From positions 1 through 42,089 of the forward strand of contig JARVGK010000027.1 of NCBI GenBank assembly GCA_029762535.1: a DNA stretch of 42,089 nt, in the 5' to 3' direction. Every line of letters begins with the position of its first letter. Positions within the stretch are counted from its first letter, which is position 1. Positions 1 through 42,089 of the stretch are shown one piece after another. The translations under genes and the position numbers were made by a program. The stretch comes from Thermoplasmatota archaeon. Its GTDB lineage: Archaea > Thermoplasmatota > Penumbrarchaeia > Penumbrarchaeales > Penumbrarchaeaceae. The notes under the pieces are model-generated. The model ran no database searches. It worked only from the letters and a program-made list of their open reading frames with translations, and was not told where the DNA came from.

Positions 1-2
1 TG

Positions 3-1118
3 CCCTGGAAGGATGGCCCCTTGGAGGATATGCTACATTTCATGGTCAAGGATTCCGGGATAGGGATCCCTCTGGAGAGCCAGAAGAGGATATTCGAGTC
101 CTTCACCCAGGTGGATTCGTCAGTTACCCGTAAATACGGCGGCACCGGGTTGGGCCTGACCATAAGCTCCCGGCTGGTCTCGCTCATGGGTGGTAAGATC
201 TGGCTCGAGAGCGAGCCGGGAAAGGGTTCCACATTCCATTTCACGGCCCGATTCGCCAAGTGCGCCGAAGATGATGGCGACAGGTCAGGTTCGGGGTCGG
301 ATTTCTCAGGGTTGAGGGCTCTTGTCGTGGACGACGACCCGATCAACCTCAGGATAATCGGAGACATGATCGGAAGGTGGGGGATCGCTTTCGATCTCGC
401 CAACAGCGCTGCGGAGGCCTTATCCAAACTGGAGGATGGAGAATGCTGCCGATACGATGTCCTACTGGTGGATCAGCAGATGCCTGAAATGGACGGTTTG
501 TCCCTGGTGCGCAAGCTGAGGGCGAACGAGGCGGGGAAGAAGATTCCGGTCGTTGTCCTATCATCCATAACAGGATATCCCGGAAAGGACCTCAGGGAGG
601 AGCTCTCTATAAGCGCGACGCTGAACAAACCTATCAACTACCTTGACCTCCTAAACGTGCTGGGATCCCTTTACCGCAGGTCATGCAAGGACAAAAAGAG
701 CGACGGCCCCCCGATGGATGAGAGCTACAGGATACTTCTCGTGGAGGACCATCCTATAAACCAGAAGCTTGCCGTATCGCTTCTGAGGAAGAGGTCCCAT
801 GTCGTGGAGGTGGCCAACAACGGCGAGGAGGCCGTGGACATTCTGTCCAGGGGGGACTTCGACCTGGTGTTGATGGACGTGCAGATGCCCGTTATGGACG
901 GGATCGAGGCCACCGCCCGCATAAGGGATCCATCCTCGAGCGTTAGGGAGCATTCCATACCCATAATCGCCATGACCGCGCATGCCATGCAGGGGGACAA
1001 GGAGAACTGCCTCAACGCTGGTATGGATGGATACGTGTCCAAGCCTCTGAACTTCGAGGAGATGTTCAAGGAGATCGATCGGGTAATGGATGAAAGCAGG
1101 GGGAAATGCGATGGATGA
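3..1118 (+). CDS. Hybrid sensor histidine kinase, C-terminal part (HATPase_c + two receiver domains); 5'-truncated by the window edge
   Basis: G1/F/G2 boxes [26 protein letters not shown], then two receivers ([18 protein letters not shown] and LLVEDH..LMDVQMP..MTAHA..VSKP); the frame is open from base 3. Confidence 0.93.
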
Positions 1119-1494
1119 TCCCTTCACGGTCCATCCCGACATCTTCGATCCATCCGCCGCGCTCGAACAGGTGGGCGGCGACGAGGAACTTCTCCATGAG
1201 ATGGTAGAGCTGTTCATAAAGACCTACCATGAGGACATTTCCCAGATCGAGGCGGCATTGAGGGAGATGGATATGGAAAAACTGAGAAGGGCAGCTCACA
1301 GGATCAAGGGCTCGGTGGGGAATTTCGGGCGTAAGCGCGCGTTCGAGGCCGCCTTTACGCTCGAGAGGTGCGCAGGGGAGAACAGGCCCGAGGATGCTCC
1401 GGCCTGCTATACGAAGCTGAGAGAGGAGCTAACCCTGTTGAACGGTTCGTTCCTGGCCTACATCATGTCAAGAGGCCCCATCGGGGAGGGGTGA
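1111..1494 (+). CDS. HPt (histidine phosphotransfer) protein
   Basis: [30 protein letters not shown] HPt motif; overlaps the end of the hybrid kinase; ATG 1111 preferred over 1090. Confidence 0.9.
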
Positions 1495-1947
1495 GCCGGA
1501 ACTCGCCTTCTTTCGCCCCATGAAGTCCTTCATGTTCTGGAATCTGACTTCCCTTCTTTTATCGATGCCGATATGCTGGCCGACTATGGAGACGGCCCTA
1601 TCCAGCCTCTCCTTGAGGTCGTCCGCTGAAATGGGCTTGGACACGTAATCATCTGCCCCATGCTGATATCCCTGGAGCATATCCTCATCCGTTCCTTTTG
1701 AGGTGAGCATGATCGTGTAGAGGTCCTTCATTTCGGGATTTCCCCTTATCCTCTCGCATAGGTCTATGCCCTCTATCTTGGGCATCTCCCAGTCCAGAAG
1801 GGCGATGTCCGGAAGGTCTCTGAGGTTCAGGAACATCCAAGCCATGGCTCCATCGGGAACAGGGATCACCTCGTGTCCCCAGTAACGGATCGTCCTCTCG
1901 AGCATGTGTCTGGAAATGGGATCGTCCTCAGCAACTAGCACTCTCAT
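1468..1947 (-). CDS. Stand-alone response regulator receiver protein (PleD-like REC with short tail)
   Basis: VLVAEDD, ALLDWEMP, IMLTS, GADDYVSKP. Confidence 0.9.
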   Translation of the reverse strand: MRVLVAEDDPISRHMLERTIRYWGHEVIPVPDGAMAWMFLNLRDLPDIALLDWEMPKIEGIDLCERIRGNPEMKDLYTIMLTSKGTDEDMLQGYQHGADDYVSKPISADDLKERLDRAVSIVGQHIGIDKRREVRFQNMKDFMGRKKASSGSPLPDGAS

Positions 1948-2053
1948 TCGATCAACGCCTCCTATTTCTTGATGGACTTATTTATTCCTTTCTCGGCCAT
2001 TCGCAAAACCGGTGGAATAAGATGGATCATTCTGTTCCTCATCTGTCATCTCC

Positions 2054-4267
2054 TCAATATTTTCCAAACTCCTTCTTTATAACGTGATATGAATCCTTCA
2101 ATCTTTCAGTGCAGGATGGTGCGTCCCAGTCCTCCCATTCGTAGAAAAGTCCCATACTTCCCTGTTGCAGGACCGAGGGATCGGACCCATTGTCCATATT
2201 GGATGAGGGGTCGATGAACAGATGCATCCTGCCCTCGAAGGATGTGAACGCCTCCAAGCCGATCCCGGGGATGAGAATGCCATTTTCACCGTCATGGTCG
2301 ATGACCTCCTTTGTGCTCGGGTCCTTGAAACCGATCAAGGCCCAAGGGATCCTCACGAAGAGGGTCCTTCCCTCATCAACGCTGAAGATGTCCCCGCTCA
2401 TCCTGGTGATGTCTCCCAAAGTCAATTCACCTGTATCGACCCATTCTGGATCCTGGACCGTGCCGTCGCTGAGCCTGTATCCATGGGATATCAGGCTCCT
2501 GATCGGCTGGTAATCGGCTCTGTATCCTATCCTCTCGTCCTCGGGAAGATAATGGCCGAAGTCACGATAGAATGGATCGTATCCGCCCAGGATAAGGACC
2601 CGGCCCGACCCAAAGGGATCGATCTCGATCATGAACTCAGGCCCCGTGAGGCCTTTATGTTCGAACGTTGTGTTCCTATTGTGTGAGGCATGCCCCGATA
2701 TCGTTTTCAAGGCAATGTAAGTGCCCATTCCCGAGTGCGCTCTGTCATCGAACGTATCCTCATATTCCAAGGCGATGTACAGGCCGCTCTCGTCGTGGGC
2801 TGCGCCCATCCAATTCAGCGATCCCTTTTCTATCCCATATCCGGAGAACACCTCCTTAAAGGAATGGTCAGAAGTAATGCCTTCAATAATGGCATTTTGA
2901 CCGGATGGTTCGAAGCTCAACATTCCGTAGGATTGCTCCGGTGTCTGCATGTCGAACCAGAAGGCGGACCTTTCCTCGTTCGTTCGTTCTCTCGTGTTCC
3001 AGGACAGCTTGAACCATTCGTCCTGCCAGGAGAAGAGTATACCTCCACAGAGCCCCTCATCGACTATGGACCTGAACATCCTCGCGTTGATCTCTCCCTG
3101 CTCACCCTCCGTGTTGCCCCCCTGGTCCATCCCGTGGACGCCTCTATGGCTCATACCGCGCGAGGAAGGGACTCCGAACTCGGCTATTAGCACCGGGGAT
3201 GAATGGGCCTGCTCGAGGTCCCTCAGGTAACCGGCGAAATTGTTCAATTCCCCGTCAACGTCCACGTAATTAGCATAGGCCGGGTCCAGATTCATGAACT
3301 CGGGATAATAAGGGTATACATGATAGGAGCTGAAAATGCCCGCGCCGAAGCGTTCGCGGGCTACGATATGGTCCGGATGGACCTGATATGCGTCTTCCTC
3401 GAAATAGGGCTCGCCGGGATGTCCTATGGGATCAAGCGACTGAGTGTTGACGAAGCTCACAGGCGTCATCCTAGAGTATCTCGAGACCTGATAATCTATC
3501 GTGAGATCCATGAGGGAGGCGAGCCAGATCTCGAAAGGCGAGGCTCCTACCGTTCTCACATAGCCCCCTTCCAGATCGGGCATGCCCTTGTATCTCTCAT
3601 CCGTCGCTCCGACGAGGAGAGGATCCCATTCCAGCCCCAGGATGATCCCCAACAAGTGAGCCGATACATCGTGTTCGTAACCCGGGGGACCGGCACCATG
3701 AACGATGTCCACCGCCATTGAGATCCTGGCCATACAGTGGTTCATGACGACATCGTCGAATATTTCGCTCGTGGGTGTGAGATAGGTTTCATCGAACCAT
3801 ATCCCCTGGAAGAGTAGGATGTCATATCCATCCGCTGAATTGATGTCATTTATCGCCCTGTATAGTTCCGGGTTGTGGGGATCGAACACCCTAATGCAGT
3901 TGGCGTTCATGTCCCGGATCTGGACCATCCATCTATTATACTGCTCGTATGTGATCGGGGACGTTGTCGGGAAATGACCGGGGCTGGTCCTTCCCATATT
4001 GACCCCCTTGATCAATACGTCGTTCCATTGACCGGACCCATAGACCTGGAACCGGTCATCCATTACGCGGGAGGAGATCTCGATCACATCGCCCCTTATG
4101 AACATGTCCCTCGCGGCGATCATATCCACATTTCCGGACCCCGATCCGTTGTTGTTAAAGTGGGAGAGCAGGATCATCGATGATGACAGCATCAAGGATA
4201 TTATGACGAAGGTCGCCGCCCGCTCCGTATTAAAGGGCATTGCCGGGAACCCCCATGCCTTGTGCAT
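2054..4267 (-). CDS. Secreted or membrane-anchored glycoside hydrolase-like TIM-barrel protein (clan GH-A / GH2-like)
   Basis: N-terminal hydrophobic segment; IKGVNMG, MNANCIRVF, ILGLEW, SYHVYPYYPEF, PVLIAEFGVPSSRG, FSWQDEWFK motifs. Confidence 0.65.
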   Translation of the reverse strand: MHKAWGFPAMPFNTERAATFVIISLMLSSSMILLSHFNNNGSGSGNVDMIAARDMFIRGDVIEISSRVMDDRFQVYGSGQWNDVLIKGVNMGRTSPGHFPTTSPITYEQYNRWMVQIRDMNANCIRVFDPHNPELYRAINDINSADGYDILLFQGIWFDETYLTPTSEIFDDVVMNHCMARISMAVDIVHGAGPPGYEHDVSAHLLGIILGLEWDPLLVGATDERYKGMPDLEGGYVRTVGASPFEIWLASLMDLTIDYQVSRYSRMTPVSFVNTQSLDPIGHPGEPYFEEDAYQVHPDHIVARERFGAGIFSSYHVYPYYPEFMNLDPAYANYVDVDGELNNFAGYLRDLEQAHSSPVLIAEFGVPSSRGMSHRGVHGMDQGGNTEGEQGEINARMFRSIVDEGLCGGILFSWQDEWFKLSWNTRERTNEERSAFWFDMQTPEQSYGMLSFEPSGQNAIIEGITSDHSFKEVFSGYGIEKGSLNWMGAAHDESGLYIALEYEDTFDDRAHSGMGTYIALKTISGHASHNRNTTFEHKGLTGPEFMIEIDPFGSGRVLILGGYDPFYRDFGHYLPEDERIGYRADYQPIRSLISHGYRLSDGTVQDPEWVDTGELTLGDITRMSGDIFSVDEGRTLFVRIPWALIGFKDPSTKEVIDHDGENGILIPGIGLEAFTSFEGRMHLFIDPSSNMDNGSDPSVLQQGSMGLFYEWEDWDAPSCTERLKDSYHVIKKEFGKY

Positions 4268-4336
4268 ATGACAGGATGATGATCGTCCTTGAGAACGGGT
4301 CCTTAATCCTCCCTTTGACCATCATCGAATATCTCC

Positions 4337-4750
4337 TCACTGTCCCAGAGTTGAGAACGTCGGGGTGGACCCGATTATCTCGGGTGCGTCCTTGTTGATG
4401 TATCTGATCTCCGTCAGAAGCTGGCCCTTGGCAAAGCGGATCCTGTAGGATTCGAGATTGGAGCGGAACACCTTCTTTCGTTTCTGCCTCTCTTCATCGG
4501 GGATGATATTCGCCTCAAGGAAGCCGTGTTCCATCAATTCCTTCACCCTTCTGTAACAGGAGATGACCGGTATGTTCAATTCCCTCACCATTCTCTCCAC
4601 GGCGATCGGCTCCTTTTTTGCAGCCTCGAGTATACGGAGGTTGTACTCATCTCCCAGTATCCCGATGATGTCGAGGTACCTCTCTTCCGATGACCTCTTA
4701 TGGATCTGCTTGAGACGATCGCGCTTTCCGTCACCCGTCCGTGTTATCAT
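4337..4750 (-). CDS. Winged-helix (ArsR-like) archaeal transcriptional regulator
   Basis: LGDEYNLRIL..ELNIPVISCYRRVKELMEHGFL wHTH pattern. Confidence 0.75.
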   Translation of the reverse strand: MITRTGDGKRDRLKQIHKRSSEERYLDIIGILGDEYNLRILEAAKKEPIAVERMVRELNIPVISCYRRVKELMEHGFLEANIIPDEERQKRKKVFRSNLESYRIRFAKGQLLTEIRYINKDAPEIIGSTPTFSTLGQ

Positions 4751-4816
4751 GAGGGTGAGAAAGGTTTTCCGGATAGATGCCGTTTAAGAAAAGAATATGG
4801 AAATATATGGAAAGAC

Positions 4817-6295
4817 TCAAATGAAGACGGCCCTGCCCCTGTCCGTCAGGCCCAAGAGCCTCTCCCTGCCCTTCCACCTCTCAACGATATAATCGAAGGC
4901 GAGCAGTCTGGATATCCTCTTTCTCGCAGTGGGCCTGCTTATCTTGAGGTCTTCGGCCATGTTCGACAGGGATGTCTCCAGATATCTCCTCTCCCTTTCA
5001 TAAAGCAGCTTCAGGATGTCCATCAATTCCTCATCTATTCGGGCCCTGACCAGGGGTTCAAGGACCGAACATTCCTTCGATAACAAAGCGCATTCCCTGG
5101 CATCGATCGTGTCCGGGTCCAGGGTGACGATGGCTATGGAATCCTTGAGCACCATTGCCTCCTTGAGGGGGGATATCAGAGCCATAAGCCCCTTAAAGCC
5201 GATCGCCGATTGAATGAAGTCCAGCCTGTCTATGTGAAATACACCATGGTTCGGCTGCCGCTTGACCGTATCGATGATGGCCTCAGGATCCGCTCTTATC
5301 GATCCCTCTATCTGGGTCTGGGCCATCCAGAAATGTTTGATGTCCCCCTTGATGGCCTTTCGGAGGTCCTTCTCGGGCGTTCTCGAGATCAGGGTAGCGG
5401 CATATCCGGCCTTCAATGCGTCGTTCAGCGCATCCCTCCCCGTCTCCTGCGTTCTCTCGAGTACGAGATATACGTTCCCCTCATCAAGGCGGTATTTCAT
5501 CAGTTTTTTCAAGATATCTCCCTGTTCCTTCTTGATAGAGGTGATGTCGCGTATCAGGCATACCCGGGCCGTCTCGCTTTCGATCCCTGAGAGGGGATGG
5601 GACTGGATCGCCGCCCATATTGGATCCCCTCCACTTTTTAGAAGCCTCAGCTCCGCTGAGGGAACACCCTCTTGAACATCCCCCTCGAGAAGAGCCCTTA
5701 CCTTGAGATGATCGTTCGGATGGATGAGGTCCTCCAATCTCGAACCAACGATCCCTTCCCTGTCGCGGTCCAGCATCGAGCAAAGGACGCTGTTGACGTC
5801 CGTTATGGTATTATCGATCCGGCCGGGAACCTCCTCGAGATGCAGTATGCCCTCCGGAGAGTTCTCGAACAGGCTCCTGAACTTCAGGTCCGCATCGGAG
5901 GCCTTTTTCCTCAATTCGGATTCCAGCCCAACGATCCTCTCCCCGACGTTTATCCTGGCCCTGAGCTCCTGGGCGTCCACAGGTTTTTTGATGTAGTCGT
6001 CGACCCCTGATGAGAATCCCTTGATCATGTCGTCCTTTTTGCTCCTCGATGTTATCATGATAATGTAGGCATGCCTCCTGTCGGGATCGGCCCTAAGGCG
6101 CTCGCATACCTCTATCCCGTCCATACCCGGCATCTCCCAGTCGAGGAGCATTATCTCAGGGGGGTCCTCTCCTATGGCTATGGATAGGGCCTCAAGGCCG
6201 TCCTTTGCGGTAACGGTGTCGTAACCCCATCTCTTCAGGTGGGATCCCAGCAAGCGAAGCGTCAGGGGGTCGTCGTCAGCCGCGAGTACCTTCAT
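4817..6295 (-). CDS. Response regulator: REC + PAS + DUF835-like domain + C-terminal wHTH
   Basis: REC (ADDD, LDWEMP, DDYIKKP); PAS (FRSLFENSPEGI, DLIHPND, IRDIT); DUF835-like (GNVYLVLE, ISRTPE, IDRLDFI, TLDPDTI); HTH (LKISRPTARKRISRL). Confidence 0.8.
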   Translation of the reverse strand: MKVLAADDDPLTLRLLGSHLKRWGYDTVTAKDGLEALSIAIGEDPPEIMLLDWEMPGMDGIEVCERLRADPDRRHAYIIMITSRSKKDDMIKGFSSGVDDYIKKPVDAQELRARINVGERIVGLESELRKKASDADLKFRSLFENSPEGILHLEEVPGRIDNTITDVNSVLCSMLDRDREGIVGSRLEDLIHPNDHLKVRALLEGDVQEGVPSAELRLLKSGGDPIWAAIQSHPLSGIESETARVCLIRDITSIKKEQGDILKKLMKYRLDEGNVYLVLERTQETGRDALNDALKAGYAATLISRTPEKDLRKAIKGDIKHFWMAQTQIEGSIRADPEAIIDTVKRQPNHGVFHIDRLDFIQSAIGFKGLMALISPLKEAMVLKDSIAIVTLDPDTIDARECALLSKECSVLEPLVRARIDEELMDILKLLYERERRYLETSLSNMAEDLKISRPTARKRISRLLAFDYIVERWKGRERLLGLTDRGRAVFI

Positions 6296-6454
6296 GATAT
6301 GATCGAACGAATGAGGATATCTGGAATGATATATTTTTCCGCATCGTTATCGGGATCCAGTCTGAAAGCTCCGGATCGGATCAATAACATTTCGTTCATA
6401 CAATGAAAACCCGAAGGGTCGGATCACTCTGGCGGCGTTATTAATCAAATTGTG

Positions 6455-6751
6455 TCGGGAAGCTCAATTGAATGCCGTAACATCAGGGCTTCCCGGTCTT
6501 GGGAAAATCGAAATTGGACATTGCTACCATGTCGATTTTCCCGACTTTTTCATCCCTGAATAATGAGTTATCACCAAGGGATGAAAAAGATTATTTCAAC
6601 TATCTTGATCAGCTTGATCGGGAAGCTTAATTGAATGCCGTAACATCAGGGCTTCCCGGTCTTGGGAAAATCGAAATTGGACATTGCTACCATGTCGATT
6701 TTCCCGACTTTTTCATCCCTGAATAATGAGTTATCACCAAGGGATGAAAAA
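6455..6751. repeat. Direct repeat A: two 134-bp copies (6455-6588, 6618-6751), each made of three consecutive hairpins
   Basis: Copies differ at one position (C6465/T6628); stems CGGGAAGCT/GGCTTCCCG, GGGAAAATCGA/TCGATTTTCCC, TTTTTCATCCCT/AGGGATGAAAAA with ~20-nt loops. Confidence 0.97.
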
Positions 6752-6753
6752 TA

Positions 6754-7015
6754 GCCACCAGGGGTATCCTTTGGAACGAAGGTCGTTGACGCAGTATCGT
6801 TCGTTCCAAAGGTCGGGGAAATCATCAACAGATGATTTTCCAACGATCGAACTCGGAGGGTCGAATCGCTCTGGATAAATTGGATAAAGCTTTGATAGCT
6901 TGCCACCAGAGGGATCCTTTGGAACGAAGGTCGTTGACGCAGTATCGTTTGTTCCAAAGGTCGGGGAAATCATCAACAGATGATTTTCCAACGATCGAAG
7001 AATCCCTCTGGTGGC
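6754..7015. repeat. Direct repeat B: two copies (6754-6874, 6902-7015), each with two hairpins bracketed by tRNA-Thr 3'-end sequence
   Basis: Core 6766-6851 matches 6914-6999 with one mismatch; stems CCTTTGGAACGAA/TTCGTTCCAAAGG and GGGAAATCATC/GATGATTTTCC; copy 2 is closed by GCCACCAGAGGGAT/ATCCCTCTGGTGGC. Confidence 0.95.
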
Positions 7016-7038
7016 GGTTCTAATTAATAAATAATTGA

Positions 7039-7112
7039 AGCCACCAGAGGGATTCGAACCCCCGACCTGCTGATTACGAATCAGCCGCTCAACCAGGCTA
7101 AGCTATGGTGGC
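7039..7112 (-). tRNA. tRNA-Thr(CGT), no intron, CCA not encoded
   Basis: Reverse complement GCCACCATAGCTTAGCCTGGTTGAGCGGCTGATTCGTAATCAGCAGGTCGGGGGTTCGAATCCCTCTGGTGGC-T: acceptor stem GCCACCA/TGGTGGC, anticodon arm GCTGA-TTCGTAA-TCAGC, T loop TTCGAAT. Confidence 0.97.
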
Positions 7113-7141
7113 ATATTGGTGAGGGGGGAAATTCCACGTTG

Positions 7142-7149
7142 TACATAAA
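7142..7149 (-). promoter_or_regulatory. Probable TATA box of the tRNA-Thr gene
   Basis: TTTATGTA on the minus strand about 30 bp upstream of the mature tRNA 5' end. Confidence 0.45.
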
Positions 7150-7163
7150 TGGTTCTATTCATC

Positions 7164-8831
7164 TCAATATGCGCCAGGGAAGAAAAGCATCACCCTCGCG
7201 CCCCGGATCCCCACATGGTCGGGGAGGTCCTCTATCCAGATCTTCCCGTTGTACCTGCTCGCGATGTTGCCGGCGATGAGCAGGTTGGAAGCATCGTTCG
7301 GAACCATGCCTCCTTCCCCGCTCCATGCACGGGAGAGGGATTCCCTCGTCTCACGGTCCACGATGATATCGGACATGTCGATACTTACGAGGAAGCCCTC
7401 GACATTGTCATAACTGTAGTCCCTTGCTCGGATATCTATCCTGGACAGCACATCAACGGGTCCGAAGGAGAATATATATCTGAACATCTCAACGATGAGA
7501 TCGTCCACCTTGACCGGCATTCTATCCGGGATCACCTCTATTTGTATGTCCCTGTTCTTATGCGCCCCATCCATGGACACGATGTCCCTGGCATCCTTCA
7601 AAGCCTTGCCGAGATCGTCAACCTTCAAGAGAGGCATGCCCTCCTGGATCTTGGACATCGCCACTATCTTCCTGGCGATCTCGGAGCTCTTGTTGATCCC
7701 TTCTATAGTGCTCCTGAGATAATCCCCCTGGATCTCGGATATTTCACTGGCAGTGGTGGCCATCTCGAGAAACCCGATCAGTTCCTTATTTATCGAGCCG
7801 ACGTCGTTCAACAAGATATCCAGGTATAGCTCCGTCCTCTCCTTCTGCAGCATGAGGCTCCTCTGGGATCTCGCCCTTGCTGTGACATCGTGCCTTATGC
7901 CCTTGACGCCTTTGATCCTACCAGCTTCCGTTGAGATCAACATGGTGATCTCGAACACCCTCTCGACCTCTCCGACGAAGCGCCTCTCGATCCCGTTGCC
8001 CTCTCCGATCTCGAGGGCCATCTTCAATATGCCCAGGACCTGTTTCCTGTCGAAGGCCGTTGATATCGGGTCGCCTAAACTGACTTTCTGGCCCGCATGC
8101 CTGCCGAAACTGGGATTCATAAGTACGATCATGGCCTCTTCGAGCAAACTCACGGCATCCTGTGAAGGGCTTTTACCGGGTCCGATCCCCTCCGGCAGTT
8201 CCGCCTCGAAGATCCCTTCCTCAACCCTGTCAAGGATGTCCTCCATTCGGGTCCTCTCCCGGAGGATGTCTTCATGGAGAAGTGAGTTCACGATGAGGAT
8301 GGACACATGGAGGCTCAGCAGCTCGAGCATGATAAGATCGTTGTCGGAAAAGAAATTCGGGTCCTCCTTGATGAGGGCGATCACGCCGATAACCTCACTT
8401 CCCGATGTGACCGGGGAGACCATGGCGCTGCGGTAATGGAGCATATTGACGACATCCGGTGTCACACCGTTCTCCTTTTGGGAATCATGTATTATCATCC
8501 CCTCTCCCGTCTTTGCCACCTTTCCGGTTAGATTGGTCCCGACCTCGATCTGCCGGTATCTGTTCCTGTATTCGTCGGATAGGCCGTAAGATGCTTTCAG
8601 GGAGAGGTTCTTTCCCTCCCGGTCCATGAAATATATCGAAGCACCGCTGGCCCCGAAACCCCTCGAGAGAATGGCCAGTATCTCGTACATCAATTCCTCT
8701 GGCGAGGATGTGGACCGGAGGACGTTGGCTATCTCTCGACGTAGCCACAGCTCCTTCTTCAATTCGCTCTGATCCCTGGAGGGGTTTCCTCCATCCTGGT
8801 GTAGGGTTTTCAGAAGAGAGATGTTGTCCAT
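7164..8831 (-). CDS. GAF + PAS-like + degenerate histidine-kinase domains (probable pseudokinase), paralog of 8910-10514
   Basis: GAF (GTNLTGKVAKTGE, SAMVSPV, FSDNDL); H-box reads LDILLNDV; N/G1/G2 boxes eroded. Confidence 0.8.
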   Translation of the reverse strand: MDNISLLKTLHQDGGNPSRDQSELKKELWLRREIANVLRSTSSPEELMYEILAILSRGFGASGASIYFMDREGKNLSLKASYGLSDEYRNRYRQIEVGTNLTGKVAKTGEGMIIHDSQKENGVTPDVVNMLHYRSAMVSPVTSGSEVIGVIALIKEDPNFFSDNDLIMLELLSLHVSILIVNSLLHEDILRERTRMEDILDRVEEGIFEAELPEGIGPGKSPSQDAVSLLEEAMIVLMNPSFGRHAGQKVSLGDPISTAFDRKQVLGILKMALEIGEGNGIERRFVGEVERVFEITMLISTEAGRIKGVKGIRHDVTARARSQRSLMLQKERTELYLDILLNDVGSINKELIGFLEMATTASEISEIQGDYLRSTIEGINKSSEIARKIVAMSKIQEGMPLLKVDDLGKALKDARDIVSMDGAHKNRDIQIEVIPDRMPVKVDDLIVEMFRYIFSFGPVDVLSRIDIRARDYSYDNVEGFLVSIDMSDIIVDRETRESLSRAWSGEGGMVPNDASNLLIAGNIASRYNGKIWIEDLPDHVGIRGARVMLFFPGAY

Positions 8832-8909
8832 TATCCCATCCTGATCATCATCCTACTCTCGGGTTACTTATATTTGGCGATTTCAGTTTCGTATCGGTGG
8901 AATTTTCTT

Positions 8910-10514
8910 TCAGCGTTTGAGGAAGATCTTGAAACTGCTTCCAAGGGAATGATTGCCCTTCACGCGGTCCTCGACCCATATCTCTCCGCCATATTTCTCC
9001 ACAACTCCTTTGACTATCGAGAGCCCCAGTCCGGAACCGGGAAGGTTGCCATCCTGCCTTTTCGACCTTATGAACACGTTCTCCTTCATTATATCCGGGA
9101 TCCCTGAACCGTTGTCGGAAAGGGTCATGATATAACCATCTATCCCCCGGATGCTGTGCTCCTTAAGATCGAAGAACAGGTCCACTTCAGGGTTCGGGTT
9201 GTGTATTATGGCGTTATTTATCAGATGCTTCATCATATCCGTGAGCAGCGCACCCGCATTGATCTCCGCCCTTCCTTTGATACCTGTCCTCTTAACGTTT
9301 ATCGCCTTGTCAGGATGCTCGGCCCTAAGGGAACCCAGGACGTTATCGAAGAGAGAGACGAGATCGAACCTCAAAAGCTCCTGTGAGTCCATATCGATAT
9401 AGGAGAGGGTCCGGACCTTGCTTATGAGGGAGCTGGCCCTCTTAACGGCCTCCGAGCAGTATTTCAGGTATGACATCGATCTTTCCGTCAGATCCGGTCT
9501 CATCAGCATGAGCTCCAGGAATCCAGAGGATACGGTATTGATGTTCGAGATGTCGTGAAGAAGTATGTCCAGATAGAGCTCGGTGTTCTCCTTTGCTCTT
9601 CTCAATGACTCCTCCATCTCCTTTTTCCTGGTTATGTCCCTACGTATGCCGTGGATCCCCTTCAGGGACCCGTCGGGATGGAAGATCGGAACTATCGAGA
9701 CCTCGAATATCTTGACCATGTCATCGATCGTACGGCTTTCCACGTCCTCCATGAATCCCTTTCGGACCGCCTTTCGGAGGAATCTCTCGATCGATCCCTC
9801 CTGGAATCCATCCTTGAGCGGCCTCCCGGCGAGGTCCGATACTCCGATCTGTTTCTCGAAGCTGGGGTTCAACAGTGTGAATCTCGCTTCCTGAAGGAAA
9901 TTCGCCACCAGCTTCGTGACGTTCTCCTCATATGGTATGGGTTTTTTTGATAATGCCTCGAATATACCCTCCTCCGTTCCCTCGAGAATATCCTTGATCT
10001 TCTGCCTTTCTGAGGCTATCTCCTGATAGAGGAAGGAGTTGACTATCGCAGGTGAAAGGTGGGATCCGACCGAGTCGAGGAGGGACAGGTCCTCATCGCT
10101 GAACGCCCCGGGTTCCGTGTTGATAAGTGCTATGATCCCCACCACCTCGTCTTTGGAGGTCACCGGAGCGGCCATGGCGGACCTGTATTGGATCATCCTT
10201 ACGACGTCCTTGGTGGACCGGTCATCGGACCTTGAATCGACTACGAGGAGCGCTTTACCGCTCTGGGCCACTTTGCCGGTAACGTGTGAACCCATCTCTA
10301 TGACCCGGAACCTCTTCATATATGAGGGATCGATGCCTTTGGTCGCTTTTACGATTATTCGGTCGGTATCCCGGTCCTTGAAGTATATTGCACCCCCGTC
10401 CGCTCCGAAACCGTCAATGAGAATGTCCAGAACACTTGGGAGCAGGACCTCAGGCTCTATGTGGTTGGTGACCGCTTCCGATAGTTCGGTTCGGAGCGTG
10501 ATCTCCTTGACCAT
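8910..10514 (-). CDS. GAF + PAS-like sensor histidine kinase (archaeal type)
   Basis: GAF; H-box LDILLHDISNIN; LINNAIIH; SDNGSGIPD; GSGLGLSIV..YGGEIWVED. Confidence 0.92.
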   Translation of the reverse strand: MVKEITLRTELSEAVTNHIEPEVLLPSVLDILIDGFGADGGAIYFKDRDTDRIIVKATKGIDPSYMKRFRVIEMGSHVTGKVAQSGKALLVVDSRSDDRSTKDVVRMIQYRSAMAAPVTSKDEVVGIIALINTEPGAFSDEDLSLLDSVGSHLSPAIVNSFLYQEIASERQKIKDILEGTEEGIFEALSKKPIPYEENVTKLVANFLQEARFTLLNPSFEKQIGVSDLAGRPLKDGFQEGSIERFLRKAVRKGFMEDVESRTIDDMVKIFEVSIVPIFHPDGSLKGIHGIRRDITRKKEMEESLRRAKENTELYLDILLHDISNINTVSSGFLELMLMRPDLTERSMSYLKYCSEAVKRASSLISKVRTLSYIDMDSQELLRFDLVSLFDNVLGSLRAEHPDKAINVKRTGIKGRAEINAGALLTDMMKHLINNAIIHNPNPEVDLFFDLKEHSIRGIDGYIMTLSDNGSGIPDIMKENVFIRSKRQDGNLPGSGLGLSIVKGVVEKYGGEIWVEDRVKGNHSLGSSFKIFLKR

Positions 10515-10698
10515 CCTGTTGTTCTGAGACCTTTTCTGTTTTTCGACCAGAATATCACTCCCGAGGTTGGCCGGCCTTTTGCCCCGTTCATAGGCATCTT
10601 CATGTACATATTTAGTTTATTCGACCAAGCGGCGTATCGATGAGATCCGGACACATATGACCACAAAGGTTTTTTTAATCCTCCTCATATCATACCCC

Positions 10699-12741
10699 AT
10701 GCAAGCCAAGACCCGCATGGATAGGGAACGCCTCAAGAAGATATCCATAGCAGCCGTGATCGTGCTCCTTTTGGGTTCCGTTCTTCTCGCTTTCCTTCTG
10801 TGGCCTTCGAAGGAGGCGCCCATCCATTACGAACCGACAGTGGACCTCCCTCTGGATTACGTGATACTCGTTGACGAGCCCAGCGACGAGTACGGAATGC
10901 AGTTCACGGCCATGTTATCCTCGCTTGCGGTGACCAAGACCGGCAGCTACAACCCGATGTTCATACTGACATCCGAAGGAATGCTGGACGATCACCAGAT
11001 GCACACGATGGAGCAGCTGGGATTGGACCAAGGCAGTATCCTTCTCTTCACCGCGGATCCTGAGAACCCCCCGCCGGTATTGGAGCAGGTCAGCGTTGCG
11101 GGGACCTATTGCATGAGCCCGTATTCGCTTTCACGTTTCAAGGGTTTCGACAATATGATGAGCGTCGCATCGTTCGAAGAGGCGCTCTGGGCCGCTCCCA
11201 TCGCCAAGAGGCTCAATCTAGTCATGGTGAAAGGGGACCCGACATATGATGAACAGTCACAGGCCTGGGAGGAGATGAGAAGGATCGGCATACCGTTCAA
11301 TTATGTCATGATCGTGAATCCTCTCGATCACAATACAACTGCGATGCACTCCCTCCAGGGATATTTCGAGGAGGATGACGCGTTCCACATCGAGAAACTG
11401 TCCGCGGTCGCAGGGGAGGTGGCAGCTTACAGGGACGCTTACGTGCTGACCGAGTACACACCCTCAACAGAGGACATCGGCGTCATGGACCCCGAGCTCA
11501 ATCAGAGGGCGATCGGGTATTATCTTGCCCTGAAGGAAGCTGTCTCCGAATACGGGTTGCCAGAATACGTGACCCTGGTAGGTTCCGCATCCGCAGTTCC
11601 GCAGTTCCAGCTTCCGGACCAGACCAATGCGGACCCCAACAATGTAGAGGGCGACCAACTCGTTAGCTCGGACGTGATGTACGGTTTCCTGGGGGACGAC
11701 CTCTATTATATGGACACAGCGGTCGGCAGGCTCGTGAATCTCAACGTACAGGCCATGTCCAATCAGATGGTCAGGACCTACCTCTATGACAGGTTCCCCT
11801 CGACCATCACGGTGGATTTCTCGACGGGACCCAGAGATGTTGAGTGGAGCAAGCACGGCACGTCCTTCTCCGGATACGAGATCACTTACAAGAGGGGTCA
11901 GGTCACCCCCGCCAGGTTCTGGTGCAGGGACGCCGATGACGAGGGTATGACCTACGACTACTTCGGCCCGACGGGCCTGGGCAGGGATATCATGATAGGC
12001 GACGGGGTCGAGCCCTCGATCCCCGCCGACATGAACCCGGCTCTCGAATCCTCAGGATACATCGCTTACAGGGGCCATGGTTCAGAATATGCCTCGCTCT
12101 ACAACATCCCTTATGTCATAAACAGGAACGAGAACGGCGTGCTGCGCGCCGAGGAGGTCAGGGACATGTTCCTGCCTCCTCAGATAGGTTTCTTCGTGGC
12201 CTGCATGAACACCAAGATCCACGGCGCGGGGTGGTGGAAGCCCGCCGAGCCGATAGACATCACCCGCGCCTTCGCTCTGAACTACCTTCACGGAGGGGCC
12301 ATAGTCACCGGCGGTGCAACTGAGGTCAGCTTCTCCAACATCGGTCAGGACCTCACATCCGGCACGGAGGAATGGCTTCCGGGTGTGATAAACCCCAGAT
12401 GGAGCGATGATAACTACGAATGGGACCTCAACGACGCCTGGTTCGCCTTCTTCTGGGACGGGGTACTTAACGTCGAGGAGAGGTACGGGTCGGTGGGCCA
12501 TGCGCTGAGATGGGCCGAGAACCGCTACATGAACAACCCCATTCACAGCAAAAGGGTCAGTCCCTTCATCCAGGACCTGGACGATCCCGAATGGCAGGGT
12601 GGATTGCTGGGAGCCCACTGGAAGGAAGTGGCGATGTTCAATATCTACGGGGACCCCGCCTTTACCCCTTCCTCGACCAAGCCGGGCGCGAACAGCTACA
12701 GGCCCTGGGTCAACGGGCCGAACGATACAGGAGAGGTCTAG
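10699..12741 (+). CDS. Membrane-anchored C25-family (gingipain-like) cysteine peptidase
   Basis: N-terminal TM; YVTLVGS..VP, SSDVMYG, AVGRL, YRGHG (His), FVACMN (Cys), C-terminal FNIYGDP; start could be 10699 or 10717. Confidence 0.78.
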   Translation: MQAKTRMDRERLKKISIAAVIVLLLGSVLLAFLLWPSKEAPIHYEPTVDLPLDYVILVDEPSDEYGMQFTAMLSSLAVTKTGSYNPMFILTSEGMLDDHQMHTMEQLGLDQGSILLFTADPENPPPVLEQVSVAGTYCMSPYSLSRFKGFDNMMSVASFEEALWAAPIAKRLNLVMVKGDPTYDEQSQAWEEMRRIGIPFNYVMIVNPLDHNTTAMHSLQGYFEEDDAFHIEKLSAVAGEVAAYRDAYVLTEYTPSTEDIGVMDPELNQRAIGYYLALKEAVSEYGLPEYVTLVGSASAVPQFQLPDQTNADPNNVEGDQLVSSDVMYGFLGDDLYYMDTAVGRLVNLNVQAMSNQMVRTYLYDRFPSTITVDFSTGPRDVEWSKHGTSFSGYEITYKRGQVTPARFWCRDADDEGMTYDYFGPTGLGRDIMIGDGVEPSIPADMNPALESSGYIAYRGHGSEYASLYNIPYVINRNENGVLRAEEVRDMFLPPQIGFFVACMNTKIHGAGWWKPAEPIDITRAFALNYLHGGAIVTGGATEVSFSNIGQDLTSGTEEWLPGVINPRWSDDNYEWDLNDAWFAFFWDGVLNVEERYGSVGHALRWAENRYMNNPIHSKRVSPFIQDLDDPEWQGGLLGAHWKEVAMFNIYGDPAFTPSSTKPGANSYRPWVNGPNDTGEV

Positions 12742-13124
12742 GCTTCCATCAGGGACAGATGCCCGTTCTCCCTCACCAGGATGACCGGGATCCCCTTCCT
12801 GGCGAGGATCGCCCTCATACCTCTGTCGTTCGTCATTACCATCCAATTCTTGTTGGACGCCAATCCGATTATCGAGGGATCCCCCTTTCCCCTTACATGC
12901 ACCGTCTCGTATTTGGCGGACAGGGCAAGCGCTGCCTTGGCCCTCCACTCGCCCTTGCCAGAGAGCTTTTCGAGTTCGGCCAGAACGCTGGAGGGGACCA
13001 CTGGTGTTGCCCAGGGTGCGACCCTGGCAAGCTCGAGATCGAGGTTGTATCCGAACTGGAACGGGGACATGAGAGCGTTGGAGTCCAGGATAACGTGGTC
13101 AAAGGCCCTCGAGGGCCGATTCAT
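12738..13124 (-). CDS. PIN-domain protein (archaeal Fcf1/Utp24-like)
   Basis: VILDSNALM, VPSSVLAELEKL, GDPSII, VMTNDRGM; ATGA overlap with the aIF2-gamma stop; conserved gene context. Confidence 0.85.
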   Translation of the reverse strand: MNRPSRAFDHVILDSNALMSPFQFGYNLDLELARVAPWATPVVPSSVLAELEKLSGKGEWRAKAALALSAKYETVHVRGKGDPSIIGLASNKNWMVMTNDRGMRAILARKGIPVILVRENGHLSLMEA

Positions 13125-14359
13125 TGTATTATCCCATACCCTATCAGCCTGAATTTGTTCCCTACTCTGCGGCTTATTGCAGCCCTCTGGTCCTTCTCCG
13201 CGCATATTGGCATCCTCAGGTTCATATCCGCCACGTCGTCATGGGCGGAGGTTACGATGCCGACGGTCGTGGCGGTTCCGACATTGAGCATGAGCACTTC
13301 GCTGGTCTTGATCCTATCCACCCTTGTGGATTCGTCCACTCCGACCAGGAAATCCATCAGATGTGTCTTGAGAAGCAGTTTCTCAACCACGGGAGGAAGC
13401 GTTCCGGGTTTGCCGAGCACGTTCCCAATAAGAGAATCGGATTTTGTGAGGAAAGGGTCCAGCGCTGTTCCTATCGCGGCCAGGCCGCCGGGGGTTATAC
13501 TGTCCCTTTTACATCCGCCTGACATCAGGGAGGTCGCCTTTGTGTAGATAGGGACGAACTCGTAGTTCGATGTCCCTTTCACCTCGACCTTGATCCCCGG
13601 CCTTATCTCTATCGGATCCCCCTCCCGGATCGTTCCCTGGACCAGGGTACCGCCGAGAACACCGCCTTTCAGCTCCATGAAGGGAGTTCCGGGCTTGTTC
13701 ACATCGAAGGACCTGGCGATATACATTCTGTTGGGCAGGTCGAGGTCTGTGTCTATGCTCGATATCCTATCCTCGATGGTCTGGATCAGCAGGTCCAGAT
13801 TGGCCTTGAAATGGGCCGATACAGGGATGACCGGCGCGTTCTCCGCCACGGTCCCCTTGACGAACTTCTCTATCTCCTTTCTGCTCTCCAGAGCCCTCTC
13901 CTTTGTGACGATATCTATCTTCGTCTGGACGATTATTATGTTCGTGATGCCGATGAAACCCAGGGCCATAAGATGCTCCCTGGTCTGAGGTTGGGGGCAT
14001 TTCTCGTTCGCTGCTATCAGAAGGAGAGCTCCGTTCATCAAAGCGGAGCCCGCAAGCATGGTGGCCATGAGCGTCTCGTGTCCAGGAGCATCCACGAAGG
14101 ATACCGCCCTTTTGAATTCCGCCGGATCCCCGCAGACAGGACAGGTCTCCTCCACGGAGTAGCATTCGGGCTCCGGGCATTTCGGGCATTTGTAGAATAC
14201 GGCATCCGCATAGCCCAGTTTAATTGTGATGCCTCTCTTGATCTCCTCGGAATGAGTGTCCGTCCAGACCCCGGACAGCGCCTCTGTCAGAGTGGTCTTC
14301 CCATGGTCCACGTGGCCGACGAGGCCGATGTTCACCTGGGGCTGGGCGGTCGATCTCAT
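13121..14359 (-). CDS. eif2g: Translation initiation factor 2 subunit gamma (aIF2-gamma)
   Basis: GHVDHGKTT, RGITIKLGY, CxxC zinc knuckle, DAPGHE, QTKID, ARSFDVNKPG, RLIGYG. Confidence 0.98.
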   Translation of the reverse strand: MRSTAQPQVNIGLVGHVDHGKTTLTEALSGVWTDTHSEEIKRGITIKLGYADAVFYKCPKCPEPECYSVEETCPVCGDPAEFKRAVSFVDAPGHETLMATMLAGSALMNGALLLIAANEKCPQPQTREHLMALGFIGITNIIIVQTKIDIVTKERALESRKEIEKFVKGTVAENAPVIPVSAHFKANLDLLIQTIEDRISSIDTDLDLPNRMYIARSFDVNKPGTPFMELKGGVLGGTLVQGTIREGDPIEIRPGIKVEVKGTSNYEFVPIYTKATSLMSGGCKRDSITPGGLAAIGTALDPFLTKSDSLIGNVLGKPGTLPPVVEKLLLKTHLMDFLVGVDESTRVDRIKTSEVLMLNVGTATTVGIVTSAHDDVADMNLRMPICAEKDQRAAISRRVGNKFRLIGYGIIQ

Positions 14360-14748
14360 TGGGTCTCCTCTTGTTTTAGCTGCTCTTCGATGGGGCGCGG
14401 TCCGAACGAGGTGACGGCGATGTTGATCTGGACTATATCTGCGGATATGGTGTTGCCCCGAACGAACTTACGTCGCCTCTCCCCGTCCTTGAGGGGATGG
14501 AATCCCGTGCCGCCGGAGAGGACTATCTTCTTCCGGGCCTGGCTGGGCAGGTCCCTCCTCATCGGGAAGCCGTCCTTGTCCGATCCCCCGGTTATCTTCA
14601 GCTTATAACCCGGTAGCGAGACGAAAAGGCCGTCGAACTCGTCGCCGATCCTCATCCCCAGCAGCCTGTTGGCGTGCTGCCCGCTGACCATCGTGTTATA
14701 GGTCTTTCCGTGCTTTGTGTCAGCGATCACCGCTTTGAACTCTACCAT
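14356..14748 (-). CDS. rps6e: 30S ribosomal protein S6e (eS6)
   Basis: ITGGSDKDGFPM, GERRRKFVRG; upstream GGAGG; adjacent to aIF2-gamma. Confidence 0.97.
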   Translation of the reverse strand: MVEFKAVIADTKHGKTYNTMVSGQHANRLLGMRIGDEFDGLFVSLPGYKLKITGGSDKDGFPMRRDLPSQARKKIVLSGGTGFHPLKDGERRRKFVRGNTISADIVQINIAVTSFGPRPIEEQLKQEETQ

Positions 14749-14773
14749 GGTCGAACCTCCACTTGGCGTGGTA

Positions 14774-15001
14774 TCAGATCTCGAGGAGCTCCTTGGCTAG
14801 CTGGCTCCTTACATCCTCATCGAGAGGGATCGTCACGGATTTCCTGTAGCTCTTAGTATCATCAGATTGGAAGAAACCCCTGGATATCGAGATGAACTCA
14901 GTTTCGTCCTTGCCGTTCACGGCCTTCTTTCTGGCCACCTCAATGAAGTTGTTCCTACCGAAGGGGATGTTCTTTGCCGTTATCGTTTCGAATTCTACCA
15001 T
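14774..15001 (-). CDS. Small hypothetical protein (75 aa), possible PC4/PUR-like nucleic-acid-binding fold
   Basis: ATG 15001 with GGAGG upstream; beta-rich FIEVARKK..FISISRGFF..KSVTIP followed by a helix; first gene of the eS6 operon. Confidence 0.65.
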   Translation of the reverse strand: MVEFETITAKNIPFGRNNFIEVARKKAVNGKDETEFISISRGFFQSDDTKSYRKSVTIPLDEDVRSQLAKELLEI

Positions 15002-15042
15002 ACTTGGCCCTCCGCCGAAGCAACGGGACAAATAGGTTGCCA

Positions 15043-15120
15043 TATATAACGTTTTGTTCCTTACCCATTAACCCCACGATGTACAGGTTCCATAGCATGT
15101 GAACAGGTAACGTTTATAAT
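15043..15120. promoter_or_regulatory. Divergent TATA-like boxes between the eS6 operon and the large surface protein gene
   Basis: TTATATA (minus, 15049-15043, with an A-rich BRE-like stretch upstream) and TTTATAAT (plus, 15113-15120). Confidence 0.4.
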
Positions 15121-15252
15121 CCCTTGTTACATCACCATTGACCCGAACTTATCGTGGATAGGGAGTCTGGTAATTGTCGAGAAATGAGAAAATGTAATTA
15201 CCAGAACCTCCCATATACACTGATAGGATTCGGAAGATCCCAGGTGGTCAGC

Positions 15253-18200
15253 ATGAAAAGTGACGCAGGTACTAGGAGCATGGCATTATTGATGCTGCTT
15301 ATGATGATATCTCTGCCGTTGTTCGCGCTCGTGAACGTGACGGGGACGATATCATATGAGATGAACAAGCAGCTGACGGCCACGAACTACGAGGAGAAGC
15401 TTCCCGAGATCCGTGCCACGGGCACAGGCGAGGATGCCAAGGTGTTCGTCATCTACGAGGACTACACGACCTTCAACATGCCAAGCATCAAGTTCAAGCG
15501 CTCATCGGACGGAGGGGAAACATTTCCAGATACCTACGACTTCATGCAGTCGCCCAACGACGGGGACAAGCAGTTATGGCCCAGCATGGACAACGAGGGC
15601 GATACGATCGTCGTGGTCTATCTCGACAACAGGTGGAGGACGATCCCCCTCCTTACGGCCGAGATGCTGGTGATGGCCTCGATCTCGAGCAATGGCGGCG
15701 ATTCGTGGACGACCTATAAAGTGACCCCGGAGACGCTTTCCGACTACCCGAGCACTACCATGAGGCAGCTGCATGTCGATATCGACACGAATGGTAACAT
15801 ATTCGTCGTATGGTCGGAGAAGGGGAGGATACGGTTATCATATTCGACAAATAGCGGATCCACCTGGAGCATACCTCAGGATGTGAAGGAGAACGTGGTA
15901 CCCCCCGACGGACAACCTCTCTACGATCAGTTCATGCCGAGCGTTGCCTCGAACGGTGATTATGTGGTGGTCTGCTGGGAGGCAAACCCTGATTGGAAGA
16001 CCTACGTTTATCACAGCAGGGCGTCTGTCCAATCCGGCGGTTCACTCGCTTTCTCAACACCTCAAATACTGCCCGATCTTGGAAAATACCCTTATTCGAG
16101 TTCATACAGGCCAATGATCAGGGATGGACCGGGCAAGTACTTCCATGTCCTATGGTGGGACTTCATCACAAGCCAAACGGCCAATGTCGGAGGGGATCCA
16201 TGGACGCGCGACAGGGCCTCGGTCCTGTATTCCAGGAGCACTGACAACGGAGCGACCTTCTCTATTGGCGGGAAGAAGGGGGCCATCGTCAACTCCTCCA
16301 CTCCTGACGGTTGGCACTCCGCCGGCAACCTGGCCATCGTGCCGAACGGCAACGTCGTGGTGACATGGGTCGATTACACACAGGGCAAGCCTGCCGTTTA
16401 CGCATCCACTTCTGTTGACGGAGTCAACTGGTCACCTCAGGATCGGGTCACCAACTTCCAGGCTTCCACAACCGTTTTCTTCGAGGATCCCAGGATCGCA
16501 TGCGACGATTCCGGGAACGTTCACCTGGCATGGATACAGAGAAGCCAGGGGTCGGCCTCGCAGGGCGACATATACTATTCCCGGAGCGTGATCCCCAACG
16601 ACCCCCCTGCATCGGTCGAGAATCTTCAGGTCTATCTTGACAACAACAACCCCGAGAGCAAGGCCTTCGCCTCCTGGGAATTAAACAGAGAACCCGATTT
16701 CAAGGAATACAGGATATACCTCGGGACAGAGCCGGGATTCATCCTGGGGACTCCAATATACAACACTTCGGTCCAGGACTACCAGCAGCATGAGATGAAG
16801 GCCCTTGCGGCCAATACCAACTATTACCTCAAGATAATGGTCGTGGATTCCGGTGATCTCTCCACCCTCTCCCCCGAAGTGCATTTCAAGACCTTTCCCA
16901 TCAACGAGCCTCCCAGGTTCACAAGGGAGATCCCGACAATATACATGGATGAGGATTCATCCTTCGAGGAAGCGATGAATTTCACCAAGTGGAGGCAGGA
17001 GGGATGGATCTGGGACGACGATTACAACGGTCATGTCGGGCTGCAGTTCGAGATCACGGCCCTTAGCCCCACGCCAAACGTCACCGCCCTCATCCGGGAG
17101 TACGGACTCAACGTCACATACCAGGTCCTCGATCTCTATACCAACAAGCAGAACTGGTTCGGGACCGAGAGGTTCCTACTCAAGGTCATGGACTCGGGGA
17201 AGGACGGTTCCTTCGGAACACCTGACGACAGGTTCTCCATCGCCAATCTTACCGTCAGGGTGAACTCGACCAACGACGTTCCGACGTGGGTGAACTTCGA
17301 GGACCTATCCTCCGGCAGGACCATACCGCTACTATCCAACCAGACGAAGTTGGACCTGCGCGAGACCGATGTTACCGCCATCGAAGGCCAGCTTTATCGC
17401 TTCGCGTTGAGGGGAGATGATGTGGACGGGGATTTCCTCGAGTTCACATGCAGCGATCCCCGAGTGTTGGTCGAGCCCGACAGGCTCGATCCCAGGCTCA
17501 AATCCACTTTCAGGTTCACTCCCATGAACGAAGATGTTCCCGAGGTCACCCTTTTCCTGACAATGTTCGACCGCCCCCTGGCCCAGAGGGACGGTACGGA
17601 GGGCAAGAGGAACCTCACCATGATCATCCCCATAATGAACGTGAACGATGCTCCGTTCTTCATATCGATAGACGAAAAACCCTTCGTGCCCGGAACCGTT
17701 GTAAGGTTCGAGATGCTCGAGGAGAGCACACTGGAGTTCAACGTAACCGGCGACGATCCCGATACAGGGGACGAACTTCGCCTCCTGTCCGATCTGGAGG
17801 ACAGGGTGGTGATCACCAGAACGAACGCAAGCGAGTGGAGCTGGAGGGCGAGGATCGACTCGACCAATGACGATCCAGTCCTGGGATACATAGCCTTCCA
17901 CCTGATACTTCAGGACAAGCAGAGATCGGACCTCGTCATGGCCAGGATCAACATAACCGTGATAAACACCCCAGATCCACCCGAATGGATGAGGCCGGCC
18001 TACGATTACTTCTTCGTGTACGATGAGAAGGACCGATTCGAGTTCGGGGGCGATATCAAACCCGGAGGGGGGGTCATACGGGCCGAATGGGGCGAGACGG
18101 TCAGGTTCGAGGCATACGCCTTCGATTCTGACTACGATGTCCTGAACTACACCTGGACCTTCACCAACAAGATCAACACCTCTCTTGTTTACGTGAAGTA

Positions 18201-19479
18201 TGGTCCGATCGTGAACCTGGAGTTCTATCCCTCGGACGGGGACCTCACAAAGATCCGGAACGAGGACTTCACTGTCAACATAACCGTCTCTGACGGTTTG
18301 TTCCCCGCCATCTACAGGGAGTTCGACATCACGGTATGGCCGGACGACGACAATGACAATGACGGGATCCCGGACCGCAGGGAGAAGTTCTTCTTCGATC
18401 GGCTTGTGGCATCGGAGCAGTACAAGGATTTCGACCCGGTCAAGACCTGGAAGAAGTACGAAGGGGATCCGAATCAATATGATAAATGGAAGGAGGAGTA
18501 CAGGGGCTGGTATCACTACAAATCTTACGAACGCTTGACCCCCGAGGTCCGGAGCAACTGGCTTCTGCTCTTCAACAATTCAGCGGATATCGACAGGGAC
18601 GGCTACAGCAATTTCGAGGAGATCGGTATATGGATACCTCTAGATGACAGGGAGAAAAGGACGCCATACTCCTTGAACATGGACACCATGGACCCATTGA
18701 ACCCGGAGGTCAAGCCGGGTGGTGGTGGAAAATGGCCTCCTTTACCTCCAGATATACCGCCTGAAAAACCCCTGGTCCCTCCCTGGGTCCTATACGTAGG
18801 GGGCTCCATACTGCTGTTTTTGGTCCTCATAGGGACCGGCATATTCGTCATCCTGCGCTGGAACAAGAAGAAGGAGGAGGAGGAGGATATCGAGATCGAA
18901 CGCCGCATAAAGGAGACCGAGAAGAGGCAGGAACAGATCAACAAGCTCTACGGTGGAAAGTACAAGGCCGGAGATGCGATCGGACCGGACCAGTCCACCC
19001 TGAGCGATCTCAGGCTCGACCTCGGAGGCAGCGTCTATCACGAGGAGGGATCCAGCGGGATCGTGGACGAGTCCGGAAAGAAGAAGCAAAGGGACGGTCC
19101 GAATTGGGAATCCACCGTGAGCGGAGGCCCACTATTCGAGAAGACCGACGCCAAATTGGAGTTCGGGGAATCCCTGCAGCTCGAGGCCATAGGGATCGAG
19201 GCCGATATTGGTGAAATGGACCACTCCTCCATAGACGAGGAGGGGCTTTCGAGCTCCATGGACGAGATATTGAACGCGGCGGAGAAATATGATCCATCCA
19301 AGGTAACCTCCACCGACAGGGTTCAGATCGGGGCGATGACCATGGAGCAGAAGAGGCAGATGGAGAACTCCGATGGAGGACCCAGGCTGCCTCCGCCCGG
19401 ACAGGAGCCTCCGAAGGAAGGACCTGCCACCGGCCCCCCGCCCCCTCCGAGACCAACCCCCCCGAAAAAGGAAGAATGA
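15253..19479 (+). CDS. Large cell-surface protein: Asp-box (BNR/sialidase-like) beta-propeller, FN3, cadherin/Ig-like repeats, Ca-binding DxDxDG motifs, C-terminal TM and acidic/Pro-rich cytoplasmic tail
   Basis: Signal peptide; Asp-boxes RSSDGGETF, ISSNGGDSW, YSTNSGSTW, RSTDNGATF, TSVDGVNW; NEPP/NDVP/NDAP linkers; DNDNDGIPD, DIDRDGYSN; TM VLYVGGSILLFLVLIGTGIFVIL. Confidence 0.8.
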   Translation: MKSDAGTRSMALLMLLMMISLPLFALVNVTGTISYEMNKQLTATNYEEKLPEIRATGTGEDAKVFVIYEDYTTFNMPSIKFKRSSDGGETFPDTYDFMQSPNDGDKQLWPSMDNEGDTIVVVYLDNRWRTIPLLTAEMLVMASISSNGGDSWTTYKVTPETLSDYPSTTMRQLHVDIDTNGNIFVVWSEKGRIRLSYSTNSGSTWSIPQDVKENVVPPDGQPLYDQFMPSVASNGDYVVVCWEANPDWKTYVYHSRASVQSGGSLAFSTPQILPDLGKYPYSSSYRPMIRDGPGKYFHVLWWDFITSQTANVGGDPWTRDRASVLYSRSTDNGATFSIGGKKGAIVNSSTPDGWHSAGNLAIVPNGNVVVTWVDYTQGKPAVYASTSVDGVNWSPQDRVTNFQASTTVFFEDPRIACDDSGNVHLAWIQRSQGSASQGDIYYSRSVIPNDPPASVENLQVYLDNNNPESKAFASWELNREPDFKEYRIYLGTEPGFILGTPIYNTSVQDYQQHEMKALAANTNYYLKIMVVDSGDLSTLSPEVHFKTFPINEPPRFTREIPTIYMDEDSSFEEAMNFTKWRQEGWIWDDDYNGHVGLQFEITALSPTPNVTALIREYGLNVTYQVLDLYTNKQNWFGTERFLLKVMDSGKDGSFGTPDDRFSIANLTVRVNSTNDVPTWVNFEDLSSGRTIPLLSNQTKLDLRETDVTAIEGQLYRFALRGDDVDGDFLEFTCSDPRVLVEPDRLDPRLKSTFRFTPMNEDVPEVTLFLTMFDRPLAQRDGTEGKRNLTMIIPIMNVNDAPFFISIDEKPFVPGTVVRFEMLEESTLEFNVTGDDPDTGDELRLLSDLEDRVVITRTNASEWSWRARIDSTNDDPVLGYIAFHLILQDKQRSDLVMARINITVINTPDPPEWMRPAYDYFFVYDEKDRFEFGGDIKPGGGVIRAEWGETVRFEAYAFDSDYDVLNYTWTFTNKINTSLVYVKYGPIVNLEFYPSDGDLTKIRNEDFTVNITVSDGLFPAIYREFDITVWPDDDNDNDGIPDRREKFFFDRLVASEQYKDFDPVKTWKKYEGDPNQYDKWKEEYRGWYHYKSYERLTPEVRSNWLLLFNNSADIDRDGYSNFEEIGIWIPLDDREKRTPYSLNMDTMDPLNPEVKPGGGGKWPPLPPDIPPEKPLVPPWVLYVGGSILLFLVLIGTGIFVILRWNKKKEEEEDIEIERRIKETEKRQEQINKLYGGKYKAGDAIGPDQSTLSDLRLDLGGSVYHEEGSSGIVDESGKKKQRDGPNWESTVSGGPLFEKTDAKLEFGESLQLEAIGIEADIGEMDHSSIDEEGLSSSMDEILNAAEKYDPSKVTSTDRVQIGAMTMEQKRQMENSDGGPRLPPPGQEPPKEGPATGPPPPPRPTPPKKEE

Positions 19480-19497
19480 CGATACGGGAGTGATCCC

Positions 19498-20577
19498 TTG
19501 GAGGGTTACATCCTATTCAGGGACGGGACCCTCATCAGGGGATATGCGATGGGCCAGCCAGGGCTGCGCATCGGCAGGACCGTCAGGTTCAGCGGAGGAG
19601 TGGACCCTCATTTCCTCGCAACCGACCCTCAGCAAAGGAACCTGATCATCGCGACCGACAGCCCCGAGCTTGGATCGTTGGGGGCAAGGCCTCTTGTGGA
19701 CCAATCGGCCTCTGTCCAGGCCGTGTCGGTCCTGTGCAGGGACATGGTGGACTTCCCCAGCTACAGGACGAGCTACAGGAACATATCCCATCTGTACTCC
19801 AGGGACGGCGGGTTCATGGTATCCTCCCTTAATATGTCCAAGATACTGAAGAGGGCTAGTGAGGGGGAGGACGCCGCCATTATGGCATTTGCAGGTAAGT
19901 CCGCCGGACCTTCGGCCCTGGAGTCAATGGCCCGATCACTAAAGGAATACCGGCATCAGGACCGATGGGACCCCTCTGCTGGAGCGAGAAGGACCGTTGA
20001 GTTCAAGGACCCTGAAAAGGACGTTGAGTTACTGGTCCTCGATCTCGGGATACGCTCCGGTATGCTGAGGGCACTGAGGTCCCTGTGCAACGTGACCTTT
20101 ATACCTCCGAACCTCACGAACGCACAACGATCTGACAGGAGGTTCGATGCGGCTCTCATATCCAGCGGGCCCGGGTCGATCCCGTCGGAGGAGTTGGTCG
20201 AGATCGTCAGGGCATTCTACAGGTCCACGGGATCGGCCCCGCTCCTCGCGATGGGAATGGGTGCGCTCGCCCTATGCACCGTTCTAGGGAGCGAGCCAAA
20301 ACCCCTCAAGGCCCCTCATCGCTCGATGACCAGGAACGTGATGTTGGGAGAAATATCACTTCCGACATATCAATCGCACGACCACCATCCAGGAGACATC
20401 GAGGATCTCGAGGCATCATTCTTCGGCAATGACGGAACGCCGGAGGTATTGAGCGGGTTCGATGTGAAGGGAAGGAGCGTCACATTGAGCATGGCTGATA
20501 CGCTGCCGGAATTCGGGACCCTTGAAGGGGATCCCCTGATAGAGCTTTTAAGGACGGCCGGGGAGGATGTGACATGA
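19498..20577 (+). CDS. Divergent carbamoyl-phosphate synthase small-subunit (CarA) homolog lacking the catalytic Cys and His
   Basis: Colinear with CarA (ILFRDGT..G..G, TDP, P.LG..G, LDLGIRSGML, ISSGPG, TYQSH, NDGT), but GICLGHQ reads AMGMGAL and QxHPE reads DTLPE; TTG start preceded by GGAGTGA. Confidence 0.75.
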   Translation: MEGYILFRDGTLIRGYAMGQPGLRIGRTVRFSGGVDPHFLATDPQQRNLIIATDSPELGSLGARPLVDQSASVQAVSVLCRDMVDFPSYRTSYRNISHLYSRDGGFMVSSLNMSKILKRASEGEDAAIMAFAGKSAGPSALESMARSLKEYRHQDRWDPSAGARRTVEFKDPEKDVELLVLDLGIRSGMLRALRSLCNVTFIPPNLTNAQRSDRRFDAALISSGPGSIPSEELVEIVRAFYRSTGSAPLLAMGMGALALCTVLGSEPKPLKAPHRSMTRNVMLGEISLPTYQSHDHHPGDIEDLEASFFGNDGTPEVLSGFDVKGRSVTLSMADTLPEFGTLEGDPLIELLRTAGEDVT

Positions 20578-21899
20578 AGGAGCTCCGCCCGGATGCAACG
20601 GACGGCCCCACGCCATGGCGGGTCGTTCGATTCGCGGATATCCAGACGGAGGTAATGGAGGTGATCCGTATAGGATGCGGTGTGGCCGAGGTCGCAGAGG
20701 ACCCGGCATCCGATCTCAAATTCATCCTCATCCATCCCGTGAACGCATCGACCCTCTTTCCCGAACTGAGGGCCGACGACAAATTGTATATCAGGACCCT
20801 GCCTAAAGCTGGCCGAGAGCTGTGTTCGATATTTATCAAATGCGGCTCTGCGGAATACATCGGATCGATCGAGATGCTTGAAAGCCCCCCTTCATCATGG
20901 ATCCTGGGCCGCAAGGTCCGACCGTTCGGCGAAGGGGAAGCGTTCTGCTCCCCTCCAATGACGCTGCCGCTGGAGATGCAGCGGAAACTGCTCCTATCAT
21001 CCCTGTCCGATGTGAAGCAGAGGCCGGACGGTCTCCATTCCTACAGATGGCTGTGCGAGGCGTCTGTAGGCGCTGCGACGGTGGAATATATCGGCTCCGG
21101 GCAGAACCCGTATTCCGAAGCTCTGTCCTTCATGGTCGGCCGGGACCTAAACACAACTGCATCGGAATTCTTTGACATCCAGGAGGTCCCGATGTTCGAT
21201 ATGCCGCTTACCGAATCGCTTAGGTCCTTCTTCGCCGGGACATCAGGCGTCGGGGACCATCCGGGACATCTTCTGGGAGCCAGGTCCGTGGAGCTCGCTT
21301 TGTCCATGCTCCTTCAGGCCTCCGATGCGGATAACCACCCCTCCCTGGTAAGGTTGAAATCCATTTGTGGGTCCTTGGTCGATGACGTTTCACTATTCAA
21401 CCTCATAGACAGGAGGGAGATGGACCCGTTCTATTTGCAGAAGCTTTTCAAGCTGAACAAGGCCAGGCAGAGGACCGACATGGCCCCCACCTCCTCGGCC
21501 TTCCTGGACAGCCGCACGGTCAACCTGATAGCCTCCTCGAGGCGCAGAGGGCTGACCCGCGAGGAGATATGCCTAATGACGGGAATGGACTTCGATGCGC
21601 TGGCGAAGACGGAGGAGACCTTCGGGATCGTGCCGGGGATCGAGCCGGCCATCGAAGGATGCCATGATGGCATGCCCCCTCTGGTCCTATCATGGCCGGA
21701 GCCTTCCCATGTCTTCGGGGAGGGACAAAAGGATGGCGACACAGGCTCTGAGGACCGGATCCAGGTAACGGATGTGATCCCGGGATGGTCCGATGTGTGT
21801 GACGGAGGAAGGCCACTCTTCGCAGTGCTCGGAGAGGATGTCTTCGATAAACTGAAGGTCAGATATCCCGGGCTAGTCCGAAAAAACACCGCAAAATAA
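20574..21899 (+). CDS. Highly degenerate, half-length CarB (CPSase large subunit)-derived protein
   Basis: KFILIHPVNASTLFPELRADDKLYI resembles the CarB N-terminus; MDPFYLQKL..SRRRGLTREEICLMTG..FGIVPG resembles the oligomerisation domain; ATGA overlap with the CarA homolog. Confidence 0.6.
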   Translation: MKELRPDATDGPTPWRVVRFADIQTEVMEVIRIGCGVAEVAEDPASDLKFILIHPVNASTLFPELRADDKLYIRTLPKAGRELCSIFIKCGSAEYIGSIEMLESPPSSWILGRKVRPFGEGEAFCSPPMTLPLEMQRKLLLSSLSDVKQRPDGLHSYRWLCEASVGAATVEYIGSGQNPYSEALSFMVGRDLNTTASEFFDIQEVPMFDMPLTESLRSFFAGTSGVGDHPGHLLGARSVELALSMLLQASDADNHPSLVRLKSICGSLVDDVSLFNLIDRREMDPFYLQKLFKLNKARQRTDMAPTSSAFLDSRTVNLIASSRRRGLTREEICLMTGMDFDALAKTEETFGIVPGIEPAIEGCHDGMPPLVLSWPEPSHVFGEGQKDGDTGSEDRIQVTDVIPGWSDVCDGGRPLFAVLGEDVFDKLKVRYPGLVRKNTAK

Positions 21900-21927
21900 T
21901 TCTCATTTGATGCCCCATGCCCCCCCT

Positions 21928-22500
21928 ATGGATATCGTCGTCGCAATGACAGGCGCGTCCGGCGCGGGCTACGCCCTGGCCCTTCTCGGAGAGCTCGAGG
22001 GTGAAGAGAGCATCAAGGTCACATTGATCGTCAATTCAACAGCCTTGAGTATAGCTAGCAGGGAATGCGGTGTCGGACCACAAGTATTGAGGAGAATGGT
22101 CTCCGAGATGGTGGATGCCGAGGAAATGGACCATCCCCTGGCTTCCGGATCCAACCGATTCGACGCCCTGGTGGTATGCCCCTGCACCACATCGACGGCC
22201 TCCAAGATAGCATCAGGCATAGCCGACAATCTGGCGACGAGGGCGGCGGCGGTAGCGCTCAAGGAGCGAAGGAGGCTCGTCCTGGTTGTGAGGGAAACCC
22301 CACTCTCGACCCCGGTCCTGAAGAACCTGCACGAACTTTCTACCTGGGGGGCGGTCATACTTCCGGCAAGCCCCCCTTTCTATTCGGGGCCCTCCAGTAT
22401 CGACGACATCTACAGGTCCATCGCGGGCAGGGTCCTCGACATCATCGGGATCGAGAACGAGCTGGTCCCGAGGTACGTTCCCCTAAGGACGGAAGGATGA
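21928..22500 (+). CDS. ubiX: Flavin prenyltransferase UbiX
   Basis: VAMTGASG, LASGS, PCTTST, GIADNL..RAA.VALKERRRLVLVVRETP, PASPPFY; start could be 21907-21928. Confidence 0.93.
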   Translation: MDIVVAMTGASGAGYALALLGELEGEESIKVTLIVNSTALSIASRECGVGPQVLRRMVSEMVDAEEMDHPLASGSNRFDALVVCPCTTSTASKIASGIADNLATRAAAVALKERRRLVLVVRETPLSTPVLKNLHELSTWGAVILPASPPFYSGPSSIDDIYRSIAGRVLDIIGIENELVPRYVPLRTEG

Positions 22501-23270
22501 CCATGTTAAGAAAGAGCTTCATCTTCATTCCCGGTATCGGCTACAGGACTGAGAGGGAGCTGTGGAAGAACGACATAATCACCTGGGACGATTTTCTAAA
22601 GAGGGATAGGGCCCCGATGATCAGCAAGGATAAGAAATGCAGATGCGATTCGATCCTCACCGAGGCCAGTAACAGGCTGGGCTCCGGAGACCTCGGATAT
22701 TTCTCCAGATTGTTCAAGCAGGGAGAATCCTGGAGGCTGTTCTCGACATTCGGTTCGCGGGCGCGTTACCTGGATATAGAGACGACCGGGACACGGAGGG
22801 ACTCCCCTATAACGGTCGTAGGCGTCTGGGACGGGGTTAGATACGATGCCGCGGTGAGAGGTTTCAATCTTTCGACCGAGAAGATAAGGGATATGCTCCA
22901 GGGCGCCAACCTTATCGTAACTTTCAACGGCTCCACGTTCGATCTCCCCCTGCTGAGGCATCAGTTCCCGGGATCCGTCCCGGAGATCCCACATATGGAC
23001 CTTAGGTTCGTGGCCCTGAAATCCGGTTTCAGAGGAGGCCTCAAGGACCTGGAGTTGAATTTCGGGATAAGAAGACCGAGGGAGGTCCAGGGCATGTCCG
23101 GGGAGGATGCGGTGAGGCTGTGGAACATATACGAGAAGGACCACAACCATCAGGCCCTAAAGCTCATATTGAAGTACAACAGGGAGGACATCGTCAATCT
23201 GAAGACCATCTCCCACGAGATCGTCGAAACGCTTACCAACCGGGTCATGCACAGAGGTGTGTCGCAATGA
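22497..23270 (+). CDS. YprB-like RNase H-fold (DEDD) 3'-5' exonuclease
   Basis: SFIFIPGIGYRTE, YLDIETTG, TFNGSTFDLP, HMDL, GGLKDLE, YNREDI; ATGA overlap with ubiX. Confidence 0.85.
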   Translation: MTMLRKSFIFIPGIGYRTERELWKNDIITWDDFLKRDRAPMISKDKKCRCDSILTEASNRLGSGDLGYFSRLFKQGESWRLFSTFGSRARYLDIETTGTRRDSPITVVGVWDGVRYDAAVRGFNLSTEKIRDMLQGANLIVTFNGSTFDLPLLRHQFPGSVPEIPHMDLRFVALKSGFRGGLKDLELNFGIRRPREVQGMSGEDAVRLWNIYEKDHNHQALKLILKYNREDIVNLKTISHEIVETLTNRVMHRGVSQ

Positions 23271-24025
23271 GATCGGCTACCATTCCAGTGATGCTCGCAG
23301 CCGCCGTTTTGGCCCTGGTCCTATCCCTCGGGATGGGGGGGGCCAGCACGCAGGACCCCCCATCGCCCAGCGTGGATTCCGTGGCCGCATCCCAGTCCAA
23401 CACGTCCGGTATATACCGGTTCAACCTCTTCATCAACGGGAGCACCGAGGGCCTGGCCGAGAAGGTCAATCTCACATTGCTTGTGATGAACGATACGGGC
23501 TCCTTCGACGGTCCTTGGATCGACCCTATAAATGCCATTTTCCTTGGGAACGGCATATCACTTCGCGGGGTGGGTCCGAACGATGACGAGTGGTCCTCAT
23601 GGGCGTTCCGGCTTGCGATAACCTACCCCCTCGGGAGCGATCCGAGCATAATAACCAACCTGTTCTCGTCGGTTCTTGGGTTGGACCTGTCCGATATCGG
23701 GGATATCGATCCAGACGACATTCCCCAGAACGCGACCCCTCCCGAGGACCTGCGCATATTGGTGAAGGTAAGGGCGTACAACGAGACGGGAGGATATGGC
23801 GAGACCGTGCAGGATATCACCGACCAGCTCCTCATGGCCTTCGACATCCCCACTGGAGATGGAGAGGAGGAAGGGCCAGAACCCGCCCAGGAAAAGAGGG
23901 ACCCCCTCCCGTTCATAGTTCTCGGGATCGGTATTTTACTGGTGTTGATAGCCCTGGCCTTCTGGGCGTACAGGTTTTTCGGAAGGGAGGGAGAAGGTAT
24001 GGGTTACAAACATGAAAGATATTAA
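23267..24025 (+). CDS. Hypothetical exported protein with C-terminal membrane anchor
   Basis: ATGA overlap with the exonuclease; N-terminal signal peptide; C-terminal TM FIVLGIGILLVLIALAFWAY. Confidence 0.7.
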   Translation: MRSATIPVMLAAAVLALVLSLGMGGASTQDPPSPSVDSVAASQSNTSGIYRFNLFINGSTEGLAEKVNLTLLVMNDTGSFDGPWIDPINAIFLGNGISLRGVGPNDDEWSSWAFRLAITYPLGSDPSIITNLFSSVLGLDLSDIGDIDPDDIPQNATPPEDLRILVKVRAYNETGGYGETVQDITDQLLMAFDIPTGDGEEEGPEPAQEKRDPLPFIVLGIGILLVLIALAFWAYRFFGREGEGMGYKHERY

Positions 24026-24059
24026 TATTCCAAAACAGTTGTGAGACCGGGGAACGCAG

Positions 24060-26225
24060 TTGTCGCTAAGGGCCTTTCACCGGGGTTGTGTGACGATCCT
24101 CGCGCTCTTTTTTCTGATCGTACCTGTATTGTCGGCAGGGTTCACGAACGCTCAGGGCCCCTACGACCATCTGGAGACATCGGTCATATGGGGCAGGGTG
24201 CTCGATACGTCAGGCAAGCCCTGCGCGAACTTCGAGGTATCCCTGGAGGCCGACCTTTTCATCGGCAAGAAAGTGTTGACCGATGAGAATGGATGGTACA
24301 GCGTTAACCTATCGTCCGGGACGTATACGGTCCGGGTCCACTGCGATCTCAAACAGGAGCTGGGAAGGACGGAAGTGTCCCTCGGCGAGGGAGAGACCAA
24401 GCGTATAGATTTCAAGGTCGATCCAAGGGATCCCCCAAAATCCCGCCTCTACGGGGTCATCCTGGACCGTTGGGGACAACCCGTGGAGAAGGCGCGGATC
24501 ACCCTGATGAGAGGAGAGCCGTACACTGTCAACACCACCCGTTCCGATAAGGAGGGCCATTATTCTCTTTTCGTCCCTTCCGGGACGTACAATCTTACGG
24601 TACTCTTCAAGGATAACGAGGAGTTGAACCGGACGATCTCTCTGCAATGGCAGGAGGAGAGGGAGTTCAACATATCCATAGAGTCCACAGGAGAGAGGAT
24701 CAGATTCGATCTCCTTAAGATAGCTGGCTTCCTGGAGGAGAATTGGATATACATCCTGTTCATGCTGATATCGGTCCTGGTCCTATTCGGACTCTATGAG
24801 GGTTCGATCATCTCCGTGAGGTCCCTGCGCAGGAGGAGGATACCATTGATCGAGGACGCATGGTACGATCATCTTCTGCTGCTTCTCAAGCGTTCATTCG
24901 TGGTCCTTATCCTCACAGCGATATTATGGCAGATCTCCAACATGTCCGAATGGATAGAGAACGTCGTTTGGGGCCCGGGGCTGAGGGTCGCCCTTCACGC
25001 GATAGGCGTGTTCCTCGTAATGTTCCTCATGAGGATATCCCTGAGGGTCAACGACATATTCTGGGAAAGGCTGCGAGAGAGGCTCGAGAAGAAGGATAAG
25101 CCATCGTTCTTCCTGAGGGTGTTCACAATGGTGACATTGATCACCCGCTACTCGATCCTCGCGATGTGGTTCGGGGTGATAGTACTACTGGTGCTGTCGG
25201 CCCTTGGACTCGGGGAGAGCATGGCCGATGCGGCACTGGGCTTCCTCAGCGATAACATTGCCCAGCTGTCGTTCCTGGGCATTCTGGTCGTGGCGGGTTT
25301 CATTCTCAAGAAGTTCATCGACATAGCCTTCAAGGAGCTGGAAGCGCGGACCACCAGGCTCAGCCCTGCCATGGTAAGGATGACCCACAAAGGCATACTG
25401 ACGGGCATATATGCCATCCTGGGAATGATATTCGTCTTCACTCTCCTGTCCATGGCGGGCCTGGGCGATGTAGGAACTACGTTCATACTGGTCATTTCCA
25501 TGATAATCGGCCTCGTCGTATCGTTCGCGGCCACCGGTTCCATAGGGAACATGCTCTCCGGCCTTGTCATTATGTCCATGAAACCTTTCGACACGGGGGA
25601 CAGGGTGAACATAGGAGAGCGGACACTGGGAGATATCGTCTATATGGGCCTGATGTTCACAAGGGTCAGGGACCTCGAAGGCCGCCTCATAGAGATCCCC
25701 AACAACAATGTTCTGGCCAACAACATCACGAATTTTTCGAGAACCGCATCAGAGGGGAGTTACGCGGTCTTCGTTGACGTCACCCTCGGATACGAAATAC
25801 ATCCGAAAAGGGCAAAGACGCTCATGAAACACGCGGCCATGGCGACATCCGGCGTCCTTGACGATCCACCCCCCCATGTGCTTTTGAGGGCCTTCCACGA
25901 TCATGCGGTGGAGTACCGCCTTAGAGCATTCATAAATGAGCCCCATCGAATGCTCTTCATCCGATCCTCAGTGATGGAGAACATGCTGGACATGTTCCAT
26001 CAGAACGGCCTGGAGATATTGAGCCCCCTGTACCATGTCAAGAGGGAAGGGAGGGACCCCACTCATGAACAGTTAGAGGCAAGGACACAATGGACGAGGG
26101 AACAGGGCGATTCATCCGCCCAAACGCTGTCCATGTTCGATGGCCTTGAGAACGGATCCTACGTAGAGCAGGCACCCGCTCCAGACGTAGGGGGTCATAG
26201 TGGATCGGGCGATCTCGGAGTTTGA
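24060..26225 (+). CDS. MscS-family mechanosensitive channel with two N-terminal carboxypeptidase-regulatory-like (Ig/transthyretin-like) domains
   Basis: IGNMLSGLVIMSMKPFDTGDRV, TRVRDLEGRLIEIPNN, NITNFSR; N-terminal GRVLD..TDENGWYS and GVILD..SDKEGHYS repeats. Confidence 0.85.
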   Translation: MSLRAFHRGCVTILALFFLIVPVLSAGFTNAQGPYDHLETSVIWGRVLDTSGKPCANFEVSLEADLFIGKKVLTDENGWYSVNLSSGTYTVRVHCDLKQELGRTEVSLGEGETKRIDFKVDPRDPPKSRLYGVILDRWGQPVEKARITLMRGEPYTVNTTRSDKEGHYSLFVPSGTYNLTVLFKDNEELNRTISLQWQEEREFNISIESTGERIRFDLLKIAGFLEENWIYILFMLISVLVLFGLYEGSIISVRSLRRRRIPLIEDAWYDHLLLLLKRSFVVLILTAILWQISNMSEWIENVVWGPGLRVALHAIGVFLVMFLMRISLRVNDIFWERLRERLEKKDKPSFFLRVFTMVTLITRYSILAMWFGVIVLLVLSALGLGESMADAALGFLSDNIAQLSFLGILVVAGFILKKFIDIAFKELEARTTRLSPAMVRMTHKGILTGIYAILGMIFVFTLLSMAGLGDVGTTFILVISMIIGLVVSFAATGSIGNMLSGLVIMSMKPFDTGDRVNIGERTLGDIVYMGLMFTRVRDLEGRLIEIPNNNVLANNITNFSRTASEGSYAVFVDVTLGYEIHPKRAKTLMKHAAMATSGVLDDPPPHVLLRAFHDHAVEYRLRAFINEPHRMLFIRSSVMENMLDMFHQNGLEILSPLYHVKREGRDPTHEQLEARTQWTREQGDSSAQTLSMFDGLENGSYVEQAPAPDVGGHSGSGDLGV

Positions 26226-26227
26226 CA

Positions 26228-27334
26228 TCACTTCAAGTTGATCTCCGAGAGCTTCTCTGGCAGATACGTGTCGGTGACGTAGTCCAGGCCGTACTTGGCA
26301 AGGGCCTGCTGCTCGGATTTCTTCTTGATCTTGAGCTGCAGATTGATCTCCGATCTCCAATGGTCCGAGTCGAACCTGGGGTCCGTGAGCTCGGCCTTGA
26401 GCGCGGAGATGTCCTGGTCTGTAAGCTTGTCAGAGGGCAGATCGTAATTGATTATGTCCGACGGCGTGATCCCGAGATACTGGGCCGAAGGCGTGGCAAG
26501 GTATTCCGATATATGGGCCGTCTTTATTGCCCCGTAAGCGACCGAGGCGAATATGCGATACGACCAGGGGTCCCCGTCCGTGAAGAGGACCACCGGCAGG
26601 TTGGAGTATTCGTAGAGTCTCTTTATGAAGCGCCGGGTGGACCTGGCGGGCTGCCCCTTCAGGTGGACCAGTATTGCCCTGCTCTTCTCATCGAAGCCGT
26701 TCTCCACCAACCTGTCGAACATACCGCCCGTCTCAACGGCGAGGATAAGGTCCGCATCGACGGACTTGAACCTCACCTTCTCCTGCTCGACGTTGTAGGG
26801 TATTCCGTAACCCGAGTCCCCGACATCGTCCTTGCAGTTGATGCGTTTGAGATCCCCCTTGCGGTTCAGTTCCTCGATGGTTATGTTGCCTATGACCCTG
26901 GCCCCGTCCTCCTCGGGCCTGAGCTTGAAATCCTCCCTCATGCATCTGGTTATTATCTCGAGGTCCTCCGCCAGCTTGTTGGAATCATCTTGGGCGGGGA
27001 ACTTTGCCTTGTTCCACCCCTCCGAGATGTAGTACATCTCCCTGAGGGTGGACGATTTCCCGTCCTTGATCATCTCCGTTATGAAATCCACGGTATAGAG
27101 CGACCGGAGTATGCCCGTGGCACCTCCAAGGTCCTTCGCGGAGCGCTGGACCACGTCCTCTCCGTACTTCCATACGTTGTGCTCGTCGGAGAGAACGATG
27201 TTGTTCTTGGTCCTGGATGAAACCTCCAGGGCGGGTATCTCCTCTTTCATCAACTGGTCGTAGACCGATCCGGCGATCTCCCTGAGCCTCTCCATGGCCA
27301 CTTCGTTCCCCTTGAATATCCTTTTTTTCGTCAT
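26228..27334 (-). CDS. top6A: DNA topoisomerase VI subunit A
   Basis: STLREMYY (catalytic Tyr), [31 protein letters not shown]. Confidence 0.97.
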
Positions 27335-27343
27335 AAGATCACC

Positions 27344-29227
27344 TCAGAGCGGGTCTGCCCCGATCACCTCTCCGGGGAGGTTACCGTAGAAGACCTCCAC
27401 CTCATCGTAATCGTCCTTGGCCAGGCCGAGGATCGAGAAACCCAGATGCTCGAACTTCGCAGGATGGATCGGACCCACGTCCCATTCTATCGCATCGCCC
27501 TTCATCCTGTAGCTCTCAGGATAGATGCCCTGTATGAGGGCCTGAGGGACCTTCACCATCACCCTGAACTTCCGGGGTTTGGCGGTGTAGTTCTGAGCCT
27601 TGATCGTGACCTCGGTCACGCTGTCGGAACCATCCTTGGAATTCCCTTCTGTGTAATGGATCCCGGAATCGATGACCACTATGTTCATTATCTTCGTGAT
27701 GACGGGGTCGAGGGGCGGAATGGGCTTTCCCATTATGGAGGAGCTCTTCTTGGCTATCTCCGGGAGTATCTCCCTGACAATGGAGTATTTCTCCGAGACC
27801 TTCTTGAGCTTCTGCCTTTTGTTGATATGGGCCTTGACCCTCCTTCCAAGGGCCTGGAGAGCCCTGGTTATCTCGTCTATGATCTCATCGACGTCCGCCA
27901 CCGCTTCCTTCGATTCAGATGTGAAGGGAACGTTCGTGGAGGCGACATGAACGAGTATCATCGCAGGTCCGTACGGGATGCCCCTGCCACCTTTCTGTTC
28001 CAGACCATAGGGTCTCCAGTTGATGTTCTCGATCGCGTGGGTCATGGCACAGCCCCCCTGCTGGTACAGAAGAGGGACCCTGTTGGCGAATCTCAATATC
28101 TTCACCGGACCCCCGGCCTCCAACTCCCCGCCGTAGACGATCCCTGCCTCCACCTGGAAGGGCGTTCCCCTGAACACCCCTGGCTCCCTCGTGACGGTGT
28201 ATGCGAACTTCGAATCTATCTCCTTGCGAAGCCCTTTCCTTATCAGATTGTCGCCGATCGGGGATAGGCAGTCTGTCGGAGGGGACATGAAATTGGTGGC
28301 CTGGAAGGCATCATAGAGCATCTGGACCTCATCGGGAGACAACAGGTGCGGTTTCTTGTTCTCCCCGATCCCGGACCTCTCCAGGATCTCCTTTGCCCCC
28401 CTAGGGGAAATCCTGGAATACTCGGTAATGAGAAAGGAGGACATCTTCCTTGCTTCAGTATTGTGGAGCATGGATTTGAGGACCCCCAGCTCGATACCGT
28501 GGGGGTGTGGTTTGATCTCTTTGGCCTGGTCCGGGACCTTTTGAACGACCCTCTCGAACCTTCGCATCTCCCCGTCCGGGTCCTCGAAGGTTATCTCGAC
28601 ATGCGGGTTTACTATGGCGGTGGCCTTGAGGTACTCCAGTACGCTCTGCTTCTTCTCCCTTGAGTAGCGCCCCTCGATCTCGACCTCTATCTCGGTACCG
28701 TGAGGCGGGTCCCACAGGACCACCTGTTCCGATAGAACCTGCGGCCTGTTCCTCTTGGTGTCGATCATGATCTCCATTCTGTAGCACGGATGATCATCGC
28801 CGATCTTTGAGATGACGGTCGCGGGCTTGCCCGTTGTGAGCTGACCGTATAGGACCACGGCCGAGATCCCGATCCCCTGCTGCCCCCTCGATTGCCTGAT
28901 GGCATAGAACCTCGAACCGTAAAGGAGCCTCCCGAAGACATGAGGTATCTGTTTCTTGACGATCCCGGGGCCGTTGTCCCTGACCTTTATTATGAATCGG
29001 TCCTTCTGAGGGCATCGAACTATCTTGACCTGTATGGAGGGCAGGATATGCGCCTCCTCGCAGGCGTCGAGCGAGTTGTCCACGCCCTCCTTCACGGAGA
29101 CAAGCATCGCCTTCGATGGATTGTCGAAGCCGAGTATCTGCCTGTTCTTGGCGAAGAAATCCGATATGGAGATCTCCTTCTGCGACTGCGCCATCTTCTC
29201 TGCGTACGGAGTGGCCACCTTACTCAC
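27344..29227 (-). CDS. top6B: DNA topoisomerase VI subunit B
   Basis: KEGVDNSLDACEEA, DNGPGI, SRGQQGIGIS, HPHGIE, RFANRVPLLYQ, FTSESKEA. Confidence 0.97.
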   Translation of the reverse strand: MSKVATPYAEKMAQSQKEISISDFFAKNRQILGFDNPSKAMLVSVKEGVDNSLDACEEAHILPSIQVKIVRCPQKDRFIIKVRDNGPGIVKKQIPHVFGRLLYGSRFYAIRQSRGQQGIGISAVVLYGQLTTGKPATVISKIGDDHPCYRMEIMIDTKRNRPQVLSEQVVLWDPPHGTEIEVEIEGRYSREKKQSVLEYLKATAIVNPHVEITFEDPDGEMRRFERVVQKVPDQAKEIKPHPHGIELGVLKSMLHNTEARKMSSFLITEYSRISPRGAKEILERSGIGENKKPHLLSPDEVQMLYDAFQATNFMSPPTDCLSPIGDNLIRKGLRKEIDSKFAYTVTREPGVFRGTPFQVEAGIVYGGELEAGGPVKILRFANRVPLLYQQGGCAMTHAIENINWRPYGLEQKGGRGIPYGPAMILVHVASTNVPFTSESKEAVADVDEIIDEITRALQALGRRVKAHINKRQKLKKVSEKYSIVREILPEIAKKSSSIMGKPIPPLDPVITKIMNIVVIDSGIHYTEGNSKDGSDSVTEVTIKAQNYTAKPRKFRVMVKVPQALIQGIYPESYRMKGDAIEWDVGPIHPAKFEHLGFSILGLAKDDYDEVEVFYGNLPGEVIGADPL

Positions 29228-29302
29228 CCTGGAACTACCTGTCCTCTATCAGCTACATGATAAAAAACTGTCGGGTATGGTGTATGAAAGAAATCCCCTC
29301 TT

Positions 29303-30829
29303 TCACTTCTTCTTGAAGTATAGGTAGAGGAAGATAGCGGCCAAAAGCAGAGGGACGAGGGTCAGAATTAGCCCCATAGAGGTGACGCTGTAAACGTCGT
29401 ATATTGTCGGATCGTCCCCAAGGTATCCATACTCCAGAACCAGGATGACGAAGTTGCCCAACGCGTCCGCAAGACCGATGCATGCGAACACGAGGAACAG
29501 GAGGTTCATCAATCTGCTCATGTCGCCGGATATCTCCCGCTGCCGGCTATCCACGAACGTCCTCAGGACCTCGATCGTAGATGTGAGTATGACCCTGGAA
29601 TGCATCAGCTCCTCGGAGAGGGACCGCAGGGACCTCATCTCCTTATCGATGCGTTTGAGCATCACTTCGGATATAGTTAGAGGGGAGTCCTCTGTGGACC
29701 TGCTGTCGTATTCAAGGTTGATGATAAGCTCCTTGTCCTTGATGGAGAGCGCCATGTCCTGCAGCCTGCTGTTACCCCGAATGATGCCGTTCTCGACCTC
29801 GGAGACAAGGGAGAACTCCACCGAGGCCTTTGTAAGGAGCTCCTTCTCCATCCGATAGGTCTCCTTTTCCTGCTGCTTCTTGGATAACCCCTCTCCACCT
29901 GTGTAGTTAGGCGAGTACCTCTTCATATGCTCGTTGATCTCGTTCTGGAGAGTGAAGATCTCCTCTAAAAGGATGGCGCTCTTTGAGCGCAGGTCCGCCA
30001 GTTCGCCGACGATCGAATCCTCGAGCCTGGCCTTGATGAGCATCAGATCGATGATCCGTGATTTGATCCCGACGAGGTTGATCAGGTAGTTCTGACGCAG
30101 CTGGTATGTCCCTCTCTCCGGATCCTCGTCCTGCCGGTAAGGTGTCCTCTCCTTCACGGTTATCAGAGGATTGCGGTAGACCTCCTGGGTCTTGAGCGCC
30201 GATAGGTCGAGTTCCAGGAGCATGAACGGGTCCTTCGGAACGCCGGTCACCGCGGGGGAGAATCCCAGAAGGAAGAGCATCGCGTTGACGTTGCCGTGCC
30301 TCGCGGTGTTGACGAGGACCTTGCCTCCCAGGCCGAACAGCCTGTTGAGGTATGCGACATTGCTCTGATAGGTGTCGGAGGCGATCATCGGGAGCTTGTC
30401 GGTCGCGTCCCGGTCCTTGTACAGATACGATACGTCGGAGTACTTCTTGGTCCACACCGAATCCTCTGATCCGCACGTCAGAAGCGTGACGCAGGCGATC
30501 CTGCTCCCTTCGGCGGTATGCCCCTGAATGGCATCCTTTAGCCTGGAGATGTGCGGTTTCATCTCCTCGTATCTCACCTTGAAGAGATCTGGGGATATGC
30601 TGATCGAAGAGAGCCTTTCCTCGGCGAGGTCGAAGGCGAGCTCTACGGCGATCCAATCACCCTTCACGGAGGATTCGACCCTCATCCCGCTCCTGCCCTT
30701 GAAAAGCGACGCTGCGGCATCCTGGGCAGATGTGCCCCGGCCCTCCTTGGCCTTGAACAGCAGTATCGCGGATATCTTCGGATCGAACAGCGGGAACGTC
30801 CTCAATTTCGGCCACCGGCAGGGTCCCAT
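29303..30829 (-). CDS. Hypothetical protein with long coiled-coil region and two C-terminal TM helices (CorA-like topology)
   Basis: 508-aa ORF with host-like codon use; heptad-rich middle; TMs LMNLLFLVFACIGLADALG and MGLILTLVPLLLAAIFLYLYFKKK. Confidence 0.6.
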   Translation of the reverse strand: MGPCRWPKLRTFPLFDPKISAILLFKAKEGRGTSAQDAAASLFKGRSGMRVESSVKGDWIAVELAFDLAEERLSSISISPDLFKVRYEEMKPHISRLKDAIQGHTAEGSRIACVTLLTCGSEDSVWTKKYSDVSYLYKDRDATDKLPMIASDTYQSNVAYLNRLFGLGGKVLVNTARHGNVNAMLFLLGFSPAVTGVPKDPFMLLELDLSALKTQEVYRNPLITVKERTPYRQDEDPERGTYQLRQNYLINLVGIKSRIIDLMLIKARLEDSIVGELADLRSKSAILLEEIFTLQNEINEHMKRYSPNYTGGEGLSKKQQEKETYRMEKELLTKASVEFSLVSEVENGIIRGNSRLQDMALSIKDKELIINLEYDSRSTEDSPLTISEVMLKRIDKEMRSLRSLSEELMHSRVILTSTIEVLRTFVDSRQREISGDMSRLMNLLFLVFACIGLADALGNFVILVLEYGYLGDDPTIYDVYSVTSMGLILTLVPLLLAAIFLYLYFKKK

Positions 30830-30914
30830 TTACCGCTGCCGGAGTTATCAAGAACGGCGGTCTATTTAAATATTCAGATGCCAGGTTCGCGCGTGCGAAA
30901 TGTGATAGGATCTG

Positions 30915-31802
30915 TCAGGTCGGAGGATATGCGGCGCAGCATCCGGCGACCTGGACGATGTCGAACCCCTGTTCTTCTATCCAGTTCAAGGCCGCCCTGG
31001 AGGGCTGGACTATACCCGAGAAACCGTATCTCAGGACCGATATCTCAAGGTTCGGATCCCCCCTTGATCTCATGCACCCCAGGGACAATGAGGTTCCTTT
31101 GAGATCCGAGACCATGAGCCTGGCAAGCTCGAGGACCGCCTCTTTTTCAGGGGGCGGGGATCCCCATAAAGGAGTGCCTTTCGTTGGAATGTGAAGGATG
31201 AGGACCGCCATGTCTGGCCTGTATCCTTTGATGGCATGGACGGCTTCCTTCTCGGAGTAGAGATCGGGCCCTCCCAGTCCAGCGAGTATATGCGGAACGA
31301 CCCTGGCCCCCGTTGAACGCAGTGCGTCAAAGGAGAGCATGACATCCTCCGGAGAGACGTCGAGATGCATCACATCTTTCAGGACGCTCTCGTCAAGGAC
31401 CAGATCGAATGAGAAGAGGTCGGATCCTGCTTCCTTCAGAGCGTGAGCCTCCTCCTCGCTGATGATCCCCGGATGGACGTTGACGACCAGTCCCGTTCTC
31501 TCTTTCACTTCCTTGAGCTCGGAGAGAATGTGAGGGGGATATGCGACCCTCCCCGAGGGATCGGATCCTCCGGAGAGGAGGAATCCCTTCCCTCCTCTAT
31601 CCCAGAGGTCGAGCGCAGTCGAAAGCAGACCGCCCGGAGCGGAGACGTCCCTCATCGATCCCAGGTAATGCCCCCTGCAGTGATCGCACATGAGATCGCA
31701 ACGGGATCCCGTCGCGGAGAAGCTGGGGAAGGATCCCCCGGGCCTGTATATGGTTATGGTCCTTTTCACGATCCGGTCAGATGGATATTGATAATTAACC
31801 AT
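30915..31802 (-). CDS. Radical SAM protein, uncharacterised biotin-synthase-related archaeal family
   Basis: FSATGSRCDLMCDHC (CxxxCxxC), GFLLSGG, VVPHILAGL, LGCMR, C-terminal GCC. Confidence 0.88.
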   Translation of the reverse strand: MVNYQYPSDRIVKRTITIYRPGGSFPSFSATGSRCDLMCDHCRGHYLGSMRDVSAPGGLLSTALDLWDRGGKGFLLSGGSDPSGRVAYPPHILSELKEVKERTGLVVNVHPGIISEEEAHALKEAGSDLFSFDLVLDESVLKDVMHLDVSPEDVMLSFDALRSTGARVVPHILAGLGGPDLYSEKEAVHAIKGYRPDMAVLILHIPTKGTPLWGSPPPEKEAVLELARLMVSDLKGTSLSLGCMRSRGDPNLEISVLRYGFSGIVQPSRAALNWIEEQGFDIVQVAGCCAAYPPT

Positions 31803-31870
31803 TGCGATTGAACGGATCCATCATATGCAACAACAATATAACATATGCATTCTATATATTTATGCTCATA

Positions 31871-31905
31871 TAATATAATATAATATAATATAATATAATA
31901 TAATA
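31871..31905. repeat. (TAATA)7 microsatellite abutting the IS110 end
   Basis: Seven perfect TAATA units read directly. Confidence 0.95.
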
Positions 31906-31938
31906 TATATTTGGTATGAAGATAGGCGTGTGGACTGG

Positions 31939-33177
31939 TCAAGTGGCCACCGGTAAAGGGGTCAATGATACCTCAAACCCAAGGGCTTTCAACCGGTTCA
32001 CCGCGTTCTTTTTTGAATTTTCTTTGTGGAGCCTTTCCAGATAATCAGGACCCAGGTCTTTATATGGCTCACCGTTCTGGATCACATGAAAGGCAATACA
32101 GAGAATCTTATGGGCTATCGCTGTGATGGCTCTTTTCTGGCCACGACGATGAGCAAGCCTTCGGTATTTCTCTGACAGATAGTTACCTTTGGTCTTGGAT
32201 GCGGCCCACGCAGCCTCGGTCAAAGTCACCCTTAACCAACAATCGCCTTTCCTGGTCTTGCCGCTCATCCTTTTCCCGGCACTCTCTTTGTTACCTGGAC
32301 ACACACCAGCCCATGAAGCAAGTCTCTGAGGTGTCTGAAAAACTGACATATCGTCCCCAATCTCGGCAATGATCGATGCTGCACAGTGCTTATTTACACC
32401 AGGGATCGTCATCAGAAGTTCGTATACCTCTCGATAAGGTTCTAATTTCTCATCGATCCTTCTTTCAAGGTCAGCAATCCTTTCGCCGAGGTAATTCAGA
32501 TGATCGAATATCTCAGCCATCATGAATCGATGATGATCGGTGACATGCCCTCTCAACGCCTTGATCAGATCAGGTATCTTGGATCGAAGCCTACGTCTAG
32601 CCATGTCGGCGATCTCTTCAGGGGACGAATCACCTTTTATGAGAGCTTGAATCATATCGGTACCTGATATCGAGAACGTTTTACTCAGAACGGACGAGAT
32701 CTTTATGTTTGCGTCTTCGAGTATTTTTTGGAGTCTGTTCTTTTCAGCCGTTACGTTCTGGATGAGCTTCGTTCGGTACCGGACCAGATCCCTGAGGTCT
32801 CTGATGTCCCTTGGCGGTATGAAGCTATTTCTCAGGAGACCGTGCCTGAGCAATGTCGCGATCCACTGGCTGTCGTTGAGGTCAGTCTTTCTTCCGGGGA
32901 CGTTCTTGATCAACCTTGCGTTTACGACCATGACGATCATGGAATCCTCAAGGATGTTGAAGACAGGCTTCCAGTAAGTGCTAGTGCTTTCCATGGCTAC
33001 ATGGGAGCAATCGTTATCCAGAAGCCAAAGTTTCATCTTGAGTAGGTCCTCGGTCATAGTCGAGAAGCTCTTCTTGGTCTCTGTCACCTTTCCGTCGAGG
33101 CCTTCGATGAGCAGGCAGGCCACGATAATCGACTTATGTATGTCTAATCCACAACATCTTTTTAAAATCGGTTGCAT
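31939..33177 (-). CDS. IS110-family transposase (DEDD RuvC-like + Tnp20 domain)
   Basis: GLDIHK, AMESTSTYWKPV, RKTDLNDS, LMTIPGV..IIAEIGD, LASWAGVCPGNKESAGK (catalytic Ser), AIAHKIL. Confidence 0.97.
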   Translation of the reverse strand: MQPILKRCCGLDIHKSIIVACLLIEGLDGKVTETKKSFSTMTEDLLKMKLWLLDNDCSHVAMESTSTYWKPVFNILEDSMIVMVVNARLIKNVPGRKTDLNDSQWIATLLRHGLLRNSFIPPRDIRDLRDLVRYRTKLIQNVTAEKNRLQKILEDANIKISSVLSKTFSISGTDMIQALIKGDSSPEEIADMARRRLRSKIPDLIKALRGHVTDHHRFMMAEIFDHLNYLGERIADLERRIDEKLEPYREVYELLMTIPGVNKHCAASIIAEIGDDMSVFQTPQRLASWAGVCPGNKESAGKRMSGKTRKGDCWLRVTLTEAAWAASKTKGNYLSEKYRRLAHRRGQKRAITAIAHKILCIAFHVIQNGEPYKDLGPDYLERLHKENSKKNAVNRLKALGFEVSLTPLPVAT

Positions 33178-33188
33178 ATGTTGTCTCC

Positions 33189-33341
33189 GATGGCAAAGGA
33201 GGTAGTGTAGAGTAAGAAAATTTGGTATACGTGCTTCCCGAAGACGGGAGCGACACTATGTTGTTCTTTGAAGCTACCAGGTCAGTTTTTTTTTCGGGGT
33301 CGTAGCCTCCGAAAATAGATCGACCTTCATCCTTTGCCATC
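33189..33341 (-). ncRNA. Candidate IS110 bridge RNA in the transposase 5' non-coding end
   Basis: 12-bp closing stem GATGGCAAAGGA/TCCTTTGCCATC enclosing two stem/internal-loop/hairpin domains; loop sequences partly match the reconstructed target and donor junctions. Confidence 0.6.
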
Positions 33342-33495
33342 ACCACTTGAATGTAGGTCTTCCTAAAAATCCACACGCCCATCTTCATGCTATGTTGTGA
33401 GCCTTGGGCTCATGAGGGTTTATTTTAAATAAGTTTTATATATTTCTTTAGACATCATCTATCAAGATGAGAGAAGAAAAAGGAAGGTGACAAGA

Positions 33496-35544
33496 ATGAA
33501 GAAGGGAGCGACAATAATATGTGCGGCTTTTATGATCATGGGGGCATTCCTCATCATCAAATGGATCCCCGAAGCGTCTGCAACGACATGGACCGTGGGC
33601 CCCGGTCAACAATTCCAGACGATAGGACAGGCTCTTGCCGTAGCTCGGAGCGGCGATGACATTCAGGTTCAGTGCGGGACATACAATGAAAACCTTTTCA
33701 TAACCACACAGGGCATATCGATAATCGGTGTCCCGAACAATGGCGCCCGACCCATCATTCAAGCCCTCAATCCGAGTTTGGCGGTTGTTCATGTCGGGGC
33801 TAATGGTTTTTTCATGGAGCAGTTCGTGATAACAGGCGGTTCTTATGGAATATATTCGAATCAGGTTACCGGAAACCAGGCAAATCCCATCACCTTCTTC
33901 ATGTGTGAGATATACAACAATAATGTAGGCATAGGGATCGTCAATGGTGCTTATCATTATATAGATTATTGTGATGTTCATTCGAATGCACAGGATGGGA
34001 TACAGATCTCGGGAACGCATCATGAAATAACCTCTTCGAACATATATGAGAATGGGGGACACGGCATATACAGCGACTCATTGAGCCAATCAAAGATATC
34101 AAGTTGCAATGTTTGTACTAACGTGAATTCGGGTATATACATTTTCAATGCGAACAACAATCAATTATGGGCGACAAATATCTACCATAATAATTGGGAA
34201 GGTCTGTATATCAGTGGGGATAATAATGATATCGACGGTTATGGGGTTGCATCGATATTCAACAATTACTATTCAGGATCCGTTGGCGATACATATGATG
34301 TATGGATAAACGGGGACCATAATGCCATTACAGATTATGAGGTGTACCAGGATCCGGAAAGGAATTTCCAGAACAGGTACGGAATATATTCAGCGGGTCC
34401 CGGAAACATATATGGAAATGAAATAATCGATTGTAACGTTCATGGTTATGACGGTATGAATTGTGCCGGTGTGTCAATAGACTTTCCTGACAAGGTATTA
34501 GGTTACCTTACATGTATATATGATAATAATATTGGCTTGGTGATGGGTGCCGAAACGAAATTGGATTGTTATAATACCCAATATCAGGCCAATTCTGAAA
34601 ATTTCAAGGATAACAATATCAGCATTGTCGTTGAAGGTTACTGGGCGTGGATCAATCATACATATATAAGAACAACCGGTTCCTCCGATGGGAGAATAGG
34701 AATTCGTTTCGTTTCAGGAATGAAAATGAGCATAGTTAATGATTCAAAGATCGAGAATATGGAGATCGGCATAGAGATCCCATATTCGAATCCTGATGAT
34801 CCGGTGTTTCCTTCAAGTGAGTCTTACAACCAAATATACTACTGCGAAATTACGAATTGCAGGACGGGAATAGAGATAGATGAAGGAAATTATGATGTGA
34901 TATCTAGATCTGAGATAACGGAATGTGAGATCGGGATCTCCCTGATGGACAGTTTCAAGGTTGTTATCAATCACACGTCATTTGAAAGCAATTACGGGAA
35001 CGATCTCTCGGAGGTCAACGCAGGAATCTATATCTCAGGTGGCTCACATAATTTGATCGATTCATGTACTATGGAAAACCATTACAAGAGCATCTGGCTA
35101 TGTGATGGATCCTCCAATAACGAGATAAATAATACTGATATATCAGACCATACATTGGGAGGAATATCGAGCGGTACGTGGGGAGAAGATGACGTGGAGA
35201 TCGGCATATACTTACATCATTCCGCTAATAATAATATAACCGAGGTAGATTTCACTTATTTAGGATATTGCGTTGGTATCAATGCAAGTACAGATATAAA
35301 TATTATTGGAAAATTTCCAAATGAAAACGAAATGAAATATATCCAATATGAGGTCGTATATGCGGTAAATGATTCAACTAATATCTCATCTGGAAAGATA
35401 CATTATTATGGTGAGGTCGGATCGAGCTATTCGGTCTATCTTAGAGGTTATGATGAAGATACCAAGACATTATTTGTTTATCATAATTTATATGGTACAT
35501 GGACTATTTCGGGATCATACTACACATGGACGACTTATCAATGA
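33496..35544 (+). CDS. Secreted right-handed parallel beta-helix (NosD/pectin-lyase-like) repeat protein
   Basis: Signal peptide ending ASA; TWTVGPG..FQTIGQAL..GDDIQV..GTYNENL cap; many N..GI repeats; GGTGA upstream of ATG 33496. Confidence 0.8.
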   Translation: MKKGATIICAAFMIMGAFLIIKWIPEASATTWTVGPGQQFQTIGQALAVARSGDDIQVQCGTYNENLFITTQGISIIGVPNNGARPIIQALNPSLAVVHVGANGFFMEQFVITGGSYGIYSNQVTGNQANPITFFMCEIYNNNVGIGIVNGAYHYIDYCDVHSNAQDGIQISGTHHEITSSNIYENGGHGIYSDSLSQSKISSCNVCTNVNSGIYIFNANNNQLWATNIYHNNWEGLYISGDNNDIDGYGVASIFNNYYSGSVGDTYDVWINGDHNAITDYEVYQDPERNFQNRYGIYSAGPGNIYGNEIIDCNVHGYDGMNCAGVSIDFPDKVLGYLTCIYDNNIGLVMGAETKLDCYNTQYQANSENFKDNNISIVVEGYWAWINHTYIRTTGSSDGRIGIRFVSGMKMSIVNDSKIENMEIGIEIPYSNPDDPVFPSSESYNQIYYCEITNCRTGIEIDEGNYDVISRSEITECEIGISLMDSFKVVINHTSFESNYGNDLSEVNAGIYISGGSHNLIDSCTMENHYKSIWLCDGSSNNEINNTDISDHTLGGISSGTWGEDDVEIGIYLHHSANNNITEVDFTYLGYCVGINASTDINIIGKFPNENEMKYIQYEVVYAVNDSTNISSGKIHYYGEVGSSYSVYLRGYDEDTKTLFVYHNLYGTWTISGSYYTWTTYQ

Positions 35545-35854
35545 AAACAAGGGGAATAGGTTTTAATGATTTCCTATTACGACATATTATTAGAAACTAT
35601 AAAATTCAAACATAATATTCCGGATCATCAATATTTAATGTATGATATAAATAACGAGAAGTGCGAATATCGTAACATGGGAGCGGGAAAAAAATTAATA
35701 AGATTATCATCATTGATAATGAAAAATTTTATTTTTAAATCAGATATGATTAAAAAAACAAGTAAAACTATAAAAGAGTATAATAATTATAGATCGCTTT
35801 GTAATTTTTTAGAAGATTATTTTGTGTCATTATACCAAAAAGGTGATGGATTGC

Positions 35855-38800
35855 ATGAATATTTATAATTATTATATTCAAAAATGGTACATTGGTATGC
35901 TTATAGTTATCTTTTTTAATATATCAATATCCAATTGCCATGTGATATTTTTTAACGAATATAACGAAGACCTCGGAGAAGGAAAGGGAACAAAGGATGA
36001 CCCCTACATCATAAAAGATGTCTGGGGTCTCCAGAACATGAGCGCAAATCTGAGCGCACATTATATTCTTGGAAACGATATCGATGCCTCGACTACTAAT
36101 TATTGGAATGGAGGTCTAGGGTTCTCACCGATAGGAAATTATTCCTCCAGATTCCATGGTTTTTTTGACGGCAAGGGTTACAAGATCAAGTACCTTTTTA
36201 TTAATAGATCAGATATGGATTATGTCGGTTTGATTGGATTCTTGGATAAATCAGGAAATGTAGGAAATTTGTCGTTAGAAGATATTGAAATCCATGGTAG
36301 AAATTATGTGGGGGGATTTATTGGGTCCAATTATGGAGGTAATATTAATCCGTCATCTGTTTCGGGCAAGATATATGGAATCAATTATACAGGAGGTATT
36401 GTGGGTTTTAATGATGCATCGGATCTGTTCTTATCTTACTTCTCAGGTACAATAATTGGAGTTTATAATGTAGGTGGAATAGCGGGAGGAAATACATATG
36501 GTAATCTACTATCATTAGGAACTTATGGAAATATAAGTGCAATGGGGAATATTGGAGGATTGATTGGTGATTCCAGTGTTTATAAAATGACGGATTGTAA
36601 TAGTTTCATGAATATAACAGGTTATACTCAAATCGGGGGCCTTGTCGGTGTCTCGTCAACAAGCATATATAATTCATCTGCCCATGGTAATATTCAGGGA
36701 AACGAGAGAGTAGGAGGCCTTATCGGATTCAACCGGGCGGATTTAGTATATAATTCATATGCAACGAGTAATGTAAATGGTACAATGTTTGTAGGAGGGC
36801 TGATAGGGCAAGGTACCCATGGAACGATTATCAATACGTATTCAAAAGGAAATGTGAAAGGCAATCAATATGTTGGGGGGTTGGTCGGTTTTAGTAGGAA
36901 TAAGGTATCAGAATCGTATTCATTAAGTGAGGTAACAGCTGAGGAGTATGTGGGTGGTTTTATTGGATATTATGATGGTGATTCCATTAAGAATTCGTAT
37001 TCATGGGGGAATATTGTAGGAAATACAATAGTTGGTGGTCTTGTCGGTAATAATGGTAAAGGGAATATAGAATATACACATTCTGCAGGAAAAGTAAAAG
37101 GATCATATCAAGTTGGAGGATTGATTGGTATAAACAGTGGTTATGTAAGAGACAGCTTCTGGGATATCGAAACATCTAGTCAGACCGCAAGTGCAGGAGG
37201 GATCGGAAAGACCACAGAGGAGATGAAGAAGAAGAGCACTTTCACCGATTCGAACTGGGATTTCGAGAACAAATGGTTCATCTTCGAGAATGTGACCTAT
37301 CCTTTATTGAAATGGCAGGAGGCATCACCTCCAATTGCAAATGCCGGCCCGGATCAGGTGGTGGAGGAGGACACTCTTGTAACTTTCGATGGAAGTGCCA
37401 GCCGGGACGACGTGGGGATCTCGAACTACACCTGGATAATGGAGGATCTCACATCCTGGGTGCGGATGTACGGTGTAAATCCGACCCATTATTTCCCGAT
37501 ACCCGGGAATTACACTGTGACATTGCAGGTTACGGATCACTTCGAGAAAAAGGATACTGACACCATGACAGTAACGGTGAGGGATATAACAAGACCTGTG
37601 GCCGACGCCGGTCCGGATAAGTCGGTCGAAGAGGATGCCCTGTTCGTCTTCGACGGCAGGGGGAGTTATGACCCATATTATCCAGGAAGGGAAGATCATC
37701 TGCATGAGGGTATCGCCAATTTCACCTGGACGTTTCGGGACGGCATCGATAATGTTACCCTGTACGGTTCGATCCCGACATATATATTCGGATCGCCTGG
37801 AATATATGCTGCGACCTTGAACGTCACCGATGGTTCCGGCAACCGGGACACCGATGTCGTTAATATAACGGTAAGGGACATCACACCGCCATTTTCGGAT
37901 CCCGGATCGAATCTGACCGTTGATGAAGGTACACTATTGGTATTCGACGGCAGCGGATCGTATGATAATGTCGGGATCATTAACTGGACCTGGAGTTTTT
38001 CCTACGGAAATAAGAATATTGAGATCCATGGCCTCTCATCCTCGTTCACATTTTTCATTCCGGGATATTACATAGTCAAACTGACTGTATCAGATGCCTC
38101 GGGAAATACGAATGAGAATGAGATGTACCTTACGGTAAGGGACATCACCCCACCTGTGGCGAAAGCGGGTGGGGATATGACCGTTCCTGTAGGGGTATCG
38201 GTACTGTTGAATGGATCGCTATCTACCGATAATTGGTCGATCAAGAGTTTTTTCTGGACGTTAACATACGATGACGAGGAGCATATGATCGAAGGAGAAT
38301 ATGGCTCGTTCACTTTTTTGAAAGGAGGAGTTTACGAGGTACTTTTGACCGTGGTCGATCGATTCGACAATGAGGATACGGATAAGATAACGATAACGGT
38401 CGTGGATACCGGAAGGGTGATCGGGATCGTTCTTGATGGGGATTCCGTGCCTGTCGAGGGCGCAACGGTCGAGATCACTGCATCGAACGGATTGAACTAT
38501 ACAACGAAGGCGGGATCCGATGGTTCCTTCTCGATGGAGATATACCAAGGCGCCTTCGATTGGAACATATCCAAGTCAGGATACAGGTCGATATGGGGGT
38601 CATCATTCGTAGATGCGATGGGTGAGGTATTTCTGAACCTTTCCGATGATCCACTGATCAAGGAAGAGATGCCCGTAATTGAGGATAATGGAAATGGTTT
38701 TCCGATTCTGGTTTTGATAATACCTTTGATCCTATTGGTTATAGTGATCATCGGGATCGCATTCATATTGTTGAGGAGGAAGAACAAGAAAATGCCGGAA

Positions 38801-39121
38801 GATGATTTTACTTCGAATAACGGTCTCGAAGGAGTTGAAACGCAGAAAGAAGAGATAACCTATCAACAGCTATACGGGGATCTTCCGGTCGTGGAAGAGG
38901 AACGAATGATGGAAACGGTCCAGGGTATGGAGGGACCAGTTCCGTTTGAAAATGGTCCCGATAATGATAATTTATCATTTGATGGGACTTCTCAGGAACC
39001 GCTGCTCGGGGAGGGATCCGTTGATCTTGATGATATCCTTGAAGATCACAGCTTAAAGGTGATCGATCCCCCGACCGGATCGCCTCCGGGGGATCCCTCT
39101 CCGGATCCGCAAATGGAATGA
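35855..39121 (+). CDS. Surface protein: GLUG-repeat domain, 4 PKD domains, carboxypeptidase-regulatory-like domain, C-terminal TM
   Basis: GKGTKDDPYII, about a dozen VGGLIG/VGGLVG repeats, A.AGPD..FDGS.S.D..YTW PKD repeats, TM ILVLIIPLILLVIVIIGIAFILL-RRK; AGGTGA upstream of ATG 35855. Confidence 0.85.
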   Translation: MNIYNYYIQKWYIGMLIVIFFNISISNCHVIFFNEYNEDLGEGKGTKDDPYIIKDVWGLQNMSANLSAHYILGNDIDASTTNYWNGGLGFSPIGNYSSRFHGFFDGKGYKIKYLFINRSDMDYVGLIGFLDKSGNVGNLSLEDIEIHGRNYVGGFIGSNYGGNINPSSVSGKIYGINYTGGIVGFNDASDLFLSYFSGTIIGVYNVGGIAGGNTYGNLLSLGTYGNISAMGNIGGLIGDSSVYKMTDCNSFMNITGYTQIGGLVGVSSTSIYNSSAHGNIQGNERVGGLIGFNRADLVYNSYATSNVNGTMFVGGLIGQGTHGTIINTYSKGNVKGNQYVGGLVGFSRNKVSESYSLSEVTAEEYVGGFIGYYDGDSIKNSYSWGNIVGNTIVGGLVGNNGKGNIEYTHSAGKVKGSYQVGGLIGINSGYVRDSFWDIETSSQTASAGGIGKTTEEMKKKSTFTDSNWDFENKWFIFENVTYPLLKWQEASPPIANAGPDQVVEEDTLVTFDGSASRDDVGISNYTWIMEDLTSWVRMYGVNPTHYFPIPGNYTVTLQVTDHFEKKDTDTMTVTVRDITRPVADAGPDKSVEEDALFVFDGRGSYDPYYPGREDHLHEGIANFTWTFRDGIDNVTLYGSIPTYIFGSPGIYAATLNVTDGSGNRDTDVVNITVRDITPPFSDPGSNLTVDEGTLLVFDGSGSYDNVGIINWTWSFSYGNKNIEIHGLSSSFTFFIPGYYIVKLTVSDASGNTNENEMYLTVRDITPPVAKAGGDMTVPVGVSVLLNGSLSTDNWSIKSFFWTLTYDDEEHMIEGEYGSFTFLKGGVYEVLLTVVDRFDNEDTDKITITVVDTGRVIGIVLDGDSVPVEGATVEITASNGLNYTTKAGSDGSFSMEIYQGAFDWNISKSGYRSIWGSSFVDAMGEVFLNLSDDPLIKEEMPVIEDNGNGFPILVLIIPLILLVIVIIGIAFILLRRKNKKMPEDDFTSNNGLEGVETQKEEITYQQLYGDLPVVEEERMMETVQGMEGPVPFENGPDNDNLSFDGTSQEPLLGEGSVDLDDILEDHSLKVIDPPTGSPPGDPSPDPQME

Positions 39122-39208
39122 ACTACGAGGGGAACACGTTCACGTCAATTCTCGATACGAAGAAAAGGATATGAAATTTAATAAGGTTGTTCCGATATAG
39201 GTTCGAAT

Positions 39209-42089
39209 ATGACCCACGTCATGTCCAGGATCGGGAGTTGCAGGTTCGCGACAATGGTCCTCGCGTTCATGATGCTCTCCATTCTTCTCGTGGGTATAGA
39301 TCGGGATCCCCTCACCGAGGACGCTCTTGCACTCACCAGCAGAGGTCCTATAATAATCGAGGGGAACTCCCAGCTGGCGAGCCACCCTGCCCTCAGGAGC
39401 GGATCCGGGACATCTGGCGATCCCTACATCTTCTCCGATTATCTCATAGATACCACTTCCTCCAAGGGAGGGGCCATAGCGGTCCGCAACACGACCATGC
39501 CCTACATATTCCGCAACATAACCATCTACACCTCAGCCCCCGCGACGGCGATATCGATCCACGCATTGAATTCAGGCGGCTGGCAGCCGATACAGGGAGC
39601 GTTCATCAACGTGACCGTGATAGGCTCGGGCACACATATGTACCTCCGCCTTGCCAACTATTTCACGGTCAAGGACTGCACGTTCGTCAATGCGGACCCC
39701 TCCGGGGACCTTCTCTCCACAAACTACGCATGGGAGACGGCTTTCCTCAACAACACGTTCAACGCCCCGGACATGAAGCTCAATCTCTATTATGCATATT
39801 ACTTCAGGTTCAGGGAGAACACGGGAAGCATCGGGGATTACTATCAGAATTATTTCAGATATACGGACATAGCGAACAACACCCTGACATTGAAGAACAT
39901 GGACCTCTATTCCGGATTATCCTCCGACCTCCAGGGCAACACCCTGACTTCGAACGCATCCGGCTCGGATCTGGTCCGCCTCACCGACTGCAACAGGATA
40001 AAGATAGCGAACAACACGTTCATCGGCGGTCAGAACTCCCTTTACATATCACATCCGAACGCGTACAACCCGCCTTATAACAACTATCCCCGCACATCAT
40101 CGATCACCATAGAGTACAACACCATACGATCATCTTACACGGGTCTGAAGTTCTACTGGACGACAGGTCACCCATCGATGACTTACTTCTCAATTCACGA
40201 CAACGACTTCCTCAACTGCACCAGTTTCGCGGTGGACCTCTACGGTTCCGGCGGGTCCAAGACCACGGAGATATTCCGAAACCGCTTCATCGGCAATGCG
40301 GGAGCGACCTCCGCACACAACCCCGGAATAAAACAGGCGAGGGACTACTATTTCCAGCTGTCATGGTCGAACTATCAGATGGGCAATCACTGGGGCGACT
40401 GGACGGCCCCGGACGACGACTCCGACGGGTTCGTGGATTCACCCTACCCTCTGTCCGGATGGAGCAATCCGAAGGACAACATGCCTGTGAGCAACCCTTA
40501 CTTCGATTTCGATCCTCCCGAATTCGAGATCATCACTCCCAGGGGCCAGTTCCTTCCCGGGTCCTATGTCAACTTCACATGGGAGGCGAACGATCCCGGA
40601 TCAGGTATGAAGATGGTCAGGATAAGGGAAGGCTTCAACGATTGGATCGATGTCGTCGGGAGGGAACATCACGGGATCATGATCTCCCAGGGACAGCACT
40701 TCTTCCGGTTGAAGGCCGTGGACAACGCCAACCTGACCACCCTCATAGAGATGACCCTTAATCTAAACATGTCCAAAAGCCCTGTCAGATTGATAGAGCC
40801 TTCCCCCTCCAGCTACGTTTCACATAGTGACGTGGAAGTGATCTGGGAGATGGACCCATGGTTCGTGCCCAGGAAAGCGCATATCAACATCGATCTCGGA
40901 CCTCCCATCGATATGGACCCATTCGACGGCTTTTCCACTACACTGAGCGATGGACCGCACAGGATCGACATCACGTTCGAGGACCATTACGGGATCGAGA
41001 TAAAGCAGAGGTCTGATTTCATTGTCGATACCGTTGCCCCTGAGCTCACCATCCTCTACCCCTCGAACGGGGCAGTTCTATCCAACGATCTGGTGCACTT
41101 CATGTGGGAGGCCATCGACTACAGCCCCGTCCTCACCACAACGGTGAGGATCGACTTCGAACCCGCAACAGCAGTGGAAGGATCGTACCACAACAGGTTC
41201 CTGACGAAGGGAACGCATACCTTCGAGGTGGCTGTCGAGGACCTCGCCGGACACAGGACCACGAAGAGCATATCGTTCTCCATCGCGAAGAACACCAGCC
41301 TCTCGATCACCGCTCCCGTTCTCACTCGTCCCACCAATCTGATGGAGCATACGATAAGGTGGGAATACCTATCATATTTCGAGGTTGAGGAACTTACCGT
41401 CTCCGTTACCGGATCCCCTTCCGTACAGATCGACAGGGAGGCCACTCAGCATCAGCTGACGTTCGATAAGAGCGGGCGTTACGTGGTAAAGGTGGTGGCC
41501 GAGGATCCAGCCGGAAATACCATATCCGACGAAGTCGAAATAATAATCGACAGGGATCCGCCAAGGCCCGGGTTCATCGGTATCCCCGATCCGTTCATCA
41601 CGAACACGACCGTCATTCTGCTGAGATGGGGCGCGGTGGAATCCTGGGGCATAGACCACTACGAGCTTTACGTCGATGGCGGTCGGGTCGGACCCAACAT
41701 TGTCGCCGACAGATACAGCATCACCCTGTCGGAGGGGGATCACGAGGTGGCTCTGATCGCATACGACATGGCGGGTAACAGCGGCTCATCAAATGTCCGG
41801 ATAGTAGTGGACCTGACCCCGCCACATGTTGAAGTGACATCTCCTCTTTCGAAGGTCCTATCCTCGGAGGAGGTCGATGTGGGGATCGACGCATTCGACC
41901 TAAATGGGATCTCCCTGATGAACATCACCATTTGGAACTCCTTAGGGACCAGGTACATCGAGATCGATCCGGTCGATTCCTACCGGATGAAGTTCGTCGA
42001 AGGCATCAACACCGTTACGATCGTGGTCTACGACAATGCAGGCCACAAGGGTTCGGTCGTTGCCGAATACCATGTGGACCTATTCCCTC
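39209..42089 (+). CDS. Large surface protein (beta-helix N-terminus + tandem Ig-like repeats), 3'-truncated by the window edge; absent from the supplied ORF track
   Basis: Translated by eye: MTHVMSRIGSCRFATMVLAFMMLSILLVG..SGSGTSGDPYIF..GNHWGDW..D..PP/AVDNAN/AEDPAGN/AYDMAGN Ig repeats; start and end lie in the same frame. Confidence 0.8.
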   Translation, partial: MTHVMSRIGSCRFATMVLAFMMLSILLVGIDRDPLTEDALALTSRGPIIIEGNSQLASHPALRSGSGTSGDPYIFSDYLIDTTSSKGGAIAVRNTTMPYIFRNITIYTSAPATAISIHALNSGGWQPIQGAFINVTVIGSGTHMYLRLANYFTVKDCTFVNADPSGDLLSTNYAWETAFLNNTFNAPDMKLNLYYAYYFRFRENTGSIGDYYQNYFRYTDIANNTLTLKNMDLYSGLSSDLQGNTLTSNASGSDLVRLTDCNRIKIANNTFIGGQNSLYISHPNAYNPPYNNYPRTSSITIEYNTIRSSYTGLKFYWTTGHPSMTYFSIHDNDFLNCTSFAVDLYGSGGSKTTEIFRNRFIGNAGATSAHNPGIKQARDYYFQLSWSNYQMGNHWGDWTAPDDDSDGFVDSPYPLSGWSNPKDNMPVSNPYFDFDPPEFEIITPRGQFLPGSYVNFTWEANDPGSGMKMVRIREGFNDWIDVVGREHHGIMISQGQHFFRLKAVDNANLTTLIEMTLNLNMSKSPVRLIEPSPSSYVSHSDVEVIWEMDPWFVPRKAHINIDLGPPIDMDPFDGFSTTLSDGPHRIDITFEDHYGIEIKQRSDFIVDTVAPELTILYPSNGAVLSNDLVHFMWEAIDYSPVLTTTVRIDFEPATAVEGSYHNRFLTKGTHTFEVAVEDLAGHRTTKSISFSIAKNTSLSITAPVLTRPTNLMEHTIRWEYLSYFEVEELTVSVTGSPSVQIDREATQHQLTFDKSGRYVVKVVAEDPAGNTISDEVEIIIDRDPPRPGFIGIPDPFITNTTVILLRWGAVESWGIDHYELYVDGGRVGPNIVADRYSITLSEGDHEVALIAYDMAGNSGSSNVRIVVDLTPPHVEVTSPLSKVLSSEEVDVGIDAFDLNGISLMNITIWNSLGTRYIEIDPVDSYRMKFVEGINTVTIVVYDNAGHKGSVVAEYHVDLFP

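Follow-up and report, generated by a model that had tools for sequence, protein, structure and literature searches.

Array of hairpins behind tRNA-Thr(CGT)

The window, by which we mean the whole stretch of 42,089 nucleotides analysed here, belongs to a 2.96-Mb archaeal metagenome-assembled genome (MAG) that is 93% complete and is taken to belong to the EX4484-6 lineage, a label of one of the Thermoplasmatota MAGs in which the closest relatives of one of its proteins occur. The array under study is flanked by a REC-PAS-DUF835 gene (4817–6295, minus strand) and by a tRNA-Thr(CGT) gene without encoded CCA (7039–7112, minus strand), the latter representing its anchor and target site, and a GAF-domain gene lies beyond the tRNA. 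No recombinase gene was found in or adjoining the array, and an Rfam search of the array gave no match besides the tRNA. Two large open reading frames of the window, at 2054–4267 (minus strand, 737 aa) and 15154–19479 (plus strand, 1441 aa), are without any Pfam match.

Read outward from the tRNA gene, the array begins with a minus-strand segment (7000–7038) composed of an AT-rich trailer (7016–7038) and an exact 16-bp inverted copy of the tRNA 3′ end (7000–7015), which pairs with the tRNA end itself to form an eleventh hairpin (7000–7055). Next come the proximal module B (6916–6997, plus strand), a twin-hairpin core antisense to the tRNA with one long-loop hairpin (6916–6960) and one short GAAAT-type hairpin (6963–6990), and a direct copy, or tRNA core, of tRNA positions 59–72 (6902–6915, minus strand; 14/14). 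A plus-strand segment (6850–6901) with an inverted T-arm/acceptor copy (6853–6874; 19/22) and a unique 27-bp AT-rich spacer leads to the distal module B (6768–6849, plus strand; hairpins at 6768–6812 and 6815–6842) and to a diverged direct copy of positions 59–72 (6754–6767, minus strand; 12/14). Two copies of module A follow, the proximal one (6618–6751) with three long-loop hairpins at 6709–6751, 6664–6705 and 6618–6659 and the distal one (6455–6588) with hairpins at 6545–6589, 6501–6542 and 6455–6496; the unique 29-bp linker between them (6589–6617) is represented by a junction unitig. The array closes with an AT-rich trailer, a diverged inverted tRNA copy (6411–6436; 19/26) and a small terminal hairpin (6408–6425), and this plus-strand segment (6408–6454), compared with C21 and L004, is probably the stump of one more unit.

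The initial annotation had reported ten hairpins and five tRNA fragments in two duplicated modules. All ten hairpins were recovered, the fragments agreed exactly (19/26, 19/22 and 16/16 inverted; 12/14 and 14/14 direct), and so did the periods of 163 bp (133/134 identical, 134-bp duplicate) and 148 bp (95/98, 98-bp duplicate). The hairpins do not fill almost the entire region as had been described, but cover 402 of 625 bp (64%); the modules are duplicated but not head-to-tail, since unique linkers of 29 bp and 50 bp stand between the copies; and two of the ten hairpins (6815–6842 and 6963–6990) depart from the form of ~45 bp with ~20-nt loops, being 28 bp long with 4-nt loops.

In the likely source run, the repeat unitigs had a depth of ~29x versus ~14x in the unique flanks, and unitigs spanning each of the A-A, A-B and B-B junctions were present; the doubled depth together with the presence of every junction thus indicates that the duplications are real. 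We give virtually no credence to an assembly artefact, which the short-read origin of the MAG and the N gaps in several of its arrays might suggest, against the doubled depth and unique junctions, the point differences between copies and the homologs in more than 20 independent genomes. In a sister strain from another study (flanks ~94% identical), a contig joins 6405 to 6848 across two inverted tRNA copies in three runs (X2–X4; a 442-bp joint with its breakpoint at the 6850–6901 segment), and in one run (X3) 6590 is joined to 6902 (a 311-bp joint with its breakpoint at the proximal direct copy). Since these joints, seen as single junctions and not as one phased array order, fall at tRNA-derived copies, module content or order differs between the strains.

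A family of gene-less cassettes at tRNA genes

The array is not specific to tRNA-Thr but one example of a genome-wide family of gene-less cassettes, ~90–165 bp in size, with the tRNA 3′ end as probable attachment site. Downstream direct copies of their own 3′ end were present at at least 21 of the 43 tRNA genes of this genome. Kin of module A (87% and 73%) follow each of the two remaining tRNA-Thr genes, and a portion of module B lies behind a tRNA-Val gene (contig C34) in the opposite orientation. Module A, found only behind tRNA-Thr genes (6/6 matches to its junction motif in the taxonomic family), sits between the tRNA end and the usual trailer at some Thr loci but not at all of them; comparison of the tRNA-Thr locus across relatives, as the initial annotation had advised, revealed modules that vary in content or order between strains.

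In the commonest unit, read in tRNA sense, a trailer, an inverted T-arm copy, a small hairpin, a long-loop hairpin, a short GAAAAT hairpin and a direct tRNA copy succeed one another, and the inverted and direct tRNA copies close a four-way junction. Perfect stems of at least 10 bp with 17–27-nt loops were enriched ~31-fold near tRNAs (48 in 66 kb versus 67 in 2.9 Mb elsewhere), with loop lengths of 19–25 nt in 47 of the 48 near-tRNA stems. The direct copies (n = 112; 121 tRNA loci) start at position 55 in 41 cases and at 59–60 in 50, and 59 of them end at 73–76. In 49 of 51 cases the inverted T-arm has the same base at position 57 as its host, and at positions 63–65 it agrees with the host tRNA at 1.6 of 3 positions versus 1.1 of 3 for other tRNAs. 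End hairpins overlap tRNA positions 60–62 and 69–75, and many units have a TC dinucleotide at each of their two junctions. Most tRNA cores match their host, and foreign ones occupy some internal array positions.

Matches to the covariance model R1 were obtained in 22 of 23 genomes of the host's taxonomic family and in both sister-family genomes; further out, they were limited to 1 of 11 other class members and to one weak match among 128 other phylum genomes sampled. In a set of 141 phylum genomes, R1 matches were confined to the order apart from a single weak one. The scaffold is common to many unrelated tRNA genes and to all 7 genera of the taxonomic family. A readable tRNA was present at 27 of the 32 model-hit loci inspected, and there the unit stood directly behind the tRNA and ended in its own 3′ end.

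Arrays also occur upstream of nine tRNA genes (contigs C5, C14, C15, C21, C36 with three loci, C47 and C69; for example L064:350–930 and L056:1–460). These upstream units, a mirror image of the downstream arrays, are 160–200 bp long and start with the first 25–44 nt of the tRNA, and several are preceded by a hairpin with a TATA-like box. On contig C36 (L032:3000–3230), a complete second copy of tRNA-Thr(GGT) lies upstream of the gene, with hairpin inserts at ~29/30 and 58/59; the insert inside the T-loop of this pseudo-tRNA is a module B homolog and is without duplication. Tail-to-tail tRNA genes with one common array were seen at L094 (G014) and L108 (G027), and the former pair, both tRNA-Gly(TCC), may be an assembly effect of inverted repeats. 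Arrays without a called tRNA nearby, at C3:1–500 (Leu cores), C7:38490–38950 (Pro/Val) and C102:360–810 (Trp), go with a contig end, an N gap or displacement by an integrated element.

Covariation in the modelled unit was strong, with 95% of cells paired and both-side changes in 29 of 30 pairs (0/500 shuffles), in an alignment fitted to the model and including kin genomes that are not independent; an unfitted set of eight sequences was 94% paired with 7 covarying pairs. RNAalifold on a plain MAFFT alignment returned the closing stem only, because of misalignment. Non-Watson–Crick stem cells on the modelled strand were G-T in 45 cases versus A-C in 15, under a model that favours G-U. Reversed twin-hairpin cores, their ends mostly matched to the host, were found at eight Gly, Glu, Leu, Ser and Trp loci, and the same position reads A-C in tRNA sense and G-T in antisense in every one of 11 such cores. 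Module B of the window is this twin-hairpin core in reverse orientation; its hairpins fold better on the plus strand, antisense to the tRNA, and neither strand is clearly favoured for the module A hairpins. Wobbles follow the strand of the module and not that of the tRNA, so selection acts on one strand that is set by the module and not by the tRNA promoter. Folding of the array region as a whole gave z = −14.5 (plus strand as DNA) and z = −10.2 (minus strand as RNA), both values being inflated by the duplication.

The motif TTGACG occurs on the wobble strand in 11 of 53 loops, against 0.24 expected. This bears on the proposal of a guide-like array, which found no support: no meaningful match to the loops turned up in the genome or in viral contigs (one 19-mer of chance size, in a phage portal ORF), the loops carry a fixed hexamer instead of unique spacers, and the strand of the twin-hairpin core flips relative to the tRNA. 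Among the matches listed, comparison of the genome's CRISPR spacers with the tRNA arrays likewise yielded short chance matches only. The statement that the array matches neither CRISPR nor attC stands: a constant repeat with unique spacers is not seen, as the stems differ and the loops are duplicated, share a motif and have no credible target; on inspection no R/L-box sites bound the units, whose boundaries are tRNA copies. The strand bias and a loop motif without targets favour a structure-specific substrate over a guide array, either single-stranded DNA or an independently transcribed RNA.

Signs of movement were found in several arrays. Val(GAC) and Val(TAC) share a 91-bp body with 89/91 identities, the direct cores match each host exactly, and the inner inverted copy of the shared body fits Val(TAC) at 14/16 versus Val(GAC) at 12/16. 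The apparently displaced array on contig C102 has a tRNA-Trp core starting at 59, and tRNA-Trp itself is followed by a tyrosine integrase, on a contig linkage that is inferred. In the Met array on contig C29 (L298:1050–4380), a 2.6-kb block between tRNA-core copies holds a heavy-metal (copper-type) P-type ATPase and a His-rich 90-aa peptide, and a HicB antitoxin gene lies just past the far end of the array. Most cassettes are empty and probably selfish, with some enclosing genes. One of the origins considered in the initial annotation, that small palindromic units were inserted again and again at a tRNA att site, is supported by units that are genome-wide, order-wide, strain-polymorphic and common to different tRNA genes.

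Known systems and candidate enzymes

The nearest likeness in layout is found in the tRNA-linked repeats (TLRs) of E. coli, reportedly treated by Rudd in 1999. These number 1–5 structured non-coding units per locus behind many tRNA/rRNA genes, with 18–19 bp equal to the upstream gene's 3′ end; those behind 5S genes are transcribed, processed and bound by Hfq and CsrA, and the function of all but the rRNA-operon members is unknown (PMC8144298). Compared by description, the two share units ending in the upstream tRNA 3′ end (14–19 bp here, 18–19 in TLRs) and the occurrence of 1–5 tandem units at several loci. The cassettes differ from TLRs in their archaeal order, their two start points and the inverted host-matched T-arm copy that closes a four-way junction; they also lie in both orientations, have upstream counterparts on the tRNA 5′ part, are strain-polymorphic and sometimes enclose genes.

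Which tRNA location is which for integrases is said to have been set out by Williams in 2002. Integrases use three preferred locations in tRNA genes (PMC8371274), and the T-loop and 3′-end starts of the cassettes resemble such locations. Arrays of att sites of tyrosine integrases in archaea (PMC8371274) share with the cassettes the duplication of the tRNA 3′ end from the T-loop on, the intact tRNA and tandem stacking as in non-autonomous elements. Unlike integrase elements, the units here are ~100–165 bp long and gene-less, with no integrase between attL and attR; a single scaffold is used at many tRNA species, where an integrase is normally tied to one att site; and the cassettes carry inverted att-like copies and dense covarying hairpins. 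CTX-phi has a folded attP. With it and with integrons, of which archaeal examples exist (PMC9668308), the cassettes have in common strand-specific single-strand folding, a conserved structure with loose sequence, reshuffled arrays and occasional gene or toxin–antitoxin cargo, but the window units show no attC R-box pattern and the anchor is a tRNA gene instead of attI or dif. An integron proper was rejected: the genome's 266-aa integrase, aligned and inspected, is without the IntI patch III insertion, and a relative in L141 scored below the TIGR02249 cut-off and was matched in two stretches.

Casposons make a 14–15-bp target duplication at the tRNA 3′ end, with T-loop recognition and tandem insertion (PMC5137440, PMC4779613). 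The cassettes resemble them in the 14–15-bp duplication at the tRNA 3′ end, the T-loop recognition and the tandem insertion, but the duplication in A. boonei overlaps the tRNA by 5 bp only, whereas that of the cassettes is wholly within the tRNA; neither a Cas1-solo casposase with PolB nor terminal inverted repeats were found, and a casposon was rejected. A tRNA intron or split tRNA of the archaeal kind was dismissed by hand inspection, which showed no canonical bulge-helix-bulge at the insert junctions of the contig C36 pseudo-tRNA, and a non-autonomous IS110/IS1111 element was dismissed as the units have no ends or bridge RNA in common with the resident IS110.

No enzyme tied to the arrays was found among the candidates in this genome and its relatives. 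This genome (93% complete) yielded no casposase, no RVT_1 reverse transcriptase and no Y1 transposase, and its tyrosine recombinases number only two; in the taxonomic family, 8 of 23 genomes, mostly incomplete ones, gave no PF00589 match. Small tyrosine recombinases abut arrays in the relatives G004, G005 and G009, which is at most suggestive of a cassette enzyme, and the ends compared gave no common end-piece. A family of ~240-aa tyrosine recombinases (L271:2728–3456, L281:4162–4881, L272, L273 and L274) has little beyond the catalytic domain; it stands twice right behind a tRNA hairpin array and was not found in this genome. XerA/IntI-like integrases of 266–270 aa without the IntI insertion (L036, L141, L280, L117, L120 and L125) have a conserved attC-like inverted repeat upstream and are possibly an atypical integron type; one of them abuts a truncated unit in G005, with no end-piece found in common with the arrays.

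A short serine recombinase on contig C58 (L110:1117–1980, minus strand; 286 aa) consists of resolvase and recombinase domains only and is single-copy. It is fixed behind truD and tRNA-Cys in ten genomes of the taxonomic family; ~440 related stretches exist in GTDB genomes, of which the best 80 are nearly all from Thermoplasmatota, and 70 of these best 80 loci are without tRNA-Cys within 3 kb. The tRNA link is confined to this taxonomic family. In G024, arrays and tRNA-Cys are present and the recombinase is absent; in four genomes without it, tRNA-Cys is also unassembled. We regard it as a weak candidate for the cassette enzyme.

An intact, single-copy IS110-family recombinase (31939–33177, minus strand; 412 aa) lies in the window and is 79% identical to one in G015; the ~270 bp of non-coding DNA upstream of it may hold its bridge RNA, and an ATATT-type microsatellite (31868–31907) comes after the gene. 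It was discarded as the source, having no hairpin or tRNA link and no similarity of its flanks (31939–33450) to the units, and IS110 matches occur in only 8 of 23 genomes of the taxonomic family. The only Cas1 of the genome is a long Cas4-Cas1-type ORF (555 aa; L035:820–3846, contig C5) beside a Cas2-like ORF and a CRISPR array of ~51 spacers, and Cas1 was found in 4 of 23 relatives. No free circular cassette was seen; scans of viral contigs with four scaffold patterns and one loop gave 0 matches, and metagenome scans gave 0 and then 13 chance matches without tRNA.

Explanations for the cassettes

The cassettes have their boundaries at tRNA ends, turn over, have spread between tRNA genes, lie in two orientations and fold strand-specifically. 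The explanation that we favour, at little better than even confidence, is that the array was stacked up from non-autonomous, gene-less cassettes, which a trans-acting enzyme recombines in folded single-stranded form at the tRNA T-loop/3′ end. A cassette would leave as a small circle or single strand and fold so that pairing of its inverted tRNA copy with the direct one restores a duplex like that of a T-arm. A recombinase whose gene lies elsewhere, most likely a tyrosine recombinase from the host or from integrative elements passing through, would then join it into the T-loop/3′ end (boundaries at 55 or 59–60, and at 73–74) and leave the tRNA intact. Host-specific ends would come from a crossover at the core edge and subsequent copying or conversion from the adjacent gene, and the whole would amount to a tRNA-anchored, integron- or CTX-like cassette platform. 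The weak point of this recombination is the host-matched core: simple att recombination would bring along the donor core, and because the majority of cores fit the host instead, the model needs a further conversion step. That nearly all genomes of the order have the units might also point to a host function, which would count against mobile cassettes.

The core is better explained by base-pair-guided insertion with target duplication, overall unlikely in our judgement, in which a folded DNA or RNA cassette would base-pair with the tRNA gene through its anti-tRNA arm and its end hairpins, and staggered nicks at ~59/60 and 73/74 would lead to copying of the 14-bp core from each host by bridge-RNA-, HUH- or casposase-like chemistry. 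Host-specific cores follow directly, and the fit of the inverted T-arm to host position 57 (49/51) and 63–65, the end hairpins overlapping tRNA 60–62 and 69–75, and TC at both junctions of many units are in keeping with it, as is the casposon precedent of 14–15-bp duplications at tRNA ends with tandem arrays (PMC5137440, PMC4779613). The genome, however, revealed no casposase or Y1 transposase, the units are without terminal inverted repeats, the single IS110 has no link to hairpins or tRNAs and is found in 8/23 genomes only, and the module B insert of the contig C36 pseudo-tRNA lacks a duplication. The cassettes might then be the smallest representatives of a self-targeting mobile system not yet described, with an anti-tRNA arm on a folded single strand, reprogrammed for each tRNA gene, guiding insertion by base pairing and the host tRNA end duplicated like a CRISPR repeat, a proposal to which we attach a similarly low probability. 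It is fairly improbable that the units are functional structured RNAs, guide arrays included, made by read-through transcription from the tRNA promoter and cut free by the enzymes of tRNA processing. Strong covariation, order-wide presence, unit ends that are always a tRNA 3′ end, upstream units beginning with a TATA-like sequence and the tRNA 5′ part, a terminator-like hairpin closing the array (chance level 0.8) and the TLRs transcribed and processed behind 5S genes (PMC8144298) all speak for it. Against this, the folding strand of the twin-hairpin core is antisense to the tRNA in the window and in 11/11 reversed units, which would leave a tRNA transcript with the mismatched form; strains differ in content, as do paralogous tRNAs; and the loops match no genome or virus target and have a fixed hexamer in common.

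Decayed att scars of larger integrative elements, multiplied through unequal crossing-over and turned into palindromes through template switching, with no dedicated mobility, would fit the evident local tandem duplication and the integrase elements hosted by tRNA-Thr, -Trp, -Ser and -Lys genes of relatives. Such passive by-products are nevertheless decidedly improbable given one scaffold at many unrelated tRNAs in all 7 genera, loop lengths sharply limited to 19–25 nt, strand-biased wobble, a conserved loop motif and the failure to find an end-piece in common with integrase elements. We think still less of retro-copying, in which a reverse transcriptase would copy the tRNA 3′ end up to methylated A58 and switch to a cassette RNA, the cDNA being inserted at the tRNA gene. 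Starts at 59–60 in 50/112 copies, which we take to be the known stop point at m1A58, and 12 copies carrying CCA where the gene is without it point in that direction, but no RVT_1 domain was found in the genome (93% complete), 41 copies start at 55, and 58 of 70 copies of CCA-less genes are also without CCA, which is mostly part of the next unit's first stem.

A literature search, mostly outside subscription journals, found no description of this cassette family, which is apparently an undescribed variant of tRNA-linked repeat or att-cassette arrays. The tRNA-linked repeats of E. coli have been an oddity without explanation since 1978; this archaeal order, in which dozens of diverged and covarying examples per family combine sharply defined boundaries and two orientations with polymorphism between strains and signs of inter-tRNA movement, makes the origin of such repeats testable. 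If the units are RNAs, they would constitute a large unannotated non-coding RNA family with no entry in Rfam 15; if a single trans-acting enzyme places short folded cassettes at many tRNA genes and leaves these undamaged, genes could be captured by a new route, which might also serve as a tool for safe-harbour integration.
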